NCBI RefSeq assembly: GCF_001194135.2
Contig: NC_068983.1
Span: 100,083,331-100,147,330 of the forward strand
Reading direction: 5' to 3'
DNA length: 64,000 nt
Source of the DNA: Octopus bimaculoides
Lineage: Eukaryota
Positions 1 through 64,000 of this stretch are shown piece after piece (within the stretch, counting starts at the first letter, position 1; each line of letters begins with the position of its first letter). The notes beneath the pieces are model-generated. The model was not told where the DNA came from, searched no databases, and was given only the letters and a program-made list of their open reading frames with translations. Position numbers and translations under genes: made by a program.

Positions 1-36
<36 letters not shown>

Positions 37-834
37 GCATTGTAATATTTTATTGATTTATCACGTATTGAAATAAATAAACAAATCAACTATTTAACAA
101 AATAAACAAACAGGAAAAACATTGCTCTTTTAATTAAGTGGTTCTTGGATATGCGTGGGCGATAGCAGATGGTTTTAAAACTGGAACACGAATACTCGAA
201 AATGATGTCCGGTTTAAAATTTAATGGACGAAACAATCGTTACAAGCAGTCTTTGTTCCAAACCACTTTGATTATCTCAATTGCCTCGCCGCGTGTTTTG
301 TTTCAACGCAAGCTCCGTAACCGCCCAAATGGAGAGGAAGAGAAACTGAAAGAGGGATGTGAAATAAAACAGGGAATGGCAGAGAGAAGAGAGTAATGAG
401 GGGGAATAAGTGAATGAAATTGAGAAAGAGAGCGAAACAAAGAAAGCTAAGAGTTCAGAAAAGAAAGAAGAAAACATGAAATTTCCAAGTTGTTAGGAAA
501 ATAATGGACCCACTACAAAAAATAATAAATGAAAATTTTGGTAAATGACTCGACGACTAAGAAGATGCCTAAGTATTGAAGTAGATACTTTATAGTGACT
601 TCTTAAAACACCAAAGAGATCAAGCATGTGTATTCATATTTGAGGTACTCGCATAAAATCCACTGATGAAAGGCATTCACTTTAATAGTTAACTAACAGA
701 GGCACCCGGCGTTGCCCAGGAATGAAATTTTTTCTTATATATTGGAAGGAAAAAGCCAAATATGTTGTATAGAAATTTGTTATTATAAATTCAATTTATT
801 CTTCAATTGGGAAATCAATTCTGAATTCGTAATA

Positions 835-939
<105 letters not shown>

Positions 940-1007
940 CGAAAATACAAAATTTACCACTTTTATGAAAGGAGATAAATTCTACCACATATGTTGAAGG
1001 AAATTAC

Positions 1008-2852
1008 GTAAGAGCTTTTGGGTAACCAACATTCTTTGTTTTCTGGTTTGGAGTATAGACAAATAAGTCTTGCAAACTACCTACCCTGGAGCAACCAACA
1101 TAAAGTTGACCATGAGAAAAGCAAGCCAGTAGATTTCAAAGACTGACCTTGAGCTTTATTAATAGACATTGCAAAGCAAAGTCGCTCTAGGAATTGTGTT
1201 CGTTTGAACTCAAATGGCGTGCCTGTTGGTTTGATTGGAATTCTTGGAATGAAAACCTCTTCCCCAGAGGCACATCCAGTGATGATGGTAGCTTCTGTCA
1301 TATTGCGTGATAATGTCTTCACAATCAATCTTGTCCCATTGCATAATTTAGGAGGATCTAAATTTCTTAGAAGCATTATTGGGACTCCTACCTTCAGAAA
1401 AAGTTTACGTGGAGGTGTTCCAGGTGGTTCAAGAGAACTAAAGAATTCTGTTGGGTAATAGACAGCTTTATTTTCATCAAGGACTGAATCAAGTGATTTG
1501 TACTTCTTAATGACTGTTGAAATCTTATTCATTAATTCATGGTTAATCCTTGCTGCTATATCATTTTTTGGAGCAAGTATTGCCCTTTCACACAAACATT
1601 TATGTGAATTATAATTATTACTTAAGTCTGGAAATATCCTGTTCTTCAATTCAGCTGGGGAATTCATCATGATAACAATATGAGCCAAAATGATATCACC
1701 ATTCCCATCAAATGATACTTTCCCATTTCCTAACTGGAGGAGTCAGGTCGAAAACTGTTTTGCACATTAATCCCCATGTAATAAAGCTCGCACGTTAGTA
1801 TTGAAGGAGAAGTTCAGTACTTTATTCCATGGGTGTGAAGACTTAATGCATGTTTTTATTTCATGAGATCTTGTTCGTCTCGGAATGACTAGTAATGTTT
1901 GTCTGAAGTCTCCTAATAAAACTAATGTAACTCCTTCCATAGATTTATTGCTGCCTCTGATGTCTTGTAAAGCAGTGCTACACAAAGTGGTAATCGTGGT
2001 AGACCACGAGCCATCAGCTGCCGGTACAGAAAAGAAACAAAGACACGCACAAATATACGACAGCCTCCCACACAGTTTCCGTCTACCAAATTCACTCATA
2101 AGGCATTGGTTGTCTCAGGGCTGTAGCAAAAGACACTTGCCTAAGGTGAGACGCAGTGGGATTGAACCCGAAACCATGTGGTTGCAAAGCATGCTTCTTA
2201 ACCACACAGCCATGCCTGCGCCTATATAATTAAAATTTGTAGAGAAATGAATTTCTTATAAATAATTTATGGGAATGCCATAAAAAATGAAATAAGCGCA
2301 GTTGATATGTATTCTTATCAGAAACAAAATATAACTAACGATATACCCTCATTAACTATTGTGAGTTTGTTGTTATTTCATGCAGATAATGTTTAAAAGA
2401 AATATATTCTCAAAAGATTTCTATTTTTCTATGCCAACAATTACACAACCAATTTTTATGCCAACAACTTCACTTAATGACTCTCTCTTCACTATTTCAA
2501 GTACACTATTTCTTCAAGTACATTACACCACGTCAAATAGTTTGAGAAGCACTGCTGTAAGGCCTTATCAAGGGCTTCCATTGCACCTCTAAGTGACATT
2601 CATCCCAAATGATAAGGTGGTATTGGCACAACACTTCTGCTGAATCTGAATCTTTGCTTATGTTACAAGTTGGACTGTCATTTTTGACAAGGTTTAGTGG
2701 TAATTTAAAAGCAGAACGAGCTGTTCGTCCTCCTGGGAGAATAGTGGCAGCAAAGCCAGACAATGGTACAGCAACTGCAATTCTTATTTGTTGCCTTACC
2801 TTGGAGAGAAGCAATGCTACAAATGTTTTACCTGTGCCACTGGGAGCATCGC

Positions 2853-2855
<3 letters not shown>
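1008..2855 (-). pseudogene. Helitron RepHel PIF1-family helicase pseudogene in three segments (~2560-2855, ~1767-1990, ~1008-1688)
   Basis: Walker A APSGTGKT, Walker B IIWDE, motif III LLGDFRQ, PIMLLRNLDPPKLCNGTRL, FAMSINKAQGQSL and, after a frameshift, LYVGCSRVG...KTKNVGYPKALT*. Frameshifts and insertions are present. Confidence 0.92.
2000..2226 (-). mobile_element. tRNA-derived SINE, family A (5' part)
   Basis: Reverse complement of the head ATAGGCGCAGGCATGGCTGTGTGG...GGTTCAATCCCACTGCG, shared with the 16556, 34994 and 39761 copies. Confidence 0.85.
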
Positions 2856-2869
<14 letters not shown>

Positions 2870-2884
<15 letters not shown>

Positions 2885-2981
2885 CACACACACACTCACT
2901 CACTCACACACACACATACACACATACACACACACATACACATACATATAGGTACTGTATCAAACATCAGATGAAATGGAC

Positions 2982-3049
<68 letters not shown>
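2870..3049. repeat. Compound (CA)n / (GT)n(GA)n microsatellites
   Basis: Direct reading. Confidence 0.95.
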
Positions 3050-3052
<3 letters not shown>

Positions 3053-3189
3053 TGAAGGGGTGTGTTGGCATGTATACGTACATGCATAAATAAATATACA
3101 CACATCACTATTTTACATATTAGATTACGTACAGCAAACTGTATTGATTGATTGAAATTCAAGTCTTTTATCATTTAATAAATAATAAA

Positions 3190-3232
<43 letters not shown>

Positions 3233-3791
3233 TTATATACGAACAGTCAGACTAGTGTACATTTCAACTCAGTATTCAGCTAAACAAACTATTAGGATTT
3301 CCATGAAATTCAGAAATAGGGTACCACAGCTCAGCAAACTAAACGGCCTCACGAAAGTAGCATAGCCAGACGATGGAAATACTTTATAAGAGATCGCAGA
3401 TGTACATGGATACTCTGTTTCAATTTTCTTTATTGTCACTAAAATTTGGAAGTCAATGAAGCAACATTATTCCTGAAAACCATAGACAGTAGTATAGCGA
3501 TGTTTTTATGCTCCCACCCCCATCATCACACACAAAAAGATAATGGGATTCAATCCAAGTAATTAAATATTTAAGATATCAAATCAGAGCTACATACAAA
3601 ACCGAAGACAATTTTGCAAAGCACGATATCAGGGGAACAATAATCCCAATGCAAAGATCAGCTGGAAAAGCTTTGTGGCATTAAAGTTCACTCACCATAG
3701 TGATTTGCTTTGAGTAGCTCAAGATCGATTTTTATAGAGGAGATAGTGTAGTGGTTTGAATAGATAATATATTACTGGTATTTACTTTATC

Positions 3792-4020
3792 TACGAGGGG
3801 ATACCCAAAATTAACCGAAAGCGTTCTCTGTGGGACAAGCCCGTCGTAATTCAGGCTTCCACCGCTAGAAGCCACTTGATGCGACCCCTAGGCATCAGTC
3901 TGCCGACCGGCGTTGTCCAGTGAAGTCGTACTTCCACGTGGTGCTTCTTTGTTTTGCTAGTGCTTCTCATCTGTTCGTCGATATTTACTGACCAACAAAC
4001 CTTTGTGAGTACCTACATCC
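3792..4020 (+). mobile_element. Mariner-like left end
   Basis: TA followed by CGAGGGGATACCCAAAA, resembling the mariner TIR starts at 23686 and 40548; no right end found. Confidence 0.45.
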
Positions 4021-4070
4021 TTTTCACAAGCTTAAAGCACGAGATAAACAGATTTTTATGCTAAAACCAC

Positions 4071-4540
4071 CATGACCTAAAGTTGACACACTTAAATAAA
4101 TACACCCAATCACAAACACTTACATGCTTGATTGAACTCTGAACAATAACCTCGACCTATCTAAAACAGAGTAATCTACTAAATAATACCAACAACAATT
4201 AAAGAAATCTAATGACCAACTAACCTTTCCTCCATGACCCTAAACTGACGCACCTAAATAAACACACCTAATTACAAAGTTTTACAAGCTGGGATGAACT
4301 CTGAACTACAACTGCTATATTTCGAAAACAGACAGGTGAAACCTCAAATTAGCATCCAAATAAAAGCAATAACAACTATACCTAGTTACATATCTGCTGA
4401 CCAACCAACCTTTTTCACCTATCTACTTTCTTTTGTGAACCCTAGAAAAATCAAATCCAAGACTTGAAACTGACACACTAAATAAGTACACCCGATTACA
4501 ATGTTCTACATGCTTGACTGAATTCTGAACGATAACACAA
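4071..4540 (+). repeat. Three diverged ~80-bp direct repeats (starting ~4071, ~4233, ~4460)
   Basis: Shared core GAC..AAA.TGAC.CAC.TAAATAA..ACACC..AT.ACAA....TTACA.GCT.G..TGAA.TCTGAAC. Confidence 0.65.
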
Positions 4541-4684
4541 CTCCAAATTTAATCAAGAAAAATTTTCTATATCTTTGTATTAGAACTTACTACCACAACA
4601 TAATTTTCATTCAACAAAGCTCTACCTACTCCAGAAAAATTAAACTTACCAGAGATTATATAAAGTCAAGATTAACTCAAATGT

Positions 4685-4735
4685 ACTATAGTCAGATGAA
4701 AGCTGAGCAGGCCGAAACTTCGAAGTCAATATTAT
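4685..4735 (+). ncRNA. Degenerate minimal hammerhead-ribozyme-like motif, probably inactive
   Basis: CAGATGA (4693-4699; canonical CTGATGA), then GAAAC (4714-4718), palindromic helix III ACTTCGAAGT (4717-4726) and a GTC cleavage triplet ending at 4727. Stems I and II are broken. Confidence 0.4.
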
Positions 4736-4738
4736 TCT

Positions 4739-4777
<39 letters not shown>

Positions 4778-4778
<1 letters not shown>

Positions 4779-5135
4779 CAAAATGGGACAAGAACGCAAA
4801 ACATCCAGACAGTTAAGTCATACAAAAAAGGGACAACAAAACATCCAAATAGACGATACAAAGAAAACAAGGACGAGTCATTCGAAGTTTTTTTTTCCTC
4901 AGTCGAGTTCCAGATTATCTTTGCAATTTCGGCTTGTTATACTCGAGATTGCTCCAATCTGGCCAGCCCTAAGGAAAAACTAAGCTAAGAACATTAGATT
5001 CCTTGGAAGAAAGCGAAAGTATACGAAAACAAGGACGGAAAAAACGGAGAAAGTTACACAAATACAAATAACAGGACATAACAACAGGTGTCATTTTTTC
5101 TCGTCTGGATGTTTTGCGTTCTTGTCCCATTTTGT
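4778..5135 (+). mobile_element. Interspersed repeat next to (TA)n with a perfect 33-bp terminal inverted repeat; homologous to 52130-52492
   Basis: 4778-4810 is the exact reverse complement of 5103-5135. The body aligns with the reverse complement of 52130-52492. Confidence 0.8.
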
Positions 5136-5715
5136 GTGTGTGTGTGTATACATATATACACATATATATATTGTTTGACAATTTTCTCTTAACCAGATCC
5201 TGACGTTTGAGAACGTATATTGTAAATTCCAAGTGGACTACTACTCAATATAAATTACATACTTTTAGACATCAAAAGGATGGGGAATTATAAACAGAAA
5301 ATGGAAAGCTCAACGGCAAATTAATAACTATTGAAGTTACTGAATTGCACAATAATGTTAAAGAAAAACAACAATTTAACTTCTACAGAATCTATTTATA
5401 GACTGTTTAATCGACTTTGCAGATATTAACTGATACTATCTCTTACTCTCTCCTTCGCCCACTACCTTTGTTTTCAATATCATGTTAGTCATGCGGCCTT
5501 CGTTCTTCTAACTGTTATTATTTTTCATAACTATAGTCACTACTATTACAAAGCTCTTTCAAATTCCGCCTATGTCGACATTGCTTTTCATTCTTTCGAG
5601 GTCGATAAATTAAGTGGCAGTTGAGTGCTGGGGACGATGTAATCGACTTATCCCCTACCTCACCAAATTTCAGTCTTTTTGCCTTTTGTAGAAAGAATTA
5701 TTACAGACTTGTTAA

Positions 5716-5920
5716 GGCGGCGAGCTGGCAGAGTTGTTAGCACGCTGGAGGAAATGCTTGGGGGCATTTCACTCGTCGCTACGTTCTGAGTTCAAATTCC
5801 ACCGAGGTTGACTTTGACTTTGACTTTCGGGGTCGATAAATTTAGTATCACTTGAACACTGGGGTCGATGTAATCGACTCCTCTCCACAAGCTACCCTTG
5901 TGGCAAAATTTTGAAATAAT
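5716..5920 (+). mobile_element. tRNA-derived SINE, family B (a partial copy also lies at ~5569-5700)
   Basis: Head GGCGGCGAGCTGGCAGA...GTTCTGAGTTCAAATTCC and body GGTCGATAAAT..GTACCAG. Confidence 0.9.
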
Positions 5921-6283
5921 TATTACAAAGCTATTACTGTTATTCTTAGTATTTCATTTCATGTTTTTGTCACCAATACATAAAATGAAAAGTCCTGAAA
6001 AACAAAAAAGCAAATAGATGAATAAATAAAGGGTCAGCGAATTTCTGAAATTCACAATTGAACATTTGCGGTGTATATTGGTGGTACTTGTAAGTATGTA
6101 GTTTGATGATATCTCTGTGGTCACACCGTATCTTCTTCCCCCCAAATACGTAGTGTTTGTAAGGTTATGCGTATGTGAGTGTTTGTGTGTGCATGTATAA
6201 GTATGTGCGTACGCGTGCATGCGTATGTGTTTACCATCTTCTTAGGCATGTCCCTCCACATCACATTCACAACCAAAACTCAC

Positions 6284-6320
6284 AGCTCCGAGTCTTTCAA
6301 GTAACTTATTCATAGCTGCT
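6284..6320 (-). other. Candidate 37-nt exon (open frame AAMNKLLERLGA)
   Basis: Minus-strand acceptor TTTGTTTTGTCTGTGCTGCTGCAG and donor GTGAGT; one open frame; no homology recognised. Confidence 0.25.
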
Positions 6321-6698
6321 CTGCAGCAGCACAGACAAAACAAAAAATAAAATTGTACAAAAACTTGCTAAAAAACACTCACAAACTAGATAGATCTTAT
6401 TCGACACTGCAACACATGTAGCACTTTGCATACAGTTATCAAGCATCCCGTCTCCCAAGACTTGTACTTTTTATTTCATCGACCCTGGAAGGATAAAAGA
6501 CGAAGTCGACAGTTGCTGGATTTGAACCCAGAAAATAAAACACCATAACTAAGTACTGCAAATCATTCACCTGCAAGCTTCTCCATTTGAAAATAGTATT
6601 AAATGTGAAGGTGTATACTAAGATAAACAAGAAATTAAAAAAAAGCAAACGTCATCTCTTTCTCTTTCTTTACTGTTTATATTTGGACCCATTTTAAA

Positions 6699-6910
6699 GG
6701 CGGCGAGCTGGCAGAATCGTTAGCTCACTGGGCGAACTTCTTAACGATATTTAGTTCGCCTTCATGTTCTGAGGTCAAGTTCCGTCGAGGTCGACTTTGC
6801 TTTTCATCCTTTCGAGGTCGATAGATTAAGTACCAGTGAAACACTGGGATCGATGTAATCGACTAGTCTCCTCCCCACAAAATTCAGGCCTTGTTCCTAC
6901 AGCAGAAATG
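6699..6910 (+). mobile_element. SINE family B (a degenerate minus copy lies at ~6440-6590)
   Basis: Same head and body as the 5716 copy. Confidence 0.9.
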
Positions 6911-7084
6911 ATTTGCTATAAGAAGAGGGTTGTAACTTGCTCGAAGCATTGTGATAGAGAAGCAAAATAAAATAGTAAATGTGAAAAGAAATAAGTTTAA
7001 TAACTTTTTTATATATTTCAGGCACAACAGCTCATCATCATCAGAAGTAAACAGGCAAGATATGTTAGTCTGTATAGTCACAGG

Positions 7085-7310
7085 CATGTTTAAACTGTTA
7101 GTAGTTAGAGTGTTGCACTCACGATCGCAAGAGCGTTGTTTTGATTCCCGGAGTGGGCGTTGCCTTGTTTTCTTGAGTCAAACTCTCCATTTCACGTTGC
7201 TCTGCAATCACTTAGACATCTAACGCGTGGCACACCACGCATCTATGCAGACAATGTCGATTTGATGGTAGGAGCTAAGCTATGTACAGCACGGATATTT
7301 GACCACTGAA
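7085..7310 (+). mobile_element. Old tRNA-derived SINE (related pieces at ~27720-27900 and ~48247-48400)
   Basis: B-box-like TTGATTCCCGG and shared core TTCTTGAG..AAAC...CATTTCACGT.GCTCTG...CAAT.TCGATTTGATGG. Confidence 0.6.
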
Positions 7311-7313
7311 AAC

Positions 7314-8179
7314 AAGTGGTTCTCAACCATTTTTTACGTATGGACTCCTTTGATTCCGATTTAACTCGGGATGGGGGAGACCTTTATGGTCATTGAATGT
7401 CTAAAACCTATTATATCTTTATGATTGAATATTAGGAATTGTATCAAAAAAGCTGTTTAAATATTTTGTGTATTGTAGAATTATAACCAGTTTTTTCATC
7501 TTTTATTTATTACCTTTTACTTGTTTCAGTCATTTGACTGCGGTCATATAGAGGCACTGCCTTGGAAGGGTTTTAGTCGAACAAATCGACCCCAGGACTT
7601 ATTTTTCTTAAGCCTAGTACTTATTTTATCGGTCTCTTTGGCTGAACCGCTGAGTTACGGGGATGTAAATACACCAACACCGGTTGTCAAGCGGTAGTGG
7701 ATGTCAAACACATACACAAAGACGCGCGCACGCGCTCACACACATACACACACAGACAACCACACACACACATACGTGCGTAAGTCGTCTAAAAGTCCAT
7801 AAGTCAAGAAAAAGATGCACTCGTATATCTGTCAAGAGAGTCAGTATATCATCCGAAGTGTACAGCATTATATATCCATCACGGTCGATCTTACGAATCG
7901 GTTTCGTGCTTGGTATAGTTCGGATAATATATATATATATGTATACGATGGGCTTCTTTCAGTTTCCGTCTATCAAATCCACTCAAGGCTTTGGCCGACC
8001 CGAGGCTATAATAGAAGACACTTGCCCAAGGTACTACGCTGTCGAACCCCGAACCCCGAACCCCGAACTATGTGGTTGGGAAGCAAGCTTCTTACCACAC
8101 AGTCAGCAAGCTCTTATATGGACCCCTAAGGGCGATATGGACCCCTAAGGGCGATATGAACCCTTGTTGAGAACCGCTG
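7314..8179. mobile_element. hAT-type MITE carrying a nested SINE
   Basis: TIRs AAGTGGTTCTCAAC / GTTGAGAACCGCTG; 8-bp flanks CTGAAAAC / CTCTAAAC (6/8 match); internal 20-bp tandem duplication at ~8116-8155. Confidence 0.7.
7515..8105 (-). mobile_element. SINE family A, full length, nested in the hAT MITE
   Basis: Reverse complement of the 16556 copy, including the TTGTTTCAGTCATTTGACTGCGG tail. Confidence 0.9.
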
Positions 8180-8526
8180 CTCTAAACTATCCATCTGTTT
8201 AGCAAGAAGTAGCGGCATCGTCTTTCTCAGACTCGAGAGCCTACCATCAACAATGTTTCGACTGTTTACTTCTTTGTGTCTGAAATGTTTATAAACATTT
8301 TTCCTTATCACATTGTATGAAGCTCTCTGTTGTCACTACTTTGTTAATATACTAATTTCATATACATTGAACAATCCTAGTTTATCAATGTTATTTCATA
8401 TCTTCATTTTACGAGTAATTTATGCACAACTAGTTATTAACTAATTGCGGGTTACATGTTATATTAGAGCTTAAATAACATTACAATATGTATTAAGTAG
8501 CAACACTGATCGTTTAACAAACTATA

Positions 8527-10257
8527 CAGACTGTCCACATTTAACGACCGAGTTACGTTCCAACAGCCCCCCGTCGTTAAGCAAATTCGTCGTTAAATGA
8601 ATATTCATAGGGTACGTATTTTTTTTAATAGGTATAGTGTACTGTACGTACATATAAAAACAGAATACCGTACTGTATAAAGTATATGCAGTACAGGGCC
8701 AAGAATCACTAACATAAGTTGTTGAAAAATGAATAAGTAACAGTAAGATTATCACAAGAAAAACCTTAAAAGTTAGGATATGGATGCTGTATTATTGTAG
8801 TTCAGACATCGTAAGTATGTTTGTGATTCCAGGCCCAGTACATAAGATGCCTAATAAACTTTTCTCAGGATTGTATAGAAGAGGTGAAAAGGTTTAAAGG
8901 AAACTCAAACATAATAATTTTGTTTTACTTTGGATAAAGATTACAAAAGCAACTCATTCTTGACATCAAAATGTATGAAAAATCCCGTCAGTGCTTTGTT
9001 ATCTTCTTTTTTTCGTCATAAATTTCTCGATAACATCGGCAAAGTTCAGTTGTCTGCCTTCCCACCTTGGAAAATCGCTCAAAATTTGGATCCATCGCCT
9101 CAAGTTCTAGCATAGCAGAATTAATCTTCGAGAAAACACTCGCTAATCTCTTGACGGTGAACTTCTTTTGTACTTCTTCTGTTCGTTTTTTTTTTTCAGT
9201 GCACGTGGATTTTGTGAGCGATAAATGAGGAGAGGCTTCAGTTTAAATCCAGCGGCATTTCCACCCAACAACAATGTTACTCTGTCCTTGAAAGCTTTAA
9301 AACCAGGCATAGTTTTTGCTTCCTTGTGGATGTATGTTCTCTCAGGCATTTTCTTCCACCACAGCCCAATTTCATCCACATGAAATATTTGTTATGGACG
9401 ATAGCCACTATCTACGATCATTTTGTCGAAATCTTGAACGAACTTCTCTGCTCCTTCTGCATCGGCGCTCGCTGCCTCACCGCTGGTGCTACGATTATGC
9501 AGATTAAATCTCAAACGAAATCGTTGAAACCAGCCATGGCTTGCCGTAAATGTCTCAGTTGATTCTTCTTCCTATTGCTCCTTCAGTGTGGTGAAAATAC
9601 TGCGTGCCTTTGCTTGGATAGTGAGAAGGCTCATCGGAATTCTTTTTTGAACCTGATCGTCAATCCAGATTGCCAGCAACTTTTCCATCTCGTGAATGAG
9701 ACCTTTCCGATGTCTTGTGATGCATGCTTTAAAGCCTGTCGAAGTTCTGGCTGCCTCTTTCACTTTAACTTTATCCTTCAAAATAGTAGAGATGGTAGAC
9801 TGTGCCAGGCCCGTATCGTTTGCGATAGCTCTCACCTTTTTCCCGCCTTCGTAGTTTGTAATGATTTTCATTTTCGTGTCAAGGTCAATAGCTCTCCGTT
9901 GTTTCTTGGCGCTTCCTGCTGCAGGTGAAGATGTCTTCTTCCTCTTTGGAGGCATCTTGAGTTTGGGGTGCAAGAGATAATGGAAAAAAGAGATGAAATA
10001 GTAATATAGGTACAAAGAGCGTCACTGTGTTGCTTGGCTGACCACAGGCGGGAGAGTGAGAGAGCGAGCGTGTCGGAGGGTGAGGCTAGGTGCTCGGGAT
10101 GCGCTGCCGTCACGACGGTAGTTCTCGTACAGCGCACAATACGACAGTTAAAGTTTTTATGTTTTTATATTTTGTAAAATATGTAATGAGGCTCGTAAAG
10201 TTCTTCGTAACTCCGAGTGGTCGTTAAATAGGTAGGTCGTTAAATGAGGACAGTCTG
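8527..10257 (-). mobile_element. Tigger/pogo-family DNA transposon, internally deleted
   Basis: TIRs CAGACTGTCC(A/T)CATTTAACGACC at both ends; TA on the left and TG on the right; transposase remnant inside. Confidence 0.92.
8990..9953 (-). pseudogene. Tigger/CENP-B-like transposase pseudogene
   Basis: MPPKRKK...IDLDTKMKII (HTH), [56 protein letters not shown], then a jump to the C-terminal DPNFERFSKV..CYREIYDEKKK. In-frame stops at 9572-9574 and ~9390; most of the DDE core is deleted. Confidence 0.92.
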
Positions 10258-10329
10258 TGTACTAAATTTGTATCCCAGGACTAGGCAGAAGCCATATTTG
10301 AGGAAATTGAAACTTAACATATAACATTA

Positions 10330-10610
10330 TAAGTTCTGCGACACGTTGCCTCGTCTCCTGCCACTTTTATCTCTACCACAAACAGTCTCTTCCTCATTGT
10401 TCCATAATACCTCTGACTCATTCTACTTGATGTACCCGCTTCTTATATTCTCAACATTTCTGATATATCACACTCCACTCCCGCGACTAAACACGTCCCA
10501 AACAATTCCTCAACTGAGCTGCTATCCTCCGATTTACCTCTTTCCTATACTGTTACTTACTTCCAAGTCAGCTCTGATCTACAAATTTATAATCAAAAGC
10601 TCAACCTGTT
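10330..10610 (+). mobile_element. Highly decayed 3' end of a CR1/Jockey-like LINE
   Basis: Broken frames RHVASS / FYLYH...IIPLTHS.CTRF..SQHF resemble the RT C-terminus of such LINEs. Confidence 0.4.
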
Positions 10611-10690
10611 TTTAAGGGGCATATAGGACTACATCGCGGGTTTCAAATCAGATTTGACAACTATATCTAACAAGTCAAACCGCCTTCCTG

Positions 10691-10741
<51 letters not shown>

Positions 10742-10794
10742 NNNNNNNNNNNNNNNNNNNNNNNNNNNNNNNNNNNNNNNNNNNNNNNNNNNNN

Positions 10795-10852
<58 letters not shown>

Positions 10853-12399
10853 TATAGGTTTTATCCTCCAAAAAGTTCATATAGAACAATTACCATCAGC
10901 GCGCTCACCAGTCAAGCAGGACCTACAAATATTAATACTACTTAACCAACCCCGACTACATAATAATAAAAAAGAAAGCTTTCAAACTATTTAATCCACC
11001 ATTTCCGTTGATTCTTTTATTTTTCCCTAAATCATGCTCGGATTGTCAAATAGGTCAATTCTTTATACGTAAATCAATGAAGATTTTAGTAATTTCCTAT
11101 CAAAAAGAGTGCATCAATTTTTTTTTAAAGTACGTTTTATAATTGGAAAAACAGTTATCTTTATGGCATTAAAAAAAAACATTATACGATGACTATCTGT
11201 TTAAGTTTCACAGATTTAATTCTAAATATAAACTTCAAAGTATCATTGGAAATTGAGATTAGTTTTCATTGCAGTAACGTTATGCCATATAAATATTAAG
11301 CAATGAATCAAATACTCTCACTGTTGTTTTTAACTGTGATTTTAGGATCGGCTTGCAGTATTCTTAGAAGAAACCATACCACTATAAACATAAACCTGAA
11401 ATTGTTATTAACCTTGTTTAAGTGTAATGTGAAGAAAAGATATCATAACTCCATATTTCATTTTATTTTATTTTATTTAGTCATTTATTTATTATTACGT
11501 ATAGGGCTGAAATATTCTCAGAGTAGAAATGTTATCAATTAGTTTCGCTTCCATGAACATTCTAGTATAACATTATAATGTTGTCAACTTCCTAAAGAAT
11601 CATAGATAGCAGTTAATAAGTTTGTAATTGTATTATTTTCACCTAAACCTATGTGCTAAACTGAGAAGATATATTAAAACTTGGGTCAGTAATTAAGTAG
11701 AGTTTAATGTTTATATGCTATTGCTTTATCCAGCTAAATCAGTCTTACAACTTATTGCCATTCAACGCGCTTATCAGCATGCATAATCACTATAACCGCT
11801 TAATTAGTGTTAAAAAAAAAAAAAAAAAAAAAANNNNNNNNNNTTAAAAAAAAAAAAAAAAGAAAAAAGAAGTTAAGTTTGAATCCATTAAAAATATTCT
11901 TTCTTTTGACGCGTTTTCTTGACCGACTTCGTTGTTGCTCTAAAAAATGCCTTCCTCGTCAATCAGATTTCTTGTAAATTCTTTGCATTTTATCGTACTA
12001 TTTTATCCCTAAAGAAACATAAGTTGAACAACATTAGCTCGAAACATGTTTAAAAAACTGCGACCTATTTATATAATAGGGTTTTATTTATTTTTATTTT
12101 TTAAAATTTAGACTAATAAAAAATTTGTTCAAGTAATGCTATCAGAGAGTTTTCTTTTAAATATTTATCTATTTAATTAATATCACTAGAAGATCGGAGA
12201 AATAAATCTTAGTTATTTATAACTGTAAGTAGACCAAGTTCTTTTTTCCAAACCCTTTATTGCATTGGTTCTTGTCCCTCAAGGATATATTTTGTACTTT
12301 AAATGTTGCATCCTGCTCCTGGACAATGTATTAAGGTAAATTTGGTTAATGCTTTATGCTTCATTACAAAGAATTGTTTATAAGTCGCTAATCTATATA

Positions 12400-12603
12400 C
12401 AGTAATCCCTCGACGAGCGCGGATGTCACGTTCCAAAACCTCCCACAGAAATAATTAAAATCTAAAAAATATAAATACCTATTGGCCGCAGAAACCCGGA
12501 TATAGTGAAGTGTCCGCGATATAAATTTACATATATTAACCAGAAAAATTTTCGATGTGCTGAGTGCGCGATAGGTGAACCGCGATATGGCGAGTGATTA
12601 CTG
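12400..12603. mobile_element. 204-bp pogo/Tigger-type MITE
   Basis: TIRs CAGTAATCCCTCG / CGAGTGATTACTG (12/13 match) with a TA duplication on both sides. Confidence 0.88.
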
Positions 12604-12733
12604 TATTAGAATAGCTACAGGGGAAGAGCAAAAGAAAGAAGTTCTAAGGAAGTAAAATTCTTGGGATGAAGATGTGAATGGACTAACATTCGTGATGACA
12701 CCAAGAAGTAGAGTAATATAAATAATGAATTAA

Positions 12734-12950
12734 GGCGGCGAGCTGGCAGAAACGTTAGCACGCCGGGCGACACGCTTAGCGGTATTTCGTCTGTCTTTAC
12801 GTTCTGAGTTCAAATCCTGCCGAGGTCGACTTTGCCTTTCATCCTTTCAGGGTCGATAAATTAAGTACCAGTTGCGTACTGGGGTCGATCTAATCGACTT
12901 AACCCCTCTCCCAAAATTTCGGCCCTTGTGCCTAAAGTAGAAAAGAATAT
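12734..12950 (+). mobile_element. SINE family B, full length, followed by (GA)-rich repeats to ~13125
   Basis: Near-consensus copy. Confidence 0.92.
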
Positions 12951-13063
12951 AGATAAAGAATTCAGAAGAGAGAGAGAGAGGGAGAGAGAGGGGTGAGAGA
13001 GAGAGAGAGACAGAGAGAGAGACAGAGAGAGAAAGAGAGAGAGAGAGAGACAGAGAGAGAGAC

Positions 13064-13096
<33 letters not shown>

Positions 13097-14039
13097 ATGA
13101 GAGAGAGAGAATGAGAGAGAGAGGTGAAAGAGACGTTGAGAAAATCGTTTCGCAACTAGATGGATCCGTGTTCGATTCCACTACTCTGCATCTTGGCTCG
13201 TATCAACTACTATAGTTTATGAATGGGATTCGAAAGACAGATACTGTGATACTGTGCAGACACCTGTCGTGCATATATGTGTGCGATATATGTGTGTATG
13301 TATGTATATATATGCTTGTGTATGTGCGTGTGTGAGTGTTTATGTTTAAAATTCGGTGTTGTTTATGTTATGCCCCTTTATACACCCACAAAACTGTTTG
13401 CCTCGGTATGTCTTCGGTAGACTTAACAATGAAACTAACATTAATAGAAACGCGTGGCCATCACGTCACATCCCATTTTGAAGGTCATGTTTCTGCAATT
13501 CGAGAGCAGGAGATATCTACAAAGTACCTGATTCACAAAAGCCCTTGGATCTCTAAGATGCAACTGCAAAGGCCGAGTTTGCTACATTTCTGTAGAAGAT
13601 ATAAAACGTGTGATCAGCAGTGCTCAACAATTTCATTAAGGTTCTACCCTCTAAAGCATTGTTACAAAACAGTATAGAATGCTATCCGTAAGAAAGATTG
13701 TCATTTGATAAATAAAGAAAACATTCCTAATTTTTAGTATATATATATATATATATATATGTTTCAATAAGAAATATTGATTGGTGAAACAGTCCTATCT
13801 GCCATGCAAACATTGTAGAAAAGAAAAGTGATATACAATTATAGAAGTTAGACACTTTACCGATGTGAATACTTCTTTAAAAATCAGTGAGAAATAAACA
13901 ACTGCTTTGAAACTTATCGTTTCTGTACCAATATTATAAATACCCGTTTGAATCTATATTTATTGGTGTCCTTCATTGTACATCTCTCCTCGTTTATCAC
14001 GAGGGTTTGGTTAAAAAAAACAACAGCGATAACTGAATC

Positions 14040-14186
14040 AGTGATAGATGAATCATTACTACGCACTTTATAAATAGAAAGAATGGTAGATTCGCTGACA
14101 TCAAACCCGCGACCTACAGCAGCAGCGAAACTTCTACCGTCACGTATTTTCTTGATAATCTCAAGCTTTTCTTGATGAGAGTACAT
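14040..14186 (-). pseudogene. Pogo/CENP-B N-terminal HTH fragment
   Basis: EKLEIIKKIRDGRSFAAAVGRGFDVSESTILSIYK matches the psq/CENP-B-type HTH pattern. Confidence 0.6.
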
Positions 14187-14480
14187 TCATCTGCTTTGTT
14201 TGATAGGATCAGACGCCTTCGTGTTTTTTTTTTGNNNNNNNNNNNNNNNNNNNNNNNNNNNNNNNNNNNNNNNNNNNNNNNNNNNNNNNNNNNNNNNNNN
14301 NNNNNNNNNNNNNNNNNNNNNNNNNNNNNNNNNNNNNNNNNNNNNNNNNNNNNNNGGGGGGGGGGTTTGCTGTCATGTTGACCATTTACAAGTACGTAAA
14401 TCCGTATAAAAGAGAAGTTAAATAAATTTCAAAGAGAAACACACACACACACACACACACACATACATACATACATACAT

Positions 14481-14870
14481 TTGTTGTTGTTGTTGGCACT
14501 CCGTCGCTTACGACGTCGAGGGTTCCAGTTGATCCGATCAACGGAACAGCCTGCTCGTGAAATTAACGTACAAGTGGCTGAGCACTCCACAGACACGTGT
14601 ACCCTTAACGTAGTTCTCGGGGATATTCAGCATGACACAGTGTGACAGGGATGACCCTTTGAATTACAGGTACAACAGAAACAGGAAGAAAGAGTGAGAG
14701 AAAGTTGTGGTGAAAGAGTACAGCAGGGTTCGCCACCATCCCCTGCCGGAGCCTTGTGGAGTTTTAGGTGTTTTCGCTCAATAAACACTCACAACGCCCG
14801 GTCTGGGAATCGAAACCGCAATCCTATGACCGCGAATCCGCTGCCCTAACCACTGGGCCATTGCGTCTCC
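14481..14870 (-). mobile_element. tRNA-derived SINE family C, inserted in (ACAT)n
   Basis: Reverse complement of 22725-23101, with A- and B-box-like head and a (CAA)n tail. Confidence 0.92.
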
Positions 14871-15710
14871 ACATACATACATACATACATACATACATAC
14901 AGTTTAAAATTTAAATATAAATGTGCATGTCTAGACATGCAGCTATATGCATGAGAATACATACATAAAACAAAGCATACGAATCTTCACATGCAGTGAC
15001 TCCAGATACTGCACATATACACACATACATGCAAAAAATACCCTGTTGATGTTCAAATCCCAATGAACGAGCCTTGGGTCAAGATTAAAAACCGGCTCTT
15101 TCTCTATTGGCAAGAAATCTTGAAATAAAACTGAATAATGACATACATACATACTTACATACATATATACATACATACATACATACATACATACATACAT
15201 ACATACATACATACATACATACATACATACATACATGTGTGTGAATAACCTAAAAGTTACATTATATGTAATTGTTATGCTTCATGCAATATTAATTTAA
15301 GAAAACTCGCCACAACACTTTAGGTACTAGATCTAATTTGAGCTTGTCCATTGAGGTTGTCGAAGAAATATAGATTTCCAAACAACTGTGAGAACAATTC
15401 AGAGTTAACTTCTCGGGTATTACGTTACATACATCAACACGCAATCAGCAGCTGAATATTATGATGTCAGGCAAGAAACTGCTCTCGAAAGACTGCTTGC
15501 TTTATTATTAGATGAATGTAGTTGAGAGAAATTTTGTTTGTCTCCAATTCCACAGACTGTGGTAGCGACCTCCTTAGAAAATTAGAATATGAAGGGAAAT
15601 AGAAAAAATAAAAATAAAAATAAAAATAAAGAAATGATAAATTAAAGAAATGGAGAAAGGGACAGAGAAAGAAAGAGCGTGAGTGAGAGAGAGTGGGAAG
15701 ATAGAAAGAG

Positions 15711-15760
<50 letters not shown>

Positions 15761-15969
15761 AACGCCTTTACGTAATTGGTNNNNNNNNNNAACATGTGTT
15801 GGCAGATGATCACTTTTTTTTTTACAATAAGACTTTCGGCTTTTCTTCACCGAGAGAAAATGGTGCCGTAACTAATTTAACTAATTTTCAAGTATTTTCA
15901 GATTATTTCACTCTTATTAGTTTATTAATTTTACATTAAATGTAAAAATAAAAATGTATAGTTGCAATC

Positions 15970-16015
<46 letters not shown>

Positions 16016-16555
16016 CAACAACAAATAAATTTTAAAAAATAACATCAGGAGTCTATTACTTTTGCTAACGCTATTTCCTCTTATACGAGTATTTGTACAC
16101 ATTTATGAGCTAAAAAAGAAATAATGATAAATTAAAAGATTAAAAAAGCAGAAAAATAAGGTTCCTATCAACAGACTGAAGAATGTGAAGAAAAACAGCA
16201 AATCAAAGCAAATACACGTAAAAGTTTAAAAAATATAACAGTTATAAGTGCACAGTTTTGAAATGTGAAACTAATGGGGAAAGTAAATAGTCCGCATATA
16301 CTTCATACATGCGCAGAAGTAAATAATCTAACGAGGAACCTTATATGTGATGGTAGCTTGATCTGCTAGACATTGCAATCAAATTTCCCTCAAACACTTT
16401 AAGGTTTGAAGGACACTTTGGATAAGATGGTCCTAGATAGGCAATGTTTGAATAAAAAACAGAACGGTCTTTTGGTGAGACTGACTTGGGGCTAAACAAC
16501 GACAAGAACACGAAAGTAAAACTGTAATTACTTTCTCAAATAAATATAATCAATT

Positions 16556-16966
16556 ATAGGCGTAGGAGTGGCTGTGTGGTAAGTAGCTACCTTACCAACC
16601 ACATGGTCCCGGGTTCAGTCCCACTGCGTGGCACCTTGGGCAAGTGTCTTCTACTATATAGCCTCGGGCCGACCAAAGCCTTGTGAGTGGATTTGGTGGA
16701 CGGAAACTGAAAGAAGCCCATCGTATATATGTATATATCTATATATGTATGTGTGTATGTGTTTGTGTGTGTCTGTGTTTGTTCCCCCAACATCGCTTGA
16801 CAACCGATGCTGGTATGTTTATGTCCCCGTAACTTAGCGGTTCGGGAAAAGAGACCGATAGAATAAGTACTAGGCTTACAAAGAATAAGTCCTAGGGTCG
16901 ATTTGCTCGACTAAAGGCGGTACTCCAGCATGGCCACAGTCAAATGACTGAAACAAGTAAAGAGAG
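16556..16966 (+). mobile_element. SINE family A, full length
   Basis: TAGGCGTAGGAGTGGCTGTGTGG head, GGTTCAGTCCC B-box and GACTGAAACAAGTAAAGAG tail. Confidence 0.92.
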
Positions 16967-17910
16967 NNNNNNNNNNNNNNNNNNNNNNNNNNNNNNNNNN
17001 NNNNNNNNNNNNNNNNNNNNNNNNNNNNNNNNNNNNNNNNNNNNNNNNNNNNNNNNNNNNNNNNNNNNNNNNNNNNNNNNNNNNNNNNNNNNNNNNNNNN
17101 NNNNNNNNNNNNNNNNNNNNNNNNNNNNNNNNNNNNNNNNNNNNNNNNNNNNNNNNNNNNNNNNNNNNNNNNNNNNNNNNNNNNNNNNNNNNNNNNNNNN
17201 NNNNNNNNNNNNNNNNNNNNNNNNNNNNNNNNNNNNNNNNNNNNNNNNNNNNNNNNNNNNNNNNNNNNNNNNNNNNNNNNNNNNNNNNNNNNNNNNNNNN
17301 NNNNNNNNNNNNNNNNNNNNNNNNNNNNNNNNNNNNNNNNNNNNNNNNNNNNNNNNNNNNNNNNNNNNNNNNNNNNNNNNNNNNNNNNNNNNNNNNNNNN
17401 NNNNNNNNNNNNNNNNNNNNNNNNNNNNNNNNNNNNNNNNNNNNNNNNNNNNNNNNNNNNNNNNNNNNNNNNNNNNNNNNNNNNNNNNNNNNNNNNNNNN
17501 NNNNNNNNNNNNNNNNNNNNNNNNNNNNNNNNNNNNNNNNNNNNNNNNNNNNNNNNNNNNNNNNNNNNNNNNNNNNNNNNNNNNNNNNNNNNNNNNNNNN
17601 NNNNNNNNNNNNNNNNNNNNNNNNNNNNNNNNNNNNNNNNNNNNNNNNNNNNNNNNNNNNNNNNNNNNNNNNNNNNNNNNNNNNNNNNNNNNNNNNNNNN
17701 NNNNNNNNNNNNNNNNNNNNNNNNNNNNNNNNNNNNNNNNNNNNNNNNNNNNNNNNNNNNNNNNNNNNNNNNNNNNNNNNNNNNNNNNNNNNNNNNNNNN
17801 NNNNNNNNNNNNNNNNNNNNNNNNNNNNNNNNNNNNNNNNNNNNNNNNNNNNNNNNNNNNNNNNNNNNNNNNNNNNNNNNNNNNNNNNNNNNNNNNNNNN
17901 NNNNNNNNNN
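16967..17910. other. Largest assembly gap (others at ~10742, 11834, 14235, 15781, 20556, 31399, 35330, 43773, 45753)
   Basis: Runs of N. Confidence 1.
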
Positions 17911-18374
17911 ATATATATGTAAATATGTAATTCAAGATATAAACAATAATGAACCATAAAATAAATGTTTATCAATCAAAATGAAACAAAACTAACAGTA
18001 AGATGGAAAATAATGTTTCCGTTGTATACTTCCACTTTATTTATATTTGAAAAGTTTTCTCCTACTTAGATCAGATTCTCACTATGACACACTTCAAAAT
18101 TATATTTCAGATCATATAAACCACTTTGAATATTATTTTAGGAAGTTTAAAGTGATTTCTTTTGTGCCGTAAACTATTTACTATTCCTGTGATGCACCCT
18201 ACTCCCTTGGTTCTCTAAGCACATGCTTACTTTGCTTAATGGTTAATTATGCGCTTGTCACGCACGCTTGAGAACTGGTGTTTGTTTATGTCATTGTAGC
18301 TTAGCGGTTCGGTAAACGAGGCCAACAGAATAAATACCAGTCTATCAAGCTTAAAAAAATTAGAAACTGAGATC

Positions 18375-18841
18375 TAGCGCCACCTTAAAACATGGGCAAA
18401 CTAAGCAGTTTCCCAGTGGCCCAATTCTAATCTATATATAAGCCTAGGAGCCCAATTCTAATCTATGTATGCTGTGTCTTGTCAGTAAATAAATACTATA
18501 GGGCCCAGTGCATTGATTTGCTCAGGGACCTATAATGCTGCTAAGAGGCGCACTGAGCAGTTGTCCAGGGTGCCCAAAAGTCTAGGGGACCTATTCCAGT
18601 CTATCTATGCTGTGACTGGTTGTCAGTAAATAAATACTATAGGGCCCAGTGCATTGATTTGCTCAGGGACCTATAATGCTGCTAAGAGGCGCACTGAGCA
18701 GTTGTCCAGGGTGCCCAAAAGTCTAGGGGACCTATTCCAGTCTATCTATGCTGTGACTGGTTGTCAGTAAATAAATACTACAGGGCCCAGTGCATTGATT
18801 TGCTTGGGGGGGGAGCTATAATGTTGCTAAGAAGATCCTGC
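18375..18841. repeat. 141-bp tandem repeat made of head-to-tail MITE-like units
   Basis: GTCAGTAAATAAATACTA recurs at 18481, 18622 and 18763. The outer ends resemble degenerate CAGGGCCG.CTTAA...TTAAG.CGGCCCTG TIRs. Confidence 0.85.
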
Positions 18842-18929
18842 TGGGATCAATCTCTTCGACTAACACCACAAGGCAGTGCTTCAGTATGGACGCACTTTCC
18901 AAGTTAAAAGCTAAAGATTCTTCCTGAGT

Positions 18930-19165
18930 CGTATAGACTCATAGGGCCGGTTTCCCAGGTTCCGTAACGGATCTATTCTCCACCTGGATGGGATGCCGGT
19001 CTGTCACAGGATTACTCGTTTTTTTACCAGCTGAATGAACTGGAGCAACATGAAATGAAGTGTTCTGCTCAGGAACATAAGGCGTCACCTGCTCCAGGAA
19101 ACGAAACCACAATCTTACAGTCATGAGTCTCACACCCTAACTACCAAGCCACGCACCTCCACATG
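18930..19165 (-). mobile_element. Old SINE with conserved core (related piece at ~19900-20020)
   Basis: Shared CAGCTGA.T.GACTGGAGCAAC..GAAATG....T.TT.CTCA.G.ACA motif. Confidence 0.6.
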
Positions 19166-20249
19166 GTTGCTGTCCAATGGTTAAAGTAAGTAAAAGAGTA
19201 AAAAGGCAATAGCTAATTAACGTTAATTCAAAAGTAAATCTGCTTCAGTTTAAGCGCATGGCTTTATGAATATATCATTGGACGTCACCACAAACAGTTA
19301 TGAGTTGAAGTAGGAATTGTATACATCAGATATGCACAAAAATATCCTTTACACTGGAGATAAATACCGCCTCCATCAACCAAAATAAATAAATATGGGT
19401 AAACATTATCAATATCACATATTTAATGTATGCGTGTTGTTAAACGCTTGTAGCTGTAGTATTTCGTCTGAGAAGGTATCCTTAAAGACGTATAGTGTTA
19501 AAAAACACTTAAAGAAATCGCCCTGGAAATGGAAAAGAACGACAGATATCGATATTTCATACTTTTTTCTGTTCATCAGTGTCATATACTTGACCCACCT
19601 CCAAAACGAATCCGCAACAGCTAGCTAGAATATACGAATAGCGTAAAATCTATTTGCTGATGTGAAAAAGCGCTGCACAAGCGCAACAAAATCCAAATTT
19701 TGTGTTAGAAGCAGCTCATTTTTTATTTATTTTTTTTGCCGTCTTATATATTTAAAATAAATCATAACCGTCACTCGCAAGCAAGTATGACTTTGTAATA
19801 TGTAATTGTAATTGTTATAGTTGCCTCTCTTGTCGCGGACAGATATAGGCACTCACCCGGCCCTCCCACTCATGAACCAACAGGACATCGACGATCTGAC
19901 AGCTAGAGCGAGAGAAAGGGCTTCACCAGCATTCAGTTGGTACCCATCTCTGGCTGAGTAGAGTGGAGCAACGAGAAATGGAATCATTTACTCAAGGACA
20001 CAATGCACGCCGGTTTGGTATGTCGAGATTTTTACGGCAGGAATACCTTTGAACATGGATCTTCCCGATGAAGGCTGATGTGGGGTTAAACAAAATAAAA
20101 AAATGCCAATGGAGCACAATTACCAGTGTGGTACCTTTGATATCATCACAAACGTAATCAAACAAAACGATAAAAGCGTTTGACCACTTTGATGGCGAAA
20201 CAATAACCTAATCTTCATATTATAAGAAATTCTAAGAGACGAATTGGAA

Positions 20250-20555
20250 GAATCGTTAGCACACCGGACAAAATGCTTAGCAGCATTTCGTCCATCTTTA
20301 CTTCTGAGTTCAACTTTGCCTTTTATCCTTTCGTGGTCGATGAAATAGGTACCAGTTGAGTACAGAGGTTAATTTTATCGACTATCTCCCTCCCCAAAAG
20401 TTCAGGCTTTGAGTTTCTACTAGAAAGGATTATGAGAAGTTCTAAGCGGCGGGCTGGCAGAATCGTCACCGCACCGGACAAAATGCTTAGCGGTATTTCT
20501 TTTGGCTTTATATTCTGAGTTCATGTCGCCGAGGTCGACTTTGTCTTTCATCCTT
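20250..20555 (+). mobile_element. Two adjacent SINE family B copies, the second running into a gap
   Basis: Heads at ~20250 and ~20446. Confidence 0.8.
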
Positions 20556-21066
20556 NNNNNNNNNNNNNNNNNNNNNNNNNNNNNNNNNNNNNNNNNNNNN
20601 NNNNNNNNNNNNNNNNNNNNNNNNNNNNNNNNNNNNNNNNNNNNNNNNNNNNNNNNNNNNNNNNNNNNNNNNNNNNNNNNNNNNNNNNNNNNNNNNNNNN
20701 NNNNNNNNNNNNNNNNNNNNNNNNNNNNNNNNNNNNNNNNNNNNNNNNNNNNNNNNNNNNNNNNNNNNNNNNNNNNNNNNNNNNNNNNNNNNNNNNNNNN
20801 NNNNNNNNNNNNNNNNNNNNNNNNNNNNNNNNNNNNNNNNNNNNNNNNNNNNNNNNNNNNNNNNNNNNNNNNNNNNNNNNNNNNNNNNNNNNNNNNNNNN
20901 NNNNNNNNNNNNNNNNNNNNNNNNNNNNNNNNNNNNNNNNNNNNNNNNNNNNNNNNNNNNNNNNNNNNNNNNNNNNNNNNNNNNNNNNNNNNNNNNNNNN
21001 NNNNNNNNNNNNNNNNNNNNNNNNNNNNNNNNNNNNNNNNNNNNNNNNNNNNNNNNNNNNNNNNNN

Positions 21067-21136
<70 letters not shown>

Positions 21137-21409
21137 CTTTTATATCAAACATATGACCTCTTTCGGTTCTTTTATCTAAAGAGAGCAATAAATGTCTTCT
21201 CGAATAAAACTCGTATAAAATTCCATAGTAGTCCTCTTTACCAAAATATAAATGCCTTCGTGAAACGTATCTGAGAAAACAATTATAGAACCATAAACCA
21301 TCTTTCCTAGTTTTCAGTCGTATCGGTCACCAGAGAATATTTCTTGGGAAACGGCGTGCCATATTTCCTGATTTTTAAACTGCTCCAAATGAAATGCTAT
21401 TCCCAAATT

Positions 21410-21466
<57 letters not shown>

Positions 21467-21690
21467 TTGTCTATCTGTCTGTCTATTTGTCTATCTGTCC
21501 GTCCGTCCGTCCATCCACCCACCTATCCATCCATCCATCCATCCATCCATCCATCCATCCATCCATCCATCTATGTGTGTGTGTGTGTGGGTATGTATAT
21601 ATGTTCGTATACATGTATGTATGTATGTATGTATGTATGTATGTATGTATGTATGTAGGTAGGTATATATATATATATATATATATATCA
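21410..21690. repeat. Compound (CTAT)n(CCAT)n(GT)n(GTAT)n(TA)n microsatellite
   Basis: Direct reading. Confidence 0.95.
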
Positions 21691-22176
21691 AATCGATGTG
21701 TTATAAAACTATTCCGCGCATACAATAACAGTCATACCAAAGATCCAACATACTCCCATCATCAACTGCCCCACGGATGTTACTGTGGTTTCGACACCTG
21801 GGAAGTACCATTCAATCCAGCGGTGTCAACAACACATATAGCTATTAATAATAACATGTACATATTGGCTTGGGAAACCTTTTTGGATAGAAAAGCCCTG
21901 TCACGTCTACAGGAGTTGTGGGTTCCAGTCCCACAAGCAGCCTTCGACTTTTTCTACAGTTCTATATGCCTCCGAGATCCACTGTTCCAATACATATATA
22001 AAGCAGGTCAGCCGGTTCGTCAAACACTTGAAAAGAATAAAATTAGAGCGATATATATATACACACACACACACACACATCTATGTATGTATGTAAAGCA
22101 GGTCAGCCGGCTCGTCAAAAATTTAAAAGAATAATAGAATTAAATAAATTTAGATACACACGCACGCACACACACG

Positions 22177-22216
<40 letters not shown>

Positions 22217-22724
22217 AGTTAAGTTAGATAAGATTCACATCCAGCACAGCAACCTCAGTTGTATGTATTGAAGCTGTTTAACTTCAGATCGTTGGATTTC
22301 TCAATTACTTTCAATTCCATCTATTTTCTAAGTAACTCATGTCATGACACCGTCGTGCAGAAATAAAGGAATTTTTAATAGTTTCAGTAAACAGCTGTCT
22401 TAGTCAAAGTGAAAGTAACCTATTTGTCTAGTTAAATACAAGTACTTGAGATCCGGGGTAAAGTTTACTGATAAACAGTCTTCAAAACTAAATATACACA
22501 TCTGAACTATACAGATACACAAAGAGCTCGCGTGCGAAGGAGTACGAACGCAAATACATTTACACTTATGGATAGTATACATAAATGTATGAGTAAACAT
22601 GTATCACATACACACATAAACACGTTTATTTGCATACACGTAAGAACATGCATGCGAGAGTGTGCGCGCGCATGTGGGTGTGTAAATATAAACGCATATA
22701 TACTAATACATATATTACGAATCG

Positions 22725-23101
22725 GGGGTGCAATGGCCCAGTGGTTAGGACAGCGGACTCGCGGTCATAGGATCGCGGTATCGATTCCCAGACCGGACGT
22801 TGTGAGTGTTTATTGAGCGAAAACATCTAAAGCTCCACGAGGCTTCGGCAGGGGATGGTGGCGAACCCTGCTGTACTCTTTCACCACAACTTTCTCTCAC
22901 TCTTACTTCCTGTTTCTGTTGTACCTGTAATTCAAAGGGTCAGCCTTGTCACACTGTGTCACGCTGAATATCCCCGAGAACTACGTTAATGGTACACGTG
23001 TCTGTGGAGTGCTCAGCCACTTGCACGTTAATTTCACGAGCAGGCTGTTCCGTGAAACTGGAACCCTCGACGTCGTAAGCGACGGAGTGCCAACAACACA
23101 C
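22725..23101 (+). mobile_element. SINE family C, full length, with a 13-bp TSD
   Basis: ATATTACGAATCG at 22712-22724 and 23102-23114; head TGGCCCAGTGGTTAGG...GGTATCGATTCCC. Confidence 0.95.
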
Positions 23102-23685
23102 ATATTACGAATCGTTTGTCTGAACGGACATAATCATAATCAAATCCCGCCTCTACACTAATATCTATGAACTTCAGTGAAAACTTCATCTCACCCACTA
23201 TCATCTATTAACAGAAACAAACCACAAATCTTATTCTTCCAGAAATACTTCACCCTGTCTCTCTAAACCGTTTCTATTGACCAGGCTATCTGCCACATTC
23301 AAACTTTCTGAAAGATGTTATATGCGCTTACAGAAATACTATTTTTCATCCATCCATCTAAGCTTATACCAGCAACAAAGACTTCTAGTTGTTTGGGCTC
23401 AATGTTTCTTTTCCTCGTCTCTCTTAAGAGTATCTGTTGTCTCTGTCACTCTCTGAACTCCAAATCATACTTCACTGTTTTAGAACGAAATGAAGCACTA
23501 GATAACGTAGTCCGAGAGGAATAAAATCAGACGGTAACAGCTCGAACATCTTTTGTTCATAAGTCTACTCGATTTGGGCTGATCTGGAGCTAAACAGCTT
23601 CAATACATACAATTCCTTACAAGCATCTTACTCTTCACTCACCGACGTCACTAGCATAGAGGCTGATGCATTCACTGTTCTTAAC

Positions 23686-23881
23686 TACGAAGAATGCTGA
23701 AAAGTTCCTGGCTTCAAGGGAATCGCGAAAGGCCCTGCTGGAGGCTCAACATTCCGAGTTCTTTAACAGGGCTTAGAAAACTGAAGGACCGCTGCGATAA
23801 ATGTGTGAACCTGAGGGGGGAATACGTTGAATAAAACCATAATTAACTGATGCTCCTGTATTTTCTCAGTATCCCTTCGTA
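23686..23881 (+). mobile_element. Mariner-derived MITE retaining the transposase C-terminus
   Basis: TACGAAG...CTTCGTA ends; internal frame GLRKLKDRCDKCVNLRGEYVE* is typical of mariner C-termini. Confidence 0.8.
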
Positions 23882-23889
23882 CTTCAATC

Positions 23890-24300
23890 AGTAAATACCT
23901 CAACTGCTTGTTTTCACGACAAACCAACTTTCTTTGTTATCACTAAATCTAATTTTATTCTTAACGACCACCTGTCTGATTTCCGTAGCCAGATCTACTG
24001 GTTACATACTCTCCCCTTATAAACTATCAATGGAACCTTGCCTTGGTGAAATTTGGTGAAAGCAATGTTGTCGTACTCGACATAAATAAAACTTTCGGCT
24101 ATGACTGATATGCGAATCTCCTATCAAAACCTCGTGCCTGTGAACTCCACTCGCCTCGTTTTTGGATCGATAGTTTCCTTACATTATCGCTGTGTATCGA
24201 CGGACCTCTTTCTGTTTTATATTCCATCAAATCTGACGTGCATCAGAGTCCAATTTTGTCCCAAACTCTCTCCTTTTTTTTATATATCAGTGACTTGCTG
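23890..24300 (+). pseudogene. LINE reverse-transcriptase remnant (CR1/Jockey-like)
   Basis: WNLALVKFGESNVVVLDINKTFG...LLSK...FWIDSFLT...IDGPLS..YSIKSDVHQSPILSQTL correspond to decayed RT motifs LDISKAFD and GVPQGSVLSP. Confidence 0.7.
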
Positions 24301-26883
24301 CCACGTCCAACGGGTGAGTAGAGAAGGCAGTGTAGAAGCTGTTAGCAGCAGACGAACATTTTGACCAGCAGAAAATGCCCCTTCCACAATAAACGAAAGA
24401 GCAAGCGTTCTGCTTAGATGCAGCCTGAAGCAAGGCTATATTATAGATTCTGTAAGCGTGGCCACTGCTGCCCGATCTTTTCTGGAGCGCTTCTTCTCGG
24501 CACGTTCTTAGACAAAGCTGACCACTCTACTCATTCTAGTGCCTACCCACTTGCGGTTCTGGACAGAATTAGGTCCAAGCATCTATATGGGTTCCTCAGC
24601 CCAGCGATAGGCCATAATCGGCATGGACTTCTCTCTCTGGATGTCGAGTTACAATAAAAGACTACAAGTTTGTCCAAGTTGGTGAGTACTCCTGTTACTT
24701 CATATTCTTTCAGTATAGTGCCGAACAGTCCGACAGCATAACAGTAACACCGTCCGTGTGTACAGACTCAGCTTTCTTGTGTGTCAGTTCGGACGGAATG
24801 CCTCTCCACAATTCTAACATACGTAGTCAGAAGTAGCTCAAATGCCAAAACGTGCATGAACAGTGGGAGGTTCGTCTTCGACACGGAGCACTGCCACAAA
24901 GACAATATAAATACATAAACATGGAGATAAATAATAAAATCAAACATTCTTCTTATGTCGTTTTTACTTCAGTCTTGTATGTGTGTATTTATTAACTGCG
25001 AGCGTGAGAGATGGTTGCCATTTACCTTTCAACGGAAAGTTGCTAGCAAGCATTGACAACGGCACGCGATGGTAGTTGTATGGACATGTAAATAGATGGT
25101 CGATATGCGTCTGAATTAACAATGTAATACGGCAGGAAGAGAAAGATATCAAGTGTTTGACAGATACTAGTAGCAGCTGTGTGTCATTTCTAAACTGACT
25201 TATCACTTACTTTGTAATATCACTTGTACAACTGAGAAGAGTGACGTCCGGAGATAAGCTAATGGAGCAGGCAGAATGGTAGTGATGGTATAGGCCGCGG
25301 CGGTAAGCCTGACAATTGGTATTAGCATTGCAGTAGTGGCGATGAGATAGGTGATAGGGTGACGGAAGCTTAATAGTAAAGGTAGCAGTGACTTTAAAGC
25401 AATAGAGGAGGTGGAGTTTCAGAAGTGATGGGTGTAAGGGTGATTGTGGTAATAAAGCGTTACTTGTGGGGGTTGAGGTGGTGGTATGAGAACATACTAT
25501 TAAAAAAAGAAAAAAACAAACAAACAAACAAAAAAAACAGATAAAGAGCAGAGAAAGACAATGAAGCATGTGTATAAAGCAATTATTCAAACACTGCACT
25601 CATATACACTCTCTCACCAGTAAACATGAAATACAAGTTAAAAAGAAACTATTGGGGAAAAGGAGAGAGTAAAATCAGATTAATAACAGTGAAAAGCTTT
25701 AGATTGCTGCAAGAATAAATATCTATGAGAAATTATAAAGTTGACTTAACATTGAGAAAATAATAGCTTATAATGTATACATAGCCAATGCGCTTGGCTT
25801 ACTAATAATAGGAGCCAGATTCATACTTTAACAGGAAGACTAAATTAGACTATATTGAGAAAAAGACGGGTTGGTCGAAGCTGGAATGCTTTTGATCATA
25901 AGTGTCTGCTGAAAGCTGAGCTAGAACTAAACAACAGCTATGGTTTTGTGTAAATACGGCTTGCATATACAGTGTAAGGGAAGGGACGAGGTACCGAGTA
26001 AGAGGAGGTACTACACGATCTGTTGGCTACACATTATCATCTGTAGTGTGCAGCCACAAGAAGAAAAAAAACATATACATGCACATTATAAATATATGCG
26101 GACTAACTTCATAGCAAGCATAAAAGAAAGAAAAGAAGCGAAAAGAAAAAAATTGAAAGGGGGGAAAAGAAGTAGAAGAAAAATATTCAATAGTATTACG
26201 TCACTCAGAAGTATATTCAACATACACACGAGCCAACGGGTGGCGTAATCTGTCTCAAATCAAATCCGACAGTCTTTTAAAAAAACGGACTCATTGTATA
26301 ATGTAGTCAAGGATAGTCTATGCTTAGTAAAAAAAATAACCGTATGGTTACGGATGGAACGTCTTTTATAATCACAGCTGACGTGGAGCTAAACAACAAC
26401 ATATGCGAGGAGAAAACATTTCTGTCTATTTATATTAACTAAACAAAGGTGAATTTTATTTCAATTTAGAAGGAAGGAAAGACAGTGCATATGTTCTCTG
26501 CTGGCTCTAGACTGGTGAGAATGAGATGGCCGATGCCCTGTCTGATCAATCCACCACAGGAAAATACCCGCAGGAAAAACGTGTACGAAGACAGAATCAG
26601 GAGTAAGATTCGAGTGTTTGCAACAAAGTGCATTCTACTAAAGGCACCCAAGGACAGGGTAATATTGTTAAACTGGCTGGTGTGTTAGATCTGTCGCATT
26701 CTCCAGGGAGATTAGTTTACTTCATTAAACCATTTAAAGTTAAATGTCCTTCTTTACTATTTCGAGCTTACTGAACACACTACAAAATCTGGATGCAGTG
26801 GACTTGTAGAAATTGTGTTGTGCGGTTTCTAATTTAGATGGTACAGGTCGTTATTGAGCCACCTAATATGACTCTCAGAAGGC

Positions 26884-27206
26884 TGTAATCACGCTGGTAG
26901 TAAACCCAGATGAAGATCATACATAAGCAAGGTTGTAACTTAAACACGTTTACTGTGGCCACACGTATATACACAATGGAATGATAAATAGAATGGTAGG
27001 TGTGTAAAGGCCATGGTCTTCTGTGCTATGCTCCTCTCTGCAAGCTGGCCTGTGGCATAAGAAAGAGCCAGTCAAGTTGCGTCCTCATAGCTTGCGTGTC
27101 CATGCGGAAAAGAGGAAGAGATGAAGTCACGTGTCTGTCTGAAACTTAATGTTGTATGGTCAGCTTGTTTACCCGCTAAGAGGGTCTAGAGGGTAATGCG
27201 CCTACA
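26884..27206 (-). mobile_element. Short or deleted solo-LTR-like element related to the 55-62 kb LTR family
   Basis: TGTAA...CTACA ends; flanks AAGGC / GAGGC; left part aligns with 61080-61200. Confidence 0.5.
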
Positions 27207-28599
27207 GAGGCTCCCTCTTAGACCGGAAGTGATCGATTAATAGTAGGGTAGGCAGAGTGTACTAGGAGAGCACAGAAGAATGAACCATGGCAAAACAGTT
27301 GTATGAACAATTGAAAAAATACAATACAAGGAAAAACGTTCAGCAAAGAAAGGTGTGCAGTCAAATAGAACAAAGCATATATGTACAATGATACAGAAAA
27401 GAGAAAATGTGAATGCAGTGTCTCTAGCGGCATAAATCTATTCTCCAGAACAGTCACTGGCGAGGCAAAGTTAAGAAATGTAAATAGTCCGAGACAATTT
27501 CTTCGGTCAATGAACCGATTTGCCAGAACGTGTTCTGTAAGGTGAAGAATGTGTTTGTGTAGTTGGTGTTTTGGTGAGTGGATGTGGTGCTTGTGGTGGT
27601 GGGGGTGGGAGTGTTTGTGGAATGATGGGTGTGTCAGCAAGTGGCATAAATGTTTCGGGAAAAGCTTCTTTTATTCTGTCGATAGAGACTGTCTCTCTTT
27701 TTTTTTTCTTCCGTGAATGTCCACAGTGAACAGTTTCGGTGTGCTTCTAAGAACGCGATAGGGTTGTGTTCTTGAGCAAAACATTTCATTTCACGTGGCT
27801 CTGTAATCATTTCGTCATCTGACAGGTGGCACGTAATGTCAATTTGATGGGGGGAGTGAACTTATGTGAACACAAACATTTGATCACTATCAAAATTGCA
27901 GAACCCCCAAGTCATCTAACCACAGGAGAGTCCATGATTATTTAGTGATAGTGAAAAATATCTTAAACTATGGAGGCAAATACAATATATTTCTTAGAAC
28001 GGATATTCCTTCCAAAATGAGATTATATTAGTAAATTAATATGCTTTCATTCAAAGCCAAGGGATGATTGCAACTTTAATTCAATATTTATGAAAAATAA
28101 CCACTAGATTAAGGTTTGTTTTAAAAAACTATTACTGTACTTTGAACGTTTGTGTGTGCAAAGATGTTTATGAGCTCGCGTAAATACGAGTGCGCTCGCG
28201 AGCGTTCTTGCTTGTATATTTATTTAGCATGTGTCCGCATGTGTATTTTTATTTATAATGGAAACTACGTAAGTACATCTCTATATGTTACTGAAATACT
28301 GTCGATACATCCGCTCATCACCTATATATCACACCATACCAAAATAACTCAAACCTCACACACTCACGCACTCCTCTTAAAAAAAAAACACTTCTTTGGG
28401 AGATTATTACGATGTAATAAAGAAAGAGCGAAAGAAAGAAAGAGCGAAAGAAAGAAAGAGCGAAAGAAAGAAAGAAAGAGAATAAGATTATCGTCTGATT
28501 TGCATGTTATATCGCAAGCCAACAATATTTCTCCCAACATTAATGTATGTCGGCTGGCCCCGGTGTTCAACGAGGGAGCTTCTTGAAAGACGTCGCACG

Positions 28600-28790
28600 A
28601 CAGACAGAGAATAGCCACCAAATCGCTCACAAATTACACCATACCGTAAATAGCAACAAAATCTCCCTCAAATCACACCAACCATAAGAAGATATATTGG
28701 ACAATGATATCGAAAAGAAGGGATTGTTATAACTAGAATGCCTTTCATCAGATCTGCTCGATCAATGGCTGATCTGGAGCTAAACAAGTA
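28600..28790 (+). repeat. Representative of an old dispersed repeat ending in CTGGAGCTAAACAAC (further fragments near 16340-16505, 23480-23600, 25870-25940, 26250-26400, 32030-32220, 32880-32940, 36800-36880, 38200-38420, 43850-43945)
   Basis: Recurrent AATAGCAGCCAAATCTCCCTCAAATCACACC and GAATGC.TTTGATCATAGGTCTG...GCTAAACAAC motifs in both orientations. Confidence 0.65.
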
Positions 28791-29511
28791 CCAAGTTTAC
28801 TTTGAATCAACGCCTACGGACGCGCACACTGAAATAGCAACCAGGTTCTCCATAATTCACACTCTGACAACTTCAATTAGGAAAGGAAACATTAGTAAAT
28901 GTAATCTAAAAAATACACACCAAAAATGACGAGATAATGTACGTTTTTGTAATATTTACATAAAGTATGATAAAAGCGCCTGGAAAGCAGTTTTAATCCT
29001 GGTCTGTACAAATAGGACGGCTGTGTGCGTGTGCGTTCGCATGTGTCTGTGTGTGTCGTGTGTGTGTATGTGTGTGTGTTTTGTGTAATAATTTTCATCT
29101 GACTACACGTATAACAATACCCTCACATAGTTATAAAAGCAACATTTGTTCAGTTTTATTAACGTTTCATGCTTAGATAAGCTTAAATCTATCAACGTGT
29201 CTAATATAATGAAGGCTATTTATCGATAAATTGACACTATGCATTTGGTTTAACTTGTTACTTGTTTCACAGGTAAAGTAAACACATACAATACATGTAT
29301 GTATGTATGTATGTATGTATGTATGTATGTATGTATATTCTATAATGGGAAAGGCCAGTTTATGAGGTTAGCCTGGGTTTCTCGCTCACAACGGGTTTGG
29401 CCTTACAGCGTATCTTCAGACCCCAAACACAGCTGGGATACACCGTAAGGTCAAATCCCTTATGAGCAAGGAACATGTCATAAGGCCAAATCCCTTATGA
29501 GCGAGGACTCG

Positions 29512-29577
29512 ATAACATGGAAAGTACTCGAGAATCCAGTCCCCTACATCAACGGGACAAAACGTTGCAAGTTAGGC
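29512..29577 (+). pseudogene. Penelope-like GIY-YIG C-terminal fragment
   Basis: ITWKVLENPVPYINGTKRCKL matches the I.W.IL..A.PY.NG..RC.LC pattern; compare 53200-53280. Confidence 0.45.
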
Positions 29578-29855
29578 AATAGCCGAACGCACGAGAATCC
29601 TGAAAGACTCGCTCGTGCCAGAGAGCATCCTGAACTCCAGGACGGAGATTTTTGGGCCATGTTTGCATTTTAGAATATTCCTGCTGGTGTTTTGGGGGTC
29701 TGCGAGGCGACGCCACAGCTGGAAGCCAATAGCCAAGGCCGAAGGAAGACAATCGTTTACCTTCGTGGTTCTTTGGTGACCGCAAGAATACGGCGCAACC
29801 GAAGCTCGATGGCCGATGTCAAAGGGAGATAATCACCTAGTGTTTACTTTTACAG

Positions 29856-29909
29856 CGAGACATTTCCCCCTCCATCATATTTACCCCAGCAGTGTTTAGG
29901 GCCTGAAGA
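29856..29909 (+). other. Candidate 54-nt symmetric exon (ETFPPPSYLPQQCLGPE)
   Basis: Acceptor TGTTTACTTTTACAG and donor GTAAAT; length divisible by 3; only one of three frames is open. Confidence 0.3.
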
Positions 29910-29912
29910 GTA

Positions 29913-29943
<31 letters not shown>

Positions 29944-31089
29944 GTAATAAACTGGATGCAAGACGAATCAGATGTAATATGCACAGAAGAGGACTGGGCT
30001 GGTAAGGCCATGTGACGCATATGGAAAATAACAACCATACAGAAAAGCACCGAGCACTTCAAGCTGACAAAAGAGAGATGAAGCGGTGAAGACTAAGCTA
30101 GGATGCGGCTCTTCAGAAAAGAGATGATCCTATCACTCATACAAACAAAGCTAAACGTACGCTAAAACGGGGGACGTTATGAAGACTGCGATATTTAACA
30201 TATATCCACGTCTGGTCTTTTCACGCATTCTAGACCTGCTATGTCTCCTTCTCCTGCCTCTCTTATCTATGCGATACCCTCTTATCTTTCGATCAGTTTT
30301 TCCCCCTTCCCTCTCTTTACCGTACAATGCCGTTCATTAAATGAGGAATGATTCTAGTTCTCTCTGTACTCAATTCCTCACCATCACCACCACTACCCCC
30401 ATTTATCCAACCCTCTCTTTCTCCCGTCACGATGCCCGAGTAACGAGCAATTGCATCAATTCTATTGACATACGATACACCTTCCATGCCGCCTCCTGTA
30501 CTATAAGTCCCTCTCTCCCTCCCCTCTCCTCCCTCTCTCTCTCTCTCTCTCTTTGTCTTACACACACACTCACACACGCTTAGTTTTTACCCTTTATTAG
30601 CATTCATCTCGCTCTTCCCATGACTGTCATCACTCACACTCTGTCCTACCCATTAACATTACCCTCCAGTGCTGCTAGCTACTCTTCACCAGATCACTTG
30701 CCGTTGACAACAATTACACACTCTTACCACCAAGCATTTAGTTGTCAATTTATTTATTTATTTATTTATGCGTTTCAGCCAAGTGGCTGCGGTCATGCTG
30801 GAGCATCACATCGATTTTCTTTTTCATTCATTCTTTCTTTCTTTCTTTCTCCCTCTTATTACTCTCACCATTTGTAGTCTTTCCTCCATTACATCCTTCC
30901 ACTAATATTTCTATTCCATTATTCCAAGTAGTAAGTCGCCCAATTCTCCTTCCTTTTCTACACCGTAACCACACGAACTCTGTTTCCCCATCATATCTTA
31001 CTCTTCCTTACCTTAGTTTTTCGTTTGCAATCACCTTTTCACCGACTCACTTTATCAGTCACTGTACCCTGAACAGGGACAACGTAGAG

Positions 31090-31368
31090 CAGGGGTTTTC
31101 AAACTCTATGACTTGCGGACCCCTTTATATTTCAGGCTTTACCTTAGGGACCCCCTTATAAATGCTTATGAAATTTATACATAAATATTTGCTTAAAATA
31201 ACATATATTTTTACATTTATTTATTTAACAGTATTTAACAAATAGGTTTATTGTCAATTAAAAGATTTCGATTAAAAAACATATATAAAATCAAATTGCC
31301 CATAAAAAGTATTTGCTGTCTACGGACCCCCTGTCTTGTCCTTGCGGACCACAGTTTGAAAACCCCTG
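31090..31368. mobile_element. 279-bp hAT (Charlie-like) MITE
   Basis: Perfect 16-bp TIRs CAGGGGTTTTCAAACT and a perfect 8-bp TSD ACGTAGAG. Confidence 0.96.
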
Positions 31369-31754
31369 ACGTAGAGTAGTAAGGAGTTTTGCTGGTTTNN
31401 NNNNNNNNNNNNNNNNNNNNNNNNNNNNNNNNNNNNNNNNNNNACCTCACTAGAGCTGGTGCTACAATAAAATGCATTTAGTACAATGTGTGAAGCGGTT
31501 AGCGTCCGAGCGAAGAGAACGTAGGATAGAGAGAACACTTAGTCTAGTTTCGTTGGGGCTTAACCTCTCTAGTGAGGTTTCAATGATAAAATGCGTCCAA
31601 TACAATCGGTAATGTAGTTGGTGATAGTAAGGGCATCGAGAAGTATAAATCGAGCCAAATGTAGAGCGGGGATTAACCACTGACTCATCTCGCAAAGCGG
31701 AAATTCCGAATAAGAATTGATATGGACTGTGACCGTGACGACACGTGCAAACCC

Positions 31755-31921
31755 CAAGGCTGGCCCTAGGGTTTCTGGCGTCCCGGGCAAGCTGAATTTC
31801 GGCGTGTACAAGCTGTCGGTCGTGGAAATTTCCTTGTCTTTGTCACCACCTTCTAGCCGCCCTCTAGTACATGGCGCCCCGGGCGATTGCCCCGAGTTGC
31901 CGGTACCTTGAGTCGACCCTG
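31755..31921. mobile_element. 167-bp hAT-type MITE
   Basis: Imperfect TIRs CAAGGCTGGCCCTAGG / CCTTGAGTCGACCCTG and a perfect 8-bp TSD GCAAACCC. Confidence 0.92.
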
Positions 31922-32005
31922 GCAAACCCATGACACAACTGTCTCTCAAGACTCATTGTTAAATCACACACACACACACACAGATAAATAGATAAATATC
32001 ATATA

Positions 32006-32048
<43 letters not shown>

Positions 32049-33439
32049 CTAACATGCAAGCTGACCTAGTATCAAAGGTCATCTAGCTATGACTATCCTT
32101 TCTTTTTAGGATACTTCCTTGTTCGGTAACCAGTGAGTTAAAGTAGATCTGACTGTTATTTCTGCAGGTTGAGCGACCAAGCAGAGGACTCCCATATGGC
32201 ATTATGCGATCTTAAGTACCCATATAAATATATACACGCACACAAAAGAATGACTTGAATTTATCGAAAAATAGTGAATTACTTGACTCACATATAATGC
32301 GATCATATCTGGAGTTATTGCAGGACAACGTAACAAAGACTCCTCCACCCATTTCCCCCCTATATCATTGCTCCTGAGCAGGCAGTCAGTCAAAATAATA
32401 AATTCTAACGAAGGGAATAGTTACATGTGTGCATATGTGCATTCATATAACTATACCTGCATACATACAAAACATACACACACACGCACGCATGCACGTA
32501 CACAGTTGTTCTTTAGCTACAGAGCACTTTTCACTAATCAGATCTACGATCAAATGCATTTCAGTCGTGCTCCTCTTTGATATTGTTGCTTTCTTTAAAA
32601 TAGTATATCTAGAAAGGTATTATTTATTGTATTGTATTGTGTGTGTGTGTGCGTGTGCGTGTGTGTGTGTGTGTGTTTTAAGATAATAGCATGTGATTTT
32701 ATGGGAAATTTGGTTGCTATTTCTAGCAGGCCAAACGGTCGTGTAAAGGCTTTCCCGTAGGATCGCCGAGTATACGTATCAGGTGTTGGGATCGAAGACT
32801 GAATGCTATTGAGCTTAATAATAAACGAAGACAAACACGACACAAAAATTATCGGCACAATTCAGAAATAATACACACATGCTTTTGTTGTTGTTTAGCC
32901 TCAAGTCAGCTCTGTTCAAGCAGACCTATAACCAAAAGCCTTTTCTTACACATTTGTTTAGTGCATAAGTGTGCGAGGACGCGTGTAAGTAGTATACGTG
33001 AGTGAAAGTGTATATAAACCTCGAAGCGGTTGTTAGTTAACAACGTGTTATAAACAATAACATTGCTACGTTTTCTTTGTGCGAAAGACATATGTCGCCT
33101 ACTTTCTCTGAAAAATATGCGTGTAATGATCATACACATATACGACGTTTTCAAATACACTTATAAACTCAGCATGCAGGGATGCACTCAAGCACATAAA
33201 TAATATGTGGTCAGTCTAAATGAAAAGCACACCATTCATAAAGAGAATGTAGAATAGAACGAGAATGGTGGAAATACAAATAAGATAAACAAAAGTCAAC
33301 GAGGTAATTACATAATAAAGAAAAGTGTAAGTTAATAATGGAGATCTATTTGATCGGTGAGAGGCAAGGATTCAAGTCCGGGAAGGTGGACAAGACAGGG
33401 TTTTAAAAATTTACTAATATAACATGAAGTGCTGATAAT

Positions 33440-33506
<67 letters not shown>

Positions 33507-34050
33507 GACAGAACGTGTGTTGTGCTGAGAAAGTGAGTTTAAAGTTTTAAGTTGCGGTGGTATGAAGGTTACAATTTTAGTTTCCTTCTTACACAATCTA
33601 CACAACAGCCGGTTTAAGTTCTCTCTTTCCCTCCCTCTCTCTTTCTCTTCTGGACATATTACGAAACAGCTGAATATCTCACCGAGCTGTAGGAAATAAG
33701 GCGAAAAACTAATATAAAATAATATACACAGAAAATAGTGTGGCGTGAAGGTTAAGAATAAGGCATTGACTTACCACCAAGCTTTCGATGTGATATTCTG
33801 TTTTCTTTCTCTATTCACTTCTAATCCTGTTACATCACCGATGTGTACAGAAAAAGCTCGTGTTACTACAACACTTTTATAGCCGGTGCATTTGTTCTAA
33901 ACGATGTAAATACTGTTTACCATGTATAGTTTTTCTTTTCCTATTTACCACTTTCTCCAATATCTAGATATTCATTTGATTAAGTTTTATCTGTATATGC
34001 TTATTAGCATGTTCTACCGTATTTATTTCTTTTTCAGTTACTTCACAAAT

Positions 34051-34081
<31 letters not shown>

Positions 34082-34207
34082 CAAGCAGCTCTGAGAAAGA
34101 GTGAGACTACTATTCCATACGAAGCTCCGCCTTCCACGTTTTCTCACACTCCGCCCAGCAAAGGGAAACAACTCCTACTTCTAACGCCAACAGAGGAGCC
34201 TCTATAC

Positions 34208-34504
34208 CAGGGGTTTTCAAACTTTTTGACTTGCTGACCCCTTTATATTTCAGGCTTTACCTTAGGGACCCTCTTATAAACGCTTATGAAATTTATACAT
34301 AAATATTTGCTTAAAATAGCATATATTTCTACATTTATTTATTTAACAGTATTTAACAAATAAGTTTATTGTCAATTAAAAGATTTCGATTAAAAAACAT
34401 ATATAAAATCAAATTGCCCATAAAAAGTATTTGCTGTCCACGGACCCCCCGTCTTGTCCTTGCGGACCCCCTGTGGTCCACGGACCACAGTTTGAAAACC
34501 CCTG
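34208..34504. mobile_element. 297-bp hAT MITE, near-identical to 31090-31368
   Basis: Same TIRs; TSD CTCTATAC / CTCTACAC (7/8 match). Confidence 0.95.
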
Positions 34505-34560
34505 CTCTACACAGTTTTCTTAGCTCTTACTAGAAATCACAACTATGTATCTTTCTTCAA

Positions 34561-34770
34561 GGTTAGCGAAGCTGGCAGAACTGTTAGACCTTCGAAAAAT
34601 TTGCCTTCCAGTATTTGTTCCAGCTCTTTACTTTCTGAGTTCAAATCCTACCAACGTCAACTTAGCTTTTCATCCTTTTTAAGGTCGATGAAATAAAGTA
34701 CTAGTCAAATATTGTGGTCTATAATCTCAGCTAACTGCTCCAAAATTGCTGTTCTCGTGCCTAAATCAGA
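34561..34770 (+). mobile_element. Diverged SINE family B
   Basis: GCGAAGCTGGCAGAA...TTCTGAGTTCAAATCC...GGTCGATGAAATAAAGTAC. Confidence 0.75.
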
Positions 34771-34993
34771 AACAACATTTCTCTCAAATCACGTCCTATT
34801 CTTCTTAACAAACAAACAAACAAAGTGATGTGTGTGTGCGGAGTGGGGGAGGGGGTTATTGAATAATATACATCTTAACACATTTTGCTGAAACGCTTTT
34901 GGTCATGGGTTTGCTCGTTCAGAGCTACTTGGAGCGAAACAATAATTAGTAGTTGTGTCGACAAGTTAAAGTATGCAAATAACGAATTAACAT

Positions 34994-35167
34994 CAGGAGT
35001 AGCTGTGTGGTAAGTAGCTTGCTTACCAACCACATGGTTCCGGGTTCATTCCCACTGCGTGGCACCTTGGGCAAGTGTCTTCTACTATAGCCTCGGGCGA
35101 CCAAAGCCTTGTGAGTGGATTTGGTAGACGGAAACTGAAAGAAGCCCGTCGTATATATGTATATATG

Positions 35168-35206
<39 letters not shown>

Positions 35207-35329
35207 TTGTGTGTATGTGTTTGTGCCCCCAACATCGCTTGACAACCGATGCTGGTGTGTTTATGTCCCCGTAACTTAGCGGTTCGGCAAAAGAGACTGA
35301 TAGAATAAGTACCAGGCTTCTAAAGAATA
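34994..35329 (+). mobile_element. SINE family A running into a gap
   Basis: Near-consensus copy. Confidence 0.9.
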
Positions 35330-36212
35330 NNNNNNNNNNNNNNNNNNNNNNNNNNNNNNNNNNNNNNNNNNNNNNNNNNNNNNNNNNNNNNNNNNNNNNN
35401 NNNNNNNNNNNNNNNNNNNNNNNNNNNNNNNNNNNNNNNNNNNNNNNNNNNNNNNNNNNNNNNNNNNNNNNNNNNNNNNNNNNNNNNNNNNNNNNNNNNN
35501 NNNNNNNNNNNNNNNNNNNNNNNNNNNNNNNNNNNNNNNNNNNNNNNNNNNNNNNNNNNNNNNNNNNNNNNNNNNNNNNNNNNNNNNNNNNNNNNNNNNN
35601 NNNNNNNNNNNNNNNNNNNNNNNNNNNNNNNNNNNNNNNNNNNNNNNNNNNNNNNNNNNNNNNNNNNNNNNNNNNNNNNNNNNNNNNNNNNNNNNNNNNN
35701 NNNNNNNNNNNNNNNNNNNNNNNNNNNNNNNNNNNNNNNNNNNNNNNNNNNNNNNNNNNNNNNNNNNNNNNNNNNNNNNNNNNNNNNNNNNNNNNNNNNN
35801 NNNNNNNNNNNNNNNNNNNNNNNNNNNNNNNNNNNNNNNNNNNNNNNNNNNNNNNNNNNNNNNNNNNNNNNNNNNNNNNNNNNNNNNNNNNNNNNNNNNN
35901 NNNNNNNNNNNNNNNNNNNNNNNNNNNNNNNNNNNNNNNNNNNNNNNNNNNNNNNNNNNNNNNNNNNNNNNNNNNNNNNNNNNNNNNNNNNNNNNNNNNN
36001 NNNNNNNNNNNNNNNNNNNNNNNNNNNNNNNNNNNNNNNNNNNNNNNNNNNNNNNNNNNNNNNNNNNNNNNNNNNNNNNNNNNNNNNNNNNNNNNNNNNN
36101 NNNNNNNNNNNNNNNNNNNNNNNNNNNNNNNNNNNNNNNNNNNNNNNNNNNNNNNNNNNNNNNNNNNNNNNNNNNNNNNNNNNNNNNNNNNNNNNNNNNN
36201 NNNNNNNNNNNN

Positions 36213-36622
36213 AAAGAGTAAAAGAGTAAGAGTAAAGAGTGAAAGAGTAAGAGTAAAAGAGTAAGAGTAAAGAGTAAAAGAGTAAGAGTAAAGAGTAAAA
36301 GAGTAAAGAGTAAAAGAGTAAGAGTAAAGAGTAAAAGAGTAAGAGAGTAAGAGTAAAGAGTAAAAGAGTAAGAGTAAAGAGTGAAAGAGTAAGAGTAAAA
36401 GAGTAAAAGAGTAAAGAGTAAAAGAGTAAGGGTAAAGAGTAAAAGAGTAAGAGTAAAAGAGTAAGAGTAAAGAGTGAAAGAGTAAGAGTAAAAGAGTAAG
36501 AGTAAAAGAGTAAGAGTAAAGAGTGAAAGAGTAAAGAGTAAAAGAGTAAGAGTAAAGAGTGAAGGAGTAAGAGTAAAGAGTGAAAGAGTAAGAGTAAAGA
36601 GTAAAAGAGTAAAAGAGTAAGT
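36213..36622 (+). repeat. (AAGAGTA)-type 6-8-nt minisatellite, ~410 bp
   Basis: Direct reading; the unit resembles the SINE A 3' tail. Confidence 0.95.
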
Positions 36623-37851
36623 AACATATCCTGTCAAGATGTTTGTTTAAGTGATGACAAGGCATTAATTGGTGGTTATTGAGTCCAATTCTAGAAGAAC
36701 GTTTGTCTTTACCCTTAGGGCAAGAAAGAGTGTGCCACGTGGTTTTGTGGATCACAGTTAAGCTGTTTTCATTCTATGCATTTTATTTATCAGTGATCTT
36801 GAACTTGTTATTGTTGTTTACCCCCAGGTGAACAGACCTACGATCAAAGACATTTCTGCCATAATCATAAAAGGTCTCCTCAATTAGGACTAACATGTGC
36901 TTAAACAACAACATAAAATATCTTTTTATATAAGGATTTTTGCGATACCCAAGGTTATTAATGACGCAAATGGAGGACTTGTGCGTCACTATCACAAATA
37001 TTAGAATCGTACGGTATCCCTCCTGGCATGTGAAATAGTCCAATTCAAATAGTATATCCTGGATAATGCAACACGATCGATATTTCCTTTTTAAAGACTG
37101 CACAGAGAGAGCTTTGGTTGTGATTTCTTGCATGTAGAGCGATCACATAGGTGTTGTCCTCGAAACAATTAATAAAAGTGCTGGATGTGACATTGACAAG
37201 TAAATCACCAGATACATCGGTCAGAACCATAACAGTCCAATTGTTTTTGTCTATTTTACGCATTTTAATTAAGTACAGGCTACCATACTGAATACGGTAG
37301 CCTAAAATAATTTTTTTATCAATGAGAAGAAATGTTTGTTTTCTTTGAGTGAGGTTGGAGTAATGAAAATTCTTAGCAAAAGGAACAAGGGAGAGAACTT
37401 AGAAGTTTCTGTTGAGATCTGCAAAGCATGAGTGAGTATGATCTTTGAGGGTTATGCTGACAACTCCAGATATGTTTCGATCGTATTAGATTTCCTCGGC
37501 GAAGTTATATTGCCAAGTGACATGTTATTATGGCACACAATCCTGATTTGCATCGTTAATTACTTTCGGAATCACAGATAAATCCTTATAGACAAGCATT
37601 GATATAGTTATTTTTTAACCCCCTTTTCAGTCCGGATTGAGTAGAATCAGAACTGAACTGGTATTACTATTATGAGCAAGGGCGTTTTAAAATTCAAATA
37701 GTCCATCCAGACTTTATTCAATGTGTTCTCCATGGCAGTATAATGTAATTTACGAGAAATTTTGACTGCTGCTTTTAGTAAGCCGAGTGACCACATTCAG
37801 GCTGTTTCTGAAAAGAGATGTTTGTAGCGTTGATGCGCCATTGTCACTTAA

Positions 37852-38071
37852 CCCGTTAGCATTCAGATTACTCTTTCAAATGTAACGCTTAATCATTCAC
37901 ATTGTTTTGAATTAATCGTGCGTTGACTTGTTGCTCTGCGATTTTGATGATGTGATTGCTTATTTTTAGAATAACACTGTAGCGTAGGTATGAGAGGCCA
38001 GATCTAGCTGATTTGAACGTAAAACAAGTAGAACATTTTGGCCAGATATAGCCGGTTTAAGTGCTAAAGGG
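37852..38071. mobile_element. piggyBac-type MITE
   Basis: TTAA|CCCGTTAGCATT left end and AGTGCTAAAGGG right end; the right TTAA is decayed. Confidence 0.6.
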
Positions 38072-38700
38072 CTCGTGATGTTCATGCTAAAATAATCTTG
38101 TTCTGGAGTCTGTTAATGTTTACTTCCATGCAAATTTAGCTAATAATGTGAATAAACTTTGTGCCGTAATTATTGCATAACGTATTTTTATTGTTGGTGT
38201 TGGTGCTTTGACTCAGATCGATCTTGATTAAACAGACTTATGAGCAAAGATTTTCCTGCCAAGACCTTCTTATCTCATTTTCTGGTATTGTCTATCAAGA
38301 TATCTAAAACCGCAGTATCCTATGCATCTTTCCTTTTCTTAATATAGCAGAGTGGTCTGACAGATATTTGATTGCTGTTTCTAACCAATCGAGCGACCAT
38401 ATAAAAAAGGATCATTCGTTAGCCCTTTGGATGACACGTGCGAACAGTTTAAAACAACAAACAGATTTTTTACACTGCATCTCTTCACAGTCTTTTAGGC
38501 GCTTTACGTTATAGCTAGAAAGCTGAATTTCTTTACCCTTTCCTGCAAGATCACTTAATTGAAGTCTTTAGTGGTTGTGTTGCATGTTTATCGGTAACAT
38601 TGAGAAGAATGTCTGGATTCAAATTTGCAAGTATTACACGGTGTAACAAAATTTTTATTTAAAGAATTTTTTGTCAGTGTTATTTCCTATTTTCTCCTCT

Positions 38701-39042
38701 CTAGAAATCAAAGGAAATTACTACGTTTCCCTTCAAACTTTGCTTTTGTCACCTGGACATCAATGTTTTTCCATTACGTTTCAGACAGATTCAGCGCTGT
38801 GTTGCTGAAACATAAATATCGTTATAGCAAATACTTTGCTGAATACCACATATTTGTTTGTCAGTTGTTTGACCTTAACCACTTGAGCATGTCCCTTAAT
38901 GGCTAGCAATTTGTGCATCTCTGATTATGAGGAGTAGTGGGGAGCACCATAGCTATATGTTGAGGGAGATTCATTGGGGTTTGAATGAATGTAACAAAAG
39001 CAAAGTTTGAAGGAAATATTAGCCATTTTTCATACTTTCTAG
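38701..39042. mobile_element. Old MITE-like element with inverted arms
   Basis: TTTCCCTTCAAACTTTGCTTTTGTCAC (38726-38752) is inverted relative to GTAACAAAAGCAAAGTTTGAAGGAAA (38991-39016). Confidence 0.65.
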
Positions 39043-39760
39043 GGTTACGTAAATAGGACATAACAGTTAATACCCAAGGACAAAAATTGTGTTACACTGT
39101 TATTAACAGGTTCCGCAAGAATAGGAGTACTGTCATGTCGGTTTTGGTATCATATGGAATTCATTAGCATACTTGCTAGCTGACAAATGATAAATTGACA
39201 ACTACACCCGAAATGACAAATTGGCATTTCAGTTGTAGTGACGTGCTTATCTATATAGCTTGCTACGAGATGAATCGAAACTGTAGTTACCTATCTATCA
39301 GCCTTGCGAAATAAAACATATTTATCACTTGTCTTAATTCTACAGTCTCCGTTTATAGCTCATACTTTGAATCACGCATCTTCCCTTTCAGAAGTATTGT
39401 CTTTCCAGAATGTAGTAGCTACTGAGGCAAGGATGTCTTGGATAACATACTTCGAAGAAAATTAAGGAAATGTCTTTGTAGAGTGCAGCCAGGAGAGTAC
39501 GAACCGAATGGGAAATATCTGGTACCACTTGTTCCCATGATATGATTGTTAGTCGTTTTTGAGCTGAGGGCAGCTGTGTCATTCTTCAAACATTACCGTT
39601 CATTCGTTCAATGCTCAATCTTTTGTGAACTATATAGTGATTTAGGATCTCTGGGTAACGTTGTACTAAGATAAAAACGGTTTTCCAAGACTCGTGAAGG
39701 CAGGCCCATGAGCAAAATGGATGAATGTTAGAACTGCCAAATAGAGCTGATCAATTTATC

Positions 39761-40265
39761 ATAGGCGCAGGCATGTTTATGTACTTAAGAAGTTCATTTT
39801 GCAACCGAGTGGTTTCGAGTTCAGTCCCACTGTGTCGTGTCCTCTTCTCTATCTTTAGTCCGACATGCTTTATGAGCGAATTTAGTTGACAGAAACTGTG
39901 AAACTCGTCGTGTGTGTATGTGCATACGAATGAATATGTGTACGTGTATATACGTATGTGTATTATGTGCGCGCGCGCGAGCGTATGTATATGTTGTGTG
40001 TGTGTGTGTGTGTGTGTGTGCGTGCGTGTGGGGGGGTGCATGCGCGCACGCGTGTGTAAGTGCGTGTCTTTGCGTTTGTCTCCACGCCACTTCACAGCCA
40101 GTTTTGATTTGTTTACGTCTTCGTAACCTAGCGGTTCGGCAAAAGAACTTAATAGAATAAGCACCAAACTTTAAAAAAATAAGTACTGGGATCGATTTGT
40201 TCGACTAAATCCTTCAAGGTAGTGCTCTAGTATGGCCGCAGTTCAATGACAAAAGCAAATAAAAG
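39761..40265 (+). mobile_element. Diverged full-length SINE family A
   Basis: ATAGGCGCAGGCATG head and GTATGGCCGCAGTTCAATGAC tail. Confidence 0.85.
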
Positions 40266-40547
40266 AATAACAGAAAGAATAGAAGTTATTACAGATTCAG
40301 AAGTCTGATCCTTGCAAGGAAAGTCAAAAGAAAAGCATGAATATTCACAGATTAACTTATATTCATGCTTAGAGTTAGTAGGGAGAAGACCCTTGAAATG
40401 AACACTGAATATTCAAAGTTGCTTAGGTACTTAAACAAAATTGTTTTTATGCATTTCAGAAATATTGAAATTTAATTCGTGAACAGATTGAATAACTACT
40501 TCGATAGCACCTTTTTTACAGAATAAGCTAATGGATTTATTCACAGA

Positions 40548-40695
40548 TACGATGCGGTATCAAAAGGTTCCCGGACTAGTTATGTTTAGTAAAAAAAATA
40601 ACTTATTTGCCTAAGTTTTAATATCATCTCCTTTGAAATAGTCATATTGTGCAGCAATACACTGGTCCCAGCGTTCCTGCCACTTTTGGAATTCA
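40548..40695 (-). mobile_element. Mariner 3' end
   Basis: Minus frame EFQKWQERWDQCIAAQYDYFKGDD; terminal TIR-like sequence ending in CGTA. Confidence 0.7.
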
Positions 40696-40699
40696 ACCT

Positions 40700-41320
40700 G
40701 GATAAGTGTGTGTATCATATAAAAAGAATAGAGTTATCTTTTCTTGTATGTTGTTGCTGGTTATGTTTGGTCAACTGCTATCTGCCCAACAAGGAATTAG
40801 AGGAAGACAGAGTGAATGTCAAATATAGGGAGACGATAAAATAATACCTTCATGGTGCCTAACATTTAAACAGCAATGGTGCTGTGATAAGACACTGTGT
40901 CATAGTTGACATTCTCACTGGTAAGCCTTCTCTCAGTTGAATTATCTCGCTAACTGGATTTTGCCTGAGGTCGCCTCTCTGTCATCTCCTTTTTGCCAAC
41001 TAGTTTCTCCATAACTAACTTTTGCTTGGGAATCTTCTCTATATATATATAGTTATCCCAAAATCGCAAGAAAGAGATCACCGTTATCCAGACAATGGGT
41101 ATTTTGGAAAGTTTATTGTTCTGTCAATTTAACTCTCCACCGCATACAAAAGGTTAGAAGGGGTCAAGTGGCAAAGACATTATTCTGCTTAGCGAAGGCA
41201 TCTGGCAAATGTAACTGCTGTCAACTTAATGTTTCTCTATGGAAAAAGTTCGTTGTGCTGTTAAGTGAAATTTGGCGATTGAGGATCGAATCCATGCTAT
41301 GCCTGCATGATCCACTACAT
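40700..41320 (-). repeat. ~600-bp interspersed repeat, homologous in inverted orientation to ~56700-57270
   Basis: Long collinear match by eye, e.g. AGAGAAACATTAAGTTGACAGCAGTT.CATTTGCCAGATGCCTTCGCTAAGC.GAATAATGTCTTTGCCACTT. Confidence 0.85.
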
Positions 41321-43097
41321 ACAGCTTCCCCACCAGAGAGGTTCCAGGAAAAGGAAACGAACGATAGAGGAAGAGAAGGAAATGCATGGCTGAGGGAAAA
41401 TTTTACATATCAGGAGAGATGATCATTGAAGTGGATATGGGAATTTTTCTATTCGGATAAGTCCGAATAGCAGTGTCGCTTCGCGTGTCAAAATGTGCAG
41501 TCAGTGACTGGGTAGCGCAGAAAATGAGTTAGCGCGTGCGTGCGCGTGAGGGCGTATACATGAGTCCAGGTGCACGCATCAAAATTCACTGTAAAATAAG
41601 CTCAGGTGATTGAGTGAGTGTATTCTCAATCCATGATATCGTAGATCTTCCTGCAAGATTGTAATGTGAGAAATGCCTTGAAGTTTTTTCAGAAGTGAAA
41701 TGTGTCTGGCGTGTTGTCGTGGGTAATTGCTGAGGTTAGTAAGAACGACAATGTAGCATGCTGGAGTGACGCGCAAGACAGGTAATTTTCTCTATTTATT
41801 ACGTGACCAAACAGGGGTCTAACAGAAGGAAATTATGTCAAACATGAGCGCAGAGCATGTGAACATCCGACGTGCATTGAGTCGGGAAAAGAGTTGAGCT
41901 GGCATAGACGTGTTGAAAAACAAGGCAGTAGAGGCATAATAGAGTTGCGTGTGTGTGTGTGCAAGTAGGTGGCGCAAGGCTGAAGCAGTAATGCTAGTGC
42001 ATTGATTACAAATACAGTGTACAGTGTTGAATATGTCAGTGATTAAGGCAGTGCTGAATATGCCAGCCAGTGCATGAGGTATTAAATGGTTTGAATGTGC
42101 AGGAGCAAAAGTGTGGCATGCTGGCGCGTTGTAAGGGATAAACAACTTTCTCTATGTATATGTGACCGACTTAGGGTCTTACAGGGGCGAGTTGTGTCTA
42201 CAAGGGCGCAGGGAGCATGAAAAGCAAGCGAGAAAGGCATGTATGGTGCATGAATGTGACAGTGATAACATGTATGTGTGTATGAACAATGTGTGCAGAT
42301 GCGTGCGCAAGGCCAGGCGCCGAGGAAAGGTGCATGCGTGTGTGTATGTAACAATACAAACATTTTCAAGTGAACGAAAAAAAGTACATGCAAAATATGA
42401 ATGATAATATAGAACATTCAAAAAGATATGCACATAAAATTTAGTTGCATCGCGAAATATGGGCATTGCGGAATGTGTGTATCGCGGTATATGTGCATCG
42501 CGATAAATGTGTAACTCGTAAACAAATGAAAGTGTGCAGAACAGAATAAAATAAGCAAAAATGACAAACTTAGCTGAAAATAGTGTCCTTTGTTAAAAGT
42601 CTAGTGCATGCAAAGAAAATGATGTGCATGCAAAGAAAAGATGTACATGCAAAGAAAATGAATTGTTGAAAGTCTACGTGAGATTCTTAGATACATGCAA
42701 AAGTTTGTAGACAATGCAGAGTTTGTACGTTGGGACGAGACGAAAAGCGTGTGCGTACTGAAAAGATTGCATGTGCGGGCTTCCGTATTTTCTTCCAGTT
42801 AGTTTCTGGGGTGGCAAACTTAGGTGTCAAGATGTTGTGCGTCGGCAGTGTTGCGTTGTTGTGAAGTGCATCGTAGATTACTTTTCAGTATAGTGCTTTC
42901 TGTTACGCGTACTGTAACAAGTGGAACGAGGAAACAAGTGGTAACGAAGGTTGTCATTCCTTAACTTGGGGATCAGCAAAATGCAGCGGCATGTAGCATC
43001 AGAAAATAGCAATTGTTTTTAGACGGGGTCACCGGGGTAATCGATGGATGCGAAGGTGAAGGCGAAGGCTGCAATTCTTTAACTCAGTGTCACCAAT

Positions 43098-43712
43098 TGT
43101 AATGATAAAGATTTATTGCAATGGCATGTTGTAAGATATGAAAGATGAACAGTGATTGAAGCTGTATATTATATCCAAAACCACGACGGGTTGGTATATA
43201 TAATTAGTAAATGGAAAAGCATGCGAGGTAAAAAAGTTAATTTCGGCCGGGACGTGTACACGATTTCATAGTAGTATATATATAGAGAGAGATGGTAATG
43301 TTACAGAGAAAGAAAGTGAGTTAGTGAGAACCGAGTTTGGCTGACCGGCTGAACAAAACGCCGTCACTAATGGAAAAGGCACAAAGGGACTTTTGTGGTA
43401 ACTCACCAACGAAACAGTTGTTTCGTCCCACCACTTTCACTTTCACTAACTCACTTTCTTTTCTCTGTAACATTAACATATCTCTTTATGATATATACTA
43501 CTATGAGATCATGTGCACACCCCAGTCGAAATTAACTCTTTTTACCTCGCATGCTTTTCCATTTACTAATTATACATACCAACCCGTCGTGGTTTTGGAT
43601 ATATAACAAAAGAACGATAAATAAAGATATCTCGATATCTCTTTACAACTTCAATCACTGTTCATCTTTCACATCTTACAACATGCCGTTGCCCTAAATC
43701 TTTACCGTTACA
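43098..43712. mobile_element. 615-bp foldback element with ~230-270-bp inverted arms and TGT...ACA termini
   Basis: 43098-~43330 aligns with the reverse complement of ~43440-43712; no clean TSD because the right flank is (TATC)n. Confidence 0.88.
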
Positions 43713-45009
43713 TATCTATCTATTTATCTATCTATATCTATCTATCTATCTATCTATATATATATATATATANNNNNNNNNNNNNNNNNNNNNNNNNNNN
43801 NNNNNNNNNNNNNNNNNNNNNNNNNNNNNNNNNNNNNNNNNNNNNNNNNTATATCCATAAAAAGGCAAGATATTCTCGGATGGAATGCCTTTTGACCATA
43901 GAGCTGTTTATTCAAGGTAGAACAGAAGCTAAACAAGAACAAAAATTGCCATTGTAATCATTTCCTTGTAAATAGTACTGGCCCTTTCAGAACATCTCTT
44001 ATTTACTATTGCAATCGGTGGCGGTGGTCGAAATGGTTAACGATTCAAACCTCGGTGCTTAGCTTGCTTCTTAGTTATTTCTGACTTGATATTTCATTAA
44101 GGACGCTTTTCCTTTCTATAAAGCAAGACAGTTCACCGCCCATACCACATGCCTATGCCACGGGAAGTTATCTAGTTCACAAACGTTACTTAATAACAAT
44201 TCCATCGGGAGGCGCAGAAGGAGGACGGTTTATTCAATTAGAGCAAATCTCCTGCTGTTAGAGAAATTGTTCTGTTAGCGTGTGATATGCGTACGTTTCA
44301 TTATCCACCAGATTAGGTATTTATCCAACTGATAGATTTATTTGGAAGCTTTCAGAAATTAAATAAAATTATGTGTTGTTTAACTTAACCGTTTGCCAGT
44401 ATAAAACGTTTTTACTGAGCTCTTGTTTTATTCGTTCTGAATAATATATAGCTTTCCTTCGAAAAGAATTGGGAATGTTTATCATATACAATGCATGAAC
44501 GCCTGTGAAATATGTCCTTTGTATCAAATGTGATACATAGGAGAGGCAAACAGTTAAGTCAAGTCGGTTTGTTGACATCCTTTCAGACAAGAATCCTGAG
44601 AACTTCGAAGGCTGAAATAGAGTAAATGTTAAGATTTAGTTTGAAGTAAGATTTGGTTTTTATTTTTTTAAGCTCCGCGAAATGTTCTGAATGCTTACAA
44701 GTTTTAAAAAATATAGAATCTACCATCTTATTTCCTTCCTAATATAGTTTTTAGGAGAATATTTATCTAACATAGCTTTCTCGTATTGATGTCATTGAAA
44801 AACTTCCGGCATACATAAAACGGAGTCTCTGCAGACGACAGCAACTTATGAGAAAATCTGTTTTGTTTATATCTTAAGCTGATTGCATACCAGGTTTTCA
44901 TACTTCGTAACCCTATATAATTCAACAACCCCTTGAAAGGTTAATCAGTATTGTTTCAATACTCTGAAACTGAAACTAAAGCCGAGAAATGATACAAATG
45001 TCTGTGGCG

Positions 45010-45216
45010 TATGTATGTATGCATGTATGTATGTATGCATGTATGTATGTATGTATGTATGTATGCATGTATGTATGTATGTATGTATGCATGTATGTAT
45101 GTATGCATGTATGCATGTATGTATGTATGCATGAATGTACATGTCTATGCGTATAGGTATGAATATATGTATTTGTATATGCTTGCATGTGTATGTATAT
45201 AGGTGTGTGTGTGTGT

Positions 45217-45268
<52 letters not shown>
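45010..45268. repeat. (GTAT/GCAT)n and (GT)n microsatellites
   Basis: Direct reading. Confidence 0.95.
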
Positions 45269-45270
<2 letters not shown>

Positions 45271-47067
45271 GTCAGTGGTGGGTCGTATACAAGCACTACG
45301 GAACTGCAGCAACCCCCTATTTCCACTCGATATTATCGATAACATTCAATATAATGAGTCCTTTTCCCTTTAATTCATTCTTTATACTTGTACATTATAT
45401 AATCCTTAAGCTTAATGTCAGTAGCCATCCTCTAGTTTATGAAAAAAATACAAAAATCCTTGTATAGAACTGTGCGCTTCACAGTTCCAGCAACGCGGTG
45501 TTTGGCTGTTGTGCACATGCTAACATGTCCGAGATATGAAGCTTCACGCTTGGGAGAGACAGCACTGTCATTCATGCAGTACCGGTGAAAGGTAGTGTTT
45601 CTATTTGACTCCGTGTGTGTTGTGCTTAAAAACGTGTTTATATTCTTGAATGTGAATTCAGCGTAGAATTAGATTATTATCCTGCTTACAGCTTCAGTGT
45701 TGCTGTCAGAATTTGAGAAATAGGGCAGATTTCCTCTCACCCATTATTTTGTNNNNNNNNNNNNNNNNNNNNNNNNNNNNNNNNNNNNNNNNNNNNNNNN
45801 NNNNNNNNNNNNNNNNNNNNNNNNNNNNNNNNNNNNNNNNNNNNNNNNNNNNNNNNNNNNNNNNNNNNNNNNNNNNNNNNNNNNNNNNNNNNNNNNNNNN
45901 NNNNNNNNNNNNNNNNNNNNNNNNNNNNNNNNNNNNNNNNNNNNNNNNNNNNNNNNNNNNNNNNNNNNNNNNNNNNNNNNNNNNNNNNNNNNNNNNNNNN
46001 NNNNNNNNNNNNNNNNNNNNNNNNNNNNNNNNNNNNNNNNNNNNNNNNNNNNNNNNNNNNNNNNNNNNNNNNNNNNNNNNNNNNNCGTGTGATGATCGCA
46101 CGTCTATGTATCAGAAAGTAAATAGAAATCTAGAACATATCTAGATAATTCAGCTGATTGTAATATATTCACCTTTTTCCTGTAATGTAAAATTACTAGA
46201 CAATCTATAGAATAGATTATTTTTACCCCAACAAAATTTCTCTTTTGTAATGAATAAGGCTTTATTTATTTATTTATTTATTGTCATATTATCTCAAAGA
46301 AATTTAAAGGGTCCACTATAATAGAAGTAGTGTTTACAATACTTTTATTTTTATACACAGCATTTACAAATTTATATTTTTGCTCTTGCTTTTTATATTT
46401 TGCTTTTTTAGATAGTAGATCTATATTTACTAACAGTACTCGTGGAAATTCCATAGGCCAGTTTCGTGGCACAATCTCAGCCATAAACATCCCTCTGCTT
46501 CTGTCATTTCTTGCATAATGCTTTAATTTATTTCTCGAAAATCTTGTCTATTTTCTTCGGCCATGTTTTCTTTTCAAGCCTATTTTGTCATTCTGGCTTG
46601 TTTGAAATATTCTTACCTATCATCATCGTTCTTCATTCTTTGCCTTCTTTCTTGATTAACAATTCTCGTGGAGTATATATTTTTTCCTTATAAACTTCAA
46701 CTCCGTCATCCATCATACAACTGCTAGGTCCATTTCTGGCATTAATTTAATTCCTTTTCTCCTGGGTTAATATATAAGAATTGGATGAGATATAACGGCT
46801 CGAGCATCTCTCCCCAGTTCTTATATTAATTATTAATATCCAGAAATACAACACGAGGGAATACGGTAACAACAGATCAATAATTTATTCTAGGTTGGTG
46901 TAGAGCCGTTTCGTTCCTGGGTGAACAGGTATGCCGCTAGAATACCAAGGAAGCTTCGACCACATGTCGGTATCGAGTTGAGGGAGCACTGGAAGATACG
47001 TGTTGTCACGACCGCTGCTAGATAGAGAAGAGGACGAACGCTATAGCTTTCTCTCCACCTGTTGCAT

Positions 47068-47155
47068 TGCGCATGCGTGCCCGGGTATTTCCGCTGACGA
47101 CAAGTCCTTTGCACATGCGCAATGGCACTTCCCAAGATGGCGGCCAATGGCGGCC
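47068..47155 (+). promoter_or_regulatory. Housekeeping-type promoter motif cluster in a CpG-rich patch
   Basis: NRF1-like TGCGCATGCGT (47068-47078) and TGCACATGCGCA (47110-47121); tandem YY1 cores AAGATGGCGGCC (47134-47145) and AATGGCGGCC (47146-47155). Confidence 0.55.
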
Positions 47156-47977
47156 ACACGCGCAACTACAAATACTTCCAGTTGTTTTCGATTCTCCTCT
47201 CTTCATTCCTAATACTTATTTCTCTGTTTCAGTTATAAAATAATCGAAGAAGTACCTGACGTTATAAAGTTTATAACAGTTGTATCCAGGATTTATCGTT
47301 ATACATCTTTTATGAAGGAAGTTAGGAATACAGTTATTAATACATCGAAAGTTGGAAACTCCAAATATATAAGATATACCATACCGTTACACCTCTTTTA
47401 CAAAGATATTGAAGAACACAGTTATTAATTAATAAACAGATAGTTGGGAAAACCCCGTATCTAAGACATACGATTAGATTCATTTTACGAAGGAAGTTAA
47501 AAACAGGGTTACTAATATATAGATAATGACTTGATCTAAAAGGCATGTGTTAAATCGTCAGATAGTGAGAAAAATGTCAAACAAAAGCTACAGACACGTG
47601 CACATATACACATACATACACTCACACGCATACGAATGCTATGGTGTGCGCCAATACCCCACCTCTCTCTCACACATACACACACAGTTGATTGTCGTCT
47701 GCGTAATTAGCATGTGTGCACGCCAATAGCGTTCGTATATGTGCACGTGCCAGAAGTGTTTGAAACTCTCTTTTTCATCTCCCTCTCTCACTCACTGTTC
47801 CTTTTATCCCTCTCTCTATCTCTCTCTCTCTCTCTATCTCTCTATCTCTCTCTCTATCTATCTATCTCTCTCTCTCTCTCTCTCGTGCACACAGTTAAAA
47901 TTCTCTTTGCACAGCATGTCAAATCTTTTACTCCACAGGACTCGATCGTTTGTGGCTTTAAAATAATAGAAGAAAAA

Positions 47978-48190
47978 GGCGGCGAGCTGGCAGAATCGTT
48001 AGCACGCCGGGCGAAATGCTTAGCGGTATTTCGTCTGTCATTACGTTCTGAGTTCAAATTCCGCCGAGGTCGACTTTGCCTTTCATCCTTTCGGGGTCTA
48101 TAAATTAAGTACCAGTTGCGTACTGGAGTCGATCTAATCGACTGGCCCCCTCCCCCAAAATGTTGGGCCTTGTGCCTAGAGTAGAAAAGA
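47978..48190 (+). mobile_element. SINE family B, near consensus
   Basis: Full head, body and tail. Confidence 0.93.
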
Positions 48191-48879
48191 AAATAATAGA
48201 AGAAAGAAGACAGGCAGAATTTTTTTAAAACACGGTGAAAAGTGAAGGCGCATGGCGTAATGGCTAGAGGTGTTGGACTTACAGTCATTTGATTGAGGGT
48301 TCGGTCCTTGGGCTGGGCGGTGCCTTGCATATTTGAGTATTTTACGTTGATTCTATGCCTGGAAATTACTTCTACGACGGACTCGCGTCTCGATCACTGT
48401 GAATGTCTTGTGCTTTCAGTCTTTCAGCCTTAAAAATATAGATAGGCTTCGATCTCATAAGCATATAGACTCCAGACAAATATATATGATAAAGAAATTG
48501 CAAAAATCTTTATATTTTTATTGTTTAAGGTACCACGTCTATAAAAAAAAAACCTTTTCGTTTACTTTTATTTCAGGAAAACGTAATTGAATGTGACCAA
48601 AATGTTCTTTTAGTTTAAATAGCTGATGTAAATACCTACCATATTTTCTGTCATACAAGTCGATGTAGTATAAACATGTAACATGAGCATTCAAACATCG
48701 TTTCTATCTTTCCAAATCCTGTTGCATTTCACATGGAATTTTTAGTCCTCCAAAGCTGTCTTGATGTCGACTTCGAGTCTAAGTTTTTGTCAAAGTCGAC
48801 TTTGGCTCTAAGTTTTTGTCTGGAAAATTCAACATGTATACCGAAAAATACGGTAACTTTCTTATTATTGGTTTCAAAT

Positions 48880-48990
48880 TTTGGTACAAGGCCAGCAAAT
48901 TGTGGGGCGGTGGTAAGTCGATTACATCGACCCCAGTGCACAACTAGTACTTATTTTATCAACCCCCGAGAGGATGAAAGGCAAAATCGA
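48880..48990 (-). mobile_element. 5'-truncated SINE family B
   Basis: Reverse complement of the SINE B body and tail. Confidence 0.8.
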
Positions 48991-49048
48991 CACTACTTCT
49001 ATTATAGTGGACCCTTTAAATTTCTTTGAGATAATATGACAATAAATA
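48990..49048 (-). repeat. Exact 59-bp inverted copy of 46275-46333
   Basis: Base-by-base comparison: ACACTACTTCTATTATAGTGGACCCTTTAAATTTCTTTGAGATAATATGACAATAAATA. Confidence 0.95.
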
Positions 49049-49203
49049 TTATCCTGTAGATGCTGGATGTGCTCGCCTGTTTAGTTTGCCCTTGACGGAC
49101 TCCGAAACAGTTGAAGCGATGCTTCTACGTATTCAAAGATTCGTTACATACGCTAAGCGTGAACTCTACCAGATTTAGCCGCACATTAAGAATTAGTTTA
49201 GTC

Positions 49204-49975
49204 AACATGCTGTTTAGTGTCCATAAAAAGTGAAAGTAAATTGCGATAGAAACCGGAAGTGACGACAGGGTAATTCCATAATTTCATTATAATTATGTGA
49301 CATGGAAAGGCGGCGAGCGGGCAGAATCGTTAGCGCGCCGGACGAAATGCGGTATTTCACCTGTTGCTACGTTCTGAGTCCAAATTCCGCCGAGGTCGAC
49401 TTTGCCTTTCATCCATTCGGGGTCGATAAATTAAGTACCAGTAAAACCCTGAGGTCGATGTAATCGACTTATCCCCTCCTCCAAAATGGCTGCCCTTGTA
49501 GCAAAATTTGAAAACATAATTATATAATATGAAAACGATTCATAAAGTGTACATGTAGCATTTTCCCACAGTTTCTGAACCTATTTCACTACTTATGTTC
49601 ATATAGATTCGAAGTAAATAAAGCATCACATGTTCCGTATTGTCACCTGAGTTTCTTCTTGGTGAGTATTCCTGCCCTACGATGGCCTGTGCATATATGC
49701 TCTCATTGTTGGATCAACAAAATTTTTTAAATGGTTCACAACTTCACAGCTATATATGAAGGCCTAAACTAACATAGGAAGCCTACCTATCGCATCCTTG
49801 TGGCTTTACATTCACGTTCATTGTTATGTATACTACGTTGCAGTGATGTGCCCCAACTGCTATTTCAGAAATGCTCGTGCAAAATGGGTGCTAGTAATTA
49901 TGAAATTGTGTAATTCCACTAACGACACTTCCGGCGCATTTACTTTCACTTTTTTACGATTCTAAACTGCATGTT
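49204..49975. mobile_element. Old TIR element with ~80-bp inverted arms, containing a SINE B at 49309-49510
   Basis: AACATGC.GTTTAG...AAAAAGTGAAAGTAAAT.GCG...CCGGAAGTG.CG at both ends in inverted orientation. Confidence 0.7.
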
Positions 49976-50739
49976 AACCATTAGTTTGTCACCCCAATTC
50001 AAAAACATTTTTGATCGTTCTCGAGCGTTAGTTTATATCTTAAAGCTTTTACTGTTGCTGAAGCTAGAATGTTTCCCATATCGTCTGGAATATCTTTTGA
50101 AGTATTGAACATCTATTGAAACAAAGATATGAATGAGAAAAATGGAATTTTGAATAAGGCACAGGTTTGTGATTCACTATTCTACGCTTGGTTTGATTGA
50201 TTTCTGTTGTTTGTAAACGGCATTAACGACAATAGTTACATTTAAGACTAAAGCTGGGAACCGCTAAGTTAACAGGTCTAGAATTTGATTATGTTATAAA
50301 CTCAATGTTACAAACAATGTGGCAATCTTAACATATATTAAAAAAATTGTAATGAAAAATAGAAGTTTGAAACAAGCTTTTGGCTTATTCATCACCACTG
50401 TTTACAATACATTCCAGTTGTATATAAAATGTTGAGATTTTAGTATGTTATGACGTATTTATACTTAAAATAAACTTAAAAGAGTAATATGTATTAATTC
50501 TTTAAGAGAGTAAATTTGGAGACTCCCATTAAAATATTTTAAAACTTCCAGGCACCGGAAATTTACACTAAGTAGCCGAACAGTTTGTTTCCGTTATTTT
50601 TTTTTTCTAAATTAAAAAAAAAAAAAAAAAAGTGTATGCATTTTGGGCGGGATAAAGCTGTTATGAAAAAAGTATGTCATCTGTGTTTTTGTTTTTTATT
50701 TCCTGATTTATTTAGTAATCACAACTATTATTATTGCCT

Positions 50740-50826
<87 letters not shown>

Positions 50827-51040
50827 AGGCGACGAGCTGGCAGAATCGTTAGCACTCTGGACGAAATGTTTAGAGGTATTTCGCCCGTGGCTACGTTCTG
50901 AGTTCAAATTCCGCCGAGGTTGACTTTTCCTTTCATCCTTTTGAGGTCGATAAATTAAGTACCAGTGAAACATTGGGATCGATAAAATCGACTTATCCCC
51001 TCCACCAAAATTGTGGATCTTTTGGCAAAATTTGAAACCA
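50740..51040 (+). mobile_element. (AGT)n microsatellite (50740-50825) followed by SINE family B
   Basis: Direct reading. Confidence 0.9.
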
Positions 51041-61079: not shown

Positions 61080-62493
61080 TGTAATGTTATTGTGGTAGGA
61101 GGAACCCAGTAAAGAAATACATGGAACAAAGGTGATAACTTTAAATAGTTTATTGTCACACGTATATATACACAAGCTGAATGGAAGTGGTTGATGGATA
61201 TTTATTCCTATATCTACATGCAACTGCGTGGGTTGTATGTTAGCTGTTAACCCTGGTGAGGAAAGCTCGCGGACAGCGATATGTTAGAACCAGTGCAGTG
61301 CGTTGGTGCTGAGTAGATGTTGTTGACGACGTTGGTGAGAGACATGCTGGGGGCGACGAAGATGGAGGTCGCTGCAATGTGGTTAGTGGTTAGACCTTAG
61401 AAGGTCGGGAACCAACAAACACTGAGACTAGAAGGAGGTGAGCTTTTATAGCTGATGGTAGACTCAAATGTTGTTTGAAACAGACTGTCTCACGTGACTT
61501 ATTTGAAGGCTTGGATCATTTATGTTTTATGTAGTGTTTTTGGTACCGAAACACTTTCAAACTTCGTATACTTGTATATTTTGTGTTATAGAACAGATAA
61601 AAATTTTTGTATTCGAAGTTATTTCATGTAAAAAAAAAATTGTCGTATTTCGGTAATTTCAACCAATCACTGATGTCTATTGAGGTGAAAACAATTACTG
61701 CCGTGGCATGTAAACAACATGTTCTAACGGTGTCATGGGATCTTTTCCCTTGAATAAAATTAGTGCCGTAGTTTGTCAACAACAACTATCCGTGGTACTG
61801 TTATTTATGACATCGTTCGTGCGTTTGTACTGGTTTTAGCTTTAGGCTTTTAGGGTTAGGGTTCGGGTTTTAGAGTTAGGGGTAGTTTTAGGGTTACGGT
61901 TAGAGTTATGATTATTTTTGCCATAACCTCACTCATAACCCTAACCCTAACCCGAGCCCGAACCCTAAAACTCTAACCCTAACTCTAAAACCCGAATCCT
62001 AACCCTAAAACCCTAAACCCTTACTAGAGAATAATGATATAATTAAACAAGGAATAACACTCTTGACACCGGCAAAAATTATTGTTTACAAAAACAGCAA
62101 TAACTGTATTCAGCTGAATAGACGTCAGTGATTGGTTGAAATTACAGAAATACGACAACTTTAACATGAAATAACTTGCGATGTACAATTTTTTGTTAAG
62201 AAGGCTAAGAGAAAAAGTTGTTTTATATGACACATTCTACCAGTATCCCAAGTTTGAAAGTGTTGCGTTAAGAAAACAAGTGGTGCCCGTCAAATCAGAA
62301 AGATCCGAAGGCTGTGATTGGTTGGGTTGCATACTGACGCGCGATAGAGTAAGAGAAAATTGCGCCAATACCAACCAATTAAAGTGGTAGACACAACGGG
62401 GTCCAAATCAGCGCCCAAAGGTTAGCTGTTACCTGCTACGTTCGTAAGTACTTATATATAATAGAGAGAGGAAGTTCACTAGAGTTCGCTAGA
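61080..62493 (-). mobile_element. Solo LTR copy 4, split by the foldback insertion
   Basis: 61200-61512 and 62307-62493 are collinear with LTR3 once the insert is removed. Confidence 0.8.
61513..62306. mobile_element. 794-bp palindromic (foldback) DNA transposon with central head-to-head telomeric arrays
   Basis: GGATC...GATCC termini; TSD GAAGGCT(T/G); homologous inverted arms; TTAGGG-type array at ~61836-61911 and CCCTAA-type array at ~61923-62021. Confidence 0.9.
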
Positions 62494-63439
62494 CATTCAT
62501 AACGACACTGTTTGCACTTTTGTAATTAAGTTCCGGTTGTCAATCTTATGCGGCCATATAAATTTCTTAACGCCAGTAACAGTTTATTTGCTCTTTCCAC
62601 AAGGCTGATTTATATACACATTAAATACATATTTATAATCACGCTCTATTACAATGACGTTGCAAAGATTGAAAGTACCTGAGGACAACTTCCTGTCTCC
62701 CCACCCTCTCTTTATGCCTCTGTTATGCTGGTACGTTTGCTAAGCTCGCGCACGCACACACACACCGCGTGCGCGCAAATATACGTATACATTAATCAAA
62801 GTATGTAGTATTATTACAACCAATCTTAGCAATTAGTTTCGCACTGGTTATTTAAACCCGGTAACAGTATGGTTGAGTAAAACCGCGTGTCCTTTTAATA
62901 ATCAGTGCAAAACCGATTGGTAAAATCAGCTGTAGTAGATGATTATAATATTGAATACTTCGTCTAATATACCCATTCTATTGACAAATATGTTAGTGCC
63001 TATTTTTGTGACTTACGCATTCTTAGATGACTGTGTGTAGTGTGTGAATGCATGCACGTACACACACACACACACACACACATACTTCCCATTCGTGCTG
63101 TTTGGTAATACATTTTGATAATACGTTTGTTCATTTCCACACGACAATGCAAACAACTTACAGGTAATAGGACCCGAAACTTAGCTAAGCTAGTTCTGTG
63201 TATGTTACTACTTATGTAACAAGCATCGCTCTGCTGTGAAACTTTCGTAGTCGTGTTTTACCTGTTTCATTCTTTAATTTCTTGGATTTTTATTCGCATT
63301 TTTAGCAACTTTAGTTGCTAAAACGTGAGTTGTCATCGTCAGCTTATAGAAATTTCTTTTGATTTCAGTATGGGACGAGGTGAATAACTTGCGATGTTAG
63401 TAAACTCGTTTTATCATATAGTCCACCTTTTGTTGTCTA

Positions 63440-63604
63440 CAGGCCAGCCCTAGGGTTCCTAGCGCCCCAGGCAAGCTGAACTTCGGCGTGCACGAGTTGA
63501 CGGTCGTGGAAATTTCCTTGTTTTTGTCACGCCCTCCTTGGCGCCTCCTAACACATGGCACACCGGACGACTGCACGAGTTACCGGTACCTTGAGCCGGC
63601 ACTG
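63440..63604. mobile_element. hAT-type MITE of the same family as 31755-31921
   Basis: Collinear homology; 8-bp flanks GTTGTCTA / GTAATCTA (6/8 match). Confidence 0.85.
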
Positions 63605-64000
63605 GTAATCTATAATAGCCGCATAAATCCTCGAAGTTTACTAACTTCTAACACTTGGATCCCTGGATTGTACTCTGTGTGCGTGTGTGTGTGTGTGCGC
63701 GCGCGCGCGCGTCTTGTGACTGTGTGCGTGAGTGCGTATGTGTGTGCGTTTATGTATGCATGTATGTATGTATAATAAAACATTTAACTTAGTAATCGAA
63801 CCCGGATCACTACATCCGATGCAAAAAAAAACAAAAAAAAATCTCAAGAATATGATCGTGATTCGCAAAAATATTACCGTCAAAGAAAAATCTGACCGTT
63901 CAAGATTTCGTGTGAAACCGGATCTAACTACAATTTCATCTTTGACGCGCTTTTTCTGACCAAGACCATCACTATATATTCAACGCACTTTAGACACTAT

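Follow-up and report, generated by a model that had tools for sequence, protein, structure and literature searches.

In foldback elements the terminal inverted repeats (TIRs) are long; they consist of a flanking domain and internal tandem repeats and enclose a small non-coding middle. Tetris makes target-site duplications (TSDs) of 8-10 bp, and those of Galileo have 7 (sometimes 8) bp (PMC4079207, PMC4168063). The TSD is 7-8 bp in the P superfamily and in Galileo-like elements (PMC5199201, PMC4168063) and 8 bp in the Merlin superfamily (PMC10045372). The working definition of a MITE is an AT-rich, non-coding element of <800 bp with TIR and TSD (PMC5199201). Repeats of the telomeric type occur in several other settings. 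Fusion-type ITS, such as that at human 2q13, have the inward-facing layout (TTAGGG)n-(CCCTAA)n (PMC6410037, PMC9498494), and ITS, above all head-to-head ones, are routinely taken as chromosome-fusion scars, as in a slug genome paper (PMC12506671) and in ITS reviews (PMC6410037, PMC9498494). How the many ITS on metazoan chromosome arms arose has been termed a mystery (PMC9071541). Telomerase inserts short ITS at double-strand breaks (Nergadze et al.; TERC-ITS) (PMC8537989), and endonuclease-deficient Penelope-like elements (PLEs) of the Athena/Coprina type end in species-specific telomeric repeats (PMC4522978). Tetrahymena Tel-1 and Oxytricha TBE1 are described as transposon-like elements that include internal telomeric repeats (Cherry & Blackburn 1985, cited in PMC2831315).

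The insert considered here lies in a 64-kb window of Octopus bimaculoides DNA, which is the whole stretch that was analysed. Its inverted-arm architecture is that of Drosophila FB, Tetris, Galileo/Kepler/Newton, sea-urchin TU and Chironomus TFB1. However, foldback elements are measured in kilobases whereas the octopus element has 794 bp, and, unlike the known foldbacks, its tandem-repeat domain is innermost, next to the centre, derived from TTAGGG and built on a 20-bp higher-order unit. The GGATC termini are also unlike those of known foldbacks, and the comparison is one of structure. The perfect 7-bp duplication matches the TSD length of the P superfamily and Galileo-like elements; compared with the 8-bp TSD of Merlin, the duplication can be read as 8 bp with one mismatch or as 7 bp perfect. 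The Galileo target consensus is GTANTAC, which fits neither the octopus target GAAGGCT nor the GAAAATT flank of a second copy, and because of this departure the element is not filed as Galileo. Merlin and Mutator, which had been brought in for comparison at the outset, are candidate superfamilies at most. An autonomous partner would carry an IS1016-like DDE transposase in the case of Merlin and a THAP-domain P-type transposase in the case of the P superfamily and Galileo-like elements. Size, AT-richness, non-coding state, TIR with TSD and a presumed mobilisation in trans are shared with MITEs. MITEs are further characterised by a high copy number (families of >=3 copies); the ~270 kb examined contain one complete copy (in the 64-kb window) and one partial copy (in O. 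sinensis). The element differs from MITEs in its minisatellite core.

Head-to-head arrays are common to the octopus element and fusion-type ITS, but in the octopus they are mirror copies inside a TSD-flanked insert whose flanks are contiguous in paralogs. The telomeric repeats of Tel-1 and TBE1 are at the element termini and the hosts are ciliates, whereas the octopus arrays are central, the termini are unrelated to telomeres and the host belongs to another group. TERC-ITS resemble the octopus element in having, at an internal site, a telomere-like tract that is short and degenerate; however, their tracts are unidirectional and lie directly in the break, without the arms, TIR and TSD that the octopus element has. 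PLEs are likewise mobile and carry telomeric repeats, but they are retroelements located at telomeres with 3'-terminal repeats, while the octopus arrays are central and accompanied by neither RT nor ribozyme. A search of a limited body of literature brought up no foldback element or MITE whose telomeric core is described as head-to-head.

Structure of the insert and its target site

The features of the locus are collected in Table 1. Each arm of the palindrome is ~400 bp long and consists of an outer unique domain of ~285-320 bp, ending in ...AAAGATCC, and an inner telomere-like minisatellite; the arms join at a spacer of ~14 nt, inside which the palindrome centre falls (~61917-61918). The global alignment of the insert with its own reverse complement scores 353, whereas 100 shuffles score -212 +/- 29. 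The original prediction of a 794-bp imperfect palindrome with GGATC/GATCC ends is therefore upheld, by a self-alignment far above the shuffles and by termini read directly from the sequence, and single-strand folding, which had been proposed as a check, gives a single extended hairpin (-169.5 kcal/mol, z = -14.8). No more than 5 bp of the TIR are perfect, and because the entire insert is palindromic the TIR is not evidence separate from the palindrome.

Table 1. Coordinates of the element, its parts and the host repeat in the 64-kb window
Feature	Position	Strand	Basis
Inserted element, non-coding imperfect palindrome, 794 bp, 35% GC	61513..62306	.	
Left terminus GGATC	61513..61517	+	read from sequence
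Left arm outer (unique) domain	61513..61835	+	gapped arm-vs-arm alignment
Best-conserved arm block, left copy, with CAACCAATCACTGA	61636..61704	+	inverted repeat I1, 69 nt, 87% complementary
Left degenerate telomere-like array, G-strand toward centre	61836..61910	+	TRF, unit dissection
Central spacer / hairpin loop (ATTATTTTTGCCAT)	61911..61924	.	sequence, self-alignment, fold
Right array, CCCTAA on + strand; TTAGGG-like on - strand toward centre	61925..62021	-	TRF, unit dissection
Right arm outer domain	62022..62306	-	gapped arm-vs-arm alignment
Best-conserved arm block, right copy	62094..62162	-	partner in inverted repeat I1
Right terminus GATCC (…GAAAGATCC)	62302..62306	+	read from sequence
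Left target-site duplication GAAGGCT (+T at 61512)	61505..61512	+	sequence; motif single in uninterrupted paralogs
Right target-site duplication GAAGGCT (+G at 62314)	62307..62314	+	sequence
Host repeat unit, ~300 bp, split by element (61378-61512 + 62307-62485)	61378..62485	+	blastn of insert-less flanks; four-way alignment
Uninterrupted host-repeat paralog ("empty site"), 74-79% identical	60081..60381	+	blastn, four-way alignment
Second uninterrupted host-repeat paralog	55175..55485	-	blastn, four-way alignment
Third uninterrupted host-repeat paralog, 69% identical	57546..57747	-	blastn, four-way alignment

The outer domains of the two arms are 81-83% identical in ungapped columns, with many indel columns in addition, and the arm-to-arm divergence is about 16-24%. 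If the original arms were near-perfect mirror images, this would correspond to roughly 8-12% per arm. A segment of ~75 bp (about 61760-61835) is found in the left arm only and has no counterpart in the right arm, while a 21-bp block (62198-62218) is present in the right arm and in the O. sinensis copy but missing from the left arm. The idea that this second asymmetry is older than both copies was dropped, since a deletion in the left arm fits the three unrooted sequences equally well. The best-conserved arm block is kept also in the O. sinensis copy. A 12-nt likeness of the arm block to the host flank (GTGATTGGTTG) was judged to be chance or common CCAAT-box-like composition.

Palindromes are a known artefact class in long-read and amplified libraries, and a chimeric palindromic read, introduced at sequencing or assembly, is a conceivable source of such an insert. 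Artefactual inverted duplications are near-identical in sequence, however, and because the arms of the octopus insert diverge, by about 17-24% in aligned columns and with indels of up to ~75 bp, it is not regarded as an assembly artefact. The clean TSD and the presence of a related arm in an independent assembly of another individual or species also speak against this explanation, which is extremely unlikely.

The insertion point is crossed without interruption in all three host-repeat paralogs, and at the empty site the nearest of them reads ...TATCTGAAGGCTGCGATTGG..., with the GAAGGCT motif once. The TSD, known from one complete copy, can be counted as 7 perfect bp or as 8 bp with a single mismatch (GAAGGCTT vs GAAGGCTG). 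An insertion with a 7-8-bp TSD had been proposed, and the three uninterrupted paralogs with a single site bear it out. An uninterrupted copy of the repeat had been called LTR3; the motif is indeed single in such copies, but an LTR identity is at most putative, and the repeat is described here as a ~300-bp unit. Four copies of this unit are clustered in 7 kb of the window; other octopus DNA (~207 kb) contains none. Its CCAAT-like and TATA-like motifs are downstream of the insertion.

The same alignment decides the case of a relic of an ancestral end-to-end chromosome fusion. The head-to-head (TTAGGG)n-(CCCTAA)n layout, as at human 2q13 (PMC6410037), would agree with such a relic, but the arrays are copies of each other and lie inside a 794-bp TSD-flanked insert. 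The empty-site alignment refutes a fusion at this locus, as the flanks are the halves of one ~300-bp unit that is contiguous in three paralogs, and the probability left to it is practically nil.

The longest ORF of the insert has 69 amino acids, and this arm ORF, used as a probe against the protein collection, found no homologue. Nothing in the insert or the whole window reached the Rfam gathering threshold; the best sub-threshold matches are miRNA-hairpin look-alikes (MIR8706, 34.6 bits vs a gathering score of 95), and apart from such look-alikes neither a hammerhead ribozyme nor any other Rfam family was found in the insert at E<=1. There is no RT ORF within or beside the insert, and no transposase was seen near the window copy or the O. 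sinensis copy.

These searches bear on a retroelement origin. PLEs often form inverted or tandem partial dimers. The insert would then be a tail-to-tail inverted dimer of a short retroposon or of a Penelope-like element with 3' telomeric repeats, in keeping with the telomeric ends of the endonuclease-deficient members (PMC4522978), but no hammerhead ribozyme or Rfam family and no RT ORF is present in or beside it. Both outer ends are moreover defined as GGATC/GATCC with a fixed short TSD. Target-primed reverse transcription leaves 3' tails at the outer junctions, whereas the telomere-like "tails" of the octopus element are central. A retroelement dimer is thus given only a very slight probability.

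In its general organisation, the insert combines the characters of two known classes. As in foldback elements, the arms make up nearly the whole length, the middle is small, tandem repeats lie in the arms, there is no coding capacity and the TSD is short. As in MITEs, a non-coding sequence of 794 bp with 35% GC has defined ends (GGATC/GATCC) and a TSD of 7-8 bp.

The second copy and the case for transposition

The octopus sample beyond the window comprises nine loci of O. sinensis and O. bimaculoides (~207 kb, non-overlapping), which were reached via Helitron Pif1 and LTR-retrotransposon pol proteins. One of them, L005 of O. sinensis (CM016874.1), matches the right arm over L005:1-232, with 74% identity over 164 bp in the pairwise alignment (E = 6e-24) and E = 5e-60 in nhmmer. 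The homology stops exactly at …AAAAGATCC (L005 ~224-232), the same terminus as in the right arm. The copy consists of one arm cut by the edge of the retrieved locus, and any left end, TSD, palindromy and arrays would lie outside. The right flank starts with GAAAATT, so that the right flanks of both copies open with GAA...TG, and is unrelated to the host repeat of the window; it has a sub-threshold Pfam RT_RNaseH_2 match, read as decayed pol, and DNA or protein alignment to intact pol as the empty site of this copy gave no match.

Further copies were sought in the window by blastn with word sizes 7-9 and by nhmmer with an arm profile, which returned the element itself only, and in the ~207 kb of other octopus DNA, arm profile included, where none besides the partial copy was found. 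The conserved arm-core 21-mer, used as an exact pattern, had 0 matches in metagenome and prokaryote-genome contigs, and a degenerate 26-mer derived from three arms had 0 matches in metagenome, prokaryote-genome and viral contigs, as expected for animal DNA. A lack of other copies had been named in advance as an observation that would count against a mobile family, and one second arm with its own flank in O. sinensis answers this at least in part. L005 could be the terminal portion of a longer relative with the same arm, in place of an element of the same type; such a relative would still support mobility of the terminus but not the presence of the arrays family-wide. Elsewhere in the O. sinensis sample, L008:16173-16281 is a unidirectional degenerate ITS that is unrelated to the element, and an inverted repeat search around it gave a score of 36 vs a shuffle maximum of 37, no better than shuffles.

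The shared terminus also bears on a non-transposon origin, in which the insert would be a one-off patch at a staggered double-strand break and the 7-bp duplication would come from fill-in. The source of the patch could have been a sister-chromatid-fused chromosome end, or a fold-back copy of a captured telomere-bearing fragment. Fusion of sister-chromatid ends predicts both the arm layout (unique sequence, then inward G-strand repeats) and the mirror order of the variants; the variants are similar to those of proximal telomere or subtelomere arrays, the TIR adds nothing beyond the palindrome, and there is a single complete copy. What a patch does not predict is that exactly this terminus, ...AAAGATCC, recurs in O. 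sinensis at another locus and next to an unrelated flank. The clean 7-8-bp TSD points to a transposase as well, such duplications being typical of transposase-mediated integration and not of end joining. A one-off repair event is therefore considered improbable, and the insert is probably a copy of an octopod class II DNA transposon that is non-autonomous and of the foldback type (palindromic over its whole length).

Such a transposon would be mobilised in trans by a transposase of the DDE type, whose staggered cut spans 7-8 bp and which recognises the termini together with subterminal arm sequences. The palindrome probably arose while a parent element was being repaired or replicated, through fold-back or template switching, and the switch point was possibly at the G-rich array. 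The arrays would have been within the element before it inserted, because both arms carry them and because the arms have diverged by about 16-24%, roughly as much as a TSD that has 0-1 mismatch in 8 would lead one to expect. The consequences are likely those of palindromic MITEs generally, with hairpin or cruciform potential and, if the element is transcribed, a hairpin RNA.

The telomere-like arrays

TRF finds period 6 in both arrays (TTAGGG at 61850-61908, TAACCC at 61936-62008), but periods 20 and 40 outscore it. The 20-bp higher-order unit is TTTTAGGG-TTAGGG-TTCGGG. Units of the left array run TTTTAGGG TTAGGG TTCGGG TTTTAGAG TTAGGGG ... TTTTAGGG TTACGG TTAGAG, and in the right array the variant units are ordered as in the left, with a few extra units near the centre. 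The two arrays are ~80-100 bp long, contain 4 (left) and 6 (right) perfect TTAGGG units, and are 91% identical in ungapped columns. Both contain sequence motifs capable of forming G4. All nine matches to the telomere-like dimer TTAGGGTTAGGG (<=1 mismatch) in the 64-kb window fall inside the element, where 0.16 would be expected. In both arrays, as read from the sequence, the G-strand leads 5'->3' to the centre, as it does in an end-to-end fusion. The original prediction was right on these descriptive points: a degenerate TTAGGG array faces a CCCTAA array; the inward layout is confirmed by the G-strand directions; and the assignment of TTAGGG as telomere repeat agrees with the cephalopod telomere motif as determined by experiment (PMC13218726).

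Because the same variant units occur in the same order in both, the arrays are not two telomeres; they mirror a single minisatellite of 20-bp period that was already degenerate. Since they mirror one minisatellite, the head-to-head layout is therefore a by-product of the palindrome. In terms of mechanism, the (TTAGGG)n-(CCCTAA)n arrangement would have arisen geometrically when an element with a telomere-like minisatellite became palindromic, and would not be a trace of telomere biology.

The layout had been interpreted as a transposable mimic of a fusion site. The transposable part of this claim is supported by the TSD-flanked insertion and the second arm, while the layout as a consequential property is not, the arrays being mirror copies. 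In its functional form, the claim is that a selected or consequential mimic would break at its centre through cruciform resolution, leave ends that telomerase could extend from their seeds, recruit telomere proteins or mark fission and fragile sites. With the observed G-strand orientation, a break in the middle would leave properly directed seeds on both sides, the long hairpin gives cruciform potential, both arrays contain G4-capable motifs, and the arrays (91%) are somewhat better kept between the arms than the outer domains (81-83%). However, low-complexity repeats can be aligned with some freedom, so that an excess of identity in the arrays is to be expected. New-telomere seeding generally requires longer and purer arrays. 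These are short, at ~80-100 bp, and degenerate, and contain 4 and 6 perfect hexamers. The copy itself has stayed intact and lies deep within a cluster of repeats rather than at a breakpoint. As mirror copies, the arrays can have this layout without any functional explanation, and a role as functional mimic, argued from sequence, is judged very unlikely.

Meaning for octopod genomes

Two wider scenarios concern the family as a whole. In the more far-reaching one, the element would belong to an abundant octopod foldback family whose core is conserved and active; putative protein binding, G4 or cruciform formation and central breaks would provide telomere seeds, and the family might shape chromosome fission and fragile sites and be the source of some of the ITS on chromosome arms that lack an explanation. 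This is a long shot. The milder and likelier reading is that the arrays are family-wide but inert, in which case hundreds to thousands of pseudo-fusion ITS would be spread across octopod genomes; this is somewhat less likely than not. If the family is abundant and its core conserved, its copies would need masking before the karyotype history of cephalopods is reconstructed from ITS, and they would offer a natural set of short inverted telomere-like repeats for fragility tests. If the arrays are peculiar to the window copy or to a subfamily, the element would simply be another foldback MITE. At this locus a mobile palindrome flanked by a TSD yields a fusion-like ITS without any fusion, and the main value of the octopus element is as a warning to those who read ITS as fusion points.

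Insertion of a palindromic element into a local repeat

The original prediction described a palindrome with GGATC/GATCC ends that had inserted with a 7-8-bp TSD, and both parts hold. The two halves of the 794-bp element (61513-62306) are inverted copies of one another, with the symmetry centre at ~61917-61918 within a ~14-nt spacer. Aligned globally to its reverse complement, the element reaches a score of 353, where shuffled sequences give -212 +/- 29, and the single strand folds into one long hairpin of -169.5 kcal/mol (z = -14.8). Without the element, the sequences on either side join into a single unit of a ~300-bp host repeat, whose three further copies in the window are all continuous through the insertion point (3/3). 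The closest of these reads ...TATCTGAAGGCTGCGATTGG... and has the motif GAAGGCT once, while the motif occurs twice around the insert; the TSD is therefore either an exact 7-bp repeat or an 8-bp repeat with a single mismatch.

The four host-repeat copies lie within 7 kb in mixed orientation and are 69-80% identical. The unit has two or three CCAAT-like boxes and one TATA-like box, with similarity stopping shortly past the latter. Since no copy was found in ~207 kb of non-overlapping octopus DNA, sampled as nine loci around homology-search proteins, the host repeat seems to be a set of promoter-like units clustered locally and not an LTR family dispersed through the genome.

The arms of the element are 81-83% identical in their outer domains and 91% in their inner arrays (ungapped columns), and they differ by numerous indel columns, among them ~75 bp unique to the left arm and a 21-bp block unique to the right. 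Arms so diverged are incompatible with an artefactual inverted duplication, and an independent copy in O. sinensis also contradicts an assembly artefact, which is excluded. The element has no ORF longer than 69 aa, a search of the protein collection with the 69-aa ORF found no relative, and an Rfam scan gave no family above threshold, the hammerhead ribozyme being absent.

Positions of the element, its host repeat and other repeats in the window
Feature	Position	Strand	Remark
Left bracket	61505-61512		GAAGGCT-T
Left end	61513-61517		GGATC
Left array	61836-61910	+	degenerate TTAGGG, faces right array
Right array	61925-62021		CCCTAA, faces left array
Right end	62302-62306		GATCC
Right bracket	62307-62314		GAAGGCT-G
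Host repeat	61378-62485	+	interrupted by element
Host repeat	60081-60381	+	uninterrupted
Host repeat	57747-57546	-	uninterrupted
Host repeat	55485-55175	-	uninterrupted
Pif1 fragment	1077-1688 (wider 830-1973)	-	Pif1_2B_dom, E = 6e-16
SINE-like copies	5558-5821, 6689-6925, 12724-12960, 20225-20523, 47968-48204, 49302-49530, 50818-51054, 56284-56513		
Inverted repeat pair	14541-14864 / 22730-23053		324 nt, 95% complementary, 7.9 kb apart
AT-rich segment	16001-18000		GC 19%
Tandem duplication	18479-18760		141-bp unit, 2 copies, 100% identical

Other repeats in the window

The Helitron-type Pif1 fragment shares 82% identity with a protein of Octopus sinensis and 75% with one of O. bimaculoides, which marks the window as octopod DNA. 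Its paralogs (88-89% DNA identity) at several loci of both species are annotated as 'uncharacterized protein' genes. A SINE-like family of ~230 bp (GGCGGCGAGCTGGCAGAA...GTTCGA/AATTCCGCCGAGGTCGAC...), with six to eight copies in the window, recurs in the O. sinensis loci (84-92% identity); ARAGORN found no tRNA genes in the window. The 141-bp tandem duplication adjoins the very AT-rich segment, which has long spurious ORFs on both strands. The 324-nt inverted pair has relatives in an O. sinensis locus (L004; 85-91% identity) and probably represents two oppositely oriented copies of another interspersed repeat.

The telomere-like core

The predicted head-to-head centre was also found. In both arrays the G-strand runs 5' to 3' inwards, just as at a telomere-telomere fusion, and all nine TTAGGGTTAGGG matches (at most 1 mismatch) in the 64-kb window fall inside the element, where 0.16 were expected in the window. 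The left array retains 4 perfect TTAGGG units and the right array 6; TTAGGG is the only cephalopod telomere motif determined experimentally (PMC13218726). TRF detects period 6 in the arrays, with periods 20 and 40 scoring higher. Both arms have the unit order TTTTAGGG-TTAGGG-TTCGGG-TTTTAGAG-TTAGGG-...-TTTTAGGG, so the arrays are mirror copies of a single, already degenerate array with a 20-bp higher-order unit, and not a pair of telomeres synthesised independently. As both arms carry the array in the same order, it was most probably present in the element at the time of insertion. An ancestral chromosome fusion would leave a scar of this geometry, but the empty-site alignment and the mirrored arrays both contradict it, and it is excluded.

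The best Rfam match of the core (61856-62002) is the plant miRNA precursor family MIR8706, with a sub-threshold 34.6 bits where the gathering score is 95; it does not indicate a miRNA here. The match is apparently due to that family being itself a hairpin of telomere-like repeats, and such hairpins can thus receive miRNA precursor annotation. A one-directional degenerate array of ~17 units (TTAGGG/TTATGG) at another O. sinensis locus (L008:16173-16281, CM016860.1) has the same 20-bp 'GGGTTTTAGGGTTAGGG..' periodicity as the core. It has no related arms and no significant surrounding inverted repeat (score 36, shuffle maximum 37), and reflects either a 20-bp variant unit common in octopus ITS or the remnant of a related core.

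A second copy, classification and significance

The O. sinensis locus L005 (CM016874.1:27,478,459-27,498,935) starts partway through a right-arm copy (blastn, 74% identity over 164 bp, E = 6e-24; three-arm nhmmer profile, E = 5e-60). Homology ends at ...AAAAGATCC, exactly at the endpoint of the window copy (...GAAAGATCC), and the flanks beyond are unrelated (GAAAATTGTC... vs GAAGGCTGTG...). Translation of the L005 flank shows a decayed domain of the RT-RNase H type (RT_RNaseH_2, E = 3e-6, slightly short of the Pfam cutoff). The same terminus has thus been joined to different targets at two loci, as predicted by a mobile family and not by a one-off repair event. The internal layout could equally result from a single DSB-repair event that captured a sister-fused chromosome end, but such an event leaves the identical terminus of the second copy unexplained. 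The remainder of the L005 copy lies upstream of the locus edge, and what is seen could also be the end of some longer relative. Extrapolated very roughly from one partial copy in ~207 kb, a genome would hold 10^3-10^4 copies, with a Poisson interval of more than two orders of magnitude. The right-hand flanks, GAAGGCTG (window 62307-62314) and GAAAATTG (L005:233-240), share GAAnnnTG, which may hint at a target preference, although two sites prove nothing.

In the 189 columns with bases in all three sequences, unique changes number 13 in the right arm, 17 in the left arm and 30 in L005, giving branch lengths of about 7%, 9% and 16% in a three-taxon tree that is unrooted and thus compatible with arm differences either older or younger than the two copies. 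If the element inserted as a near-perfect palindrome, arm divergence of ~16-24% gives a probability of 0.4-0.6 for 0-1 mismatch in an 8-bp TSD, and the observed mismatch is compatible with it.

The element is best read as a non-autonomous foldback-type DNA transposon, dependent on a putative transposase that would act in trans with a 7-8-bp staggered cut. Palindromising of an element containing a telomere-like minisatellite would automatically produce the head-to-head layout, and the palindrome itself may plausibly have arisen by fold-back or template switching within the G-rich array. The anatomy is that of published foldback elements, with a flanking domain on the outside, tandem repeats further in and a very small non-coding middle. 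Among candidate superfamilies, Merlin elements have GG termini. Their TSDs are 8 bp (PMC10045372), whereas the eighth base is mismatched here. TSDs are 8-10 bp in Tetris (PMC4079207) and 7 bp, occasionally 8, in Galileo (PMC4168063); P-type elements share the 7-8-bp length, but the Galileo target consensus GTANTAC is not seen at this site. Size, AT-richness and absent coding capacity agree with the definition of a MITE (PMC5199201).

Internal telomeric repeats are located at the element termini in ciliate elements (Tel-1, as cited in PMC2831315) whereas Penelope-like elements associated with telomeres carry them at their 3' ends (PMC4522978). An inverted dimer of a Penelope-like element is an unfavoured reading here, as the insert has no ribozyme or RT, its arrays lie in the middle instead of at the outer junctions, and both its termini and its TSD are fixed. 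Literature searches, with Repbase and Dfam outside their scope, turned up no foldback element or MITE described as carrying a head-to-head telomere-like core at its centre. The original prediction also proposed fragile sites, fission healing and recruitment of telomere proteins; these are geometrically possible but find no support here, the arrays being ~80-100 bp and degenerate and the window copy being intact and away from any breakpoint.

Why ITS are so abundant on chromosome arms is unexplained (PMC9071541), and mobile-element transposition is among their proposed sources (PMC6410037). We rate the element as a foldback element or MITE of known type with unusual and potentially misleading cargo. 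Its practical weight is as a confounder where ITS are taken as fusion scars, as in a slug genome paper (PMC12506671), and its interest would increase if the core were family-wide and the family abundant.
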